This document shows positions 1 through 64,000 of a stretch of 64,000 nt of DNA, one piece after another. Numbering within the stretch: the first letter of the stretch is position 1; each line of letters opens with the position of its first letter. Source of the DNA: an uncultured Mesorhizobium sp. (GTDB lineage: Bacteria > Pseudomonadota > Alphaproteobacteria > Rhizobiales > Rhizobiaceae); the NCBI GenBank assembly GCA_965649745.1, contig CBFGLW010000002.1:31580-95579 (forward strand), in the 5' to 3' direction. Both the position numbers and the translations under genes were made by a program. Under the pieces are notes generated by a model. The model made no database searches. It saw only the letters and a program-made list of their open reading frames with translations, and was not told where the DNA came from.

Positions 1-383
1 GCGCCGAGCGCGACGTTGCTGTCTATCTCGACGGGGAGAAGGCGCTGGTCTGGTGGCACCGGAACGTGGCGCGTGCTCAGTATGGGTTGCAGGGTTGGCG
101 GCGGGCCAGAATCTACCCGGACTTCATCTTTGCTGTAAAACAATCCGACAAGACGGCCCGGATCACCGTGCTCGAAACCAAGGGCGACCAACTCGATAAC
201 CTCGATACGGCCTATAAGCGGGAAGTGCTCAAGGTGATGTCGGACAACTTTGCTTGGGACACGACGGTCCCCGCTGGGACGCTCGAACTGATTAAGTCCA
301 CAGGCGAAACAGTGGAATGCGCGCTGATCCTGATGAGCGACTGGCCGACCGAGTTGCCATCGCATTTGACTGTCGGCGCCTAG
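1..383 (+). CDS. 3' end of a larger gene cut by the window edge: helicase/restriction-type protein with a PD-(D/E)xK nuclease-like C-terminal tail
   Basis: The frame is open from nt 3 to TAG 381-383. The segment ...RIYPDFIFAV...ITVLETKGDQL... resembles a PD..(D/E)xK motif found at C-termini of type III res / DEAD-helicase-nuclease fusions. Recognition by eye only. Confidence 0.5.
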   Translation, partial: AERDVAVYLDGEKALVWWHRNVARAQYGLQGWRRARIYPDFIFAVKQSDKTARITVLETKGDQLDNLDTAYKREVLKVMSDNFAWDTTVPAGTLELIKSTGETVECALILMSDWPTELPSHLTVGA

Positions 384-891
384 CGGCGTTGATCGCCTCT
401 GAGGGCTGCGAGAGCAACATCAAGTATGTCACGCCGCGCGTGATGTTCAAGCTTTTCAAGCCTGTCGGCTGCTACGATTGTGAAGCGCTCCCCATGGGAG
501 CGTTCCAATTTCAACTGCGGCTTTGTTGTGAACAAAGTGGCAACATCTCTTGCAAACTGCTTCGCTCGTTCCCATTTCTATGCGGCCTCTGGAATTGGCC
601 AGTTGGCACGGTCGTTTGGACGGTCAACTGGAAACATGACTGCCGCGCAGGCCACGACGATTGTCATCGTCAGGCCGGCAAGGTCATTCCATGAGACTGT
701 GAACATAGTTCGCACTCCTACGGCTACACTATACCGCCATGCGTTTTAGAAACCCGCGTTGGGGGCAAGCCTGTTTGAGACAACGGGAAGAAGCCGACGG
801 ATAGAGGCGTGCGATTGGGGGGCGTTCGGCGTGAGCCGAGGTTCAGGGTTGGAGCCAGTCCCCCGATCACTGCAAAGATTTGGGGGAATAG
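384..891 (+). ncRNA. Hypothetical structured leader / RT-associated non-coding RNA upstream of the reverse transcriptase
   Basis: 508-nt gap with no convincing same-strand CDS. Local hairpins at 486-502 and 656-671. A C5 run (860-864) could pair with either G6 817-822 or G5 882-886, and the latter is the putative RT Shine-Dalgarno. Architecture is analogous to the ncRNA-upstream-of-RT layout of DRT2/DRT9. No transcript ends can be seen from sequence. Confidence 0.25.
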
Positions 892-2115
892 TTGGAACGC
901 GACTGGTTCAAGACACGAGGTTACCGCCACTTCGATGCGCCGGTTGGCCCGTCATATGCGGCCACTGTCTGCGACCCGAAGTTCGTTGCCAAGCATTCAT
1001 GGCTGCCGCTCATCCACTACGTCAAGCGTGTTAAACGCTATAAGAAAAAGGATGGCAAGACGGTCTATAAAGATCGTGACATCATGTTCGCGTCTCATCG
1101 AGACGCCTGTATTCTTGCGAAATATTCTTTTGATCTCGGCGGGATACTTGATCAGCACTATGAGAAGGCGGGCCTGAGCCGCCATGTCATCGCCTATCGG
1201 AAGCTGGGACGGGCAAACTATGACTTCTCTGCCGATGCCTTCCGCTTCGCCCAGAAGCATGAGCCGTGCGTCGTGCTGTGCTTCGATATCACCGGCTTCT
1301 TCGACAATCTGAATCACGCCATCCTCAAGAATCGGTTGAAGCATCTGCTTGGCGTCGATGAATTGTCGCCCGATTGGTACGCTGTGTTTCGTCACGTCAC
1401 CAAATTCAGCAAGGTGGAGCGTAAGGCACTTGAGGCGCATCCGGTGTTCTCGAAGCGGATCAAGGACGACACGCGTGAACCGCTTGCTACAATCGCTGAG
1501 CTTCGCAAAGCGGGCATTCCCGTAACCACCAACCCGAACAAGTTCGGCATCCCGCAGGGTACGCCAATTAGTAGCGCGTTTTCGAACCTCTACATGATGG
1601 AGGTCGACGCGGCGATGGCGAGCGCCTGTGCAAAGATAGGAGCTCTTTATCAGCGCTATTCCGATGATATCCTGATCATCTGCCCGCCAGACTTTGAAAA
1701 GCAAATCACCGACACACTTAAATCAGCCGTTACGGCCCACGATCTTGAGATCAAGGATGAGAAAACCGAGCGTGCCCTGTTCGGCCCCGGCAGCGATGAC
1801 ATTTTCCAGTACCTTGGATTCAATATGTCGAGTGCCGGAGCGATTATCCGTCCAACCTCACTGGCAAGACAATGGCGGAAGGCAAGGCGGGCCATCAAGA
1901 CCACGAAGCGTATTGGTGAAGAGGCCATAGCCGCTGGCCGGGCAGACAAGATTTATACCAAGCGGCTTCGGAAGCGCTTTGCTCCCGTTGGTGCGCGCAA
2001 CTTCTCCAAGTATGCCCGGCGAGCGGCCGACGCATTCGGATCGAAACGGATCGTGCGACAGGTGACGAGGCTAGAACGAATGGTTGATGAGGCCATTCGC
2101 GAAATGGATAAGTAG
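892..2115 (+). CDS. Stand-alone reverse transcriptase, UG/Abi (defence-associated, DRT-like) class, 407 aa
   Basis: RT motifs: FDITGFFDNLNH (motifs 1-2), GIPQGTPISSAFSNLYM (motif 4), YQRYSDDILIICP (YxDD, motif 5) and FQYLGFN (motif 7). The N-terminal GYRHFD and RDIMFASHRDACILAKY are typical of Abi/UG RTs. There is no retron VTG, no group II maturase/En domain and no fused effector domain. The only possible start is TTG 892, directly after an in-frame TAG. Confidence 0.88.
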   Translation: MERDWFKTRGYRHFDAPVGPSYAATVCDPKFVAKHSWLPLIHYVKRVKRYKKKDGKTVYKDRDIMFASHRDACILAKYSFDLGGILDQHYEKAGLSRHVIAYRKLGRANYDFSADAFRFAQKHEPCVVLCFDITGFFDNLNHAILKNRLKHLLGVDELSPDWYAVFRHVTKFSKVERKALEAHPVFSKRIKDDTREPLATIAELRKAGIPVTTNPNKFGIPQGTPISSAFSNLYMMEVDAAMASACAKIGALYQRYSDDILIICPPDFEKQITDTLKSAVTAHDLEIKDEKTERALFGPGSDDIFQYLGFNMSSAGAIIRPTSLARQWRKARRAIKTTKRIGEEAIAAGRADKIYTKRLRKRFAPVGARNFSKYARRAADAFGSKRIVRQVTRLERMVDEAIREMDK

Positions 2116-2325
2116 ACTGGCCTTAATTCCCTCCGCCTCCACCCATCAGGGCCGGGCTAAACTGAAACTGATGACTCTCATTGTCGTCCGCTCGCGCGTG
2201 TGCAGGTGCTGGACAGCGTTTCATTGTGCTGGATCAGGCTGGCGGATGCTAGATAAGTATCTGATATTGCTTGCTTTTTTAAGATGATTTGGTTAGTTTG
2301 AGTTGAGGCCAACAGGAGGTCTCAA

Positions 2326-3492
2326 ATGCCTAACCTACGTCTTACCCGCCGCGCGATTGACGATATTCCGTTCGCTGCCAGCGGCCAGATCCTTTACCGC
2401 GATACGCTGCTTTCCGGTTTCGGCCTTCGGGTCGGAAGCCGCTCCAAGGTCTACTTCGCCGAGGGGCAGGTGAACCGTGACACCCGCCGCGTCACCATTG
2501 GTCGCGCGGACCTGTTTGCGCCGGAGGTGGCCCGCAAGAAGGCGCTGGCGCTGCTAGGCGAAATGGCCGAGGGCCGCAACCCCAACGAAGAAAAGCGCAA
2601 GGAGACGGTGGAACGCGTCACGCTGGCCGTGGCCTTCGAACGCTTCTTCGAGGCACGCAATAAGCTGTCACCGCACACTGTCACCAATTACGGGCGCACC
2701 GCCAAGCTCTACCTTAAGGCATGGCGCAAGAAGCCCATGAACCAAATCACCCGGCAAATGGTTCTGGCCAAGCATCAGGAGATTGCCAAGGCGCATGGCG
2801 AGGTGACGGCCAACAATGCGATGCGTCATCTGCGCTCGGTCTACAATTTCATTGCGGCCACGCAGGACGACTTCCCGCCGAACCCGGTGCTGATCCTTTC
2901 GCAGGCTCGCGCATGGTATCGCGAGCGGCGTCGGCAGACCTTAGTGACGGCGCTGGACCTGCCCATGTGGTGGAAAGCCGTCATGGCCGAACCGGACTAT
3001 TCCCGCGACTTTCTGCTGGCGGCACTGTTCACCGGGATGCGCCGGGGCGAGTTGATGAAGTTGCGCTGGGACAATGTGGACCTGCAAGCGCGGACCTTAC
3101 ACCTGCCTACCACCAAGAACGGCGATCCGCTGAATCTGCCGCTGTCGGCGTTCCTCGCGGACCTGCTGACCAAGCGCAAGGAGCAGTCAGAAGGCTCGCC
3201 TTGGGTGTTTCCCGGCCCCGGCAAGAATGGGCATCTGGTGGAGACCAAGAAATTCCTGCTCCGCGTCACCACAGGGTCGGGCGTCAGCTTCACCCTGCAC
3301 GATCTGCGCCGCACCTTTATCACCATCGCCGAAAGCCTCGACGTTCCCTACTACGCGCTCAAACGCCTGCTGAACCATCGCGCCAATGGCGACGTCACGG
3401 GCGGTTACATCGTCGTTAATGCCGAGCGACTGCGCGCTCCGGTGGAACTGGTTGCGGCACGGATATTGGAGTTGGCCAATGTCAGTCAGTGA
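2326..3492 (+). CDS. int: Tyrosine recombinase/integrase, P4-like with N-terminal Arm (DUF4102-type) DNA-binding domain
   Basis: N-terminus LTRRAIDDIPFAASGQILYRDTLLSGFGLRVGSRSKVYF. Catalytic signature: FTGMRRGEL (Arg), HDLRRTF (His-x-x-Arg), LLNHR...GGY (His, Tyr). SD CAGGAGG lies 6 nt before the ATG. Confidence 0.9.
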   Translation: MPNLRLTRRAIDDIPFAASGQILYRDTLLSGFGLRVGSRSKVYFAEGQVNRDTRRVTIGRADLFAPEVARKKALALLGEMAEGRNPNEEKRKETVERVTLAVAFERFFEARNKLSPHTVTNYGRTAKLYLKAWRKKPMNQITRQMVLAKHQEIAKAHGEVTANNAMRHLRSVYNFIAATQDDFPPNPVLILSQARAWYRERRRQTLVTALDLPMWWKAVMAEPDYSRDFLLAALFTGMRRGELMKLRWDNVDLQARTLHLPTTKNGDPLNLPLSAFLADLLTKRKEQSEGSPWVFPGPGKNGHLVETKKFLLRVTTGSGVSFTLHDLRRTFITIAESLDVPYYALKRLLNHRANGDVTGGYIVVNAERLRAPVELVAARILELANVSQ

Positions 3493-3985
3493 CTCCACCT
3501 ACCGAACAACTTTCGGCGAGGGATCAAGCGTGCTGGAACAGGTCCTCCTCGCCATCATCAACGCCCATACCGATGCCGAGACCGAGGGGCGTCAGTGGGA
3601 ACGACTGAACGCCGCGATGTCAGCATTGGTCGGGCCAGCGACTGCTCAAGAACGAAATCTGGAAAAGGCGCTGCTATTCATCGTACGCGAACGACAAAGG
3701 GAAGAATGTGATGTTGATATGCATGCTATTTCCTCGGGGCCAAGCGCCTCACGCCTAGCTACACGCTCTGTCCCCGAACTCGCTAGGCTTGCGGCAAAAG
3801 AGATTTTAGGCTGCGCGACGCCAGCCGAGAGGGTGCCTGCCGTCCATGCGCTCTGTACGATGTATCAATACCGGTTCGGAATCCATGCGCGGGAATACGA
3901 TGAGGCCCACGAAGCCCTTCAAGCTGAAGCGGTAAAGCACCTTTGCGACGAACTGGCAGAATGGGGCGTGCCGACCAAGGTCTAA
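3479..3985 (+). CDS. Hypothetical protein (168 aa), start overlaps the int stop by 14 nt
   Basis: ATG 3479 (MSVSDSTYR...) lies inside the last codons of int, suggesting translational coupling. No recognisable motifs. Confidence 0.5.
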   Translation: MSVSDSTYRTTFGEGSSVLEQVLLAIINAHTDAETEGRQWERLNAAMSALVGPATAQERNLEKALLFIVRERQREECDVDMHAISSGPSASRLATRSVPELARLAAKEILGCATPAERVPAVHALCTMYQYRFGIHAREYDEAHEALQAEAVKHLCDELAEWGVPTKV

Positions 3986-4275
3986 CTGAGGAAATTGCGC
4001 GGTTATGAATCAATCACTTAGCGCCTTTCTACTGGACCCATGTTTTATGTTGGCTGCGCTGGCTTGAAGCAACGACGTTCCTCTGACATCATGAACCTAG
4101 ATGCACTGACAAGCGTCTGCCGGATAGTCCGGTTACGGTGGGTGACCTATAGTATGGCCCCCATATAGCGGGTGAGACTCCCGGCCGAGGTCAAGAACGA
4201 TGACCGATGAAGTGAGAGCGGAGGCCTGCACCTCCCCTCCGCGCCTTGGCGAGGCGCTACTCAGAGGTCACCACA

Positions 4276-4560
4276 ATGCATGTGGAAACAGCATCGCGCG
4301 CCCGCTTTCGAGGCGCAAGTACTCCTGCCGAAATCTGCCAACCAGCTAACCCGGAAAAGCTCCTAACCACGGGACAGGTGGCGACCCTCACGGGGTTGAG
4401 TCAATCATACTTCGAAAAGGGCCGCATCTACGGCTATGGCCCCAGCTTTATCCGCTTTCGCCCTGAGTCACGAAGCGGCGCGGTTCGCTACCGCCTCAGC
4501 GCCGTTATCCACTGGCTCGAAGCATGCCAATGTAACCCGGAGGAGATGCGTCATGGCTGA
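4276..4560 (+). CDS. AlpA/excisionase-like helix-turn-helix DNA-binding protein
   Basis: LLTTGQVATLTGLSQSYFEKGRIYGYGPSFIRF...VRYRLSAVIHWLE matches the AlpA/MerR-like phage HTH pattern. SD AGAGG precedes ATG 4276; the alternative TTG 4246 is less likely. The stop overlaps the primase start (ATGGCTGA). Confidence 0.65.
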   Translation: MHVETASRARFRGASTPAEICQPANPEKLLTTGQVATLTGLSQSYFEKGRIYGYGPSFIRFRPESRSGAVRYRLSAVIHWLEACQCNPEEMRHG

Positions 4561-6847
4561 CCTTCTCCAACCCGATGCTCGGCAGGCGATCGCGTTCCTG
4601 CTCTGGCTGAATCCACAAGCGCCGCTTTACCTCGAAGCGCATGAAAGCGCCGGTGGTGCAAAGCCCAAGCCGAAAGAGTGCCCGGCTCATTCCGCCGACG
4701 CCGTCGCGCAACGTTTCGTCGCCGCCAACAATGGCGACGAGTTGCGGCGTAATCTATACTTCGTGCCCAATGCCGAACTGATGTCGGGCGGACGCGCAAA
4801 GGCTAATGTCTCGGCCTCGCGCTTCCTCTGGGTCGATCTGGACTGCAAGGACTATCCGGGCAGCGAGTCGGAGCAGAGCGACCGAATTCTTGGCTTACTA
4901 AGCGAAGACAAGCTGCGCCCGGCAGGCGTTCCGAAACCAACCGCCTTCTGGTTCACTGGCGGCGGTTATCAGGCGATCTGGCGCATGACCGAACCGGTGT
5001 CCGTCGAGGATGCCGAAGCCTACAATCGGGCATTGCTCGTGGCATTCCAGGGCGGATCCGGCACCTTCGACGCTGGGCGACTCTTGAGGCTGCCCGGAAC
5101 CGTCAACTGGTTGAACGACAGAAAGCGCGCGGCAGGCCGTGAGCCTGCCAAGGCTTTGCTTCTCGAGCCCGTCCCGCTCAGCGCCGCACCGAGGAACTAC
5201 ACGCTTGCCGATTTCAGGTTGCGTTTCGACAAGCCCGACTCATCTAGGGCCGATAGTAAGCCGATTATCAATCTTGACGACATCGAGGCGCTGCCTCTGC
5301 CAGATGACCGAGGCGAGGTGATACCCCTCGACCCAATTTGGTCTGAGGTCATCGTCTCGGGCAAGAACCCGCCCGACAAAAACTACCAGTCTCGCTCGGA
5401 ACTGGTCTTTGCCGCTACCCTCTGGCTGCTCGGAAACGATGTCGCGCCCGGTCATATTGTGTCGATCTTGACCAGCCCCGATCTCGGCATCAGTGCCCAT
5501 GTAAGGGAAAATCCAAACCCACAACGATATGCGCGGCGGCAAGTGGCGCGGGCGATGGAAACCATCGACCTACGAGGACGAGGATGGCCGAAGCTTGACC
5601 AGTATGGGCGTCCGGCGGCGAATGCGCCTGAGAATGTGCGGTTCGCTCTCGCCATGCTCGATGTCGATGCGCGGCGCAACATGTTCACCCACACCGACGA
5701 GGTGACTGGGCTGGGCCTAGAAGGCCGAGACATCTCCGACATCTGCGAAATCCTATGCAGCATTTTTGACCGCAGATTGGATTTCCGCGCCAGCGTAACC
5801 GCCATTCGACGCGAACTGATCACTGTCGCCTATGAGCGTGCTTACCATCCAGTCATCGACTATCTGGACGGTCTGGTATGGGACGGTGTTCCGCGTCTTG
5901 ACACATGGCTCAGGGACTACTGCGAAGCGGAGGACACCGAGCTCAATCGGGAATTCGGCGTGCGGTTCCTGGTTGGCGGCGTGAGACGGATCAAGCAGCC
6001 CGGCGTCAAGTTCGACACGATGCTGGTTCTGGAAGGCCGTCAGGGGGTCGGCAAATCGCGTCTGGCGGCACGACTTGCAGTTCGCGACGAATGGTTCTGC
6101 GGCAACCTGAACCTAAATGCGGACGCCAAGACCAAGGCCGAGCTTGTGTCCCGCGCGTGGATTGTCGAATGCCAGGAACTCGACGGCGCTCGCAAGGCGA
6201 CCTTAGATGCGATAAAGGCATTCCTCGCCACCCCTATAGACACCTATCGGCCTGCCTATGCCCACACTGCTGGTTCTTTCCCCCGGCATTGCGTGATCAT
6301 CGGCACGACGAACGAGGATGCCTATCTGCGCGATGCGACGGGAAACCGACGATATTGGCCGGTCAGGGTCGGCAGCATCGACATTGAAGCTTTCGGCCGC
6401 GACGTGCATCAGCTATGGGCCGAGGCGGTGGTGCGGGAGCAAGCCGGCGAACCGATAACCCTGCCTCGGCATCTATGGCAGGTTGCCGACGAGCTTCAGG
6501 CCAGCCGCATGATCGAGGACCCCATAGGCATCGTGCTGGAAGGCGCGTTCGGCGAGCGCACGGGGCGGGTATCTATGGAGAGCGTCAAGCTGCTTCTCGG
6601 CTACGAGGCCGGGCGCATGTCGGCCAGCGAATTCCAACGCATCACAGGCGCAATGACGGCGCTGGGATGGGGATATGGAACCCACAGGCTGCACGATCTC
6701 GGTCGTACAGGGCGAAGCGCCCGCAAGGGCTTTGCGCGCGGCAATGCCGACGAGCAGAGGACCGAATGGGTCGCGAAGCGCGTCGAAGGGGGCATCCCCA
6801 TTCTTCAGGCCGTAAGCGAACATACCGACGAAAGCGGCCCGTTTTGA
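4553..6847 (+). CDS. Primase/replication protein: N-terminal RepB'-like/AEP-type primase region plus C-terminal VirE-family P-loop NTPase
   Basis: SRFLWVDLDCKDYP (hhhDhD primase-type motif). The VirE-like block is VPRLDTWLRDYC...LVLEGRQGVGKSRL (Walker A)...CVIIGTTNEDAYLRDATGNRRYWPV. SD GGAGGAG lies 7 nt upstream of ATG 4553. Confidence 0.8.
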   Translation: MADLLQPDARQAIAFLLWLNPQAPLYLEAHESAGGAKPKPKECPAHSADAVAQRFVAANNGDELRRNLYFVPNAELMSGGRAKANVSASRFLWVDLDCKDYPGSESEQSDRILGLLSEDKLRPAGVPKPTAFWFTGGGYQAIWRMTEPVSVEDAEAYNRALLVAFQGGSGTFDAGRLLRLPGTVNWLNDRKRAAGREPAKALLLEPVPLSAAPRNYTLADFRLRFDKPDSSRADSKPIINLDDIEALPLPDDRGEVIPLDPIWSEVIVSGKNPPDKNYQSRSELVFAATLWLLGNDVAPGHIVSILTSPDLGISAHVRENPNPQRYARRQVARAMETIDLRGRGWPKLDQYGRPAANAPENVRFALAMLDVDARRNMFTHTDEVTGLGLEGRDISDICEILCSIFDRRLDFRASVTAIRRELITVAYERAYHPVIDYLDGLVWDGVPRLDTWLRDYCEAEDTELNREFGVRFLVGGVRRIKQPGVKFDTMLVLEGRQGVGKSRLAARLAVRDEWFCGNLNLNADAKTKAELVSRAWIVECQELDGARKATLDAIKAFLATPIDTYRPAYAHTAGSFPRHCVIIGTTNEDAYLRDATGNRRYWPVRVGSIDIEAFGRDVHQLWAEAVVREQAGEPITLPRHLWQVADELQASRMIEDPIGIVLEGAFGERTGRVSMESVKLLLGYEAGRMSASEFQRITGAMTALGWGYGTHRLHDLGRTGRSARKGFARGNADEQRTEWVAKRVEGGIPILQAVSEHTDESGPF

Positions 6848-6903
6848 CCGCACCGCGTTACCTGCACCGTGTAACCTAACAAGCCGCAAACCATTACCGG
6901 TTG

Positions 6904-6947
6904 GGCAGGGGGAGTTGAATACTCCCCCTGCCTCTTTTGTGTGTTTT
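6904..6947 (+). terminator. Rho-independent terminator after the primase gene
   Basis: GGCAGGGGGAGT-TGAAT-ACTCCCCCTGCC followed by TCTTTTGTGTGTTTT. Confidence 0.8.
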
Positions 6948-7112
6948 GAGCCTTAAGTTACAGGCATAGGTAACGGCATTGCAGCCGTGTGGCGACGGGG
7001 TTACTCCGACGCCTTCAGACGGCCCCTCAGAGCGCCGCTGGCGCGGGTTTGGGCGTATTTGGGGTAAAGGCCGCAGCCACGTCCGGCGGCCCTCTGATGG
7101 CCTTCGACGCCG

Positions 7113-7439
7113 CTACCCCGCAAACGCCTTCAGCATCTTTGCGGCACGGTCAAGCTGATCTTCGTTCAGCCGGGAGAGGGTGCGGTGAATATCGGTTAGA
7201 AGCCTTGCCCGTTCTCCGGTGCCCGGCATAGCGTCGGCGCCGAACAGAACGGGTGCGGGAATGTCGAGTGCGGACGCAATCTTCTCTGCCGTCTCAAACA
7301 GTGGTGCGGCGACACCCCGCTCGATCTTACCGATTGTCTCGCGCGAAATGCCCGTCTGACCGGAAAGCTGTTCAAGGGTCCAGCCTTTAGCCTTCCGGTG
7401 ATGGCGCACATTCGCGCCGAAAAGACGTTGAAGCTCCAT
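7113..7439 (-). CDS. XRE-family helix-turn-helix transcriptional regulator (cI-like repressor)
   Basis: MELQRLFGANVRHHRKAKGWTLEQLSGQTGISRETIGKIERG is a classic XRE HTH. The start is taken at ATG 7439, not the upstream in-frame ATG 7481 (MSSPL...) at the head of the track ORF. Confidence 0.85.
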   Translation of the reverse strand: MELQRLFGANVRHHRKAKGWTLEQLSGQTGISRETIGKIERGVAAPLFETAEKIASALDIPAPVLFGADAMPGTGERARLLTDIHRTLSRLNEDQLDRAAKMLKAFAG

Positions 7440-7484
7440 ATGCGCACCTCTTTCCAACAGAGGCGGCAAAGGGCTGCTCAAATC

Positions 7485-7520
7485 GAGAAATGAGAACTTT
7501 TCATTCTCAAAATTGAGAAC
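7485..7520. promoter_or_regulatory. Candidate operator array in the divergent XRE / membrane-protein promoter region
   Basis: The half-site TGAGAAC occurs at 7491-7497 and 7514-7520. The inverted copy TTCTCA is at 7504-7509, giving TGAGAA-N7-TTCTCA. The surrounding region is AT-rich. Confidence 0.45.
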
Positions 7521-7962
7521 TATAACATCTCATTCATGGAAGTCAGATGCTGTGGTTCTGCTCGTGATGGTAGTTAATCTGCTCCTTGCTGCTTTACACT
7601 GGCTCTTGCTGATCTTCTTCGGCGGTCAGGCAATTGTCTTCGTCGGCCTCATGCTGTGGACGATCTGGACCGACGCGATAAAGCCAAGGCTGATCCCCGC
7701 CGACGACATCGCCCGCGTGGCTGACCACATCATCGCTAGTTACCCCGACCCTGAACTTGAGGCTTTCGCCCGCCATGAGCGCGCGTGGTACGACAGCGAC
7801 GGCGCGGAGCAGACCTATTGGTATCGGGTGCGGAAGGCCGTCAGGCGGCGGCTGAAGGCCGCTGAGCCGCGTCAATCGAAGTCAAACAGCGGGCCGGTGC
7901 CCGTCGCACGGCCGCGCGACTTACGCTCGCGATCTTCCAGCACCTCGCGCCACATCTCATAG
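7513..7962 (+). CDS. Small membrane protein (2 predicted TM helices), start uncertain (TTG 7513, GTG 7552 or ATG 7567)
   Basis: Hydrophobic segments AVVLLVMVVNLLLAALHWLLLIFF and QAIVFVGLMLWTIW are followed by a charged soluble tail. The last ~30 codons are antisense to the 3' end of the 7872-8615 gene. Confidence 0.5.
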   Translation: MRTITSHSWKSDAVVLLVMVVNLLLAALHWLLLIFFGGQAIVFVGLMLWTIWTDAIKPRLIPADDIARVADHIIASYPDPELEAFARHERAWYDSDGAEQTYWYRVRKAVRRRLKAAEPRQSKSNSGPVPVARPRDLRSRSSSTSRHIS

Positions 7963-8615
7963 GTCGACGCGACCATCCGTTCCAATTCCTCACGGGAGTA
8001 AAGCTTAATACCTTCGTCCGTGTAGAGCCTGACCGTGCGCCGATCATCGGACGGGTCGCCAAACTGCACAATGGTCAACCGAACGTCGGCAAAGTCCTCG
8101 TCAGCGGCTCGGATGCGCTCGTGCATCATCGAGAATGCGAACCTGCGGCCCTCGGCGGTCAAGCCTCTGGTGCGGCGCGGCTCGATGAACAGGGCGCTCG
8201 CCTGCTCATCGATGGCGAGAATCATTGGCAGCCAGAAGCTGACTTTCTTCCCCATGCCCATCGACAGCGGTAGGAACTCATGCCGCCGCCCGAAGACCCG
8301 GCCAGAAGTCGCGAAATCGTGCAAGCCAAGAGCTACGCGCCGGTTGTAGGTAAACTCCTCGTCCGACTTGCTGCGCTTCCCCAACTCGGCCTCGATCACG
8401 GCCCAGGGCGTCGGATCGGCTACGCCCAAATCCAAATCGGGCTGGATGTTGAAGATGTCGGAAAAGCAGGAGCGCACGGGCTTGTAGGAGAAGGTCGAGA
8501 AACCGCCCTTCATCTGTTCAAGGCTCTTACGCTTCATATCGTCACGCTGAGGCGCGATGCGCGCAAGATCAATGTCAGGCAAAAGGCGTGTCGTCACTGG
8601 GCGGTTCTTCTGCAC
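7872..8615 (-). CDS. Unassigned 247-aa protein, candidate toxin partner (PanT-like) of the upstream Panacea-domain gene
   Basis: Same strand as 8575-9129 and immediately downstream. It overlaps that gene by 41 nt if GTG 8615 is the start, or leaves a 37-nt gap if ATG 8537 is the start. I recognise no family motif. The C-terminus is highly charged and ends GTGPLFDFD. Confidence 0.6.
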   Translation of the reverse strand: MQKNRPVTTRLLPDIDLARIAPQRDDMKRKSLEQMKGGFSTFSYKPVRSCFSDIFNIQPDLDLGVADPTPWAVIEAELGKRSKSDEEFTYNRRVALGLHDFATSGRVFGRRHEFLPLSMGMGKKVSFWLPMILAIDEQASALFIEPRRTRGLTAEGRRFAFSMMHERIRAADEDFADVRLTIVQFGDPSDDRRTVRLYTDEGIKLYSREELERMVASTYEMWREVLEDRERKSRGRATGTGPLFDFD

Positions 8616-9129
8616 GAGGATTAATGCCGACCGACACTTTGTGGTGCCGGAATCGCTCTAAAATCACATCCTCGGGTATCCGCATCCCGAAAGCAATATC
8701 TGTTCGCGCTTTGTCCACGACTACGGACCACGGCGAGTCCTTCGCGTGCGAGAGATCGACAAGCCGCCCGGGCGGAAGGTGCCCGTATGATCTCATAACG
8801 TCAGACACGAGGTCGATGACCTGGAGGTCTGCCGGTTTGGGGAGGTCGCGCGTCCGACCGGTAAGGGGGTCTTTCGCCACCGCCCGATTGATGATCGGTG
8901 CAGACCCGGAAGGCTTGAACGCACGGTAGACGGCTGGATGCACGGGACCATATTGCCAAGCCTCGAAGTAGCCCGACACGAGCGGTCGTTTCGTTTTGGT
9001 TAGGTGTATGCCGTGAGCGAAGTAGAGCAGCTTTTGAAGGGCAAGGTTCGTGATCTTCCAGCCGCGCCGGTCAGCCTCGTCCAGCATGAGGTTGGCGACG
9101 GCTCTCGGATCATATGGCCCACCGGTCAT
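8575..9129 (-). CDS. Panacea-domain (DUF4065, SocA/GepA-like) antitoxin-type protein
   Basis: YDPRAVANLMLDEA...ITNLALQKLLYFAHGIHL...YFEAWQYGPVHPAVY matches the DUF4065 hallmark (KLLYy.qG ... AW.yGPV...vY). Confidence 0.75.
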   Translation of the reverse strand: MTGGPYDPRAVANLMLDEADRRGWKITNLALQKLLYFAHGIHLTKTKRPLVSGYFEAWQYGPVHPAVYRAFKPSGSAPIINRAVAKDPLTGRTRDLPKPADLQVIDLVSDVMRSYGHLPPGRLVDLSHAKDSPWSVVVDKARTDIAFGMRIPEDVILERFRHHKVSVGINPRAEEPPSDDTPFA

Positions 9130-9160
9130 CTGCGCACTTTGACTTCCTCAGGCTGGGAAG

Positions 9161-9236
9161 TGGTGCCGCTTGCGTGACTCGAACACGCGACCCCATCATT
9201 ACGAATGATGTGCTCTACCGACTGAGCTAAAGCGGC
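9161..9236 (-). tRNA. tRNA-Thr (anticodon CGU), CCA encoded
   Basis: The reverse complement folds as a cloverleaf: acceptor GCCGCTT/AAGCGGC, D stem GCTC/GAGC, anticodon stem CATCA/TGATG with loop TTCGTAA, T stem GCGTG/CACGC, then A-CCA. Confidence 0.9.
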
Positions 9237-9333
9237 TTAACCCTTCACACACGGCCATACTATGGCCCTACTAACTTACACTCACCAGCCCCAACTCACT
9301 GGCTTTACACCTCATTCTCTAGCGGACCCGCTA

Positions 9334-9372
9334 ATTACGAATGATGTGCTCTACCAACTGAGCTAAAGCGGC
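9334..9372 (-). pseudogene. Truncated copy of the tRNA-Thr 5' half (positions 1-39, ends just after the anticodon loop)
   Basis: 38/39 identity to 9198-9236, with one D-loop difference (G9220 versus A9356). There is no 3' half. Confidence 0.85.
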
Positions 9373-9513
9373 CCGGAGGCTGTCGCCGTCCAAGATGCGG
9401 CGGTGATAGACGCAACCCCGCGCAAATTCAAGATGCGTTGTTGCCTTTCCTTATCCCGGCGAAAGCAAGCGGACCGTTTGCCTCATAAGGTGCCGTGGCT
9501 GGTGCCTTCATGT

Positions 9514-10467
9514 TCAGGCGGCAAGCCTGGCCCTTGCCTGCGCATATTCGCTTGCCAGCCTGTCGACCAGTTCGCGAACGGGCACGACGGCGTCGACCAC
9601 GCCGATGCCCTGACCGCAGCCCCATATATGCTTCCAGGCCTTCGCCGCGCCCTCGTCGAAGTTCATTTTGTTCGGGTCAGCCGTCGGCAGATTGTCCGGG
9701 TCCATGCCCTGCGCGCGTATCGAGCCTTTTAGGTAGTTGCCGGAAATGCCGGTGAACAGGTTCGAATAGACGATGTCGGATGCGTTGGAGTCGACGATCA
9801 TCTGCTTGTAGGCCTCGACGGCGCGCGCTTCCTGCGTGGCAATGAAGGGCGAGCCGATATAGGCCATGTCCGCCCCCATCGCCTGCGCGGCGAGGATAGC
9901 CCCGCCATTGGCGATGGCGCCCGACAGCAGCAGCGGCCCATCGAACCAGCGGCGGATTTCCTGGACCAGCGCGAAGGGCGACAACGTGCCGGCATGTCCG
10001 CCCGCGCCCGCTGCGACCGCGATCAGCCCGTCGGCGCCTTTCTCGATCGCCTTGCGGGCGTGGCGGTCGTGGATGATGTCGTGAAGCACGATGCCGCCGT
10101 AGGAATGCACGGCCTGGTTGACTTCCTCGACGGCGCCCAGCGAGGAAATGACGATCGGCACCTTGTATTTGATGCAAAGACCGAGGTCGTGCTGCAGCCG
10201 GGTGTTGGATTTGTGAACGATCTGGTTCACAGCAAAGGGCGCGGCGGCACGTCCGGGGTTGGCGGTATCGTGCGCAGCCAGTGCTTCCGTAATCTCGGCC
10301 AGCCATTCGTCGAGCTGCGCTTCCGGCCGCGCATTCAGCGCCGGAAAGGAGCCGACGACACCGGCCTTGCATTGCGCAAGCACCAGCGCCGGATGCGAAA
10401 TGATGAACAGCGGCGCGCCGACGACCGGGATGCGCAGATTGTTCCGCAGGGTGTCCGGCAATGCCAC
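9514..10467 (-). CDS. Nitronate monooxygenase (NMO / 2-nitropropane dioxygenase family)
   Basis: LRIPVVGAPLFIISHPALVLAQCKAGVVGSFPALNAR...VISSLG...AAGAGGHAG. The start is set at GTG 10467, 6 nt after SD GGAGG. The longer track ORF has no support. Confidence 0.8.
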   Translation of the reverse strand: MALPDTLRNNLRIPVVGAPLFIISHPALVLAQCKAGVVGSFPALNARPEAQLDEWLAEITEALAAHDTANPGRAAAPFAVNQIVHKSNTRLQHDLGLCIKYKVPIVISSLGAVEEVNQAVHSYGGIVLHDIIHDRHARKAIEKGADGLIAVAAGAGGHAGTLSPFALVQEIRRWFDGPLLLSGAIANGGAILAAQAMGADMAYIGSPFIATQEARAVEAYKQMIVDSNASDIVYSNLFTGISGNYLKGSIRAQGMDPDNLPTADPNKMNFDEGAAKAWKHIWGCGQGIGVVDAVVPVRELVDRLASEYAQARARLAA

Positions 10468-10481
10468 GGCGAGCCTCCATT

Positions 10482-10503
10482 CTGACGTTTCCGTAAACGT
10501 AAG
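10482..10503. promoter_or_regulatory. Candidate MerR/LiuR-like operator upstream of the NMO gene
   Basis: ctGACGTTT-CCGT-AAACGTaag. It is the same palindrome family as the sites at 25171-25190 and 25996-26017. Confidence 0.4.
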
Positions 10504-10818
10504 ATGCAATACAGGACGCTCGCCGCCGCTGCAAATACGATTTGGGGAAGATTGGAATTGTCCTTTTGTGGAGGGAGCGACGCGGCGAGGTGTTAGAAGG
10601 CGACTGCGAAAAGCTTGGCCGTATGCTTTTTGAAGTGACGGTTCTGCAAATCCCGTGCTGCGGTCAGGACAACTGGCGCGGGGCCGCATGACGCGAATAT
10701 GTCGGCCGTTGCAGAGATTTGTCGTGCCAGCATGGCGCCTTATCCATTGTCGCCCGTTGATTGATCCGCCTGCTGGGGCTAACCATCATGAATATGTGAT
10801 CGGCGAAGGGAACCGTTC

Positions 10819-11925
10819 TTGGACGCCATCGAAAAAGCGATACGCAACGCCTTCGAGAAGGGCAATGCTGACGACCGGGCGTTTCGCGAGAAAGTCTATC
10901 GGTCTGCCTTCGCTGCGCTCGACAGGGCGCTTCAGGCCAATCCCGGCATAACCGTGGAAAACGCCATCAAGCGCCGCAAGGCGATGCAGGCCAAGATCGC
11001 CGAGATCGAATCGGAATTCCTGCCTGCCGTGGCTCCCATGGTCGGCGAGGTCAACGCCGAACCCGGTATCGCGGCCCCACCTGTGGACGCGCCAGTCTCG
11101 TCGGCGGATGCCGCGCCTTCTGTCGAAAGCAGGCGCGAACCTTCGTTGGCCGGCAGTGTTTCCGATTCGCGCGTGCTGCCGGCGGTGCCGGACATCGTTC
11201 CTGACCGGCCGTTGCCCGGCTCGTCGACGCCTGCGGTCGCCAGTGGGAACGATACCGTCTCGCCGGACCGTGATCCTCGCCGCGCACGGCGTCGTTTCCC
11301 GGCCGGCCTGCTTGCAGGCATTGCCGTGCTCGTTCTTATTGGCGCAGGCTTGTGGTGGGCGGTTCAATCCGGTGTCTTGAAGATGCCGGAAAGTTCCGGT
11401 CGGTCATCCTCGCCGCAGGCCACGGCGCAGGGAGATGACAACGCCGCCGAGGGTGCACCTCAAAGGACGGGCGAGGCCGACGATACCCGCGACTGGATCG
11501 ACGTCTTCACGCCGAGCGACCCGACGCTGGTCTCGGCGCCATCCGATGCGAAGGCCGATGTCATGGAGGACGATTCCGGCTCGTTCCTGCGAATCCGGTC
11601 CGGCAGTTCGGGGTCGGCGGTGAGCTTCGATGTCGGGCAGGGCATACTGGAGCAGATCGCCGGTAAACATGCCGTTTTCGATATCGTTGCCCGCGCCGAG
11701 GAAGGCAAGGACACGCAGATTTCCATCGACTGCAATTTCGGCGAGCTGGGGGATTGCGGCCGCAAGCGTTATGCGGTCGGTCATGAAAAGAACGAGTATC
11801 TTTTCGATGTCCGGTTGCCTGACGTCCGGCCCGGCGCTGCCGGAACCATCGCCATCAGCTCCGATTTCGACAAGCAGGGCAAGTCGGTGGATATCTACCA
11901 GATCCGCGTTTCGGTGGTCGAATAG
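10819..11925 (+). CDS. Hypothetical membrane-anchored protein (helical N-terminus, Pro/Ser-rich linker, one TM, C-terminal globular domain)
   Basis: TTG start with SD GAAGGG 8 nt upstream. TM segment FPAGLLAGIAVLVLIGAGLWWAV. Coding-like composition, unlike the overlapping minus-strand ORFs. Confidence 0.6.
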   Translation: MDAIEKAIRNAFEKGNADDRAFREKVYRSAFAALDRALQANPGITVENAIKRRKAMQAKIAEIESEFLPAVAPMVGEVNAEPGIAAPPVDAPVSSADAAPSVESRREPSLAGSVSDSRVLPAVPDIVPDRPLPGSSTPAVASGNDTVSPDRDPRRARRRFPAGLLAGIAVLVLIGAGLWWAVQSGVLKMPESSGRSSSPQATAQGDDNAAEGAPQRTGEADDTRDWIDVFTPSDPTLVSAPSDAKADVMEDDSGSFLRIRSGSSGSAVSFDVGQGILEQIAGKHAVFDIVARAEEGKDTQISIDCNFGELGDCGRKRYAVGHEKNEYLFDVRLPDVRPGAAGTIAISSDFDKQGKSVDIYQIRVSVVE

Positions 11926-11927
11926 AG

Positions 11928-13523
11928 CTAGTCCAGCAGGTCCTGCAGCGTCTCGATACGGTCGGCTTCCGCCGCCGGCTTGTCCCAGCGCAATCGCGAG
12001 ATGCGGGGAAAGCGCATGGCGACGCCGGACTTGTGGCGTGTCGAGCGGTTCAGCCCCTCGAAGGCGATTTCCAGCACCAGCCCGGTCTTCCGGTCGGCGC
12101 GCACCGAACGCACCGGCCCGAAGCGCTCGATCGTGTTGTCGCGCACATATTTGTCGATCTGTTTCAGTTCTTCGTCGGTGAAGCCGAAATAGGCCTTGCC
12201 GACCGGCACCAGTTCCTCGCTGCCTTCCGGGCCTGACCAGACGCCGAACGTATAGTCGGAATAGAAGCTTGAGCGCTTGCCGTGGCCGCGCTGCGCATAC
12301 ATCAGCACCGCATCGACCGTATGCGGATCGCGCTTCCATTTGAACCACGGACCTTTGGGCCGCCCGGCCACATAGGGCGAATCCCAGCGCTTCAGCATCA
12401 CGCCTTCGATGATCGGATGCGGCGGCGCCGAGCGCGCCGTTTCCAGTTCCGGCCAGGCCGTGAAGGCGACAAGCGGCGAGAGGTCGAAGCGTGTGGGCTC
12501 AAGTGTTTCGACAAAAGCTTCGAGACGCGCGCGCCGCTCACGGAACGGCAGTCCGCGGAAATCCTCGCCATCGTGCTGCAACAGGTCGTAGCAGCGCACG
12601 AAGGCCGGATAGCGTTCGCGCATCTTCGGCGAAACGCTCTTGCGGTTCAGGCGCTGCTGCAGGTCGGAAAAAGTGCCGGTCGCCGAAGGCGATCCGACCA
12701 GCAGTTCGCCGTCCAGCGTCGCATCGAAATCGACGGCGTCGGCGAGATCGGGAAATGCGCCGGCGACATTGTCGCCCGTGCGGGAGTAGAGGCGGGTAAT
12801 GCCGCCTTCAGAAACGACCTGAACGCGGATGCCGTCCCACTTCCACTCGGCGGCATAGTCGGCAGGGTCGAGCTTGGCGAGATCGCTGTCCTCGACCGGG
12901 TGCGCCAGCATGACCGGCCGGAACAGGGCCTTGGCCGCCTTCTCGGGCTTCGGCGCCTTGCCTTCCAGCCAGGCAAAGAGTTCGGTGTAGGGGGGCTCGA
13001 GCCCGTGCCAGAGTTCCTCGATGTCGGCGACGTCGACCTTGCCGAAATCGGCCAGAGCCTGCTTTGCCAGACGCGCCGACACGCCGATCCGCAAACCGCC
13101 GGTCACCAGCTTGATGATGGCGAAGCGCGCGGCGATGCCGGCGCTGTCGAGAAGACGCGCCAGCACCTTCGGTCCGTCGGACCGGCTGGCGGACTGGAGT
13201 TTCTCGACGACTTCGGCAAGGGTCGGTTCGCGGTTCGGGATGCTGTCGCTAGCCGTTGGCCACACGAGCGACACCGTCTCGGCGAGATCGCCGACATAGT
13301 CGTAGGAGTAGCCGAACAGGACCGGGTCCATGCGCTCGGCCACCAGCGCCCGCAGCATGGCGGGCTTGACCGCCGCGATGTTGAGGTCTCCGGTAATGGC
13401 CGCCAGTCCCAGTCCACGGTCGGGGTCTTCGACCGTGCGGAAATAATCGCTGAGCAGCTTCAGCTTGCCATTGCGCGACGGCGTCAGCACCAGGCGGTCG
13501 AGGAGTTCGGCGAAGCGGTTCAC
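11928..13523 (-). CDS. ATP-dependent DNA ligase (ligase-associated DNA damage response cluster)
   Basis: AEWKWDGIRVQ (adenylation Lys motif), plus the LYSRTGDN and EGVMLKR motifs. GTG 13523 starts 2 nt after the upstream gene's stop. Confidence 0.85.
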   Translation of the reverse strand: MNRFAELLDRLVLTPSRNGKLKLLSDYFRTVEDPDRGLGLAAITGDLNIAAVKPAMLRALVAERMDPVLFGYSYDYVGDLAETVSLVWPTASDSIPNREPTLAEVVEKLQSASRSDGPKVLARLLDSAGIAARFAIIKLVTGGLRIGVSARLAKQALADFGKVDVADIEELWHGLEPPYTELFAWLEGKAPKPEKAAKALFRPVMLAHPVEDSDLAKLDPADYAAEWKWDGIRVQVVSEGGITRLYSRTGDNVAGAFPDLADAVDFDATLDGELLVGSPSATGTFSDLQQRLNRKSVSPKMRERYPAFVRCYDLLQHDGEDFRGLPFRERRARLEAFVETLEPTRFDLSPLVAFTAWPELETARSAPPHPIIEGVMLKRWDSPYVAGRPKGPWFKWKRDPHTVDAVLMYAQRGHGKRSSFYSDYTFGVWSGPEGSEELVPVGKAYFGFTDEELKQIDKYVRDNTIERFGPVRSVRADRKTGLVLEIAFEGLNRSTRHKSGVAMRFPRISRLRWDKPAAEADRIETLQDLLD

Positions 13524-13525
13524 GC

Positions 13526-14536
13526 TCAATCCCCTTCGTCTTCGTAGCCGACGAGATGCAGCGGCTTGGCGGCGATGCCTTCCAGTTCGCACCAGCGCAC
13601 CAGCGCTTCTTCGCGGCCATGCGTCACCCACACTTCGCTTGCGCCGGTCTCTTGGATGGTCGCCGTCAGTTCGTCCCAGTCGGAATGGTCGGAGATGATG
13701 AGTGGCAGTTCGATGCCGCGTTGCCTGGCCCGCTGGCGGATGCGCATCCAGCCGGACGCGAAGCAGGAAACGGGATCGGGAAAGCGGCGCGCCCAGCGGT
13801 CCGAAAAGGCCGACGGGGGGCCGATGACGATGGCGCCGGCGAATTCGCCCTTGCCGCCGGTCTCCACAGTCGCGGGTTCGAGCGCGCCGAGATCGATGCC
13901 CTGACCCTGGTAATATTCGCTGAGTTTAGCCAGCGCGCCGTGAATGTAGATCGGCTTGTCGTAGCCTGCATCGCGAATGAGGCGCATGACGCGCTGCGCC
14001 TTGCCCAGCGCATAGGCGCCGACCAGATGGGTCCGCTCCGGAAACTGCTCGGTTGATTTCAGCAGCCGCGCGATCTCGTCATCATCCGGCGGATGGCGGA
14101 ACACCGGCAGACCGAACGTCGCCTCGGTGATGAACACGTCGCAGGGCACGACCTCGAAAGGCTGGCAGGTGGCGTCGGGCGCGCGCTTGTAGTCGCCGGA
14201 CACGACGATGCGGATGCCTTCATGCTCGACGGCGATCTGCGCCGAGCCCAGAACATGCCCGGCTGGATGGAACGTCACGGCGACCCCGTTCACGGAGATA
14301 GTCTCACCCAGCGTTGCCGGCTGCGTCGTTCCGGCGAAATCGTCGCCGTAGCGAAGCGCCATGATGTCCAGGGTCTGCCGCGTCGCCAGCACCGACTGGT
14401 GTCCGGATCGCGCATGGTCGGAATGGCCATGGGTTATCAGCGCGCGCTTCACCGGGCGTACCGGATCGATGAAGAAATCGCCGGGTGCACAATAGAGACC
14501 TTGGGGGCGGGGGCAGAGCAGATCCTTGGCGCGCAT
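13526..14536 (-). CDS. Ligase-associated DNA damage response exonuclease (metallo-beta-lactamase fold)
   Basis: ITHGHSDHA (HxHxDH). Contiguous with the ligase gene. The start is ambiguous (ATG 14536 or 14575). Confidence 0.8.
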   Translation of the reverse strand: MRAKDLLCPRPQGLYCAPGDFFIDPVRPVKRALITHGHSDHARSGHQSVLATRQTLDIMALRYGDDFAGTTQPATLGETISVNGVAVTFHPAGHVLGSAQIAVEHEGIRIVVSGDYKRAPDATCQPFEVVPCDVFITEATFGLPVFRHPPDDDEIARLLKSTEQFPERTHLVGAYALGKAQRVMRLIRDAGYDKPIYIHGALAKLSEYYQGQGIDLGALEPATVETGGKGEFAGAIVIGPPSAFSDRWARRFPDPVSCFASGWMRIRQRARQRGIELPLIISDHSDWDELTATIQETGASEVWVTHGREEALVRWCELEGIAAKPLHLVGYEDEGD

Positions 14537-14666
14537 GCGAGAAAGATAGGGGTTTATTCTCCATCGGGAAGCCATGCGTTCGAGACCTGCTGACTCCATC
14601 TTGCAAATCGGCCCGCGCCGGATCATAGGAGCGCGCGGCGATCTCCGCCGCCGGAAAACCAAAAAC

Positions 14667-15572
14667 ATGAAACCGCTTCAGGCTTCGTCGGGTGACGTGC
14701 TTGCCGACCGGCGCGCCGATTACGCCGAGATGCTCTATGCATCCGGCGATCATGCCGCCGCGGCCGAACTTATGCTGGGCGCACTCGAGCTTGCGCCGGA
14801 TTGGGCGATGGGCTGGTTTCGCTTGGGTGAGATGGAGGAAGCCGCTGGCACGCTCGATTCCGCTGCGCAGGCGTGGCGCATGGCGCTGAAGCTGGAGCCG
14901 GAGGACCGGCCCGGGGCGGCGCTCAAGCTGGCGCTGATCGGCAAGGCGCCGCAGGCCGATGCGCCGCCCAGCGCCTTCGTCGAGGCGCTGTTCGACCAGT
15001 ATGCCGACAGTTTCGACACATCGCTGGTGGAGAAGCTGGACTACTGTGTGCCGGAGTTGCTGGTGCAGGCCATCCAGGCCCAAGGAGGGCAGCGGTATGG
15101 ATTGGCGCTCGATCTCGGCTGCGGCACCGGCCTGATGGGCGAGCGGCTGCGGCCTTTCGTGGACCGTCTCGAAGGCTTTGACATCTCCGCCGAAATGTTG
15201 CGCATGGCGAAAAGCAAGGACATCTATGACCGGCTTGAGAAAGCCGACCTGCAGGACTTCGACTATGCCGGGCCAAAAGCCGGTCTCGTCACCGCCGCCG
15301 ATGTTTTCATGTATGTCGGCGCGCTGGACGGCGTGGTGAAGACAATTGCCGCGCTGCTCGCGCCGGGCGGACTTTTCGCCTTTTCGGTCGAGAAGCTGGC
15401 GGATGGCCGGGATTTCGCGCTCCAGCCCTCGCGCCGCTACGCGCATTCCCGGGTCTATGTCGAGGCCATGCTGGCGGCGAATGGGCTGTCCGTCCTGTCG
15501 CTGGAGGAGAAGACAATCCGGCAGGACCGCAACGAGCCGGTGTTGGGACTGATCGTGGTGGCGAGGCGCTGA
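14667..15572 (+). CDS. Class I SAM-dependent methyltransferase with TPR-like N-terminal region
   Basis: LDLGCGTGLMG (motif I) and VTAADVFMYVG. Start at ATG 14667 (MKPLQAS...). Confidence 0.75.
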   Translation: MKPLQASSGDVLADRRADYAEMLYASGDHAAAAELMLGALELAPDWAMGWFRLGEMEEAAGTLDSAAQAWRMALKLEPEDRPGAALKLALIGKAPQADAPPSAFVEALFDQYADSFDTSLVEKLDYCVPELLVQAIQAQGGQRYGLALDLGCGTGLMGERLRPFVDRLEGFDISAEMLRMAKSKDIYDRLEKADLQDFDYAGPKAGLVTAADVFMYVGALDGVVKTIAALLAPGGLFAFSVEKLADGRDFALQPSRRYAHSRVYVEAMLAANGLSVLSLEEKTIRQDRNEPVLGLIVVARR

Positions 15573-15637
15573 CTCTGCCCCCTGTGGAGAGAGGCGCAAT
15601 AAGCGTCTGTCTCACAGTTTCCGCTTCGCTCCGACTG

Positions 15638-15687
15638 CTCTTCTATCCCCTCTACAAGAGGAGATAGAAGAGTGATCCCCTTTTGTT
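15638..15687 (+). terminator. Rho-independent terminator after the methyltransferase gene
   Basis: 16-bp stem CTCTTCTATCCCCTCT / AGAGGAGATAGAAGAG (1 mismatch), 3-nt loop, then TGATCCCCTTTTGTT. Confidence 0.65.
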
Positions 15688-15733
15688 CCAGATTTTCCTT
15701 GGTCTTTGATCGTAGCCGCGCTACGTCAGTCGC

Positions 15734-18445
15734 GTGACTGTCGCGCCGACCCTTGCCAACGAGAATGCTGTCGCTTCGCTACCCGAGCCTTTCGTCAGAT
15801 GGTTCGCGCAGAAGGGCTGGTCGCCGCGCCCCCACCAGCTCGAATTGCTGGCGCGTTCGCAGGCGGGGCAATCGACGCTGCTGATCGCGCCGACCGGCGC
15901 CGGCAAGACGCTGGCCGGCTTCCTGCCGCCGCTCACCGAATTGGCCGTGCGGCCGAAACGCAAGCCGGGCGAGGCGCGTCGCGGCATCCACACGCTTTAC
16001 ATCTCGCCGCTCAAGGCGCTGGCCGTCGACATCGAACGCAATCTCGGCAAGCCGGTCGAGGAGATCGGCCTGCCCATCTCCATCGAGACGCGCACCGGCG
16101 ACACGCCGGCACACAAGCGCCAGCGCCAGAAATTGGTTCCGCCGGACATCCTGCTCACCACCCCGGAGCAATTGGCCCTGCTGATCGCCGGCACCGATGC
16201 GCGCCGCTTCTTCGAGGATTTGCGCTACGTCGTTCTGGATGAACTGCATTCGCTGGTGACGTCGAAGCGCGGGCATCTTCTGGCGCTCGGCCTGGCGCGG
16301 CTGCGCGCATTCCAGCCGGACCTGCGAACCATTGGCCTGTCCGCCACCGTGGCCGAGCCGGACGAGTTGAGAAGATGGCTGGTGGGGCAGGAGAACTTGC
16401 CCCCTCCACCGCCTTCGGCGGACCACGCAAAGCGTGGTGGAGGGGGCGCAGCCTCCATGGCCGGTCTCGTCACCGTTGCCGGCGGCGCCAAACCGGAAAT
16501 ATCCATCCTCGATTCCGAGGAACATGTGCCATGGGCCGGTCACTCCGCGCGCTATGCCATTCCGGAAATTTACGAGGCGATCAAGCGGCACAAGACGACG
16601 CTGCTGTTCGTCAACACCCGCAGCCAGGCCGAGCTGCTGTTCCAGGAACTTTGGCGTGTCAACGACGATACGCTGCCCATCGCCCTGCATCACGGCTCGC
16701 TCGATGTCGGCCAGCGGCGGCGGGTCGAGAAGGCCATGGCTGACAATGCGCTGCGCGCCATCGTCGCGACCTCGACGCTCGATCTCGGCATCGATTGGGG
16801 CGATGTCGATCTTGTCATCCATGTCGGCGCGCCGAAGGGGGCGAGCCGGCTTGCACAGCGCATAGGCCGCGCCAATCACCGCATGGATGAGCCGTCCAAG
16901 GCCGTGCTCATTCCCGCCAACCGTTTCGAGGTGCTGGAGTGTCGCGCCGCGCTGGACGCTAACTATCTGGGGGCGCAGGACACGCCGCCGCTGCTGGCCG
17001 GCGCGCTCGACGTGCTGGCGCAGCATGTGCTGGGCACCGCCTGCGCGGCGCCCTTCGATGCCGATCTTCTTTATCGGGAAGTCACCGGCGCTTCTCCCTA
17101 TGCGGGGCTCGACCGCGAAACCTTCGACCGCGTCGTCGATTTCGTCGCCACTGGCGGTTATGCGCTGCAGAGCTACGAGCGCTATGCCCGCATCCGCAGA
17201 ACGAAAGAGGGGCTTTGGCGCGTTACGCATCCGCGCGTGGCGCAGCAATACCGGCTGAATGTGGGCACCATCGTCGAGATGCCGGAACTCAATGTCCGCT
17301 ATGTCCGCCAGGGCAGGGGAATGGCCGGGCGCGGCGGTCCGGTTCTGGGCAAGGTAGAAGAGTATTTCGCCGAGACGCTGCGGCCGGGCGACAATTTCCT
17401 TTTCGCCGGCAAGGTGCTGCGCTTCGAAGGCATCCGCGAGAACGAATGCATCGTCTCCAATGGCGGCGCCGGCGCGCAGATCATCGTGCCGAGCTATGCT
17501 GGCGGCAAGTTCCCGCTTTCGACCTATCTCGCCGATCAGGTGCGCGGCATGTTGGCCGACCCGGCCCGCTGGAGCGTGCTTCCGGACCAGGTGTCCGATT
17601 GGCTGCGCCTGCAGAAAGAAAAATCAGTGCTGCCGAAGCGCGGCGACCTGCTGGTCGAAACCTTCCCGCGCGGCAACCGCCATTACATGGTGTGCTACCC
17701 GTTCGAAGGCCGGCTGGCGCACCAGACACTGGGCATGCTCCTGACACGGCGGCTGGAGCGCGCCAACGCCCGCCCGCTCGGTTTCGTCGCCACCGACTAT
17801 GCGCTGGCCGTCTGGGGACTTGACGACATGGGAGCGATCTTCAAGTCCGGAAGGCCGTCGCTCGCACAGTTGTTCGACGAGGATATGCTCGGCGACGATC
17901 TCGACGCCTGGTTGAACGATTCCTGGATGTTGAAGCGGATGTTCCGCAATTGCGCCGTCATTTCCGGGCTGATCGAGAAACGCTTTCCGGGACAGGAAAA
18001 GAGCGGCCGGCAGGTCACGGTCTCGGCGGACCTCATCTACGATGTGCTGCGCAGCCACGAGGCGGACCATATCCTGCTGCAGGCCACGCGGGCGGACGCG
18101 GCGGCGGGCCTGCTCGATGTCAGCAGACTTGCCGAGATGCTCTCGCGCATCCGTGGTCGAATCATGCATAAGGAACTGGAGCAGATTTCGCCGCTGGCCG
18201 TGCCGATCATGCTCGAAATCGGCAAGGAATCGGTCAATGGCGACGCCAATGAATCGCTGCTGACGGAAGCTGCGGATTTGGTGCAGGAAGCGATGGGCCA
18301 AGCGGCGCCGGAAGGGCCGGCCCGCAACGGCCCCAAGGTCACCATCCGTGGAACGGCGCCGAAACCGATCCGAGAGCGGCAGGGCGTCGGGACCGCCGAA
18401 TATGGCCGGCGGACCATCCAGGAAAAGGACACGAAACGGAAATGA
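15734..18445 (+). CDS. Ligase-associated DNA damage response DEXH-box helicase (Lhr-like)
   Basis: APTGAGKT (Walker A), VLDELH (DExH), and long Lhr-type C-terminal domains. Contiguous with pdeM through an ATGA overlap. Confidence 0.88.
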   Translation: MTVAPTLANENAVASLPEPFVRWFAQKGWSPRPHQLELLARSQAGQSTLLIAPTGAGKTLAGFLPPLTELAVRPKRKPGEARRGIHTLYISPLKALAVDIERNLGKPVEEIGLPISIETRTGDTPAHKRQRQKLVPPDILLTTPEQLALLIAGTDARRFFEDLRYVVLDELHSLVTSKRGHLLALGLARLRAFQPDLRTIGLSATVAEPDELRRWLVGQENLPPPPPSADHAKRGGGGAASMAGLVTVAGGAKPEISILDSEEHVPWAGHSARYAIPEIYEAIKRHKTTLLFVNTRSQAELLFQELWRVNDDTLPIALHHGSLDVGQRRRVEKAMADNALRAIVATSTLDLGIDWGDVDLVIHVGAPKGASRLAQRIGRANHRMDEPSKAVLIPANRFEVLECRAALDANYLGAQDTPPLLAGALDVLAQHVLGTACAAPFDADLLYREVTGASPYAGLDRETFDRVVDFVATGGYALQSYERYARIRRTKEGLWRVTHPRVAQQYRLNVGTIVEMPELNVRYVRQGRGMAGRGGPVLGKVEEYFAETLRPGDNFLFAGKVLRFEGIRENECIVSNGGAGAQIIVPSYAGGKFPLSTYLADQVRGMLADPARWSVLPDQVSDWLRLQKEKSVLPKRGDLLVETFPRGNRHYMVCYPFEGRLAHQTLGMLLTRRLERANARPLGFVATDYALAVWGLDDMGAIFKSGRPSLAQLFDEDMLGDDLDAWLNDSWMLKRMFRNCAVISGLIEKRFPGQEKSGRQVTVSADLIYDVLRSHEADHILLQATRADAAAGLLDVSRLAEMLSRIRGRIMHKELEQISPLAVPIMLEIGKESVNGDANESLLTEAADLVQEAMGQAAPEGPARNGPKVTIRGTAPKPIRERQGVGTAEYGRRTIQEKDTKRK

Positions 18446-19155
18446 CCGCCGCCGCGCTGGCAAAATCGATAGCTGATTCCGGATTGGTCGGGATAGCCGG
18501 CGAATGCGCGGTCTGCGATCCGCGCGGCGTTCTCTATTTTCCCGACCTGCAACTGCTGGCCGTTTCCGACCTGCACCTGGAGAAGGGGTCGTCCTTCGCA
18601 CGGCGTGGCGCGCTGCTGCCCCCTTACGATACCGGCGCGACTCTGCTCCGGCTGCAGGCAGCGATCGCCGACTACAAGCCCGCCATCGTCATCAGCCTTG
18701 GCGATTCCTTCCATGACGGGCAGGGTGCCGAACGCCTTCACCCGAGCTTCCGCGAACGGCTGCAAGGACTGATCGCCGGACGCGACTGGTTCTGGGTCAC
18801 CGGAAATCATGATCCGGATGCGCCGGCGGATCTGCCCGGCGACACTGTTCGCGAACTGGCGGTCGCCTCGCTTCTGTTTCGCCATGAGCCGTCCCGTGCC
18901 GCCGTCGAGGGCGAGATCGCCGGGCATCTGCATCCTTGCGCCCGCATCGTCCAGCGCGGCCGGTCGGTCAGGCGTCGCTGTTTCGTCGGCGACGGCGGGC
19001 GCATGATCATGCCTGCCTTCGGCGCTTATACCGGTTCACTGAACGTGCTGGACCGCGCCTATCAGGGGCTTTTCAAACCGGAGACGCTGATGGCCTACAT
19101 GCTGGGGGCCGAGCGCATCTTCGCGTTGCCGGGTTCGATGCTGCGGCCGGGCTGA
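18442..19155 (+). CDS. pdeM: Ligase-associated DNA damage response metallophosphoesterase/endonuclease PdeM
   Basis: Calcineurin-like motifs LAVSDLHLEKG, LGDSFHD and VTGNHD. Position is downstream of the Lhr-like helicase. Confidence 0.8.
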   Translation: MTAAALAKSIADSGLVGIAGECAVCDPRGVLYFPDLQLLAVSDLHLEKGSSFARRGALLPPYDTGATLLRLQAAIADYKPAIVISLGDSFHDGQGAERLHPSFRERLQGLIAGRDWFWVTGNHDPDAPADLPGDTVRELAVASLLFRHEPSRAAVEGEIAGHLHPCARIVQRGRSVRRRCFVGDGGRMIMPAFGAYTGSLNVLDRAYQGLFKPETLMAYMLGAERIFALPGSMLRPG

Positions 19156-19168
19156 TCTTGCCGTATCC

Positions 19169-19957
19169 TCAATCCCGCTTGAAGACGAGCCGTCCGAGCC
19201 AGCCGGTCAGCATGGCGAGGCAGACAGCCAGGAAGCCGTAGCTCGGGCCATGGTTGTGGGCGAAGCGATAGATGGTCTGCTCGAAGCCGGATTTACGGAT
19301 TTCGAGCTGCGCCGAGGTTTCCTTGACGAAGGTGCCATTCTTGAACAGGAAGGCGCGCGCCTTGTGGGTGCCGACCGGGACGTTGGGCGCGAGCCGCACC
19401 GTGGCGCGGAACAGGCTCTGCGATAGGAACTGCACGCCGCCGACATTTTCGCTGTAGAGGCCGTTGGCCACCTTGCGCTGCCGCAACGCCGCGGTGAATT
19501 CCTGGATCGTCGCCGGGGCTTCCGTGGTGTCCGCCGGCTGCATGTAGATGTTGTTGGCGCCCAGCGCGAGGCGCCTGTAGCTGTTGGGATCGGTGATATC
19601 TTGGGTGGCGCGGGTGGTGGCGACGGAATAGGAGACCGGCACGTTGTTGAAAGTCTCGGATTCGAGGTTCATCCAGATGCCGAGGACGCGTTCCTTGCGT
19701 CGGACCATCACCGCGCGGCCTGGGCCTTCGAGCACCACAATCACATCGTAACGGCCCTGCCGCGCAAACAGCGGATCGGCATCCTCGAGCGAGCCGAAGA
19801 TGGTCAGGTCCGCGCCGGAAAAGCCGGCCGTGATCGAGATATGGTCGGTGGAAAGCCCGATTTGGATATTCTCCACATGCGGCGATTGGGCACTGGCCGG
19901 CTGGGCTGCAAGCAGCGCCGCGGCAATCAGCAGGCCGAATGCGCGAAGCCGCCGCAT
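19169..19957 (-). CDS. TIGR02186-family membrane protein (signal peptide plus C-terminal TM)
   Basis: N-terminal signal MRRLRAFGLLIAAALLAAQPASA and C-terminal TM. It pairs with a TauE/SafE gene, as commonly seen in alphaproteobacteria (from memory). Confidence 0.6.
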   Translation of the reverse strand: MRRLRAFGLLIAAALLAAQPASAQSPHVENIQIGLSTDHISITAGFSGADLTIFGSLEDADPLFARQGRYDVIVVLEGPGRAVMVRRKERVLGIWMNLESETFNNVPVSYSVATTRATQDITDPNSYRRLALGANNIYMQPADTTEAPATIQEFTAALRQRKVANGLYSENVGGVQFLSQSLFRATVRLAPNVPVGTHKARAFLFKNGTFVKETSAQLEIRKSGFEQTIYRFAHNHGPSYGFLAVCLAMLTGWLGRLVFKRD

Positions 19958-20880
19958 CAGCCGACATCCGGTATGGAGAGGGAATAGAGGTTGGGCGGCG
20001 TGACGAACAGGTCGATCGCCAGGCGGATTGCGACCGCCAGAACCAATAACGCCAGCAGCGCCCGCAATTGTTCGCCGCGCAGCTTCTGCCCGGCCTTCGC
20101 GCCATATTGTGCACCGGCCACGCCGCCCACCATCAGCAGGAAGGCCAGCATGACATCGACCGTATAGTTGGTGCTGGCATGGACGAGCGTCGTGTAGGCG
20201 GATGTGAAAATGATCTGGAACAGCGATGTGCCGATAACGACGTTGGTCGGAACGCGCAGCAGATAGATCAACGCCGGCACCATGATGAAGCCGCCGCCCA
20301 CGCCCATGATCGATGACAGGAAACCGATGGCCGCGCCGATGCCGACGACTGGAATGACGCTGACGAACAGCTTCGAGGCCCTGAAGCGCATCTTCAGCGG
20401 CAGCTTGTGTATCCAGTTGTGCTGGCCGGATTTCTTCAGCGTCGGCGCGGCGCCGCTGCGCGATGCCCGCAGCGCGTTGACGCTCTCGAAAAGCATCAGC
20501 CCGCCAACGGTTCCGAGCAAGGCGACATAGAGCAGCGAGATGAACAGGTCGAGCTGGCCTATGCTGCGCAGCAGCGCAAAGACATAGATGCCGAAGGTCG
20601 ATCCGACCACGCCTCCCGCCAGCAGCACGCCCCCGAGCTTGAAGTCGAGCGTTCCGCGCTTCATGTGCGACAGCGCGCCGGAGAATGATGAGGCGATGAC
20701 CTGGTTGGCGCCGGTGGCGACCGCGATCGCGGGCGGGATGTTGTAGAAGATCAGCAGCGGGGTGATGAGAAAGCCGCCGCCGACGCCGAACATGCCCGAG
20801 AGGAAGCCCACCGCCGCGCCCATCGCCAGCAGCACGAAGATGTTGACCGAAATTTCCGCGATCGGAAGATAGATGCCCAC
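19957..20880 (-). CDS. TauE/SafE-family sulfite/anion exporter membrane protein
   Basis: Polytopic protein with a repeated GGGF(L/I)..P motif (GVGGGFLITPLL, GVGGGFIMVPAL). Confidence 0.75.
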   Translation of the reverse strand: MGIYLPIAEISVNIFVLLAMGAAVGFLSGMFGVGGGFLITPLLIFYNIPPAIAVATGANQVIASSFSGALSHMKRGTLDFKLGGVLLAGGVVGSTFGIYVFALLRSIGQLDLFISLLYVALLGTVGGLMLFESVNALRASRSGAAPTLKKSGQHNWIHKLPLKMRFRASKLFVSVIPVVGIGAAIGFLSSIMGVGGGFIMVPALIYLLRVPTNVVIGTSLFQIIFTSAYTTLVHASTNYTVDVMLAFLLMVGGVAGAQYGAKAGQKLRGEQLRALLALLVLAVAIRLAIDLFVTPPNLYSLSIPDVG

Positions 20881-21066
20881 CCGTCTGTCTCGATCAGTTC
20901 CGCGCTCCGAGGCGAAAATTCCGCGGCGAAGCGTTCAAAAGCTCGTTCGTTCTTGCGCCGCCGGGACAACGAAGTCAAACCGCGCTGCGCCGCCGAAACA
21001 AAAAACATCTCAATCGGTTAACAGGCGAAAGTATGGCGCGCCGTCGAGGAAACGACACCACCGTCA

Positions 21067-24000
21067 TTATTTGCGTGCGATCAGCGCCTTCACCAGCTTT
21101 TCGTCGACCTTTCCGGTGGGCGGCAGATCGTTGTCGCCCTGGAAGGCGATGATTGCGTTCTTGGTCTTCTGGCCCATGATGCCATCGGCTCCTCCAGCGT
21201 CGTAGCCGTTCTTGTTGAGGATGCGCTGGATGTTCTGCACTGCCTTCTTCATGTCGACGCTGGCGGTTGTCGTTGGCGCGTCCTGCCACGCATCGGGAAT
21301 GTCGATGCTGTTGGCGGTTTCTTTGAGCGGCCGGGCCTTCCACAATTCGGTCGCGGCGCGGGCCCGTTCGAGTTGTTCGGGCCGCAGCGCGTTGGCGATC
21401 TCGTCGCGCTTGGATGCCGCATCCTTATCGCCTGTCTTGGCGACCAGCGCGAACCACTTGTAGGATTCCTCAAGGTTCTGGGCCATGCCGACGCCCTTGG
21501 CTGCGAGAATGCCAAGATTGAACTGGCTGTCCTTGACGCCAAGATCTGCCGCTTCATGAAACCAGCGCGCCGCCGCTTCATTGTCGGCGGTGCCGTCCGC
21601 TCCCATGGCGAACAACACAGCAAGGTTATGCATGGCGCTGGCGTTGCCCTGCTCGGCGGCCTTCCGGTACCAGGCCTTCGACTTCTGGATGTCGCGCGCG
21701 ACGCCGATGCCCTTTTCATAGAAATTGCCGATACGGTATTCGGCCGGCGCAAAGCCGAGATTGGCGGACGCCTCGTACCATTTTGCGGCGGACGCCATGT
21801 CTTCCTTGACCCCGCGTGCCTCGGCGTAGCGTGAGCCGATCTCGAACAGCGCCTTGGCATCGCCCGCCTCCGCCGATTCGCGTAGCGCCGGCGAACCGAT
21901 CTCGGAAGGAACTTCGAACTTGGCGGCGGCGCCAGCCTGGTCCTGCACCGGCGGTACGGCGCCGGTCGTTTCCGCCGGAGCGCTTGCGACCGCTGGCTCG
22001 TCATTTGCAGCCATGCCTTCGCTGGCCTGCATCTCGCCGCTCTGCATCACGGGTGCGACTGGTGCTGCCACCATGCTCGCCATATCGGCGTCGTCCTTGG
22101 CCTTGCCTGCGGGCATGCCGTCCACGGCCGCACCGTTGGTGGGTTCGTCCTGACCGACGATACGCACCGTTTCAGGCGCCAGCGCATCTTTTTCGGTTAC
22201 AGCCGCCGGCGCATTCGAGGCGTCGGCCGTCATGGTAACGGCAGTCGGCTCGCTGGTGGGCGTCGGGACGTCGATCGACGCGACCTGGGGATCGGAAAGG
22301 AATGCCTTGCCGAGTTGCAGGCCGGCCAGCGCGAGCATGATCGCTGCCGCGGCCATCAGCACCGGCTTGCGCCGCGCCTTCAGGAGATCGCCGAGACGCA
22401 GCGCCTTGACTGGTCCACCGAGGCTCGACTGCTTCTTCAGAACTTCCGCTTCCGCAGCGGCGGCCTGAGCGGCGCGGCGGGCTGCGGCGATGAAGTCGGA
22501 TTTGGCCGCGTCGCCTTCGGCCTGCCTTGTCGGCTGGCCGCGCTCGTCGCGGACCCGCTTCATGATGGCGCTGAGATCGGGCGCACCCGAACCCGGCTCC
22601 AGCGGGCGATTGACCAGCGTCGGTTCTAATGGCTCGTCCAAGCTGACCGCTGGCGCTTCCGATATCACCGATGCCGAAGGTGCCGGTGTAGCGCTGGCTT
22701 CCTTGCGTCCGCTGAAGGCTTTGGCGAGGCCGCCAAGCATGGATTTCCGGCGACCTTCCGGCTGGTCCTTGGCTTCGACGGTGTCGACGTCGACCGCAGC
22801 CCTTGCCGCTTCCGCCGCGGCTTCCGCCGGCGTGCGGGTAAAGACGGCGCGCGAGGTGGCGGCCATGCGGTCTTCTTCCCCGACCTCCGCCGGGAATGGC
22901 ATCGGTTCGTCCATCGCCAGCGTCGGTGCGTCGCGGACGGCCAGCTTCGCCGTTGGCAGTTCGTCATCGACGGCTTCGCCGCCGTTCTCGAGCGATCCGA
23001 GCCTGTCGACGATTTTCAACAGCGTGTCGTGGATGGCTTCGAAGGTCTTGGTATTGCGCTCATCGGAGCGACGGGTCAGCGTTTCCAGTTCCTTCAGATC
23101 GTGGGCAAGGCCAGAAACGGCGGCGCCTTCGGTGCTGCCGGCGCCCATGGCGCGAACGGCATTTTCCGCCGCCTGCCGGGCAGCCTCGAGGATGCTGTCG
23201 CGATTTCCGGCGATGGACTGTTCGATCTTCTCGATCCTGGGAGAGATATCCTCGAATTCCGGCAACGGCGTTCCGGGTTTGGAGAGATGCGCCGACAGTC
23301 CCGAGACCTGCTGTTCCAGGCTGCGGATCAGGTCTGGATCGATACCGGCGACCTGTGCCGCCGAGGAATCCAGACGGTTCGAAATGTCGGCCAGGCGGCT
23401 TTCAAGCCCCCGGATAGCCGCTTCGCTGGCGCTGTCCACGGGACGCGTCTCCAGCCGCTTGGCCAGTGCCGTGAAACGAGCATCGATCGCCTCCATGATG
23501 CCGGCGGTGTCGAACGAGGCTTCCGGCGCACGACGGTCGAGCCTGTCGGCAACTTCGTCCAGCCGGCGTTCCAGATCGCGGAAAAGCATGTTTCCGTGTT
23601 CGAGGGCGTCGCTTTGACGCCGCTCGAACATTGTCGACAGCATGTCGAAGCGCTGCTCCAGACCCTGCAGAAGCTGGTCGGCTTCCGGCAATGCTGTGCC
23701 GCGGTCGACCTTTTCCGCAATCGAGGCGATCTGCCGGCCCAGCCGGTCAATCGCCTGCTCGGGCAATTGCGCGCGCGTCGCCAGATCGTCGACGCGGCTC
23801 GAAAGCATCTCGACCTGATCGATGACGGCATTGGCAGGACGGCTCTCGGCCACTTCCTCGATCTGCCGGGCCAACGCCTCGATACGCTGTTCGATGCGCT
23901 CGAACGGTGCGGGATCGAACGTGTTGGATTTGGAGGCGACCGTCGAAGCCACGATGGCGCGTGAAATCTCGTCGAGCCGCTCGTCGATCAGGCCAAAAGT

Positions 24001-24876
24001 CTGGCTGCCGCCTGCATTCTGCTGGCTGGCGAATTGATTGACAGTGCCTGCAAGCACGCGGATTTTTTCTTCCAGCGAGCGCAGCGGCAACGAGTCAGGC
24101 AGGCTGTTGACGGCACGGCCGATTTGTTCGAGGCGGTCGTTCAATGCCTCGATGCCCGCACCTCGGACGTCTTGGGAAAAACGATCTTCGAAGGCGTTCC
24201 AGCGGCGGTCGAAATCGTCCCAGCGACGGTCGACTGCTTGCACGCTTTCCTCGCGCGCCAGCGTGTCCAGCGCCGCCTTCATCTGTTCGAGTTCCAGCCG
24301 AAGCAGGCTGACATTGCGGTCTTCGCCCTTTTCGGAGAGTGCGCGGATCGCACCGGAAAGACGGTCGAATTCGAGATTGAGTTCGGCCGCGTGTTTGGCG
24401 GCGGGGTTGGACCGCAGGGAGCGGTCGATATCCTTGCGCAGCGCTTCAAATTCGCGGTGCAGGCCGGCCGTCATCTGATGTCGTAATTCCTCGCGTAGGC
24501 CACGCAGTTCGCCTGCGATCCTGCCGACCATGGCGAGGCCGTCTTCCTGGCCGCGCACACGGTCGATCTCGCGCGCCAGCGACTGATAATTCTGTTCCTG
24601 GCGTCGGCCGGCAGGCCGCTGCTGGTAGCGCGGCTCGTCATAGCTGCGCTGCGAACGTGGCATTCCGGGCGGCGGTTGCCCATAAGGGTCGGCGCGTGCA
24701 TAGCGCGGTTCGTTCTGGAAACCGTCCTGGCGGCCATAGTCCGAGGCGCCCTCGCGCGAGCGGCCAAGCCGCTGCTCCAGCGTCTCCAGCGAGCGGTTGA
24801 GCTGTTCCAGCGTCGTATGCGGCCTGCGCTGCCTGCCGGCATTGAGTGAATCGAGATAGGACCGCTTGCTGTTCAT
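21067..24876 (-). CDS. podJ: PodJ-like polarity protein: long coiled-coil cytoplasmic region, one TM, Sel1 repeats, C-terminal peptidoglycan-binding domain
   Basis: TM segment VLMAAAAIMLALAGLQL. Sel1-like repeats (AAKWYEASANLGFAPAEYRIGNFY..., AWYRKAAEQGNASAMHNLAVLF...). PG_binding_1-like tail QRILNKNGYDAGGADGIMGQKTKNAIIAFQGDNDLPPTG. The architecture equals PodJ of Caulobacter and rhizobia. Confidence 0.7.
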   Translation of the reverse strand: MNSKRSYLDSLNAGRQRRPHTTLEQLNRSLETLEQRLGRSREGASDYGRQDGFQNEPRYARADPYGQPPPGMPRSQRSYDEPRYQQRPAGRRQEQNYQSLAREIDRVRGQEDGLAMVGRIAGELRGLREELRHQMTAGLHREFEALRKDIDRSLRSNPAAKHAAELNLEFDRLSGAIRALSEKGEDRNVSLLRLELEQMKAALDTLAREESVQAVDRRWDDFDRRWNAFEDRFSQDVRGAGIEALNDRLEQIGRAVNSLPDSLPLRSLEEKIRVLAGTVNQFASQQNAGGSQTFGLIDERLDEISRAIVASTVASKSNTFDPAPFERIEQRIEALARQIEEVAESRPANAVIDQVEMLSSRVDDLATRAQLPEQAIDRLGRQIASIAEKVDRGTALPEADQLLQGLEQRFDMLSTMFERRQSDALEHGNMLFRDLERRLDEVADRLDRRAPEASFDTAGIMEAIDARFTALAKRLETRPVDSASEAAIRGLESRLADISNRLDSSAAQVAGIDPDLIRSLEQQVSGLSAHLSKPGTPLPEFEDISPRIEKIEQSIAGNRDSILEAARQAAENAVRAMGAGSTEGAAVSGLAHDLKELETLTRRSDERNTKTFEAIHDTLLKIVDRLGSLENGGEAVDDELPTAKLAVRDAPTLAMDEPMPFPAEVGEEDRMAATSRAVFTRTPAEAAAEAARAAVDVDTVEAKDQPEGRRKSMLGGLAKAFSGRKEASATPAPSASVISEAPAVSLDEPLEPTLVNRPLEPGSGAPDLSAIMKRVRDERGQPTRQAEGDAAKSDFIAAARRAAQAAAAEAEVLKKQSSLGGPVKALRLGDLLKARRKPVLMAAAAIMLALAGLQLGKAFLSDPQVASIDVPTPTSEPTAVTMTADASNAPAAVTEKDALAPETVRIVGQDEPTNGAAVDGMPAGKAKDDADMASMVAAPVAPVMQSGEMQASEGMAANDEPAVASAPAETTGAVPPVQDQAGAAAKFEVPSEIGSPALRESAEAGDAKALFEIGSRYAEARGVKEDMASAAKWYEASANLGFAPAEYRIGNFYEKGIGVARDIQKSKAWYRKAAEQGNASAMHNLAVLFAMGADGTADNEAAARWFHEAADLGVKDSQFNLGILAAKGVGMAQNLEESYKWFALVAKTGDKDAASKRDEIANALRPEQLERARAATELWKARPLKETANSIDIPDAWQDAPTTTASVDMKKAVQNIQRILNKNGYDAGGADGIMGQKTKNAIIAFQGDNDLPPTGKVDEKLVKALIARK

Positions 24877-25170
24877 CGAACCGCCTGTTTCGAAATGCCG
24901 GCCGGAACCGGTTTCCTTTCAAATCCCGTCGGGACGAAGGCGGCCGCTTGGTCCTGCGGCGGAAGATGGACTTTCCCGGGTTCTACCCGCGCTCCGAGAA
25001 ACCGTGAAAAATTCGATACAAGATAAACACGGGTGACCGACATGCGCACAATTCTCCCATCGTGGTAAACAAGGCGTTAACCAAGCTTAAGAAGCTGCAA
25101 GATTTATGGAGTCGGGCTGTCTCGGGACGGTGCGGCAACATTGCACTTGCGCGGCAAATACATAAAAGAT

Positions 25171-25190
25171 ATACGTTTACGTAAAGGTAA
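25171..25190. promoter_or_regulatory. Candidate autoregulatory operator of the MerR (LiuR-like) regulator
   Basis: atACGTTT-ACGT-AAAGGTaa, about 110 nt upstream of ATG 25299. An additional 8-bp inverted repeat, TTGGAAGC-N8-GCTTCCAA, lies at 25229-25252. Confidence 0.4.
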
Positions 25191-25298
25191 GCGGTGCCGG
25201 ATGGCCCGCCCGCAATCGTTCCAACAGATTGGAAGCCTGCCCCAGCTTCCAAATGGCGACGCCGGCATCTGCCGCGATGCCGCCTCGGGGAAAGCAAA

Positions 25299-25763
25299 AT
25301 GACCATGACTGTAACCAAGGCCGGGAAATCCGCGGCCAATATGAATACCCTTCCGGATGCCGATGCCGAGGAATTCGTGCGGATTGGCGAGATGGCCAAG
25401 AAATATGGCGTCACGCTGCGCACCCTGCGCTTTTATGAAGACAAGGGGCTGCTCAACCCGAAGCGGGAAGGCTCGACGCGGCTTTACACGCGCCGCGACA
25501 ATGTCAGGCTGAAGCTCATCCTGCTTGGCCGCAAGGTCGGATTCTCGCTGCGCGACGTCAAGCAGATGATCGACCTCTACGATCCGACCGGCTCCAACAC
25601 CAAGCAACTGCGCCTTGCGCTGGACAAATCGGAAAAGCAACTTGCCCGCCTCAACAAGCAGAGAGCGCTCATCGACGAGGCAATCGGCGACCTGACCTCT
25701 GCCATGGCCGTCGTACGCCAGATGCTGGCCGAACGCTCGACGCAGTCAAGCGCCGCGAACTGA
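25299..25763 (+). CDS. MerR-family transcriptional regulator (LiuR-like)
   Basis: VRIGEMAKKYGVTLRTLRFYEDKGLL is a MerR HTH. The gene lies upstream of an acyl-CoA dehydrogenase / beta-oxidation operon. Confidence 0.8.
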   Translation: MTMTVTKAGKSAANMNTLPDADAEEFVRIGEMAKKYGVTLRTLRFYEDKGLLNPKREGSTRLYTRRDNVRLKLILLGRKVGFSLRDVKQMIDLYDPTGSNTKQLRLALDKSEKQLARLNKQRALIDEAIGDLTSAMAVVRQMLAERSTQSSAAN

Positions 25764-25995
25764 CGGAAGAATCTTCCGGGAGCCGACAATCTCGGGAGAT
25801 TTGGACGCTGGGACAGACAGCCGGACTGTAAGCCTGGCCGCAAGACGGGTCTTTTTCGGCGATCCGCCCAGGCAGCGTCTATGGTCGTTCCGGTAAGGCA
25901 GAGGCGATGCAGCTCTGCTGGAATCGCCGGAAATCCGGGCCGTGTCATAAGTCGGCAGCGCCGCCGTTATATGCAAATTTGCGTCCGATGACATA

Positions 25996-26017
25996 TTGAC
26001 GTTTACGCAAACGTCAA
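25996..26017. promoter_or_regulatory. Candidate MerR/LiuR-like operator upstream of the beta-oxidation operon
   Basis: Perfect palindrome TTGACGTTT-ACGC-AAACGTCAA, 84 nt upstream of ATG 26101. Confidence 0.5.
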
Positions 26018-26100
26018 TATTTTAGCGGCATCGGAATCCGGCTTCGCGTCCTTGGCAGTTGGCGCGGAACCGGGAATGTCTTGGGTGGAGGGAATAAGCC

Positions 26101-27897
26101 ATGCCGATCTATCAAGCGCCCGTTAGGGACACGCTGTTCGTGCTCAATGAGGTGCTGGGCTTCGAGCGTTATTCCAATCTGCCGGGCTTTGCCGATGCCA
26201 CCCCGGATATGATCGAGGCGATTCTTGGCGAAGGTGCGAAGCTGGCCGAGAACGTCATCCTTCCCACCAACCGCACTGGCGACATGGAGGGCTGCACCCG
26301 CGGCGAGGATGGTTCGGTCAAGACGCCCTCCGGGTTCAAGGACGCCTACCGTCAGTATTGCGAGGGCGGCTGGATGGGCCTTGCCGTTCCCGCGGAGTAT
26401 GGCGGTCAGGGCTTGCCCTACGCGCTGCACAATGCGGTCGGCGAATATATGGCGGCGGCGAACATGGCGCTGCTGATGTACCCGGGCCTGACCCAAGGGG
26501 CGATTGCCGCCATCCACGAGCATGGCAGCGACGAGCAGAAGCAGACCTGGCTGCCGAAGATGGTCGAGGGCGCCTGGACCGGCACCATGAACCTGACCGA
26601 GCCGCATTGCGGCACCGATCTCGGTCTGCTGCGCACCAAGGCGGTGCCGGCGGGCGACGGCAGCTACAGGATTTCCGGGCAGAAAATCTTCATCTCGGCC
26701 GGCGAACACGACATGGCCGACAACATCGTGCATTTGGTGTTGGCCCGTATCGAGGGTGCGCCGGAAGGCGTCAAGGGCATCTCTCTCTTCGTCGTGCCGA
26801 AGTTCCTGCTCGACGATGCCGGAAATCCCGGCGAGCGTAACAAGGTGTCCTGCGGCTCCATCGAAGAGAAGATGGGCATCCACGGCAATGCCACCTGCGT
26901 CATGAACTACGACGAGGCCACGGGCTACCTGCTCGGTCAGGAGAATGGCGGCCTCAAGGCGATGTTCGTCATGATGAACGAGGCGCGCCTCGGCGTCGGC
27001 CTGCAAGGTCTTTCGCAATCTGAGGCGGCCTACCAGAACGCGGTCGCCTATGCGAAGGAGCGTCTTCAGGGCCGTTCGCTGACTGGCCCGAAGGCGCCGG
27101 ACAAGAAGGCCGACCCGATCATCGTGCACCCCGACGTGCGCCGTAACCTGATGACGATCAAGGCCTGGAACGAAGCCGGTCGCGCCTTCATGCTGTGGAC
27201 GGCGCTGAAGTCGGACATCGCCCATCGTTCGCCCGACGAGAAGGACCGCCAGACCGCCGACGACCTGCTCGGCCTGATGACGCCGGTGCTGAAGGGCGTG
27301 CTCACCGACAAGGGCTTCGAACATGCCGCCATGGCGCAGCAATTGTTCGGCGGTCACGGCTATATCGAAGAGCACGGCATGAGCCAGTTCGTGCGCGATG
27401 CCCGCATCGCCATGATCTACGAAGGCGCCAACGGCATCCAGGCGCTGGATCTGGTCGGCCGCAAGCTGGCGCTGAACGGCGGCCGCGCCGTGCAGACCTT
27501 TTTCAAGGAGGTTGGCGACTTCTGTGAGGAAAACCGCTCCGACGAGAAGATGACGCCGTTCACCAAGGCGCTCAAGAAAGGCCTCAACGATTTGCAGGCT
27601 GCGACCATGTGGCTGATGCAGAACGGCATGAAGAACCCGGATAATGCCGGCGCCGCCTCGACCGACTACATGCACCTCTTCGGCCTGGTCGCGCTGGGCT
27701 ATATGTGGGCGCAGATGGTCAAGGCCGCGCAGGCGAAGCTCGCCGACGGCGCCAACGGCTCCGGTGTGTTCTACGAAAATAAGTTGGTGACGGCCCGCTA
27801 TTTCATGGAGCGCGTCATGCCGGAGACGGCGACGCATCTCGCCCGCCTTTCCACTGGCGCCGAGACGATGATGGCGCTGCCGGCCGAGGCGTTCTGA
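26101..27897 (+). CDS. Acyl-CoA dehydrogenase (long, ~600-aa type with C-terminal extension)
   Basis: ACAD N-terminal, middle and C-terminal pattern ([33 protein letters not shown]...[15 protein letters not shown]). SD GGAGGG precedes the ATG. Confidence 0.88.
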
Positions 27898-27973
27898 TAA
27901 GGAAACTGAAGTTCCGTTCATTCTTGAACGGAATCCTGTATAGTTGTGCGAGCGCGGTAACAGGGAGAAGACC

Positions 27974-29146
27974 GTGGCAACCAACCCCGCCGAAGTGCTG
28001 TCGTTGCCAGCCCCAGCCTGGGCCGGCGAAGATGTCGTCATGCTCTACGACATGGCCCGGCGCTTCATGGCCGATGAGATTGCCCCGCACTACGACGAGT
28101 ACGAGAAGAACGAGATCGTCGACCGCTCGGCTTGGGAGAAGGCCGGCGCGGCAGGGCTGCTCTGCGCCTCAATGCCGGAGGAATTCGGCGGCGCTGGTGG
28201 CACCTATGCGCATGAGAGCGCCATCATCGACGCGGTTAGCCATGCCGGCGTCGACGGCTTCGGCATCGTGCTGCACAACGCCATCGTCGCGCCATACATC
28301 CTCCACTACGGATCCGAGGAGCAGAAGCGGAAGTGGCTGCCGAGGCTGGCGACCGGAGAACTGATCGGCGCCATCGCCATGACCGAGCCGGGCGCCGGCT
28401 CCGATCTGCAGGGCATCAAGACGCGGGCCGAGAAGGACGGCAACCGGTATCGCATCAACGGTTCCAAGACCTTCATCACCAATGGTCAGAACGCCAATCT
28501 GGTCATCGTCGTCACCAAGACCGATCCGTCGAAGGGCGCCAAGGGCACATCGCTGATCGTGGTCGAGACCGACGAGGTCGAGGGCTTCGAGCGTGGCCGC
28601 AACCTCGACAAGATCGGTCTCAAGGCCAACGACACGTCGGAGCTTTTCTTCAACGACGTCCGCGTTCCGACGGCCAACCTGCTGGGTGCGGAAGAAGGAC
28701 AGGGCTTCGTCCATCTCATGCAGCAATTGCCGCAGGAGCGTCTGCTGATCGGCGGGCAGGCGGTGGCGATGGCGGAACGCGCACTCGCCGTCACCATCGA
28801 GTATGTCAAGGAACGCCAGGCATTCGGCCAGCCGGTTATCAATTTCCAGAACACGCAGTTCAAGCTGGCCGAACTCAAGACCGAAACCACCATCGGCCGT
28901 GTCTTCTACAGTGACTGCGTGGCCCGTCATCTGAATGGCGGCCTCGATCCCGTCACCGCGTCCATGGCCAAATACTGGCTCTCCGACCTTCAAGGAAAAG
29001 TGGTCGACGAATGCCTGCAATTGTTCGGCGGCTATGGCTACATGAATGAATACCCGATCGCCCGCATGTATCGCGATGCACGCGTGCAGCGCATTTACGG
29101 CGGCACCAACGAGATCATGAAATTGCTGATCGGCCGCTCGCTCTGA
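27974..29146 (+). CDS. Acyl-CoA dehydrogenase (~390 aa)
   Basis: AMTEPGAGSDL, NGSKTFITNG and QLFGGYGYMNEYPIARMYRDARVQRIYGGTNEIM. GTG 27974 follows SD GGGAGAAG. Confidence 0.88.
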   Translation: MATNPAEVLSLPAPAWAGEDVVMLYDMARRFMADEIAPHYDEYEKNEIVDRSAWEKAGAAGLLCASMPEEFGGAGGTYAHESAIIDAVSHAGVDGFGIVLHNAIVAPYILHYGSEEQKRKWLPRLATGELIGAIAMTEPGAGSDLQGIKTRAEKDGNRYRINGSKTFITNGQNANLVIVVTKTDPSKGAKGTSLIVVETDEVEGFERGRNLDKIGLKANDTSELFFNDVRVPTANLLGAEEGQGFVHLMQQLPQERLLIGGQAVAMAERALAVTIEYVKERQAFGQPVINFQNTQFKLAELKTETTIGRVFYSDCVARHLNGGLDPVTASMAKYWLSDLQGKVVDECLQLFGGYGYMNEYPIARMYRDARVQRIYGGTNEIMKLLIGRSL

Positions 29147-29178
29147 CCGGCAGCCGGGCACGCACAAGGAGAACGAAC

Positions 29179-30387
29179 ATGGCAGAAGCTTACGTCTATG
29201 ACGTCGTCCGTACCCCGCGCGGCCGGGGCAAGAAGGACGGTTCGCTGCACGAGGTGCCGGCTGTCCGCCTCGCCGCCAGGACGTTGGAGGCCGTGCGCGA
29301 CCGCAACGGGCTCGATACCTCTACCGTCGACGACATCATCTTCGGCTGCGTCGATCCGGTCGGCGAGGCCGGCGCGGTGATCCCGCGCGCCGCCGCCTTC
29401 GAGGCCGGCTATCACGACAAGGCACCGGGCATGCAGATTTCGCGGTTCTGCGCCTCGGGCCTCGACGCCATCAATCTCGGCGCCGCCAAGATCGTGCAGG
29501 GTTCGGACGAAATCGTCATCGCCGGCGGTGTGGAATCGATGAGCCGTGTCGGCATGGGCGCCGCCGGCGGCGCATGGTTCATGGACCCGTCGGTCGGCCT
29601 CCCGGGCTGGTTCGTGCCGCAGGGCATCTCGGCTGACTTGATTGCGACCAAATATGGCTTTTCGCGCGACGATGTCGACGCCTATGCCGTCGAAAGCCAG
29701 AAACGCGCCGGCAAGGCGTGGGAAAAAGGCTATTTCAAGAATTCCGTAATACCGGTCAAGGACCAGAACGGCCTGACCATTCTCGACCATGACGAGCACA
29801 TGCGCCCGACGACCGACATGCAGTCGCTCGCATCGCTCAACCCGTCCTTCGTCATGCCTGGCGAAATGGGCGGCTTCGACGCCGTGGCGGTGCAGAAGCA
29901 CCCGGAGATCGAAGAGGTCAACCACGTTCACCACGCCGGCAATTCCTCCGGTATCGTCGATGGCGCTGCCGCCGTTCTGCTCGGCTCGAAGAAGGCCGGC
30001 AAGTCGCTCGGCATGAAGCCGCGCGCCCGCATCCGCGCCTTCGCCAATATCGGCTCGGAGCCGGTGCTGATGCTGACCGGCCCGGTCGACGTGACGGAGA
30101 AGCTTCTGAAGCGCGCCAAGATGAAGAAGTCCGACATCGACCTCTTCGAACTGAACGAGGCCTTCGCCTCGGTCGTGCTGCGCTACATGCAGGCCTTCGA
30201 CATTCCGCACGACCAGATCAACGTCAATGGCGGCGCCATAGCGATGGGGCATCCTCTGGGGGCTACCGGCGCGATGATCCTCGGCACGGTGCTGGACGAG
30301 CTTGAGCGGCGCGACCTCAACACCGCGTTGGTGACGCTCTGCATCGGCGCCGGCATGGGCACCGCCACCATTATCGAACGCGTCTGA
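29179..30387 (+). CDS. Acetyl-CoA C-acyltransferase (3-ketoacyl-CoA thiolase)
   Basis: ISRFCASGL (active-site Cys), [17 protein letters not shown] and CIGAGMG. Confidence 0.9.
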
Positions 30388-30409
30388 ATTCGGCCGAAGG
30401 GAGACAGAA

Positions 30410-32629
30410 ATGACTTACAAGAATTTCACGGTCGAAATCGACGCCGACGGCATCGCCCTTGTCACCTGGGATATGCCGGACAAGTCGATGAACGTCTTCA
30501 CCGAAGAGGTGATGCAGGAACTGAACGCCATCGTCGACCGGATTGTCGCCGACGCCGCGGTCAAGGGCGTGGTGATCACCTCCGGCAAGGACACGTTCTC
30601 CGGCGGCGCCGACATCACCATGCTGCAGAAGATGCTCACCATCTTCGCCAGCGAAAAGGCAAAGGACGAGCAGAAGGCGGCCCAGAGATTGTTCGAGGCA
30701 GCCGGCTATATGAGTGGCCTGTTTCGCAAGATCGAGACCTGCGGCAAGCCGTGGGTCTCGGCCATCAACGGCACCTGCATGGGCGGCGCATTCGAAATGT
30801 CGCTCGCCTGTCATGGCCGTGTGGCCGCCGACAGCGACAAGGTGAAGATGGCGCTGCCCGAAGTGAAGATCGGCATCTTTCCGGGCGCCGGCGGCACCCA
30901 GCGCGTGCCGAGGCTGACCGACCAGCAGCAGGCGCTGCAGATGATGACGACCGGCCAGACGCTGACGCCGCAGAAGGCGAAAGCCATGGGCCTGATCACA
31001 GAGATCGCCGAGCCGAAGAAGCTCATCGAGACCGCAAAGTCGATGATCAGGAACGGTCTCAGCCCGGTTGTGCCATGGGACCAGAAGGGCTTCAAGCTGC
31101 CGGGCGGGCCGATCTATTCCGCCGCCGGCGCCAATTTGTGGCCGCCGGCCATCGCCATCCTACGCCGTGAGACCTACGGCAACTATCCGGCGGCGGCGGC
31201 GATCCTGAAATGCGTCTATGAGGGCCTGCTGGTGCCGTTCGATACGGCTCTGAAGATCGAGACGCGCTACTTCACCGAGATCATGCAGTCCAAGGAAGCG
31301 GCGGCGATGATCCGCTCGCTGTTCATCTCGCTGCAGGAACTGAACAAGGGCGCGCGCCGCCCCGAGGGCGTCCCGGCGACGAAATTCAAGAAGATCGGCG
31401 TTCTGGGGGCGGGCTTCATGGGCGCGGGCATCGCCTATGTGACCGCCAAGGCCGGCATTCCGGTGGTGCTGCTCGACCGCGACATGGCGTCGGCCGAAAA
31501 GGGTAAGGCGCATTCCGAAAGCCTGATTTCAGATCAGGTCAAGAAAGGCCGTGCCAAGCCGGAGGACAAGGACAAGCTCCTGTCGCTCATCACGCCGACC
31601 GCTGACTATGCCGACATCACCGGCTGCGATCTGGTCATCGAGGCTGTGTTCGAGGATTCCGAGGTCAAGAAGAAAGCGACCGAGCAGGCTGAAGCCGTGC
31701 TGAAATCCTCCGCCGTGTTTGCCTCCAACACCTCGACCATTCCGATCACCGGCCTGGCGAAGAATTCGGTACGGCCGAAGAACTTCGTCGGCATCCACTT
31801 CTTCTCGCCGGTCGACAAGATGATGCTGGTAGAGATCATTCTCGGCAAGAAGACCGGCGACAAGGCGCTCGCTGTCGCCATCGACTATGTGCGCGCCATC
31901 AAGAAGACGCCGATCGTCGTCAACGACACGCGCGGCTTCTACGTCAACCGCTGCGTGCTGCGCTATATGTCGGAATCCTACAAGATGTTGATCGAAGGCG
32001 TGCCGGCGGTGATGATCGAGAACGCCGCCAAGGCAGCGGGAATGCCGGTCGGGCCGCTGGCGCTGACCGACGAAACCGCCATCGACCTCGCCCAGAAGAT
32101 CATGAAGCAGACCATCCGCGATCTTGGCGAGAAGGCCGTCGATCCAAAGCAGATGGCGCTGATCAACACGCTGGTGGACACGCACGGTCGCCACGGCCGC
32201 AAGAATGCCAAGGGCTTCTACGACTACCCGCCGAAGCCGGCGAAGAAGAAGCTCTGGCCGGGCCTGAAAGACCTCTATCCGCAGAAGAAGGCGGAGGATG
32301 TCGACTATGAGGAGTTGCAGCAGCGCCTGCTCGTGGTCATCGCGCTGGAAGCGGCGCGGGTGATGGAGGAAGGCATCGTCACCGACCCGCGCGAGGCGGA
32401 TGTCGGCTCGATCCTCGCCTTCGGCTTCGCTCCCTACACCGGCGGCGCGCTGTCTTACATCGACGGCATCGGCGCGAAGGAATTCGTCCAGATCGCTAAG
32501 CGTCTGCAGAAGAAATACGGCGCCGAATTCAAGGCGCCGAAGCTGCTTATCGACATGGCGGAGAAGGGCGAAACCTTCTACGAACGCTTCAACCCGTATG
32601 CCAAGGCAGACGTGAGGAAGGCGGCGTAA
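30410..32629 (+). CDS. Bifunctional enoyl-CoA hydratase / 3-hydroxyacyl-CoA dehydrogenase (FadB/FadJ-like)
   Basis: Crotonase-fold N-terminus ([18 protein letters not shown]), NAD-binding [13 protein letters not shown], and 3HCDH C-terminal domains. Confidence 0.9.
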
Positions 32630-32641
32630 GCGAATAGCTTT

Positions 32642-32767
32642 CCTCTCCCCGTTCACGGGGAGAGGATGCCGGCAGGCAGGTGAGGGGCGGCACGAGAACC
32701 TGTCTACGTTGGCTCTGCCCCTCATCCGGTCCTTCGGACCACCTTCTCCCCGTGAACGGGGAGAAGG
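32642..32767. repeat. RIME-like intergenic mosaic element (copy 1)
   Basis: Terminal hairpins CCTCTCCCCGTTCACGGGGAGAGG and CCTTCTCCCCGTGAACGGGGAGAAGG. An inner G-box GTGAGGGGC pairs approximately with the C-box TGCCCCTCA. There is a small hairpin GGTCC-TTC-GGACC. The layout matches 57191-57341. Confidence 0.7.
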
Positions 32768-32784
32768 GAACAGGAGCAAATCTC

Positions 32785-33381
32785 ATGTACGTTTGGGCGC
32801 GTCTTGCCCGTGTGGCGGCGACGTCGAAAGGGCGCGGCGAATACCGGTTCGGCGACGAGAGCCGTCTCTCGTTTCGCTGCCTGCCGACCGACATCGACTT
32901 CAACATGCATCTCAACAATGCCCGCTACATGATGCTGGCGGACCTCGGCCGCATGGATATCTTCTTCCGCGCGGGCGTCGTGCGCGCGGCGCGCGAACTC
33001 GGCTGGGCGCCCATGCTGGGCGGCGTCCAGGCCACCTTCGTGCGCGAGATCAGGCTGTGGCGGCGCTTCGACATCGTCTCTTCCCTGGAAACGTGGGAGG
33101 GCACGCAGATCGTCGGCAGGCATCGTTTTGTGCTCGAAGGCGGCGAGACCGCGGCCGTGATCATGACGACAGCCGGCGTCTACAAGCGCGGCGAACGGCG
33201 GTTTCTCGAAATCGACGAGGTGGTGGCCACACTTGGGCAGCACGTCACGCCGCGTGCCCCCACCGAGGCGGAGCGCATTTTCATGGCGTCTCACAATGGC
33301 CTGAGAGCATTGGCAAAAACCGCTGGGGCAAGGTCTCATGGCGTCAATGCGGCAGTGGACAAGCCGGATCAGGCACGCTAG
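32785..33381 (+). CDS. Acyl-CoA thioesterase (hotdog fold)
   Basis: CLPTDIDFNMHLNNARYMMLADLGR is typical of 4HBT/YbgC-like thioesterases. SD CAGGAG precedes ATG 32785. Confidence 0.7.
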   Translation: MYVWARLARVAATSKGRGEYRFGDESRLSFRCLPTDIDFNMHLNNARYMMLADLGRMDIFFRAGVVRAARELGWAPMLGGVQATFVREIRLWRRFDIVSSLETWEGTQIVGRHRFVLEGGETAAVIMTTAGVYKRGERRFLEIDEVVATLGQHVTPRAPTEAERIFMASHNGLRALAKTAGARSHGVNAAVDKPDQAR

Positions 33382-33420
33382 AAACGACAGGTATTTTTTC
33401 CTGTTTCTGGGGAAAGCGCC

Positions 33421-34074
33421 ATGCTCTCGCATGATCGCGTGTGGGCCGCCATCGACGCCCTGGCCGAGCGCTATTCGCTCTCGGCCTCGGGGCTTGCCAA
33501 GCGCGCCGGTCTCGATTCGACCGCTTTCAACAAATCGAAGCGCCTTTCTTCCGACGGTCGTCCCCGCTGGCCGTCCACCGAGTCGCTGGCCAAGATCATG
33601 GAAGCGACGGGTGCATCGCTGGAGGAGTTCCTGGCGCTGGTGGAAGACCGCGTGCAGGCCGGCATTGCGCCCCGGCAGGCCGCCCGAAAATCCGCGGTGC
33701 CGCTGGTCGGCTTCGCCCAGGCCGGCGCGGGCGGCTTTTTCGACGACGCCGGTTTCCCGGTGGGACAGGGCTGGGATCTGATCGAACTGCCGGCGCAGTC
33801 GACGGAGACGTCCTATGCGCTGGAGGTGCAGGGAGACTCTATGCTTCCTCTCTACCGCCATGGCGACGTGCTGATCGTCGAGCCCGGCGCGGCGGTGCGG
33901 AAGGGCGACCGCGTCGTGGTCAAGACCGGCGGCGGCGAGGTGATGGCCAAGGTGCTGGAACGGCAGACGGCGCGGTCGATTTCTCTCCTGTCGCTAAATC
34001 CCGAGCATCCCAATCGCGATATTCCCATGCGCGATGTCGAATGGGTTGCGCGGATCGTCTGGGCGAGTCAGTAA
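33421..34074 (+). CDS. LexA/cI-like repressor: HTH plus S24 peptidase domain
   Basis: The N-terminus is HTH-like. C-terminal S24 signature: EVQGDSMLPLYRHGDVLIVE...KGDRVVVK (Ser/Lys dyad context). Confidence 0.7.
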   Translation: MLSHDRVWAAIDALAERYSLSASGLAKRAGLDSTAFNKSKRLSSDGRPRWPSTESLAKIMEATGASLEEFLALVEDRVQAGIAPRQAARKSAVPLVGFAQAGAGGFFDDAGFPVGQGWDLIELPAQSTETSYALEVQGDSMLPLYRHGDVLIVEPGAAVRKGDRVVVKTGGGEVMAKVLERQTARSISLLSLNPEHPNRDIPMRDVEWVARIVWASQ

Positions 34075-34080
34075 GGCAGC

Positions 34081-34980
34081 ATGAAAGCAGCGCACGGTGC
34101 CGTCGCCGGCCTCATCCTGGTCGGCATGAGCGCAGCCATCCTGGCTGGCAGGCAGGTTATCGCCGCGCAGGAAGTCCCGATCGCGATCGATGCGCTGGAA
34201 GATATGCCGGTGGATCTGCCTTTGGATGAGGGAGAAGCCGCAGGCAAGGATGCGACGGCAGCCGTTGTTTCGGAACCCGCCAAGGCTCCAGCCCCTCGCG
34301 TTTTCGATCCGGAACTCGCTGGCTCGAAAGATAACCGGGGCGGCGAATTCGAGCGGATTGCACCGCGTGCGCCGCTCAGCAATCTGGCTCTGGCCTCGCC
34401 ACCCAAGCCTCCCAAGCAGACGATGCCGGAAGACTGGAAAGGCACGCCGCTGTTCCAGCCGGTGGCCAAGGCCGCAGGTCTGATCGAAGCGAAGGGTTAT
34501 TCGATCGCCGTGTCGGGCATCGACATGGTCGGCCTTGACGATACCTGCACCGACGCCGGGCAGGAGTGGGCCTGCGGGCAGCGGGCGCGTACGGCGTTTC
34601 GCGGCTTCCTGCGCGGCCGCGCCGTCGTCTGCAAGGTGCCGCCGGAGAACGGCCGCGACATCATCGCCGCCGAATGCCGGATTGGCAAGGACGACGTCGG
34701 CCAGTGGCTGGTCGAAAACGGCTGGGCGAGAGCGGCTGCCAACGGTCCCTATGCCGAAGCAGGTCGAAAAGCGGAGGCTGACAGGAAGGGCATTTTTGGC
34801 CCGCCGCCCGAACGGATCAGGATGATGCTGTCGCCCGGCGCGACCAGCCTGCCGGCGCCGCCGCCGACGTCATTGCAGCCCGCCCTGCCGCCCCAGGCTG
34901 CGCCGGCTCCGGCCGACAGCGTCGTGCCGCCCGAGCCTTCAACTACGCCGCAAGTTTTCCCGCCAGCGCCTCGGCGATGA
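34081..34980 (+). CDS. Thermonuclease (SNase-like) family protein with N-terminal TM and Pro-rich tail
   Basis: SNase-like core [11 protein letters not shown]...[21 protein letters not shown]...[18 protein letters not shown]. The last 38 nt overlap the convergent lysK 3' end. Confidence 0.6.
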
Positions 34981-36592
34981 GGGCGCGCGTCTCCTCGATG
35001 CCGTAAAGCGCCGCGAAGGAGCCGAAGCGCGGCCCGCGCTCCTGCCCGATCAGCACCTGGTAGATCATCTGGAAGAAGGCCACGGAGACGCCCGGTCCGC
35101 CTTCCGGCGCCTGCTTGGAATGGTCCTGATAGCGTTCGATCCTGCGCGCCACGTTGAGGGCGGCATTCTGGATTTCTGCGCCGTCTGCGCCGGCCGGCAG
35201 TACGCCCAGCGCATCGGACAGTTTCGCAAGCGCCTCCCGCTCCACCGCGTCGGGCGCGCGAAAAGCCTTGGTCGGCTTCACGAAGTCGTCGAAATAGCGG
35301 ATGGCGAAGCCGGTCAGCCGGTCGAGTTCGGGATGCGACTTTGGTGTCACTCCGGGGGCGTGGCGCGAAATGAAACCCCACAGCACGTCCTTGTTCTGCG
35401 CGTTGGAGGCGCTGACGAGGTTGAGCAGGAGCGCGAACGGCACCGGCAGGTCGATCTCCGGCGGATGGCCGTCATGCATGTGCCAGACGGGATTGCCGAG
35501 CCGCTCCTTCCAGTCCTGCCGGGGATAAGCCGACAGGAACGAATAATATTCGTCCACCGCCTTCGGGATGACGTCGAAATAGAGCTTCTTTGCCTGCCGC
35601 GGACGCTGGTACATATAAAGGCCGAGACTTTCCGTCGGCGCATAGGCCAGCCACTCGTCGATGGTCAGCCCGTTGCCCTTCGACTTGGAAATCTTCTGGC
35701 CGTTTTCATCCAGGAACAGTTCGTAGACGAAATGTTCCGGCGCGCGCCCGCCGAGGATGACGCAGATGCGGTCGTAGATCGCCTGGTTGGTCTGGTGATC
35801 CTTGCCGAACATCTCGAAATCGACGCCGAGCGCCGCCCAGCGCATGCCGAAATCCGGCTTCCATTGCAGCTTCACCTTGCCGCCGGTCACGGGCAACGTG
35901 GTCTCGGTGCCTTCGTCGTCGAAGGTGACGGTGCCGGCCTTGGCGTCGACATGCTTCATCGGCACGTAGAGCACCCGCCCGCTCTTTGGCGAGATCGGTA
36001 GGAACGGGCTGTAGGTCGCCTGGCGCTCCTCGCCCAGCGTCGGCAGCATCACCTTCATGATGTCTTCGTACTTTTCCGCCGCCCGCAGGAGCACCGCGTC
36101 GAAGCGGCCCGACTTGTAGTAGTCGGTTGCGCTGGCGAACTCGTAATCGAAGCCGAACGTGTCGAGGAAGCGGCGCAGCATCGCGTTGTTGTGGTGCCCG
36201 AAGCTCTCGTAGTTTCCACCGAACGGATTCGGCACGGCCGTCAGCGGCATGTGCAGGTACGGTTCTAGGGCGGCGCGGTCCGGCACGTTGTCCGGGATCT
36301 TGCGCATGCCGTCCATGTCGTCGGAGAAGCACAGAAGCTTGGTCTTGACCTTGTCCTGCGTCAGCACGCGGAAGGCGTGGCGCACCATCGTGGTGCGCGC
36401 CACCTCGCCAAACGTGCCGATATGCGGCAGGCCAGACGGGCCGTAGCCGGTCTCGAACAGGACGGTTTCCGGGAAGTTCCCGTCCTTGTAGCGGGCGATG
36501 ATTTTTTTGGCTTCCTCGAACGGCCACGCCTTGCTTTCGGCGGCTGCGGCCAGAAGTTCAGGATTTAGGTCGATGCTGTTTGACCCTGCCAT
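34943..36592 (-). CDS. lysK: Lysine--tRNA ligase, class I
   Basis: [18 protein letters not shown] (HIGH-like) and KISKSKGNG (KMSKS-like). Start at ATG 36592 ([12 protein letters not shown]...). Confidence 0.88.
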
Positions 36593-36738
36593 ATCGATTG
36601 TCCTGTGATTTTTCGCCGTCTCTGCGCGGCTGGGCATGCTCTAAGCAACGGGGCGGAGGGCGTCAACGACGGCGTATATTTTTCCTTGCGGGCCTTGGTC
36701 TGCGTTCCTACCTGCGGCATCGACAACAGGAGACCTTC

Positions 36739-37152
36739 ATGCCCTCGCTTTCTCCCCTCGACGCCATGATCCATCTGATGGTTATCGCCTCGGCGTCGGA
36801 CCGGGATATGTCCGACGTCGAACTGGCCCGTATCGGCCATGTGATCGACACCTGGCCCGTCTTCGAGGATTTCGACCATGACCGGCTGATCGCAGTGGCG
36901 CAGAATTGCCAGCGGCTCTTGCATGGCGATGACGGACTGGAAGGCGTCCTGTCCGCCGCCGCCGCGGCTTTGCCGGAGCGGTTGCACGATACTGCCTATG
37001 CCGCTGCCTTCGAGGTCGCCGCGGTCGATCTCGAAATGCGGTTGGAAGAGGTGCGGGTGTTGCAGCTCATCCGCCGCGAACTTGATATCGACACGCTGAC
37101 GGTGGCGGCCATTGCGCGCGGCGCCAAAGCCAGGCTGCGCACGCTGACCTGA
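36739..37152 (+). CDS. TerB-like (tellurite-resistance TerB family) protein
   Basis: AMIHLMVIASASDRDMSDVELARIGHVI matches the TerB-type pattern. SD AGGAG precedes ATG 36739. Confidence 0.55.
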   Translation: MPSLSPLDAMIHLMVIASASDRDMSDVELARIGHVIDTWPVFEDFDHDRLIAVAQNCQRLLHGDDGLEGVLSAAAAALPERLHDTAYAAAFEVAAVDLEMRLEEVRVLQLIRRELDIDTLTVAAIARGAKARLRTLT

Positions 37153-37170
37153 GCGCAGAGGACTGCCGGA

Positions 37171-38034
37171 TCAATAAAAGCCGATTGGGAAGTACCGCAG
37201 GTAGAGCTCGGCGAACGTGCCTTTCATGGTGAGTTCCTGCAGCGCGTAGTTGAATGCCGCCACCAGCACGTCGTCCTGCTTTCTAGTCGCAATGGCCAGT
37301 CCGGTGCCGACATAGTCGGGCGCGAGATAAGGCCCACCGGCGAAACGGCAGCAATCTCCGGCTTCCGGCGACGCCAGCCAGAAGGAAAGACGCAATCCAT
37401 CGCCGAAGGCGGCATCGATCTCGCCAGCCTTCAGCGTATCGTAGAGCTTTTCCGGCGATGGATAGGCGACGACTTTCACCTTGTCGAAATAGTCACGCAG
37501 CATGCGTTCATGCGCCGACCCACCGAGAACGCCGACCCGCTTGTCCGTGAGCTTTTCCCAAAGGGGCTCGGCTGCGGCTGTCGATTTTGGCATGACGAAG
37601 CGGGCGGGGAATTGCAGATAGGGGCGGGAAAAAGCGTAGCTCTCGCGTGAATCGGCGGTCACGGCGGTGCCGGCGACGATGGCCTCGCCTTCACCCGCCT
37701 GCAGTGCGCCCTCCAATTCGTTCCAGGGCAGCGCCTGAATCTGGCATTTGTCGGCGACTCCAAGTTCGGCGCAGATGGCGCGTGCCAGGTCGATATGAAA
37801 ACCCGATAGTCGACCCTGGTCGTCAAAGAAGTTGAAGGGGGGGAAATCCGTAGTGGTGAGAAAACGGAGGCGCGGAAGCGCGGAAAGGTCTGGCTTCGGC
37901 AACCGTTCCCTGGTGTCCCAGAGCGTGGGGATTTGCGGCCCGGCCGCGAACGCGTGCCCGGAGGGTGAAATCGATGCTGCCAGCACCAAAAAAACAACCG
38001 CAATGAGGACCTGACGCAGCAAGATGAACTCCAT
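37171..38034 (-). CDS. Periplasmic substrate-binding protein, family 3 (amino-acid ABC type)
   Basis: Signal peptide followed by LRFLTTTDFPPFNF.D..G.L.GF.IDLARAIC, typical of SBP_bac_3. Confidence 0.7.
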   Translation of the reverse strand: MEFILLRQVLIAVVFLVLAASISPSGHAFAAGPQIPTLWDTRERLPKPDLSALPRLRFLTTTDFPPFNFFDDQGRLSGFHIDLARAICAELGVADKCQIQALPWNELEGALQAGEGEAIVAGTAVTADSRESYAFSRPYLQFPARFVMPKSTAAAEPLWEKLTDKRVGVLGGSAHERMLRDYFDKVKVVAYPSPEKLYDTLKAGEIDAAFGDGLRLSFWLASPEAGDCCRFAGGPYLAPDYVGTGLAIATRKQDDVLVAAFNYALQELTMKGTFAELYLRYFPIGFY

Positions 38035-38117
38035 TGCAAATGCCGTGGTTTTTGTACAAAAATAATACAGGTAAAATTTTAATGAATAGAGATGCCGAGG
38101 TCTTCAAAGCATAGATT

Positions 38118-40166
38118 GTGACCCCTTCCGCGTCGCGGGGCAAGCACGGATGGGGTGTTGGGGGCAGTATGGGGTTGTTCGAGTCGGGCCATCGGACAAG
38201 CATGTCGCGCGCGTGGCGGAACGGCAATATTGTCGGTCGCCAGGCTGGCGCCGGACCTGCTTACGGCTTTCACCTGGCCGAGATTTTCTTCCCCGAAATG
38301 ATCGAATGGCGAGCCATTCTGGATCGTCTTGCGGTGCCCCTGCGCACCAGGGTCGACATAGCAGCACGCGCCCGCAGGGAGGGGGTCGATTTCCAGACCG
38401 GGCTGACAGCCTATGGAGTCGTCGAGCCTGCCGAGCTGGTCGAAACCATGGCGGGCGAATTGGGAGTGGGCACCGTAGCCGAGATCGACCCGGCACAGTT
38501 GATCGTCAGGGCGAGGGATTGCATGGGGCTCCTGCGCCGTCCGAGCGCCGGCGTTCCGGTCAGGCTCATCGAGGAGCGGCAGGGGAAAGTGGACTTCCTC
38601 GTGCCGGCCCAGACGGTCAGTCCAGGATCGCTGCGCGAGCACATCCGTCGCTTGCCTGGCTTGGCGGCCAGACTGAAACTTGCGGATGCCGGCATGCTTC
38701 GCAATGCCTTGCTGAAACGGGCGCGGCCGGCATTGATCAAGATGGCGATTTCGGGTCTCTTCGACCGGTCTCCCCATATGTCGGCGCGCATCGTCGCGAA
38801 TGCCTGGCAAGGATCGATGATCGGCATGCTGCTGACAGTTCTGCCGGTCGGATTTCTTCTCGCCTTCGGCCCGACCATCACTTTTCTGCACGGTCTGGCG
38901 ACCTTTTTCTTCCTTGCCTGCGTCATTCTCCGGCTTGCGGTGGTGTTGTCGCCTCGTCGGCAGAAAGAGACGGCTCAGGCGCCGGCAGGGGAAGCGCCGG
39001 TTTTCGCGGTTCTGGTCGCCCTCTACAAGGAAGCGGAGATCGTTCCAGATCTTCTGGCATCGCTCGATCGTCTTGTCTGGCCGCGTGGCAGGTTGCAGAT
39101 CAAGCTGGTCTGCGAGGCTGATGACGGGCAGACCTTGGCCGCCATCCGTGCCCATCCGCTGCCTCCGCATTTCGAGATCGTCGAAGTGCCGCCCGGCGGT
39201 CCGCGCACCAAGCCGAAGGCGCTCTCCTATGCCTTGCCGATGAGTGGCGGCGACTTCGTCGTGCTCTATGACGCGGAAGACCGGCCAGATCCGATGCAAC
39301 TGGTCGAGGCCTGGCAGAAATTCAGCGCCAGCGGACCGGACCTTGCCGTCGTGCAGGCGCCGCTCGAGATTTCCAACCGGGAAGAAAGCATCATCTCCCG
39401 CATGTTCGCTTTCGAGTATGCCGGCCTGTTTCGCGGGCTCCTGCCATGGCTTGCCGGCGGGCGCATGGTCCTGCCTCTGGGCGGGACGTCCAATCACTTT
39501 AGGCGGCAGGCCTTGGAGGAGGTGGGAGCCTGGGACCCGTATAATGTCACCGAAGACGCCGACCTTGCCATGCGCCTTGCGCGCTTCGGCTATCGTGCCG
39601 ATGTCATCTCCCGTCCGACCTACGAGACGGCCCCGACCCGTCTGGCCGTATGGCTTCCGCAACGCACCCGCTGGTTCAAGGGCTGGTTGCAGACATGGCT
39701 GGTCCACATGCGCGAGCCCCTGCGGTTGATGCGGGAACTTGGACCGGGTTCGTTCATGGTGGCCCAGATCCTGTTTGCCGGCATGCTTGCCTCCGTCCTG
39801 CTGCATCCGCTGCTTTTCGGCACTTTTCTTTTTCTCGCCGTGGAAATAGGCCTGGGACATTATCCTGGGCCGCTCAAAATGGCGCTGCTTGCCGTCGATG
39901 CCGTCAACGTCGCCTGCGGCTACCTGTCCTTCCTGCTGCTCGGCTGGCGTTCGCTGCGCAAGGGCGAGAGGCGCGACCTTTGGAAGGTCTTCCTGTTCAC
40001 GCCCGTCTATTGGCTGATGATGTCGGCAGCGGGCTGGCGCGCAGTCTGGCAGTTGTGGCGAAAGCCGCATCATTGGGAAAAGACGCCGCATGGGAAGGGC
40101 GCGCATGGCCGAACCGGCCGGACAGAAACCATGAACCTGGATCGCCCGGGCGGTGATCGATCCTAA
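38118..40166 (+). CDS. Membrane glycosyltransferase family 2 with an N-terminal extra domain; start uncertain (38118 or 38169)
   Basis: [25 protein letters not shown] (DxD) and QRTRWFKGW (QxxRW), plus multiple TM segments. Confidence 0.8.
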
Positions 40167-41065
40167 CCTTTCAGGAAGCCGGGACCCTCGCCGATGATCT
40201 TCTTGTCTTCCTTGCCGATCACGTCGAGATCGCGCCCACCATAGGGTAGTGATAGAAGCAGCCTTCGAATAACGGCGATGCGCGCGCGCCGCTTGTCGTT
40301 GGCGCGAACGATGATCCACGGTGCCTGCTTGCTGTGTGTCCTGCGCACCATTTCGTCGCGTGCCTTGGTGTAGTCGTCCCATTTTTCGATACCGGCGACA
40401 TCGATGGGAGAGAACTTCCAACTCTTCAGCTTGCTGTGGCGGCGGTCGTGGAAGCGTTCGAGCTGTGTTTCCTGGCCGATATCGAGCCAGAACTTGAAGA
40501 AATGGATGCCGTCATTGACGATCATCCGCTCGAAATGCGGTGCCTCGTCGAGGAATTGCTGGTGCTGCTCCGGCGTGCAGAAACCCATGACCGGTTCTAC
40601 TCCGGCCCGGTTGTACCAGGAGCGGTCGAAGCTGACGAATTCACCGGCGGTGGGAAAGCGCGTCACATAGCGCTGGAAATACCATTGCCCCATCTCGGTT
40701 TCTGTCGGCTTTACGAGCGCCACGTTCCGCGCCGTCCGGGGGTTCATGTATTGATGGACGGCGAAGATGGTGCCGCCTTTGCCGGCGGCGTCACGCCCCT
40801 CGAACAGGGCGAGCACCCGCGCTCCGGTTTCCTTCATCCAGGTTTGTGCTTTCACCAGTTCGATCTGCAGCGCCTCCAGCGTTTCCTCATATTCATCGCG
40901 CTTCAGCTTGTTGTCATAGGGATAGCCGCCCGCGGTCAGCTTGTTGTTCTCGATCCAGCCAGGCAATTCGGCATCGTCCATGTCGAATTCACGGACCTTG
41001 CCATCGATGCTGACCTGGATCGGCGGCAAATCGGATGGCGGCGAATCTTCCTTGGGCTTTTTCAT
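40163..41065 (-). CDS. ppk2: Polyphosphate kinase 2
   Basis: [13 protein letters not shown] (Walker A of PPK2), RSWYNR, and a lid-region pattern. Confidence 0.88.
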
Positions 41066-41157
41066 CGAGGTGAACCCTTTTCCGTACGGTGGTTCATGCT
41101 ATGGGGATGCTCGCTGGCGGTCCAGCGGGAAGTTCGTGGCGCCGGGATGGAGCGCGG

Positions 41158-42435
41158 ATGGCTGACACAAACGGAAACGACGTGACGGGCGAAAGCGTAC
41201 CCTGGAGGGCAATGCGCCGCATCTGGGGCAACCGCTGGCTGCTTCTTGCCGCGGTGGTGGGTATCGTCGGCACATCGCTTCTCGCCGGCGGCGCGCTTTA
41301 TGCCGTCCCGACTGTCATCCTGCTGCTTGTCGCGGTGGCGGCCTTTGCGCCGGCCAATGAGCTGCTGCCTGCTACGCCCGGTTCGGGGGCGGTCGAGGCG
41401 ATGAGCATGCGCGACCTATCCGGGGAATACCTTGCCGCCGCTGTGGCCGATCCGCTCATCATCTTCGATCGCAACGGCAGTGTCATCCACGCCAATGCCG
41501 CTGCCGTCGCCGCTTTCGGCAATCTGGCGCCGGGCCTGTCTCTGCCGCTGAAATTCAGGGCCCCGGAAATGCAGGTTCTGATCGAAGCAATTCTTTCCGG
41601 AAACGCTACTGTCGAGACCGCCGAATATATCGAAAAACTGCCCGTTGAACGTGCCTACAGGGTCAGCGCATCCTCTGTCGGCCATGGTACGGAGCTTTAT
41701 GTGCTGGTCTTCAAGGACCAGAGCGAAACCCGCCGCATCGACCGCATGCGTGCCGACTTCATCGCCAACGCAAGCCACGAATTGCGCACGCCGCTCGCTT
41801 CCATCGCCGGCTTCATCGAGACCCTGCGCGGCCCCGCCCGCAAGGACCCGGCAGCCCAGGAGCAGTTCCTGCAGATCATGCAGAACCAGACCGGCCGGAT
41901 GGCGCGGCTGATCGACGATCTCCTGTCGTTGTCGCGGCTGGAGATGCGGCCTTATCTCGCTCCCGGCAGCCGTGTCGACATCCGGCAGGTGGTCGGCAGC
42001 GTGATCGACTCCCTGGCGCCGCTGGCAAAGGAAAACGGCATCGTCGTCGAGAAGAGTTTCGTAGAGGGGCAGCTCGATGTCGCGGGAGACCGTGATGAAC
42101 TTTTCCAGGTTTTCGAGAATCTGATGGAGAACGCCTGCAAATACGGCCAGTCCGGCGGGCGTGTCGTCGTTTCGATCGATCGCGGCGTTTCGGGACCGGA
42201 ACCGAGCATCGATGTCACCATTCGCGACTTCGGCCCGGGCATCGCCGAGGAGCATATACCGCGCATCACCGAGCGCTTCTATCGCGTCGACGTGGATGCC
42301 AGCCGCTCGCAGAAGGGGACAGGTCTCGGGTTGTCCATCGTCAAGCATATTCTTACGCGCCACAACGCCCGCCTGTCGATCAAATCCGAACTGGGGCAGG
42401 GCGCGGCATTCACGGTCCATTTGCCAGCAAAGTAG
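41158..42435 (+). CDS. phoR: Phosphate-regulon sensor histidine kinase PhoR
   Basis: 2 TM segments, a PAS-like region, H-box FIANASHELRTPL, plus N, G1 and G2 boxes (ENLMENACKY, IRDFGPGI, GTGLGLSIV). Confidence 0.8.
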   Translation: MADTNGNDVTGESVPWRAMRRIWGNRWLLLAAVVGIVGTSLLAGGALYAVPTVILLLVAVAAFAPANELLPATPGSGAVEAMSMRDLSGEYLAAAVADPLIIFDRNGSVIHANAAAVAAFGNLAPGLSLPLKFRAPEMQVLIEAILSGNATVETAEYIEKLPVERAYRVSASSVGHGTELYVLVFKDQSETRRIDRMRADFIANASHELRTPLASIAGFIETLRGPARKDPAAQEQFLQIMQNQTGRMARLIDDLLSLSRLEMRPYLAPGSRVDIRQVVGSVIDSLAPLAKENGIVVEKSFVEGQLDVAGDRDELFQVFENLMENACKYGQSGGRVVVSIDRGVSGPEPSIDVTIRDFGPGIAEEHIPRITERFYRVDVDASRSQKGTGLGLSIVKHILTRHNARLSIKSELGQGAAFTVHLPAK

Positions 42436-42554
42436 ATTTGCCGGCGGACAGGCGCTATCTATAGCGTCAGCGCTTTCTTCATACTGTCATGTGCCCGGCG
42501 TATCAGCGACAGTTGAGATACGAATCACCAGCCGCCCTGAAAGGGCTTTCAGCC

Positions 42555-43280
42555 ATGCAGTCCGTGCATATCGTCAGTGCCTATGACGAGGAGCTCAAAT
42601 ATCTGACCAAGCGTATCGCCGCCATGGGCGGCCATGCGGAGCGCATGGTCGAGCAGGCGATATCGGCGCTGATCAATGCCGACCCCGACCTCGCCCAGAA
42701 GGTCATCAGGGACGACGTCATCCTCGACGAGGGGCAGCGCGAGATCGACGAGAAGGCGATCGTCGTCATCGCCCGTCGCCAGCCCATGGCGACGGATTTG
42801 CGCGAGATCATCGGCGCGATCCGCATTTCCGCCGATCTGGAGCGGATCGGCGATCTTGGCAAGAATGTCGCCAAGCGGGTGGTCGCCGTCACCCAGGAGC
42901 GGCAGTCGAACAGCCTGTTCCGAGGTATCGAGGCGCTGGCGAACCTGGCGCTCCAGCAGTTGAAGGACGTGCTCGACGTCTATGCTTCTCGCAGCGTCGA
43001 CAGCATCGGCTTTGTGCGGGATCGCGACGAGCAGATCGACGCCATGTACACGTCGCTTTTCCGCGAACTGCTCACCTATATGATGGAAGACCCGCGCAAC
43101 ATCACGCCCTGCACGCATCTTCTGTTCTGCGCCAAGAACATCGAACGCATCGGCGATCACGCCACAAACATAGCCGAAACGATCTATCACATCGTCACCG
43201 GCGACCAGATGCCGGCCGAACGGCCCAAGGAAGACAAGACCGACCGCGTTGTTATGCCGGCGCATCAGCCCGCCAAATAG
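42555..43280 (+). CDS. phoU: Phosphate signalling complex protein PhoU
   Basis: Two PhoU repeats with the E(R/K)IGD motif (DLERIGDLGKNVA, NIERIGDHATNIAE). Confidence 0.9.
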   Translation: MQSVHIVSAYDEELKYLTKRIAAMGGHAERMVEQAISALINADPDLAQKVIRDDVILDEGQREIDEKAIVVIARRQPMATDLREIIGAIRISADLERIGDLGKNVAKRVVAVTQERQSNSLFRGIEALANLALQQLKDVLDVYASRSVDSIGFVRDRDEQIDAMYTSLFRELLTYMMEDPRNITPCTHLLFCAKNIERIGDHATNIAETIYHIVTGDQMPAERPKEDKTDRVVMPAHQPAK

Positions 43281-43357
43281 TCGTCAAAATCCCATATTTG
43301 CGCTAGGATTGTCTGCACCTAGCTCCATACCCGGGCAATGTCGCAAGGAAGGGTGCC

Positions 43358-44365
43358 GTGGAATACGTCCGTGAATTCGTTCCCGCGTCTTCCGCCGATG
43401 CCGTGGTGGCATGCTGCGCCTACACGGCAGGCCGGCGTATCGCCGACATTCCGATCGAGGAAGCGGGCGACTGGTCGCGCAGGAAGGACCATGTCGTCTG
43501 GATCGGCCTGCTGGAGCCGAGCCGCGAACTTCTTTTGCGTGTGCAGGCGCAATTCAGGCTGCATGAACTCGCCATTGAGGACGCCGAGCATCCGCACCAG
43601 CGGCCGAAGCTGGAACAATATGGCGATGCGCTGTTCATCGTCGCGCGCACCGCGCAGCTGGTCGAGGGTAGGGTGACCTTCGGGGAAACGCATCTTTTCG
43701 TCGGCAAGGGCTACATCGTCAGCGTCCGCCACGGCCCTTCGACGTCCTATACCTCGGTGCGCCAGCATTGGGAAAGCTGCCCGCACGCCCTCGCCAAGGG
43801 CGAGGACTTTGTCCTTTACGCCATCCTGGATTTCATCGTCGATAATTACATGCCCGTTCTTGAGCAGATCGAGGACGAGGTCGAGCAGATCGAGGACAAG
43901 GTTCTGGTCAAGCCGATGGGCGCCAGGGACATCGAACGGCTTTATATGCTGCGGCGGGATCTTCTGCGCTTGCGCAATGCCGCCTTGCCGCTGGTCGAGG
44001 TCTGCCGCAGGCTTACGAGCCCGGACCTGCCACAGATTCAGCCGGGAATGCATCCGCTCTTCCGGGACGTGACGGACCATATCCGTACCGTCCAGGAAAA
44101 GATCGACAGCCTGCGCGAAGTGCTCGCCTTCGCCTTCGAGACAAGCCTTCTCGTCGGACAAAGTCAGGAAACCGCGATCACCAAGAAACTTGCCTCATGG
44201 GCCGCCATCTTGGCGGTGCCGACTGCCTTCGCCGGCATCTATGGCATGAATTTCAACGACATGCCGGAACTGAGGATGACGTACGGCTACCCCGTCGTTC
44301 TGGCCGCCATCGGCACGATATGCGTCGTTCTCTACTGGCGATTCCGCAAGAACGGATGGCTGTAA
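43358..44365 (+). CDS. corA: Magnesium/cobalt transporter CorA
   Basis: YGMNF motif followed by two C-terminal TM helices. GTG start after SD AAGGAAGGG. Confidence 0.88.
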   Translation: MEYVREFVPASSADAVVACCAYTAGRRIADIPIEEAGDWSRRKDHVVWIGLLEPSRELLLRVQAQFRLHELAIEDAEHPHQRPKLEQYGDALFIVARTAQLVEGRVTFGETHLFVGKGYIVSVRHGPSTSYTSVRQHWESCPHALAKGEDFVLYAILDFIVDNYMPVLEQIEDEVEQIEDKVLVKPMGARDIERLYMLRRDLLRLRNAALPLVEVCRRLTSPDLPQIQPGMHPLFRDVTDHIRTVQEKIDSLREVLAFAFETSLLVGQSQETAITKKLASWAAILAVPTAFAGIYGMNFNDMPELRMTYGYPVVLAAIGTICVVLYWRFRKNGWL

Positions 44366-44370
44366 GGACG

Positions 44371-44398
44371 GCAGTAGGCAGTAGGCAGTAGGCAGTAG
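44371..44398. repeat. Perfect heptanucleotide tandem repeat (GCAGTAG)x4
   Basis: Read directly from the sequence. It begins 5 nt after the corA stop, in the convergent corA/gcrA intergenic region. Confidence 0.95.
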
Positions 44399-44454
44399 GG
44401 TCTCACTCTTGCGCTCTGTCAGGCCTTGGCAGAGCAGTCTCGATTGCCGATTGC

Positions 44455-44973
44455 CTACCGGCTGCGCCGGCGTTCCGATGCAGGCTGGAAAGCCACCCGC
44501 GCATGATAGGTGCAATAGGGGCCGCTGTCGGCGGAATCATTGCCGCAGAAGTGGAATTCCTCGGTCAGCGGGTCGCCGTTCGGCCACTTGCAGGTGCGTT
44601 CGGTCAACTCGACGAGCTGCAACCGGCGCGAGATCGGCACCACGACGTTTTCCACCGGGCGGATGTAGTGGCGGGCCACCGGCTCCGCGTCGAACTGCGC
44701 CTGCAATGCGGTTGCGCCGATGGAGGTTGTGACATGGCGCGTCGCCGTAGCGGCGCGTGTCACCGACTTGGTCGCTGAGGATCCCTGCGACGCCTTTTTT
44801 TGGCGCGCCGGCGCAGCTGTAGCACGGCCGCGGCTGGACAGCTTCAGGCGATGCACCTTGCCTATGACGGCATTACGGCTCACGCCGCCAAGCTGCGCTG
44901 CGATCTGGCTTGCGCTCAGGCCTTCCGACCACAATTTCCGCAAAAGTTCGACGCGCTCGTCGGTCCAGTTCAT
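44455..44973 (-). CDS. gcrA: Cell-cycle transcriptional regulator GcrA
   Basis: MNWTDERVELLRKLWSEGLSASQIAAQLGGVSRNAVIGKVHRLKLSSR is the canonical GcrA N-terminus. Strong SD AAGGAG. Confidence 0.9.
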   Translation of the reverse strand: MNWTDERVELLRKLWSEGLSASQIAAQLGGVSRNAVIGKVHRLKLSSRGRATAAPARQKKASQGSSATKSVTRAATATRHVTTSIGATALQAQFDAEPVARHYIRPVENVVVPISRRLQLVELTERTCKWPNGDPLTEEFHFCGNDSADSGPYCTYHARVAFQPASERRRSR

Positions 44974-44989
44974 GAGACGGCACTCCTTG

Positions 44990-45016
44990 GAATCCGTACG
45001 GTTCTGGAATCGATTC
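44990..45016. promoter_or_regulatory. Cluster of three GANTC (CcrM methylation) sites in the gcrA 5' leader
   Basis: GAATC 44990-44994, GAATC 45007-45011 and GATTC 45012-45016, lying 17-43 nt upstream of the gcrA ATG. Confidence 0.6.
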
Positions 45017-45272
45017 ACGACCCGGCTCCCGCCGGGCGAACACCACATCTACAGGGGTGATTAGATCCGCCGCACGAAATCTAGTTATTTCTTCTTCACA
45101 ACTACTCTATGCGCTGACTCGGTGACAAGAGTCCCAAAGGCAACACGATTCGGTTTTTTCGGTTTTCCCCAACTTGCCGACCTGCTGGCGAACAGGTTTT
45201 CCAGATGGGGCGACCGGGCCGGCTTGAAAGACGTTTTCGTTGACTTCGTGTCTGAAAAACACGATAAGCCGC

Positions 45273-45305
45273 AAAAGGCCGCCGAACGGGCGGCTTTTTG
45301 ATTTT
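45273..45305. terminator. Bidirectional-type intrinsic terminator hairpin just upstream of argD
   Basis: CAAAAG-GCCGCC-GAACG-GGCGGC-TTTTTGATTTT. The T-tract is stronger on the plus strand. It ends about 22 nt before the argD ATG. Confidence 0.5.
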
Positions 45306-45326
45306 CCGGTTCCGGAGACGCATATA

Positions 45327-46523
45327 ATGAGCGGTTCGGCGCTTTACGAGACCTTTGCCCGCATCCCAATCTCCTTCGACCATGGCGAGGGCGCTTGGCT
45401 GGTCACGGACAAGGGCGAGCGATATCTCGATTTCGCAGCCGGCATCGCCGTGAACTCGCTCGGCCATGGCCATCCGCATCTCGTCGCCGCTTTGACCGAG
45501 CAGGCGCAGAAAGTCTGGCATGTCTCCAATCTCTACGAGATTCCGGAACAGCGTCGGCTGGCTGACCGGCTCGTCGAGGAAACGTTTGCGGACAAGGTGT
45601 TCTTCACCAATTCGGGCGCCGAGGCGCTGGAATGCGCCATCAAGACGGCGCGGCGCTATCATTTCGTCAACGGCCATCCGGAACGCTTCCGCGTTCTGAC
45701 TTTCGAAGGCGCTTTCCATGGCCGCACGCTGGCCACGATCGCCGCCGGCGGCCAGTACAAATACATGGAGGGTTTCGGCCCCAAGGTGGATGGCTTCGAC
45801 CAGGTAGCGCTGGGCGACCTCGATGCCGTCGAGAAGGCCGTCACGCCTGAAACGGCCGCCATCCTGATCGAGCCGATCCAGGGCGAGGGCGGCATTCGCG
45901 CGGTGCCGGCGCAGACGCTCAAGCGGCTGCGCCAGATTTGCGACCAGAACGGCCTGATCCTGATCTTCGACGAGGTCCAGTGCGGCATCGGCCGGACCGG
46001 CAGGCTGTTCGCCTACGAATGGAGCGGCGTGAGGCCGGACGTCATGGCGGTCGCCAAGGGCATCGGCGGCGGTTTCCCGCTTGGTGCCTGCCTTGCCACA
46101 GATGTGGCGGCGGCCGGCATGACCGCCGGCGTGCATGGCACGACCTTCGGCGGCAATCCGCTTGCGATGGCTGTCGGTAACGCGGTGCTCGATGTTGTCC
46201 TGGAAGAAGGCTTCCTCGACGAGGTCAGCCGCAAGGCGCTGCTTCTCAAGCAGGGTCTCGGCGCCGTCGCGGACGAATTCCCGGAAGTGATTGAGGACAT
46301 TCGCGGGGTCGGCCTCATGCTCGGCCTCAAATGTTCGATGCCCAACGTCAAGGTCAACACAGCATTTCGCGACCAGCATCTGCTGACCGTGACGGCGGGC
46401 GACAATGTCATTCGCCTGCTTCCGCCCCTCAATGTCAGCGACGCCGAAATCCACGAGGCGCTGGCCCGCATCCATAAAGCAGCCAAGGCCTTGTCCGAGA
46501 CAATCGCCGCGGCTGCGAAATAA
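45327..46523 (+). CDS. argD: Acetylornithine aminotransferase
   Basis: Class-III aminotransferase pattern: [22 protein letters not shown], and [15 protein letters not shown] (PLP Lys). Confidence 0.88.
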
Positions 46524-46647
46524 GCTCTGGTGCCCGGCCGCTTGATCCGGCGTGGCGGGATGCCTATCTGCGCGGCATCACGCACATTGAAGGCGTTTCG
46601 AAGCATGCCTGCTCCCGGGCGGCATCGCTGCGCCCCGGAGATTGATC

Positions 46648-47646
46648 ATGCTGGAAGCCACGCAATTGACTGACCGTGAACCCAGGCTCGGCGAATTCGG
46701 CCATGCCGGCGACGACCATGTCGTGCCGTTCGAGGTCGGTCCGCTCGACGTGCGCGGCCGTGCCGTGCAACTCGGCCCGATGCTCGACGCCATCCTTTCG
46801 CGCCACGACTATCCGGATGCGGTCGCCCGCCTTCTGGCCGAAGCCTGCGTGGTGACGGTGCTGTTGGGAACGTCGCTCAAATTCGATGGCAAGTTCATCC
46901 TGCAGACCCGCACCGACGGTCCGATCGACATGCTGGTCGCCGATTTCACGACGCCGGGTTCCCTGCGCGCCTATGCGCGCTTCGATGCCGAGCGCGTCGA
47001 TGCGCTGGTGGCGGCCGGCACCGTGTCCGACGAGGCGCTGTTGGGCTCTGGCGTGCTGGCGCTGACCATAGACCAGGGCGCTCACATGCAGCGCTATCAG
47101 GGCATTGTGCAATTGGACGGCACCTCGCTGGAGGAGGCCGCGCGCACCTATTTCCGGCAGTCGGAGCAGATTCCGACGGATATCAAGCTGGCTGTGGCCA
47201 AGCAGGTCATGCCGGGAGGGCGCGAGCAATGGCGTGCCGGCGGCTTGCTGGCGCAGTTTCTGCCGGAAGCGCCGGAACGCATGCGCGTGCCCGACCTTCC
47301 GGGTGGTGACGGCGATCCGGTAGAGGCGACGCACGATCCGCTCGACAATTCCTGGCAGGAACTGCTGGTTTTGCTGGCGACTGTTGAGCCTACGGAACTG
47401 ATCGACCCGACCGTGGGCGCCGAGCGGCTGCTCTACCGGCTGTTCCACGAACATGGCGTCCGCGTCTTCGGCGCGGCTGCCGTCGTTGATCGGTGTTCAT
47501 GTTCCGAGGACAAGGTCCGTGGTATCCTCAAGGGATTTTCGGCCGAGGAAATCGACGGCAGCATCGAAGACGGCAGGATCCGCGTCGATTGCGAATTCTG
47601 TTCGACGCGCTACGAGTTCGATCCGGCGGAATTCGTCGCGCAATAA
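46648..47646 (+). CDS. hslO: Hsp33-family redox-regulated chaperone
   Basis: C-terminal zinc centre CSCSEDKV...CEFCSTRYEF. ATG 46648 lies 7 nt after SD CCGGAG; TTG 46642 is also possible. Confidence 0.88.
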   Translation: MLEATQLTDREPRLGEFGHAGDDHVVPFEVGPLDVRGRAVQLGPMLDAILSRHDYPDAVARLLAEACVVTVLLGTSLKFDGKFILQTRTDGPIDMLVADFTTPGSLRAYARFDAERVDALVAAGTVSDEALLGSGVLALTIDQGAHMQRYQGIVQLDGTSLEEAARTYFRQSEQIPTDIKLAVAKQVMPGGREQWRAGGLLAQFLPEAPERMRVPDLPGGDGDPVEATHDPLDNSWQELLVLLATVEPTELIDPTVGAERLLYRLFHEHGVRVFGAAAVVDRCSCSEDKVRGILKGFSAEEIDGSIEDGRIRVDCEFCSTRYEFDPAEFVAQ

Positions 47647-47650
47647 GTCC

Positions 47651-47676
47651 CTTCCTCCCCGCACGCGGGGAGGAAG
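47651..47676. terminator. Hairpin between convergent hslO and apaG (likely bidirectional terminator; same C/T-rich CCCC...GGGG hairpin type as the RIME-like elements)
   Basis: CTTCCTCCCCGC-AC-GCGGGGAGGAAG followed by TTTC. Confidence 0.5.
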
Positions 47677-47678
47677 TT

Positions 47679-48071
47679 TCAGTTCAAGACCCTTTTGCCT
47701 CGTGGCATGTCGAGCGAAAAAGCAGGGATGGCGACGTCAAACAATTCGCCGCCGGCGCTGCGCATCGTATAGCGGCCGACCATGATGCCGGACGGTGTCG
47801 AGAGCGGGCAGCCGGATGTGTATTGATAGCTGTCGCCGGGATCGAGCGCGGGTTGCTCGCCGACCACGCCGTCGCCGCGGACCTCCTTGATGCGGCCTTC
47901 CTCATCGGTGATCTGCCAATAGCGCGACAGCAGCTGCACGGCTTCCTCCGACCGGTTGTCGATGGTGATGCGGTAGCCCCACACGAAGTGCTTTTCGGAA
48001 GGGTCCGACTGCTCCTCCAGGTAGAAAGGTTCGACTTGCACTTCGATGCTGCGCGTGACCGCCCGATACAT
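47679..48071 (-). CDS. apaG: ApaG (DUF525) protein
   Basis: [24 protein letters not shown]...[12 protein letters not shown]...[12 protein letters not shown] is the canonical ApaG sequence. Confidence 0.88.
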
Positions 48072-48192
48072 GCACGTCTCCAATGTCAGGCGAACGGAAT
48101 TTTCGACTGGCCCGGCTGGTCGGTCAACCAGCTATGTCATCGCTCTGACATGAAACGATGATGTTTTCGCGGCAGTCGCAACGGGGCGATTC

Positions 48193-49389
48193 ATGCCCGA
48201 TAGCCGCGATGCGAACCATCGCTTCGGACAGGTGCTCATGGAACTGGCAGTCGCAGCTTCAGCAGCCTCGCTTACTCTGATTTCCGTCAACATCGCCGGC
48301 ATTCTTCTGGCTTCTTCCGGGCTTAGGCCGAAGGGCGATATGTTGCCGCCGAATGATGCTCCACCGGTCTCGATCGTTATCCCGTCGCGCGGCATAGAGG
48401 CTTTCACCCATGAAACGCTCGAGCGGGCCTTTTCGCTGAACTGGTCTGACTATGAGCTGATCTTCTGTGTGGCGCACGCCGACGATCCGGTCGCTGTTGT
48501 GATTGAGCGCGCCATGGCGCGTTTCCCCCACGTGCCGGCGCGGCTTCTGATCGGCGACGATCGCTTCAGTGGCAATCCCAAACTCAACAACTGCGTCAAG
48601 GGTTGGAAGGCGGCGCGGCATGAATGGGTGATCCTCGCCGACTCCAATGTGCTGATGCCGAGCGACTACGTGCAGCAGATGATGGCGGCTTGGCGCACCG
48701 ACACCGGCCTTGTCTGCTCGACGCCGATCGGCTCGCGGCCGGAAGGGTTCTGGGCCGAGGTCGAATGCGCTTTTCTCAACACCTTGCAGGCGCGCTGGCA
48801 ATATACCGGCGCGGCCGTCGGCTATGGCTTTGCACAAGGCAAGAGCATGTTGTGGAACAAGCCGATGCTTGACGCCAATGGCGGCATCCACGCGCTGGCC
48901 GCGGAGATCGCCGAAGATGCCGCGGCGACCAAGCTGGTGAATGGGATCGGCCTGCAGGTCAGGCTTGTCGGTTCGCCGTTCGAGCAGCCGCTCGGCCGGC
49001 GGACGCTGTGGGATATCTGGTCACGGCAGATACGCTGGGCACGTCTGCGCCGGGTCACGTTTCCGCTGTTCTTCGCGCCCGAAATACTGATCGGCGCGGC
49101 AGTGCCGCTGCTGCTGGCGCTGTGCGCCGCATGGAGCTTGGGGCTCAGCATACCGTTTGTCGCCGCAAGCGTACTCGCCGCCATCTATCTGCCGGAATAT
49201 GCCCTCGCGCTTGCCAAGGGATGGGAAGCATCGCCGCGCCTTCTGGCCGCGATGCTGGTGCGCGACGCCATCCTGCCGGCGGTCTGGCTGCGCGGCTGGC
49301 TGGGGGGCGCCGTCAACTGGCGCGGCAACGAGATGAAGATCCGCACCAAGGCTGCCGAAGAAGCCTACGAGGCGCCTTCCAACGCCTGA
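48193..49389 (+). CDS. Glycosyltransferase, ceramide-glucosyltransferase-like (GT21-like), membrane; start uncertain (48193 or 48238)
   Basis: PPVSIVIPSRG..., FSGNPKLNN and ILADSNVLMP (D-containing motifs), then C-terminal TM helices. Confidence 0.6.
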   Translation: MPDSRDANHRFGQVLMELAVAASAASLTLISVNIAGILLASSGLRPKGDMLPPNDAPPVSIVIPSRGIEAFTHETLERAFSLNWSDYELIFCVAHADDPVAVVIERAMARFPHVPARLLIGDDRFSGNPKLNNCVKGWKAARHEWVILADSNVLMPSDYVQQMMAAWRTDTGLVCSTPIGSRPEGFWAEVECAFLNTLQARWQYTGAAVGYGFAQGKSMLWNKPMLDANGGIHALAAEIAEDAAATKLVNGIGLQVRLVGSPFEQPLGRRTLWDIWSRQIRWARLRRVTFPLFFAPEILIGAAVPLLLALCAAWSLGLSIPFVAASVLAAIYLPEYALALAKGWEASPRLLAAMLVRDAILPAVWLRGWLGGAVNWRGNEMKIRTKAAEEAYEAPSNA

Positions 49390-49467
49390 TGTTGACAGGC
49401 TGCCGCCGCCGGCCTGCCGAACTACCGCTACCAGGCGCGTTGGTCTAAACCGGGGGCAGGAGACGAG

Positions 49468-49800
49468 ATGCTGTCCCAAGCCCGATTCGCTGCCATGGCG
49501 CTTTCGCTGCCCGAAGCTGTTCAGGGCGGTCATTTCGACGTCGCCGACTTTCGCGTCGGTGGCAGGATATTCGCGACCCTCCGGCCGAAGGACGGTCGTG
49601 CGGTGCTGAACCTGTCGCCCGACCAGCAGCGGCTTTTGCTGGAGACATCGGGCGAAATCTTCGAGTCGGTCCCCGGCTCATGGGGTCACAAGGGCTGGAC
49701 AAACGTCGTCCTCGCCAGCGCCGACGAGGAAACCGTCCGCCATGCCATGACGATGGCATGGCGTTCGGTGGCGCCGAGGCGCCTGATCGTCCAAGTTTAG
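49468..49800 (+). CDS. MmcQ/YjbR-family protein
   Basis: FRVGGRIFATL...SWGHKGWTNV pattern. SD GCAGGAG. Confidence 0.6.
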   Translation: MLSQARFAAMALSLPEAVQGGHFDVADFRVGGRIFATLRPKDGRAVLNLSPDQQRLLLETSGEIFESVPGSWGHKGWTNVVLASADEETVRHAMTMAWRSVAPRRLIVQV

Positions 49801-50984
49801 GCGCCGGCGAGCGCCTGTTCGATGTCGGCGATCAGATCGTCCGTGTCCTCCAGGCCGACCGACAGCCGCACCGTTCCCGGCCCAATGCCGAGCTCCGCCC
49901 GCGCCTCGTCCGCGAGGTTCTTGTGCGTCGTCGTCGCCGGATGGGTGATGATGCTTTTGGCATCGCCGAGGTTGTTGGAGATGCTGATGATATCGAGCGC
50001 GTTCTCGAAGGCGAAAGCCGATGTCTTGCCGCCCTTGAGATCGAAGCAGATCAGCGTCGATCCGCCTGTCATCTGCCTGGCGACGATATCGGCCTGCGGA
50101 TGATCGGCGCGGCCCGGATAGATGAGTTTCGAGATCTTCGGATGCCCGGCCAGGAAATCGGCGATCCTGCTGGCCGCTTCCGTCTGCTGGCGCACGCGCA
50201 GCGGCAGCGTCTCCAGTCCCTTGAGCAGGATCCAGGCATTGAACGGCGACATGCTGGGGCCGGTGTGGCGGAAATAGTCGTGCAGGTTTTCGTCGATCCA
50301 CTTCTTGTCGGAAAGCACCACGCCGCCCAGACACCGGCCCTGGCCGTCGATATGCTTGGTCGCCGAATAGACGACGACATGCGCGCCCAGTTCCAGCGGC
50401 TTCTGCTGCAGCGGCGTGGCGAAGACGTTGTCGACGATCAGGCGCGCGCCGATAGAGTTGGCGATTGCCGCGACCGCGGCGATGTCCACGACTTCCAGCG
50501 TCGGATTGGTCGGGCTTTCGAGAAAGAAGAGCTTGGTATTGGGCCGCACCGCATCCTGCCAGTTCTTCGTCTTCGTGCCGTCGACCAGCGTGGTCTCGAT
50601 GCCGTATTTCGGCGCCAGCGTTTCCACAACCCATCGGCAGGAGCCGAACAGTGCGCGCGCCGCCACGATATGGTCGCCGGCCTTCAGGCTGCAAAGCACC
50701 GCCGCGGTGACCGCCGCCATGCCGGACGCCGTGGCGCGCGCATCTTCCGCGCCTTCCAGCGCGCACATGCGCTTTTCGAACATGTCGACGGTCGGGTTGG
50801 CGTAGCGTGAGTAGATGAAGCCCGGCTCCTCGCCCTTGAAACGGGCCTCCGCCTGCTCGGCGCTCTTGTAGTGATAGCCCTGGGTCAGGAACATCGCCTC
50901 CGACAGCTCGCCGAATTCGGAACGCAGCGTTCCGGCGTGCACGAGTTGCGTTGCGGGTTTCCAGTTGCGCTTTTTCTCAGTCAT
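49797..50984 (-). CDS. metZ: O-succinylhomoserine sulfhydrylase
   Basis: Cys/Met-metabolism PLP family: YSRYANPT and VVYSATKHIDGQGR (PLP Lys). The MetZ-type N-terminus is W.PATQLVHAGTLRS.FGE. Confidence 0.85.
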   Translation of the reverse strand: MTEKKRNWKPATQLVHAGTLRSEFGELSEAMFLTQGYHYKSAEQAEARFKGEEPGFIYSRYANPTVDMFEKRMCALEGAEDARATASGMAAVTAAVLCSLKAGDHIVAARALFGSCRWVVETLAPKYGIETTLVDGTKTKNWQDAVRPNTKLFFLESPTNPTLEVVDIAAVAAIANSIGARLIVDNVFATPLQQKPLELGAHVVVYSATKHIDGQGRCLGGVVLSDKKWIDENLHDYFRHTGPSMSPFNAWILLKGLETLPLRVRQQTEAASRIADFLAGHPKISKLIYPGRADHPQADIVARQMTGGSTLICFDLKGGKTSAFAFENALDIISISNNLGDAKSIITHPATTTHKNLADEARAELGIGPGTVRLSVGLEDTDDLIADIEQALAGA

Positions 50985-51001
50985 GGTCCCTGTTCCGACA
51001 C

Positions 51002-51032
51002 AAAAAAACCGGCCGCGAAAGTCGCAACCGGT
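51002..51032 (-). terminator. Attenuator-type terminator between the SAM-II aptamer and the metZ start
   Basis: On the minus strand: ACCGGTTGCG-ACTTT-CGCGGCCGGT (stem with a 2x2 internal mismatch) followed by TTTTTTT. Confidence 0.45.
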
Positions 51033-51049
51033 CCTATGGCTTCCGCCGA

Positions 51050-51105
51050 CGGTCCTTTAGCGACTTGTTTAACGTGGCTGCAAGCCGACCGGCCAAATCA
51101 CCACG
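51050..51105 (-). promoter_or_regulatory. SAM-II (metA-motif) riboswitch aptamer in the metZ leader
   Basis: The minus strand reads GUGAUUUGGCCGGUCGGCUUGCAGCCACGUUAAACAAGUCGCUAAAGG. This fits my recollection of the SAM-II consensus (GAUUU..GGCUU..ACGUUAAA..GCUAAAG), and the location upstream of a methionine gene in an alphaproteobacterium is typical. Confidence 0.7.
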
Positions 51106-51152
51106 GGATAACGGTCCTTTAGACCCGAGGTTGGCTTGCGTCAATCTCCGGC

Positions 51153-52292
51153 TTGATTAAGAGGTTAGGCCAGCGGCCTTCAAGCGGATCGAGAGCCTTG
51201 CGGCAGACCGGAATTCTTCCCGACCAGGATATAGCGGCGCTGTTTGCGTCCGGCTCGCTCAAGAGCGAGCGCGCGCTCGATTCCGACCAGATCCAGCCCG
51301 CCAGCCTCGATCTGAGGCTTGGCGCCACCGCCTATCGGGTGCGCGCCTCCTTCCTGCCGGGGCCGGACAGCACGGTTTCGACGAAGCTTGATCGGCTGAA
51401 GCTGCACGAAATCAATCTCGCCGAAGGCGCGGTCCTGGAGACCGGTTGCGTCTATATCGTGCCCTTGCTGGAGAGCCTTGCCCTGCCGGCCGAAATCTCG
51501 GCATCGGCCAATCCCAAGAGCTCTACCGGGCGTCTCGACATCTTCACCCGCGTCATGACCGACCACGGGCACGAATTCGACAAGATCGCCGCCGGTTACG
51601 CCGGGCCGCTTTATCTCGAAGTCAGCCCGCGGACATTTCCGATCGTTGCACGCGCCGGATCGCGCCTGTCGCAGATACGCTTCCGCACCGGCAATGCGCT
51701 GCTGTCAGAAGCTGAGCTTCACGCACTGCATCGCGCCGAAACGCTGGTAGCTGTCGAACCGCCCAACATCTCCGGCGGCGGGATCGCGCTATCCATCGAC
51801 CTTGCCGGCGACAAGGACGGATTGATCGGCTATCGCGGCAAGCACCACACCGGACTGGTCGACGTCGACAAGCGCGCCGCGCAGGACGTTGCCGGCTTCT
51901 GGGAGCCGCTTTACAGGAGCGGCGCCGGCGAACTCGTGCTCGATCCGGACGAGTTCTACATTCTGGTGTCGCGCGAGGCCGTCCACGTGCCGCCGCTTTA
52001 TGCAGCCGAGATGACGCCCTTCGATCCGCTGGTCGGCGAGTTCCGGGTTCACTATGCCGGCTTCTTCGATCCGGGTTTCGGACATTCGGCGGCAGGCGGC
52101 ACAGGCAGCCGTGCGGTTCTGGAAGTGCGCAGCCACGAAGTTCCCTTCATCCTCGATCACGGTCAGATCGTCGGGCGGCTGGTCTATGAACATATGCTGA
52201 AGCGGCCGTCTGCCCTTTACGGCTCCGATCTCGGCTCCAACTATCAGGCGCAGGGCCTGAAACTGTCGAAACATTTCCGCGCTGCACGCTGA
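51153..52292 (+). CDS. 2'-deoxycytidine 5'-triphosphate deaminase (long form); start uncertain (51153 or TTG 51198)
   Basis: TGILPDQDI...IQPASLDLRLG... The dCTP deaminase / dUTPase-superfamily pattern appears twice over ~370 aa. Confidence 0.7.
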   Translation: MIKRLGQRPSSGSRALRQTGILPDQDIAALFASGSLKSERALDSDQIQPASLDLRLGATAYRVRASFLPGPDSTVSTKLDRLKLHEINLAEGAVLETGCVYIVPLLESLALPAEISASANPKSSTGRLDIFTRVMTDHGHEFDKIAAGYAGPLYLEVSPRTFPIVARAGSRLSQIRFRTGNALLSEAELHALHRAETLVAVEPPNISGGGIALSIDLAGDKDGLIGYRGKHHTGLVDVDKRAAQDVAGFWEPLYRSGAGELVLDPDEFYILVSREAVHVPPLYAAEMTPFDPLVGEFRVHYAGFFDPGFGHSAAGGTGSRAVLEVRSHEVPFILDHGQIVGRLVYEHMLKRPSALYGSDLGSNYQAQGLKLSKHFRAAR

Positions 52293-52349
52293 ACAGGGCG
52301 GCGGCTGGCGTTTGCGCCAGAACGGCTTGCCGTACGCCAGGAGAAAAGC

Positions 52350-53117
52350 ATGAAGATTTCACGGTTGCTTGCGTTGATCCTCGGCCTCGTCATGACTGTT
52401 GCAGCCTGTCTGGCGGCGAGCGCGCAATCGCACCTCAAGGTCGCGACCGAAGGCGCTTATCCGCCCTTCAACAGCGTCACGGCGGACGGCACGATCGTCG
52501 GCTTCGACGTAGACATCGCCAATGCGCTCTGCGGCCGGCTGAAGGTGGAATGCGAGATCGTCGCGCAGGATTGGGATGGCCTCATTCCCGGCCTTCAGGC
52601 GGGCAAGTTCGATATGATCGTCGCGTCCATGACCATTACCGAGGAACGCAGGAAGCAGATCGCCTTTACCCACAAATATTATGCCACGCCCTTTTCGCTG
52701 GTTGTGCCGAAGGACAGCCCCCTTGCCGGCGTCGAGGCCGAGGCGTTCAAGGGCAAAACCCTTGGCGCACAGGCTTCCACCGTGCTCGGCGACTACGCCG
52801 AAAAGGCCTATGGCAAGGTCGGGGCGGTCGTAAAACTCTATCCCTCGCAGGAAGAGGCGATGGCCGATCTGGTCAACGGCCGTCTGGACGCGGTGCTTTC
52901 CGATAAATTCTTCCTGAAAAGCTGGCTCAAGGGCGCCGATGGCGCCTGTTGCCGGATGCTCGGCGACATCGAAGGCACGGCTGCTGAGGCGGGCATCGGC
53001 GTGCGCCTTGAGGACACCGCATTGCGCGACCGGCTCAATGCTGCGCTGGACGCGATCATCGCCGATGGCACCTACAGGAAAATCCAGTCGAAGTATTTCG
53101 ATTTCGACATCTATTGA
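52350..53117 (+). CDS. Periplasmic basic amino-acid (Lys/Arg/Orn/His-type) ABC substrate-binding protein
   Basis: Signal peptide followed by LKVATEGAYPPFN...GFDVDIANALC...WDGLIPGLQAGKFDMIVASM. Confidence 0.8.
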   Translation: MKISRLLALILGLVMTVAACLAASAQSHLKVATEGAYPPFNSVTADGTIVGFDVDIANALCGRLKVECEIVAQDWDGLIPGLQAGKFDMIVASMTITEERRKQIAFTHKYYATPFSLVVPKDSPLAGVEAEAFKGKTLGAQASTVLGDYAEKAYGKVGAVVKLYPSQEEAMADLVNGRLDAVLSDKFFLKSWLKGADGACCRMLGDIEGTAAEAGIGVRLEDTALRDRLNAALDAIIADGTYRKIQSKYFDFDIY

Positions 53118-53155
53118 GACGCGGTGCGCCTCAGGCTTCACGATCTTGAACTGAG

Positions 53156-53229
53156 TGGAGCGGGCAGCGGGAATCGAACCCGCACGAAAAGCTTGGGAAG
53201 CTTCCAGGCTACCACTACATCATGCCCGC
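53156..53229 (-). tRNA. tRNA-Gly (anticodon CCC)
   Basis: Acceptor GCGGGCA/TGCCCGC, anticodon stem GAAGC/GCTTT with loop TTCCCAA, T arm GCGGG-TTCGATT-CCCGC, then T-CCA. The D stem has one mismatch. Confidence 0.8.
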
Positions 53230-53325
53230 GCTGGCGCTTCGTTATCATGCCGGCCGGGGATCGGGCAATCGGCAAAACGGCGCGAGGCCGCGCAACTTTT
53301 CGTCGTTTTACGACGAACCGGTGAA

Positions 53326-54108
53326 TCAATCCCGTGGAGCCAGGGCATTTTGCGATTCCACCGCCAGTTCGACGCGGTCGGCGGGAAATCGCGTTCGTGA
53401 GTACTGGATGGGACGGTTCTCCATATCCACGTTGATGGCATGGGTGACGATCACGATGGCGCCCGGCGAAAGCCGCAGGTCGCGCACATCGGCTTCGTCG
53501 GCGTGGCGCGCCTCGATCCGGGTCGATGCCCGCAAATAGTCCTCGATGCCGAATTCCCGCAGCGCCTGACTGAGAGACTCGGCTTCGGCATAAGCTTCCG
53601 CGATGGTCGGGAATTTCGCGGCATTGAACCATGAGGTGGCGCGCGACACCGGCACGCCGTCGGCACTGCCGCGCGCCTCAACCCGTATGACCGGCGCTCC
53701 TGTTTCAAGACCAAGCGCCTGAGCGACTTCTGCCATGGCTGGCTCGCGTTCGCCGGCGAGTATGTCGGTATGGCGCTCGCGGGCCTGACTCCCGAGCCCC
53801 GTCGAAAAGCGCGTGCGTTTGCCGATCGGATAAACGAGCCGCTTCTGCCGTCGTGCGAAGGTTCCCCGGCCCTGGATGGAATGCAGCACGCCCTCATGGG
53901 CAAGCGCGGCGATGGCTGCCCGTACCGTGTGCCTGTTGACGCCGAACCGCTCGGCAAGGGTCGCTTCCGGCGGCAGTCGCCCTTCGGCGTCGGCAAGGTT
54001 CCCGCCGGCCAGCCCGTTGCGGATGTCGTCGGCGATCTGCCGCCACAGGGCCACGCCGACGCCGCGCTGGATGGCCAGCTTTTTCCCAGTTGAACCTGTT
54101 TCTGTCAT
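53326..54108 (-). CDS. phnF: Phosphonate metabolism transcriptional regulator PhnF (GntR/HutC family)
   Basis: GntR HTH LPPEATLAERFGVNRHTVRAAIAALAHEGVL plus a UTRA-like C-terminus. Divergent from phnG. Confidence 0.8.
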   Translation of the reverse strand: MTETGSTGKKLAIQRGVGVALWRQIADDIRNGLAGGNLADAEGRLPPEATLAERFGVNRHTVRAAIAALAHEGVLHSIQGRGTFARRQKRLVYPIGKRTRFSTGLGSQARERHTDILAGEREPAMAEVAQALGLETGAPVIRVEARGSADGVPVSRATSWFNAAKFPTIAEAYAEAESLSQALREFGIEDYLRASTRIEARHADEADVRDLRLSPGAIVIVTHAINVDMENRPIQYSRTRFPADRVELAVESQNALAPRD

Positions 54109-54151
54109 GCGTCTGTCATCCCGGCCCGCTAGGAGTCCATAAGTCATCGAG

Positions 54152-54171
54152 TTGTATAGATCAATAGACAA
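54152..54171. promoter_or_regulatory. Candidate PhnF (HutC-type) operator
   Basis: TTGTATAGATCAATAGACAA contains GTATAGA / ATAGAC elements resembling the HutC-family GT.TA.AC core. It lies in the phnF/phnG divergent region. Confidence 0.3.
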
Positions 54172-54636
54172 ATGAGAAACAACAATCAGATGGCCGACAT
54201 GCAGGCCAGACAGAGAAGAATGCGGGTTCTGGCGTTGAGCGACGCTGCAACCCTGCATTCCCGCTACGCTGCCCTTGGCACCGAACCGGGCCATAGTCTG
54301 CTGCGCGGGCCCGAAACCGGTCTGGTCATGCTGCGCGGCCGCATCGGCGGCGTCGGCGAGGCGTTCAATCTCGGCGAAGCGACGGTCACGCGGGCGACGG
54401 TCAAGCTGCATGACGGTTCAGTCGGCCATGCGATGGCGCTTGGTCGCGTGCCTGAGAAGGTGCGGCAGGCGGCGGTGATCGATGCCCTTTGCCGCGACGA
54501 GGCGCGCGCCGCGCGGATCGACGCCGAACTCATCGCCCCAATCGAGGAGGCGCTTGCGAAAGCCGACGAGAAGCGACGGCAGGAAACCGCCGCAACCCGC
54601 GTCGACTTCTTCACTCTGGTGCGGGGAGAAGATTGA
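54172..54636 (+). CDS. phnG: C-P lyase system protein PhnG (start may be further in, at about 54190-54199)
   Basis: Position and size match, RQRRMRVLALSDAATL resembles the PhnG N-terminus, and a TGATG overlap links it to phnH. Confidence 0.75.
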   Translation: MRNNNQMADMQARQRRMRVLALSDAATLHSRYAALGTEPGHSLLRGPETGLVMLRGRIGGVGEAFNLGEATVTRATVKLHDGSVGHAMALGRVPEKVRQAAVIDALCRDEARAARIDAELIAPIEEALAKADEKRRQETAATRVDFFTLVRGED

Positions 54637-55247
54637 TGCTCGCACAGGCTTCGACTCTCGAAGGCGGCTTCACGCATCCTGTCATGGACGCGCAGGCGGT
54701 CTTCCGGATCGTCATGGATGCCATGGCCCGGCCGGCGCGTATCGTGCCGCTGAATCCGACGGTCGCGCCGCCCGAGCCACTTACGCCGGCCGCTGCTGCG
54801 ATTGCCTGCACCCTGTTCGATGCGGACGCGGATTTCTGGCTGGACACCCGCCTGGCGAGCCACGGCGCGGTGGCGGACTGGCTGGTGTTCCATACAGGCG
54901 CGCGTTCGGTGGCGAAGCCGGCGGATGCGGCCTTCGCGCTGATCGCAGAGATTGCGTCCATGCCGTCGCTCGACCGCTTCCCGCAGGGAACGCAGGAATA
55001 TCCTGACCGATCGATAACATTGGTGATGCAGGTGCCCAGCCTCACCGGTGGGGTGGAAATGACTTTTCAAGGTCCCGGCATCAACGGGCGTGCCGGCATT
55101 GCGCCGCAGGGCTTGCCTGCCGGTTTCGCGGATCAGTGGCGGGCCAATCGCGGACGCTTTCCGCGCGGGGTCGACGTCATTCTGGCGGACGCGGACTCGA
55201 TCGTCTGCCTCCCGCGTTCGGCGCGTCTCGTCAGCGGGGAGGGGTAG
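54636..55247 (+). CDS. phnH: C-P lyase system protein PhnH
   Basis: GFTHPVMDAQAVFRIVMDAMARPARI is the typical PhnH start. Operon position agrees. Confidence 0.8.
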   Translation: MLAQASTLEGGFTHPVMDAQAVFRIVMDAMARPARIVPLNPTVAPPEPLTPAAAAIACTLFDADADFWLDTRLASHGAVADWLVFHTGARSVAKPADAAFALIAEIASMPSLDRFPQGTQEYPDRSITLVMQVPSLTGGVEMTFQGPGINGRAGIAPQGLPAGFADQWRANRGRFPRGVDVILADADSIVCLPRSARLVSGEG

Positions 55248-55249
55248 GC

Positions 55250-56353
55250 ATGTATGTCGCTGTAAAGGGTGGCGAGGCCGCCATCGACAATGCCCACCGC
55301 CTGCTGGCCGATCGCCGCCGTGGCGATCGCTCGGTCCCGTCCCTGACCCTCGACCAGATCGCCGAACAATTGGCGCTCGGTGTTGATCGCGTGATGAGCG
55401 AGGGCTCGCTCTATGATCGTCGTCTGGCAGCCTTGGCCGTCAAGCAGGCGCGGGGCGATCTGATCGAGGCGATCTTCCTCGTCCGCGCTTACCGCACCAC
55501 GCTGCCGCGCTTCGGCCATTCCGAGCCGGTCGACACGGGAGCGATGGCGGTCGAACGGCGCATCTCGGCCTGCTACAAGGATCTGCCCGGCGGCCAGCTC
55601 CTCGGGCCGACCTTCGACTACACCCACCGCCTGCTCGACGCCGACCTCGAGGGCGATGTGGAAGTGCCGGTGGGTGCGACGCGCGACATTCCGGTGGAGC
55701 CGGTCACACGCATCGCCGACATTCTTGGAGCGGAAGGCCTGATCGAGGAGGATTTTCCGGCAGTCGATCAGCCCGGCGACATCAACCAGACCCCGATGGA
55801 ATTTCCGCTGTCACGCGCCATGCGGTTGCAATCGCTGGCCCGCGGCGACGAGGGCTTCCTGCTGGCACTCGGCTATTCGACCCAGCGCGGCTATGCCCGC
55901 TCTCATCCTTTCGCCGGCGAGATACGCATCGGCGAGGTCGAGGTCGAAGTATTCCTTCCAGAGCTTGGCTTCGCCGTTATGGTCGGCCGCGTGCGGCTGA
56001 CCGAATGCCAGATGGTCAATCAGTTCAAGGGATCGGCCAAGGCGCCGCCGCAATTTACCCGTGGCTACGGGCTGGTCTTCGGCCAATCGGAACGCAAGGC
56101 CATGGCCATGGCGCTGTGCGACCGGGCGCTGCGTGCGCAGGAATTTGGCGAAGACGTCGTTGCGCCGGCCCAGGACGAGGAATTCGTCGTCTCGCATTGC
56201 GACAATGTGCAGGCCACGGGCTTCGTCGAGCATCTGAAACTCCCGCACTATGTGGATTTCCAGGCCGAGCTCGGACTGGTGCGCACCATGCGCGCCGAAT
56301 ATGAGGCCGGGCTGACCGATCCTGTTGTCCAGACACGCGAGGCGGCGGAATGA
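55250..56353 (+). CDS. phnI: C-P lyase system protein PhnI
   Basis: MYVAVKGGEAAIDNAHRLLADRRRGD is the canonical PhnI N-terminus. ATGA overlap with phnJ. Confidence 0.88.
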   Translation: MYVAVKGGEAAIDNAHRLLADRRRGDRSVPSLTLDQIAEQLALGVDRVMSEGSLYDRRLAALAVKQARGDLIEAIFLVRAYRTTLPRFGHSEPVDTGAMAVERRISACYKDLPGGQLLGPTFDYTHRLLDADLEGDVEVPVGATRDIPVEPVTRIADILGAEGLIEEDFPAVDQPGDINQTPMEFPLSRAMRLQSLARGDEGFLLALGYSTQRGYARSHPFAGEIRIGEVEVEVFLPELGFAVMVGRVRLTECQMVNQFKGSAKAPPQFTRGYGLVFGQSERKAMAMALCDRALRAQEFGEDVVAPAQDEEFVVSHCDNVQATGFVEHLKLPHYVDFQAELGLVRTMRAEYEAGLTDPVVQTREAAE

Positions 56354-57351
56354 ACGCGCATCATCGGGCTTCCCACTACAACTTCGCCTACCTCGATGAG
56401 CAGACCAAGCGGATGATCCGCCGGGCGATCCTGAAAGCCATCGCCATACCCGGCTACCAGGTTCCCTTCGCCAGCCGCGAGATGCCCATGCCCTATGGCT
56501 GGGGCACCGGTGGCGTGCAGGTCACCGCCGCCATCCTCGGTCCCGAGGACGTGTTGAAAGTGATCGACCAGGGCGCCGACGACACCACCAACGCTGTGTC
56601 GATCCGCAAGTTCTTCCAGCGCGTCGCCGACGTCGAGACGACGACGAAGACGGCGGACGCGACTATCGTCCAGACCCGCCATCGCATTCCGGAAACGCCG
56701 CTACAGGCGGGGCAGGTGCTTGTCTACCAGGTGCCTATTCCCGAGCCGCTGCGTTTCCTGGAGCCGCGCGAAGCCGAGACGCGCAAGATGCATGCCCTCG
56801 AGGAATACGGGCTGATGCATGTGAAGCTCTACGAGGACATCGCCCGCAACGGCCATATCGCCACCACCTATGCCTATCCGGTCAAGGTGGAGGGCCGTTA
56901 CGTCATGGACCCGTCGCCGACGCCGAAATTCGACAATCCGAAGATGAATATGTCGGAAGCGCTGCAGCTTTTCGGAGCGGGCCGGGAAAAGCGCATATAC
57001 GCGCTCCCGCCCTACACCGAAGTCGTCAGTCTGGACTTCGAGGACCATCCTTTCGAGGTGCAGCGCTTCGACAGGCCCTGCGCGCTCTGCGGCGCGGAAG
57101 CGGTCTATCTGGACGAGGTTGTGCTCGATGATCGCGGCGGGCGCATGTTCGTCTGTTCGGACACCGATCATTGCGAGACGCGGCGCAGTTCCCTCCCCCT
57201 TGAGGGGAGGGTGGGCGGCGAAGCCGACCGGGTGGGGCCGTCGCTGACGTCTACGGCCTCCTCTTTCGACTACGTTATGCCGGCGGAGAGCACCCCACCC
57301 GGCCGGACTGCGTCCGGCCACCCTCCCCGCAAGGGGGAGGGACCCCGGTGA
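56350..57351 (+). CDS. phnJ: C-P lyase core subunit PhnJ with a ~55-aa C-terminal extension encoded by a repeat element
   Basis: NFAYLDEQTKRMIRRAILKAIAIPGYQVPFASREMPMPYGWGTGG...CALCGA...FVCSDTDHC. After ...CETRR the frame continues through 57191-57341 (RIME-like repeat) to a TGA overlapping the phnK start. Confidence 0.85.
   Translation: MNAHHRASHYNFAYLDEQTKRMIRRAILKAIAIPGYQVPFASREMPMPYGWGTGGVQVTAAILGPEDVLKVIDQGADDTTNAVSIRKFFQRVADVETTTKTADATIVQTRHRIPETPLQAGQVLVYQVPIPEPLRFLEPREAETRKMHALEEYGLMHVKLYEDIARNGHIATTYAYPVKVEGRYVMDPSPTPKFDNPKMNMSEALQLFGAGREKRIYALPPYTEVVSLDFEDHPFEVQRFDRPCALCGAEAVYLDEVVLDDRGGRMFVCSDTDHCETRRSSLPLEGRVGGEADRVGPSLTSTASSFDYVMPAESTPPGRTASGHPPRKGEGPR
57191..57341. repeat. RIME-like intergenic mosaic element (copy 2), embedded in the phnJ 3' end
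   Basis: Terminal hairpins CCCTCCCCCTTGAGGGGAGGG and CCCTCCCCGCAAGGGGGAGGG. The inner box CCGGGTGGGG pairs with CCCCACCCGG. There is a small hairpin GGCCGGAC-TGC-GTCCGGCC. Confidence 0.7.
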
Positions 57352-58124
57352 GCGACTTGCCCCTTCTGTCCGTCCGTTCGCTGACCAAGACGTATGGCAG
57401 CCGCATCGGCTGTTTTGGCATTGATTTCGATGTCTGGCCGGGCGAGGTTCTGGCCATCGTAGGCGAGTCCGGGTCCGGCAAGACGACGCTGCTCAACTGC
57501 ATTTCGACGCGGCTGGCGCCGACTTCCGGAACGATTTCCTATCGTATGCGCGATGGCGTGATGCGCGATCTCTATCGCCTCGGCGAGGCTGAACGCCGCT
57601 TCCTGCTCAGGACCGACTGGGGCTTCGTCCACCAGAATCCCGCCGATGGACTACGCATGACCGTGTCGGCGGGCGCCAATGTCGGCGAGCGCCTGATGGC
57701 CGTCGGCGAGCGCCACTATGGCCGCATCCGCGAGACCGCGACCGATTGGCTCGGGCGCGTGGAAATCGACGCCGACCGCATCGACGACCAGCCGCGCGCC
57801 TTCTCCGGCGGTATGCGCCAGCGGCTGCAGATCGCCCGCAATCTCGTCACCGCCCCGCGTCTGGTGTTCATGGACGAACCGACCGGCGGCCTCGACGTCT
57901 CGGTGCAGGCGCGCCTGCTCGACCTGCTGCGCGGGCTGGTTTCCGACCTTGGTCTTGCAGCCATCGTCGTCACGCACGACCTCGCCGTTGCGCGCCTCCT
58001 TTCCCACCGCATGGTGGTGATGAAGGAGGGCCGCATCGTCGAGCAAGGCCTTACCGATCGGCTGCTCGACGACCCGCAGGCGCCATACACGCAACTGCTC
58101 GTTTCCTCCATCCTGCAGGTCTGA
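57348..58124 (+). CDS. phnK: C-P lyase system ATP-binding protein PhnK
   Basis: ABC ATPase motifs GESGSGKTT, FSGGMRQRLQIAR and VFMDEPTGGLD. GTG start overlaps the phnJ stop (GTGA). Confidence 0.88.
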   Translation: MSDLPLLSVRSLTKTYGSRIGCFGIDFDVWPGEVLAIVGESGSGKTTLLNCISTRLAPTSGTISYRMRDGVMRDLYRLGEAERRFLLRTDWGFVHQNPADGLRMTVSAGANVGERLMAVGERHYGRIRETATDWLGRVEIDADRIDDQPRAFSGGMRQRLQIARNLVTAPRLVFMDEPTGGLDVSVQARLLDLLRGLVSDLGLAAIVVTHDLAVARLLSHRMVVMKEGRIVEQGLTDRLLDDPQAPYTQLLVSSILQV

Positions 58125-58134
58125 GGCAGCGCCG

Positions 58135-58842
58135 ATGTCAACCTTGCTCTCCGTTTCCGGCCTCTCGAAAACCTTCACCATGCATCTGCGGGGCGGCGTC
58201 GAGCTTCCGGTAATCTTAGGCGCCAGCTTTGCCCTTGAAGCTGGGCGCTGCGCCGTACTCGGTGGCCCTTCCGGGGCCGGCAAAAGCTCGATCCTGAAAA
58301 TGCTCTATGGCAACTACGCCGCCGACGGTGGGTCGATAATGGTCCGTCACGACGGTGAGGAAATCGATCTGGCCGCCGCGTCGCCGCGGAAGGTAATCGA
58401 GGTCCGGCAGCGCACCATCGGCTATGTCAGCCAGTTCCTGCGCGTTGTGCCGCGCATCGGTGCGGTGGACATCGTTGCCGAACCCTTGGTCGAGCGCGGT
58501 GTCAAACGCGGCGTTGCGACGGAACGTGCGGCAGCCCTTCTGGCTCGGCTGAATTTGCCGGAAAGGTTGTGGCGGCTGCCGCCGGCGACATTTTCGGGTG
58601 GCGAGCAGCAGCGCGTCAATATCGCGCGGGGCTTCATCACGGATCACCCGATCCTCCTGCTCGACGAACCCACCGCTTCGCTGGATGCCGCCAACCGCGC
58701 CGTCGTCGTCGACATGATCGGCGAGAAGAAGCAGGCCGGCACGGCTCTGCTCGGCATATTCCACGATGCGGAAGTACGGGCCGCCGTCGCCGACAGCGTC
58801 ATTGACGTCTCAGGCTTTGCACCCGAACGGAAGGTTGCCTGA
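58135..58842 (+). CDS. phnL: C-P lyase system ATP-binding protein PhnL
   Basis: GPSGAGKSS, FSGGEQQRVNIARG and LLLDEPTASLD. Operon position agrees. Confidence 0.88.
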   Translation: MSTLLSVSGLSKTFTMHLRGGVELPVILGASFALEAGRCAVLGGPSGAGKSSILKMLYGNYAADGGSIMVRHDGEEIDLAAASPRKVIEVRQRTIGYVSQFLRVVPRIGAVDIVAEPLVERGVKRGVATERAAALLARLNLPERLWRLPPATFSGGEQQRVNIARGFITDHPILLLDEPTASLDAANRAVVVDMIGEKKQAGTALLGIFHDAEVRAAVADSVIDVSGFAPERKVA

Positions 58843-58844
58843 CC

Positions 58845-59588
58845 ATGCCGCGCCTGTCCGAAACACCCTGGATCGACCCGACGGCCGTCGTCGAGGATTG
58901 TGAGCTTGGCCGTTACACGGAGGTCAGCGAAGGCTGCCGCCTGTCTGAAACCATCGTCGGCGACTATTCCTACCTGATGCAGAACTGCCAGACATGGTGC
59001 GTCACCATTGGCAAGTTCGCCAACATCGCAGCTTCGGTGCGCATCAATGCCACGCATCATCCGATGACCCGGGCGACCCTGCATCATTTCACCTATCGCG
59101 CCGGCGACTATTTCGAGGATGCCGGGCACGAGCCCGATTTCTTCGCTGCGCGCCGCGCCAAACGGGTCATTATCGGCCACGACACCTGGATCGGCCATGG
59201 CGCCGTCATCCTGCCCGGCGTCACGATTGGCGATGGAGCGGTGGTAGGGTCGGGCGCGGTCGTCAGCCGCGATGTCGCACCTTATGCCATCGTCGGCGGC
59301 GTGCCGGCCCGGCTGATCCGCATGCGGTTTCCGGCTGACACCGCCGCTCGGATGGGCAGGCTCGCCTGGTGGGATTGGGACCATGCCAGGCTGCGTGCGG
59401 CGCTGGAAGATTTTCGCAACCTTCCGGCCGAGCAGTTCCTCGATCGCTATGAAGAAAACCACATGCCTGTGGGCGGTCATGAAACTGACATAGCCGCGCA
59501 ATTCCAGCGTCATGCGCCGCCGCTAGGTCCGGGGCAGGATTGGGCGCAACCGGCAGAGGCCTCGGCCCCCCGGGCTTCGGGCGGATGA
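58845..59588 (+). CDS. Hexapeptide-repeat acetyltransferase associated with phosphonate metabolism
   Basis: Left-handed beta-helix repeats ([31 protein letters not shown]) in xenobiotic-acetyltransferase-like context ([12 protein letters not shown]). Confidence 0.75.
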
Positions 59589-59652
59589 GCCGACCTCGGA
59601 ATTCTCCGCCCATCGTCATCGTAGCCAGCTAACGAGAAAGGAAAGACCACAA

Positions 59653-60501
59653 ATGGGTGCCATATCCATCAGAAATCTCTCCAAGACTTTCGGCAAGAAG
59701 CTGGCGCTGGACAATGTCAGCCTCGATATCCGCAGCGGCGAGATGGTCGCCCTGATCGGCGCTTCGGGCTCCGGCAAGAGCACGCTCATCCGCCACATAT
59801 GCGGCCTGGAGACGGCGCAGTGTGGCGGCGGTGCGGTCGAGATCATGGGCTCGCATATCCAGGACGGTGGCCGGCTTGCGCATGGCGCCAGGCGGCTGCG
59901 CCGCGATGTCGGCGTCGTGTTCCAGCAGTTCAACCTTGTCGGCCGCCTGTCGGTGCTTTCGAACGTGCTGCTCGGCAATCTCGGACGCATTCCACTCTGG
60001 CGTGGCACGTTCGGCCTTTTCACCGGCGAGGAGAAGCGCGCGGCGCGTGAGGCGCTTGCAAGGGTTGGCATTCCGGAAGTCGGCTGGCAACGCGCCTCGA
60101 CGCTTTCCGGCGGTCAGCAGCAGCGCGCCGCCATCGCCCGCACGCTGGTGCAGAAGTCGCGCATCCTGCTGGCTGACGAACCGATCGCCTCGCTTGACCC
60201 GTCGTCCGCTCGCCGTGTCATGGAAGTGCTGGCGACCGTGAACAGGGAGAACGGCATCACCTGCGTGGTTTCCCTTCATCAGGTCGAGTACGCCCGGCGC
60301 TATTGCCCGCGCACGGTCGCCCTGCGCGATGGCCGGATCGTCTTCGACGGTCCGTCAACCGCACTCACCAACGACATGCTGGTGGAACTCTACGGAGCCG
60401 GTTCCGAGGAGCTGATCCTGTCGGAGATCAAGGCGCAGAAGAAAACACCGTCCCGCTCCGTCAAGCCGGTCCTGAAACCGGCCGGCGCTTTTGCGGCCTG
60501 A
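59653..60501 (+). CDS. phnC: Phosphonate ABC transporter ATP-binding protein PhnC
   Basis: [35 protein letters not shown] and SLHQVEYA (PhnC-typical). Confidence 0.88.
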
Positions 60502-60535
60502 AGACTATGAATTCCGAACCTCAAGGAGAAGCAAG

Positions 60536-61525
60536 ATGAACATCCTTCTGAAAGCCATGGCGACGGCCACGCTCGCCCTCACGGTTACCGCAGCCAATGC
60601 CGAGACCATCAATTTCGGCATTATCTCGACCGAGTCGCAGCAGAACCTGAAGCCGAAATGGGAGCCCTTCCTGGCCGACATGGAAAAGACCACCGGCCTC
60701 GACATCCAGCCCTTCTTCGCCTCGGACTATGCCGGCGTCATCGAAGGCATGCGTTTCGGCAAGGTGCAGATGGCCTGGTATGGCAACAAGTCGGCCATGG
60801 AGGCCGTCGATCGCGCCGACGGCGAAGTCTTCGTCCAGACGGTGAGTGTCGACGGCAATCCCGGCTACTGGTCGCTGATCCTGGCGCCGAAGGACAGCAA
60901 GCTCAATTCGGTCGAGGATCTGTTGAAATGCGACCAGTCCTTGAACTTCGGCCTGGGCGACGTGAACTCGACCTCCGGCTATCTGGTTCCGACCACCTTT
61001 GTCTTTGCGGCGAACAAGGTCGACCCCAAGGCCTGTTTCAAGAATGTCACCAATTCCAACCACGAGACCAACGCCATGGCGGTCGCCAACGGCCAGCTCG
61101 ATGCCGCTACCAACAACACTGAAAGCATGACGCTGATCGAGAAGAATGCCCCGGAAGCCTTCGCCAAGATCAAGGTCATCTGGAAGTCGCCCTTGATCCC
61201 GGCCGATCCGATCGTCTGGCGTAAGGACCTCCCGCAAGAGACTAAAGCCAAGATCAAGGATTTCTTCCTCACTTACGGCACCGACAAGTCCAAAGGCGAT
61301 GCGGCCAAGGAAAAGGAAGTTCTGGCCGGTCTGGAATGGGCGCCTTTCCGCGAGTCGACCGACGATCAGTTGCTGCCGATCCGCGTGATGGAGCTGACGA
61401 AGTCGATCGCCAAGATCGAGGCCGACGCCAAGCTCTCGGCGGACGAGAAGAAGGCCCAGATCGAAAAGCTCGAAGCCGAAAGAAGCGGCTACGAGGCGAA
61501 GATCAAGGCCAGCAACCAGAGCTGA
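60536..61525 (+). CDS. phnD: Phosphonate ABC transporter substrate-binding protein PhnD
   Basis: Signal peptide; INFGIISTESQQNL...DYAGVIEGMRFGKVQMAWYG...NSTSGYLVP. Confidence 0.85.
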   Translation: MNILLKAMATATLALTVTAANAETINFGIISTESQQNLKPKWEPFLADMEKTTGLDIQPFFASDYAGVIEGMRFGKVQMAWYGNKSAMEAVDRADGEVFVQTVSVDGNPGYWSLILAPKDSKLNSVEDLLKCDQSLNFGLGDVNSTSGYLVPTTFVFAANKVDPKACFKNVTNSNHETNAMAVANGQLDAATNNTESMTLIEKNAPEAFAKIKVIWKSPLIPADPIVWRKDLPQETKAKIKDFFLTYGTDKSKGDAAKEKEVLAGLEWAPFRESTDDQLLPIRVMELTKSIAKIEADAKLSADEKKAQIEKLEAERSGYEAKIKASNQS

Positions 61526-61583
61526 CATCGTCTGACGCCGTGCCGGCCGGCTTTTCCGGCCGGCCGCAAATGCAGAGTTTCAA

Positions 61584-62402
61584 ATGGCACATCTCGCTGA
61601 CAGCCCGGACTTGAAGGCGTCCCGCCCCGAGATCGCGCGTGACTGGACACGCACGCTCTGGACGTCCTTCATATGGATCGCACTGGCGCTCCTGCTGGTC
61701 TGGAGCTGGGCGCCGGCCGAGATGTCGCGCTGGACGTATCTTTTCACCGACGCCGACAACATGGCCCGCTACGCTGCCGGGTTCGCGCATCCGAATTTCT
61801 CGGAATGGCGTTATTACCTTCAGGAGATGGGCGTCACGATCCAGATCGCGCTGTGGGGCACGTTCCTGGCTGCCGTCCTCGCCGTTCCTTTCGGGGTGCT
61901 TTCTGCGCGAAACATGGCGCCCTGGTATATCGTCCAGCCGGTTCGCCGCCTCATGGACCTGTTTCGGTCGATCCACGAACTCGTCTTCGCGGTGCTGTTC
62001 GTGGTCGCCGTCGGTCTCGGCCCATTTGCCGGCGTCATGGCGCTATTCGTCCATACCACCGGCATCCTGGCGAAGCTTTTTTCCGAGGCGGTCGAAGCGG
62101 TCGATCCGCGGCCGATCGAGGCGATCCGATCGACGGGCGCCACGCGCCTGCAGGAGGTCGTTTTCGGTGTCATCCCGCAGGTCATACCGCTGTGGATTTC
62201 CTATGCGCTTTATCGTTTCGAATCGAATGTCCGCGCCGCTACCGTTCTTGGCGTCATCGGCGCCGGCGGCATAGGCCAGGTCCTCTTCGAATCGATCCGC
62301 GGTTTCTACTACGCGGAAGCCGCGGCGATGCTCATCATCATGCTGCTGACGGTCTCGCTGATCGATCTCCTGTCGCAGCAGCTTCGCAAGCTGTTCCTCT
62401 GA
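61584..62402 (+). CDS. phnE: Phosphonate ABC transporter permease PhnE
   Basis: Polytopic protein with [12 protein letters not shown] (EAA-loop-like, PhnE-typical). Confidence 0.85.
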
Positions 62403-63127
62403 TGGACGAACCTGCCATGCGCTACGCCATCTACTTCACACCGCCGTCGACGCATCCGCTGACAAGCTCTGCTTCGCATTGGCTCGGTCGGGATGCCTTC
62501 AGCGGCGAAGACCTGCCTTTCCCTTCAGTCATCTCCGGACCGACGGAACCGCAGGTCGAGCGCCTCCTTGAAGAGCCACGCCGCTACGGCTTTCACGGCA
62601 CCATCGTTGCACCCTTCAGGCTGAGCAAGGACGTTACGCAGGACCAGCTTGGCCGTTCGGTTGAATCGTTCTGCGCAAATGTCACGCCGTTCGAATTGCC
62701 GAAGCTGGAAATCGTGCGGATCGGCCGCTTCTTCGCGCTTTGTCCTGTCGGCGGAAATGACAGGATCGATAGCCTGGCAGCATCGGCGGTCGATCATTTC
62801 AATCCGCTGCGAGCGCCGTTGGGCGAAACCCAGATCGCCAGGCGCAGGCCGGAGACCCTGACGGTGCGACAGCAGGCCTACCTGCATCGTTACGGATATC
62901 CATACGTCAAGGACGAGTTCCGCTTCCACATGACGTTGACCGGGCCGGTCGACATCGGCGACGAAAACACGGTGCGTTCTGCCCTGCGAGCGTGGTTCGA
63001 GCCGGTTCTGGCGGAGCCGTTATGCGTCGAAAGCCTCAGCATCTTCATGGAACCGGAAGCCGGCGCCCCGTTCACCGTTCTGGACAGTTATACATTCACC
63101 GCCGGTGCGGCGAGAAGGACCGCCTGA
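62402..63127 (+). CDS. DUF1045 / 2H-phosphoesterase-like putative phosphonate-metabolism protein
   Basis: MRYAIYFTPP...RRYGFHGTIVAPF...FRFHMTLTG (two H-x-T motifs). The start overlaps the phnE stop (TGATG). The much longer track ORF 61673-63127 is an upstream out-of-gene extension. Confidence 0.75.
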   Translation: MDEPAMRYAIYFTPPSTHPLTSSASHWLGRDAFSGEDLPFPSVISGPTEPQVERLLEEPRRYGFHGTIVAPFRLSKDVTQDQLGRSVESFCANVTPFELPKLEIVRIGRFFALCPVGGNDRIDSLAASAVDHFNPLRAPLGETQIARRRPETLTVRQQAYLHRYGYPYVKDEFRFHMTLTGPVDIGDENTVRSALRAWFEPVLAEPLCVESLSIFMEPEAGAPFTVLDSYTFTAGAARRTA

Positions 63128-63128
63128 C

Positions 63129-64000
63129 ATGCAGGAGATCGTCCTCAAAAACGCGAAACTGGTGTTCGAAAACGAAATCGTTTCCGGCTCCGTGCTCGTC
63201 CGTGACGGTCTGATCTGCCAGGCCGACGGCGGTTCGCATATGGGCGGCGAGGACATGGAAGGCGATTATATCGTTCCCGGCCTGGTCGAATTGCATACGG
63301 ACCATCTGGAATCCCATTACTCGCCCCGGCCCGGTGTCAGGTGGGACAGCATGGCCGCCCTGCAGGCGCATGATGCGCAAGTGGTCGGCTCTGGAATCAC
63401 CACCGTGTTCGACTGCCTGCGGCTGGGATCGGACGAGGATGGCGGCTTCCAGAAAGGTGAGATGCGCGCTATCGGCGACGCGATCGAACGGGCCGGCAAT
63501 GAAGAGCGGCTGCGCGCCAGTCATCTGATTCATCTGCGCTGCGAAGTGTCGGCCGGCAACGTGCTGGAGCATTTCGAAGATTTCCGCGGCGATCCGCAGG
63601 TGCGCTTGGCCTCGCTCATGGACCATGCTCCGGGCCAGCGGCAGTTCGCGACGCTCGATCAGTACGTCCTCTACTACAAGAAGAAAGTCGGCCTCAGCGA
63701 CGCGGAATTCGAACGCTTCATGGTGCGTCGTCAGGAAGATTCGGCCAGATATTCGGCGGGCAACCGCATGGCCATCGCGCGGGCCTGCAACGATCGCGGC
63801 ATCGCAATCGCCAGCCATGACGACGCGACGCTTGAGCATGTTGAGGAATCAAAGGCCTTCGGCGTGCGGCTGGCGGAGTTCCCGACCAGCGTCGAGGCGG
63901 CACAGGCGTCGCATGAAGCCGGCATGTCTGTCATGATGGGCGCTCCCAACATCGTGCGCGGCAAATCCCATTCCGGCAATATCTCGGCGAAGTCGCTGGC
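63129..64000 (+). CDS. phnM: Alpha-D-ribose 1-methylphosphonate 5-triphosphate diphosphatase PhnM (3'-truncated by the window end)
   Basis: MQEIVLKNAKLVFENEIVSGSVLVRDGLI...YIVPGLVELHTDHLE (amidohydrolase HxH-type). The frame stays open to nt 64000, so it is not in the ORF track. Confidence 0.85.
   Translation, partial: MQEIVLKNAKLVFENEIVSGSVLVRDGLICQADGGSHMGGEDMEGDYIVPGLVELHTDHLESHYSPRPGVRWDSMAALQAHDAQVVGSGITTVFDCLRLGSDEDGGFQKGEMRAIGDAIERAGNEERLRASHLIHLRCEVSAGNVLEHFEDFRGDPQVRLASLMDHAPGQRQFATLDQYVLYYKKKVGLSDAEFERFMVRRQEDSARYSAGNRMAIARACNDRGIAIASHDDATLEHVEESKAFGVRLAEFPTSVEAAQASHEAGMSVMMGAPNIVRGKSHSGNISAKSL

Follow-up and report, generated by a model that had tools for sequence, protein, structure and literature searches.

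The type 2 family of defence-associated reverse transcriptases (DRT2/UG2) is already characterised, and its mechanism was solved in 2024. In the system of Klebsiella pneumoniae (KpnDRT2) a single-domain reverse transcriptase (RT) is accompanied by an upstream ncRNA on the same strand, which is a separate processed molecule and whose 3′ end primes cDNA synthesis (PMC11100668, PMC12039810). The template comprises bases 29–148 of the 280 in this RNA and lies between 3-nt direct repeats with the sequence ACA, which papers on the Kpn clade describe as conserved (PMC11100668, PMC12039810). The resulting gene, neo, is antisense to the ncRNA, and its protein, Neo, has a reported hydrophobic bias (PMC11100668, PMC12039810). 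Tang et al. 2024 (PMC11100668) noted that divergent clades of DRT2 made the annotation of Neo harder, and brought up alternative mechanisms; among the rows of their Table S1 that were compared, none is an RT of the clade considered here. Two other groups, DRT9/UG28 and DRT10/UG17, also pair a stand-alone UG RT of Class 2 with a structured ncRNA beside it, on which a DNA product is templated; as the abstracts on these systems describe it, this product is a protein-primed homopolymer or a series of short tandem repeats. RT-13 RNA (RF03017), in turn, was defined by Weinberg et al. 2017 (PMC5737381) as a motif near RT genes.

We analysed a locus at one end of a 64-kb stretch of DNA (the window) which, judged from its sequence, is very probably a complete DRT2/UG2 system of an alphaproteobacterial clade, including the concatemeric-cDNA neo mechanism. 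It is an ordinary further member of the family. The likeness to KpnDRT2 includes a single-domain RT with homology over its full length, a same-strand upstream ncRNA of comparable size (about 280–290 nt in both systems), a template at about bases 29–157 of about 292, 3-nt direct repeats around a unit whose length is a multiple of 3, and a stop-free antisense frame, antisense to the ncRNA as published. In both systems, too, split −35 and −10 elements rejoin with a 17-bp spacer and are followed by a ribosome binding site (RBS) and an ATG, and both have a pseudoknotted 3′ scaffold, a template-closing helix and a hydrophobic repeat peptide. What sets the locus apart from KpnDRT2 is lineage-level: YSDD at the active site in place of YCDD, a flanking (C/U)GUU repeat where KpnDRT2 has ACA, a repeat unit of 129 nt (43 aa) against 120 nt (40 aa), and a 3′ scaffold that matches Rfam RT-13 whereas Kpn-type loci match RT-12. 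The topology of the pseudoknot is nonetheless that of the Kpn-type RT-12 RNA, where GCGGC pairs with GCCGC. The initial annotation of the DNA had suggested a UG/Abi RT acting as a single gene behind a structured ncRNA, possibly in the manner of DRT2, and this proposal is borne out by profiles, covariation and a circular reading frame. The family membership of the RT, the conservation and covariation of the RNA and all sequence signatures of the hidden gene are directly supported by the comparisons below; the features are located in Table 1.

Table 1. Positions of the features of the locus within the window.
Feature	Position	Strand	Remarks
C-terminal end of type III restriction enzyme (Res) gene	1..383	+	context, outside the DRT2 system
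Putative ncRNA promoter, −35 element CTTGCA	549..554	+	CTTG nearly invariant, T551 invariant in 20 aligned loci
Putative ncRNA promoter, −10-like element CCATTT	572..577	+	16–17 nt after the −35 element
Predicted DRT2 ncRNA, about 290 nt	585..876	+	both ends placed by the limits of conservation
5′ handle hairpin	585..607	+	585–587 with 605–607; 590–592 with 599–601
Template-closing helix	610..725	+	610–615 GGUCGU with 720–725 ACGGCU; joins the template ends
Template, one predicted cDNA repeat unit	613..741	+	129 nt = 43 minus-strand codons
Jump motif 1, CGUUU (core GUU)	613..617	+	counterpart of Kpn ACA-1; conserved in the clade
neo −35 element TTGACC	622..627	-	near 3′ end of cDNA repeat; plus-strand GTCAA almost invariant
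neo start codon ATG	704..706	-	in the stop-free frame
neo Shine-Dalgarno sequence AGGAG	715..719	-	GGAGG-like run 7–8 nt before ATG in most clade members
neo −10 element TATAGT	728..733	-	clade consensus TATAAT
Jump motif 2, CGUUU (core GUU)	742..746	+	counterpart of Kpn ACA-2; directly 3′ of the template
Pseudoknot	751..850	+	751–755 AACCC with 846–850 GGGUU, the latter being the 3′ hairpin loop
Scaffold stem	757..799	+	757–761 with 795–799, around variable hairpin 769–774 with 783–788
Rfam RF03017 (RT-13 RNA), three-way-junction 3′ scaffold	807..873	+	covariance-model match
RT Shine-Dalgarno sequence GGGGG	882..886	+	5 nt before TTG 892; homologs G-rich at the same place
drt2 reverse transcriptase gene	892..2115	+	407 aa, YSDD active site, no accessory domain

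The upstream gene ends at 383 and the 508-nt gap to the RT gene is genuine, but the leader proper is shorter than the whole gap, for which it had at first been taken: conservation among homologous loci extends only from 549 to about 880 (about 330 nt), and 384–548 is an unconserved spacer. Two same-strand ORFs that can be called mechanically, 317–694 and 480–749, straddle this boundary and are not gene-like, in keeping with the earlier view that the leader holds no convincing same-strand gene. When 20 loci are aligned, leader conservation begins at the −35 element, and C572, A574 and T577 of the −10-like element are invariant or nearly so. The predicted promoter at 549–577 would drive the ncRNA, and probably also the RT gene. 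The block common to the window and to the Brucella loci begins at about 530. Both hairpins first remarked upon in the leader exist: that at 486–502 is unconserved, and that at 656–671, which sits inside the template, is paired in 51% of cells across the clade. The former was considered as a terminator of the Res gene and rejected, being unconserved and without a call in the terminator scan.

The upstream RNA proved to be both conserved and covarying among homologous loci. A sequence profile of the ncRNA region matches all 29 alpha-clade loci and none of 51 other loci; the 29 aligned ncRNAs include that of the window, and one more locus, L027, was considered beside them. Across the 29 sequences pairing holds in 87.8% of cells and compensatory changes occur at 47 of 56 pairs, a level reached in 0/500 shuffles; for the window's ncRNA the minimum free energy is −120.5 kcal/mol (z = −2.67). 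The 5′ handle is paired in 93–99% of cells, with compensatory changes present. For the template-closing helix the figures are 76% of cells and 5/7 compensated pairs, again with 0/500 shuffles as high, and 720–725 is the best-supported partner of the 5′ boundary of the template; a column scan gave no convincing signal for pairing of the second GUU with bases just 5′ of the template, the analogue of SL2. In the scaffold, pairing reaches 92% in the outer stem, where 5/5 pairs are compensated, and 62% in the poorly aligned inner hairpin. Pairing of the pseudoknot is complete (100% of cells, 29/29 sequences), with compensatory changes at four of its five pairs.

The 3′ end of this RNA corresponds to a family already in Rfam. 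The match to RF03017 scores 73.7 bits (gathering score 69.1; E = 4e-14), covers the full model (1–67) and ends 19 nt upstream of the RT start, and the motif is found directly upstream of the RT in alpha-clade loci. As deposited, RT-13 RNA is an orphan motif covering only the 3′ three-way junction; in the window it is one domain of the DRT2 ncRNA, and its conserved loop is explained by the pseudoknot with 751–755, which lies outside the Rfam model.

The same region bears on the proposal that the leader is mainly a translational switch, in which the C-run at 860–864 alternates between the G-run at 818–823 and the RT Shine-Dalgarno (SD) sequence at 882–886. The complementarity is present in the sequence and homologs, too, have a G-rich SD after the scaffold, and such a switch may coexist with DRT2 function. 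However, the pairing of C-run and G-run, which forms the outer stem of RT-13, is backed by compensatory changes at 6/6 pairs and by the Rfam consensus. Complementarity to the SD is not diagnostic, since every SD is complementary to a CCUCC-like run, so that the alternative pairing carries no specific signal; the KpnDRT2 precedent of a separate, processed and priming RNA (PMC11100668, PMC12039810) also argues against it. We therefore retain the stem and consider a leader that serves mainly to sequester the RBS, as first suggested for this C-run, to be improbable.

Within the DRT2 ncRNA, the CGUU repeats that bound the template stand exactly 129 nt apart. The template is 123, 126, 129 or 132 nt long in 29/29 clade members and 141 nt in L027, a multiple of 3 in every case. 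G614 and T615 of the first jump motif, and G743 and T744 of the second, are invariant, while T616 and T745 are nearly so. An independent scan recovered the GTT microhomology across the clade; elsewhere the same scan gave ACA for gamma/beta loci, CAA for a subclade of Pseudomonas/Marinobacter and AUUG for loci from Clostridia. Each of these sequences occurs in its own clade, and the flanking repeat is therefore clade-specific and not family-defining. Three ACA-bounded templates in the window (417–543, 532–634 and 634–703) have stop-free frames, yet were rejected because 384–548 is unconserved and none of them spans the conserved promoter elements.

It had been suggested that some leader segment might give a stop-free frame when joined to itself, and this is the case for 613–741. 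Reverse-complemented and circularised, the template gives TTGACC–17 bp–TATAGT at the junction, then AGGAG, 8 nt, an ATG and a stop-free frame of 43 codons, so that promoter, RBS and start codon are reconstituted together. The spacer across the junction of 613 and 741 is made of 9 + 8 = 17 bp, and a promoter scan found no intact sigma-70 site at the template in the linear genome. The clade consensus of the −35 element is TTGACA, each promoter hexamer of the window being one base off consensus, and the consensus junction reads TTGACA-17-TATAAT, about 8 nt, GGAGG, 7 nt, ATG. The same antisense frame is open in 29/29 aligned ncRNAs, and in L027 besides, compared to 0/29 and 1/29 for the other two antisense frames, and the position of the ATG is shared by about 27 of the 29 members (L010 and L015 lack it). 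With a purpose-built scan, the combined neo-type signature was found by chance in 1 of 605 other window tiles and 9 of 500 shuffles. A second match of this finder, at 63141–63285, lies inside an amidohydrolase-like coding region and was rejected as chance.

The predicted repeat reads MFTVSWNDLAGLTMTIVVACAAVMFPVDRPNA-WRYSVAVGVRT-M... and has a mean hydropathy of +0.73, which is consistent with the published bias of Neo. There is no codon-position periodicity in Neo across the clade (entropies 1.40, 1.36 and 1.31), the central region being too diverged to inform, and its central residues are unconserved; the case for coding thus rests on maintenance of the frame and not on conservation of the protein. 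A mechanical 45-aa ORF in the window at 578–715(−) and the 42-aa minus-strand ORF called at the corresponding position in related Brucella loci appear to be linear shadows of neo.

By analogy with KpnDRT2, from which the RNA ends, priming, phage triggering, cDNA synthesis and toxicity are all carried over, the locus may work as follows. The promoter at about 549–577 would transcribe the ncRNA (about 585–876), probably along with the RT mRNA, and the RT, bound to this RNA at its 5′ handle and its pseudoknotted 3′ scaffold, would reverse-transcribe the 129-nt template. At the 5′ CGUU the nascent cDNA end could re-pair with the identical CGUU that follows the template on its 3′ side, after which synthesis would restart and give head-to-tail cDNA repeats. 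Once the cDNA is double-stranded, every junction would unite TTGACC and TATAGT at 17 bp into a sigma-70 promoter, followed by AGGAG and ATG. Transcription and translation would then yield a hydrophobic repeat protein, open-ended because 129 = 43 × 3 and the frame has no stop, that is predicted to arrest the infected cell. A similar picture emerges for telomerase, in which an internal template bounded by a stem and a pseudoknot is likewise copied repeatedly, with a short alignment repeat repositioning the product; the telomerase template, though, is 4–8 nt and its product a chromosome end, while here the template is 129 nt and the predicted product a gene. The analogy was drawn by Wilkinson et al. 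(PMC12039810), who call the likeness convergent.

Whether the copy in the window is live can be judged from the same elements. In a related locus, L001, the RT carries an in-frame stop, and together with the two members that lack the neo ATG this indicates that decay does occur in the clade; the single mismatch in each neo promoter hexamer of the window would also fit a decaying, non-functional copy carried passively on a genomic island. However, the RT ORF is intact with its catalytic YSDD, as are every RNA helix, the two jump motifs, the reading frame of neo and its RBS and ATG, so that a dead copy seems improbable.

Turning to the protein of the proposed DRT2 system, three independent profile or sequence tests place the RT in Drt2. 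PADLOC Drt2 (PDLC03757) matches at 1.5e-130, the next family being UG17 at 1e-25; the NCBIfam equivalog NF041746 (Drt2) scores 392 bits against a cut-off of 390, a margin of only 2 bits; and the KpnDRT2 RT from the cryo-EM structure (PDB ID: 9C0I, 9c0i_A) aligns with residues 4–401, end to end, at 2e-61. The protein is as first described, 407 residues with YSDD and no effector domain, RVT_1 being the sole clear Pfam domain, and the Pfam search found no maturase or endonuclease domain. A marginal match to the viral RdRP_1 lies over the same palm region, and one other Pfam match is below cut-off. The annotation of close homologs is generic (‘reverse transcriptase domain-containing protein’), and some homologs carry the label ‘group II intron reverse transcriptase domain-containing’. 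The proposed start at TTG 892, immediately 3′ of an in-frame TAG (889–891), holds up in the ORF list and is supported by the homologs, since in the 29 homologous loci the start codon is at or adjoining the same position, about four codons before a conserved W.

These scores also bear on the possibility of another type of RT-plus-ncRNA system, one making a DRT9-like homopolymer or a new RNA-templated product, with the neo-like signature a coincidence. The initial annotation left the UG group unassigned and held such an alternative open, the jump motif is GUU and not ACA, and the difficulties with Neo and the alternative mechanisms raised for divergent clades (PMC11100668) would accommodate it. 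Against this, Drt9 matches at only 3.7e-12 where Drt2 reaches 1.5e-130, all neo signatures are kept in 29/29 loci, and their combination is rare by chance; we regard this alternative as very unlikely and the earlier suggestion as unsupported. That the RT is a retron, or a group II intron or its remnant, is in effect refuted by the profiles (group II intron equivalog 70.8 bits, cut-off 300; retron St85 model 56, cut-off 235) and is of negligible probability, for all the weak RT-domain matches to such models and the labels of some homologs, as the protein lacks maturase and endonuclease domains, the Rfam search matched no retron msr/msd or intron RNA family, and the best solved relative is KpnDRT2.

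The surroundings of the DRT2 locus agree with the defence-island context first proposed. Upstream lies the C-terminus of a type III Res gene (PADLOC REase_III, 3.4e-20, model positions 762–878 of 883), and downstream an integrase/VapE/SocAB block and a tRNA-Thr. These neighbours, the Res C-terminus and the integrase, are not conserved partners across loci, and nowhere in the 64-kb window is the 3′ end of the tRNA-Thr repeated directly as an att-type site.

The understanding of DRT2 is unchanged by this locus but is extended to a new lineage. It is possible, though we think it rather doubtful, that the alphaproteobacterial clade is one of the ‘divergent clades’ for which difficulties in annotating Neo were reported; in that case its hidden gene would be delineated explicitly here for the first time. 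In a stronger version, GUU and the template-closing helix may reflect a mechanistically distinct mode of jumping or priming. The jump microhomology appears evolvable, being GUU here and ACA, CAA or AUUG elsewhere, and this variation between clades supports the view that template jumping is guided by a short microhomology and not by ACA as such. Three Rfam orphans, RT-13, RT-12 and RT-6, appear to form domains of DRT2 ncRNAs and would thereby acquire a functional context. The neo template is invisible to gene callers; the spacing rule GUU...GUU, the 17-bp junction spacer and the pseudoknot make up an annotation recipe, with a reach of hundreds of Hyphomicrobiales/Rhizobiales and Sphingomonadales loci, and the locus itself provides a GC-rich Neo variant of 43 aa that could be compared experimentally with others.

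Judging from its sequence, the locus has all the parts of a DRT2 system; the reading of the initial annotation as a reverse transcriptase (RT) paired with an upstream RNA of DRT2 type proved correct: the RT matches Drt2 profiles and the RT of Klebsiella pneumoniae DRT2 (KpnDRT2), a covarying RNA (ncRNA) is conserved upstream, and a neo frame lies hidden within it. The 407 aa ORF, its TTG start directly after an in-frame TAG, the YSDD and the 508 nt left after the upstream gene stops at 383 were all found as that annotation described. In 29 homologous loci the equivalent position, or one adjoining it, is occupied by ATG, GTG or TTG as start codon, about four codons ahead of a conserved Trp, and this conservation supports TTG 892 as the actual RT start. 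RVT_1 is the sole clear Pfam domain. The proposed search against UG/Abi profiles returned the PADLOC Drt2 model at 1.5e-130, ahead of UG17 (1e-25) and Drt9 (3.7e-12), and the NCBIfam Drt2 equivalog at 392 bits (cut-off 390), with the NCBIfam group II (70.8 vs 300) and retron (56 vs 235) models below cut-off. Among PDB sequences the chains of the KpnDRT2 RT match best (9c0i_A, 2e-61), with residues 4–401 of 407 in the alignment. There are 1,982 relatives in the protein database (E <= 1e-20), the nearest from Neorhizobium, Brucella, Kaistia, Bosea and Bradyrhizobium, and the majority of these are 407 aa long and generically annotated. In a Brucella oryzae locus (L001), whose RT (86% identity, annotated at 343 aa) is the nearest among loci from the species-representative genome scan, an in-frame TGA falls four codons into the gene (3986–4000) while ncRNA and neo template are intact; possible readings are a pseudogene, an error in sequencing or a restart further downstream.

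We retrieved 80 loci encoding RT relatives and aligned 517 nt upstream of the RT for the window and 19 loci of the same alphaproteobacterial (alpha) clade. The gap before the RT is real, but conservation sets in sharply only at 549, with CTTGCA; a CCAnnT element follows 16–17 nt later, and the two make a plausible candidate promoter. Positions 384–548 show no conservation in this alignment, and the hairpin at 486–502, put forward as a leader structure, falls within them. A sequence profile of the conserved leader finds one match in the window (546–897) and all 29 alpha-clade loci, with none in the other 51. Rfam places RF03017, the RT-13 RNA, in the leader at 73.7 bits (gathering score 69.1), and most of the alpha-clade loci scanned at the gathering threshold have the motif directly before the RT. 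RT-13 belongs to the RT-1 to RT-19 motifs, found near RT genes with function unassigned (Weinberg et al., PMC5737381); we found no mention of RT-12, RT-13 or their accessions in the literature searched.

The RNA was modelled from 29 aligned ncRNAs, window included, with RNAalifold and pair counting, three helices being added by hand. In the whole model paired cells make up 87.8%, and compensatory changes occur at 47 of 56 pairs, values equalled by 0/500 shuffles; slid controls give 31–48% pairing. The covariation that the initial annotation had proposed to look for is thus present. The pseudoknot is paired in all 29 sequences, with four of five pairs compensatory, one of them changed within the window itself (A-U vs consensus G-C). 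An additional helix joins the 5′ template boundary to 720–725 (5/7 pairs compensatory) and is predicted to close the template into a loop, resembling the KpnDRT2 “template hairpin” (Wilkinson et al., PMC12039810). The template occupies bases 29–148 of 280 in KpnDRT2 and ~29–157 of ~292 here, and the 3′ domains measure 132 and ~135 nt. A hairpin noted earlier at 656–671 exists inside the template but is only half-conserved. The suggested RBS-sequestering switch lacks specific support: a covarying helix takes up its C-run, and in KpnDRT2 the ncRNA exists as a molecule of its own that primes synthesis from its 3′ end (PMC11100668, PMC12039810).

Features of the DRT2 locus and its neighbourhood (window positions)
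Feature	Position	Strand	Remark
Type III restriction enzyme C-terminus	1–383
ncRNA	~585–876	+	predicted
5′ handle	585–607	+	supported, 29 aligned ncRNAs
Template-closing helix	610–615 with 720–725	+
Template	613–741	+	129 nt
Hairpin around neo ATG	700–703 with 709–712	+	small; supported, 29 aligned ncRNAs
Pseudoknot	751–755 (AACCC) with 846–850 (GGGUU, hairpin loop)	+	supported, 29 aligned ncRNAs
Scaffold stem	757–761 with 795–799	+	supported, 29 aligned ncRNAs
RT-13 three-way junction (RF03017)	807–873	+	supported, 29 aligned ncRNAs
RT	892–2115	+	TTG start
Integrase	2326–3492		downstream of RT
VapE-like primase/helicase protein	4436–6847		downstream of RT
HTH protein			further downstream
ORF	7872–8615	−	in place of gene with SocB Pfam match in Brucella loci
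SocA/Panacea	8575–9129		further downstream
tRNA-Thr(CGT)	9161–9236	−

In the published DRT2 mechanism (PMC11100668, PMC12039810) two ACA triplets bracket a template within the ncRNA. On reaching the first of them the RT returns to the second, giving concatemeric cDNA whose repeat is a multiple of 3 nt. The antisense strand carries the stop-free neo ORF, and the −35 and −10 elements sit at opposite repeat ends, each junction joining them with a 17-bp spacer. The two prominent blocks of our alignment are plus-strand GTCAA (623–627), which reads TTGAC on the minus strand, and ACAyTATAC (726–734), TATAAT-like on that strand. A 17-bp spacer across the junction needs a 129-nt repeat, and copies of CGUUU at 613–617 and 742–746 lie exactly 129 nt apart, their GUU core kept at both sites across the alpha-clade alignment. 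Reverse-complemented and circularised, the template reads ...AGTTGACC-GTCCAAACG/CATGGCGG-TATAGT-GTAGCCGT-AGGAG-TGCGAACT-ATG TTC ACA... (junction at the slash), with the neo ATG in the sole frame open all round; the check for a stop-free circular frame was thus positive. The predicted repeat peptide, MFTVSWNDLAGLTMTIVVACAAVMFPVDRPNAWRYSVAVGVRT, has 43 aa and a mean hydropathy of +0.73. Across the 29 aligned ncRNAs, repeats are 123, 126, 129 or 132 nt (141 in one further locus, L027), every one a multiple of 3; the neo frame is open in 29/29, the remaining two antisense frames in 0/29 and 1/29, and the consensus junction is TTGACA-17-TATAAT, ~8 nt, GGAGG, 7 nt, ATG. In its linear form the genome lacks an intact sigma-70 site here, which is what a split promoter predicts.

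An unsupervised scan that demanded 3-nt microhomology, a length in multiples of 3, a frame open round the circle and a promoter across the junction recovered 613–741 in the window, with a background of 1/605 other window tiles and 9/500 shuffles; that one other window match lies in an unrelated coding region and was rejected. Two alpha-clade loci (L010, L015) keep open frame, repeat length and promoter without the canonical GGAGG-ATG at its usual position, which suggests decay or an alternative start. One sense-strand template frame is likewise open round the circle in 19/29 loci; this is probably no second ORF but the antisense-frame effect commonly seen where coding sequence is GC-rich.

The whole block from DRT2 to the tRNA, from window 530 to past the tRNA, recurs at ~79% nucleotide identity in three Brucella loci, whose RTs are 85% identical to that of the window; the left edge of the block (~530) coincides with the ncRNA promoter. 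Upstream of 530 these loci differ, a type III restriction-modification system being encoded there on the opposite strand. Such a system lies directly upstream of DRT2 in both the window and Brucella (L081, 2764–7581), in opposite orientations and without similarity that could be detected between the nucleotide sequences, so that the two associations seem to be of independent origin. The region 2326–9129 looks like a P4-like integrative island beside tRNA-Thr; no att repeat was found in the window. The 5′ 48 nt of the tRNA (9189–9236) are duplicated 136 nt further on (9325–9372, 92% identity), also in the Brucella loci, with no second copy of the 3′ end anywhere in the window; this may be the scar of an old integration event. 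In 8 of 25 alpha-clade loci scanned, tRNA genes of six anticodon identities lie within the ~4-kb fetched flanks, which fits island-borne, mobile defence cargo.

Among the other loci compared (L029–L080), jump microhomology is clade-specific and RT-12 and RT-6 are matched. The alpha clade has GUU, repeats of 123–141 nt and RT-13; the gamma/beta clade ACA, 105–138 nt and RT-12; a Pseudomonas/Marinobacter subclade CAA, 132 nt and RT-12 (L030); and the Clostridia clade AUUG, 141–159 nt and RT-6. Since the RT-12 consensus has the same pseudoknot topology as the window (GCGGC just past the jump motif with a GCCGC hairpin loop), the ncRNA architecture is, as far as these sequences show, common to the clades and the sequences clade-specific, in agreement with the 13 groups required to describe UG2 upstream RNAs (Mestre et al.). 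Tang et al. (PMC11100668) report neo across diverse clades, with annotation harder in divergent ones; the rows listed of their table include no alpha-clade RT. The lineage of the window stands apart by GUU as its jump motif, a Neo repeat of 43 aa and a scaffold of RT-13 type; by analogy with the known systems, cDNA would be produced, and triggering and toxicity would follow. The linear genome also holds a 45-aa mechanical ORF at 578–715 (−), and Brucella loci have a 42-aa minus-strand gene called at the corresponding position (L081, 7687–7815 (−)). Both read from the template into the 5′ handle, stop inside it, and appear to be genomic shadows of neo; small antisense “hypothetical proteins” upstream of drt2 could flag neo templates.
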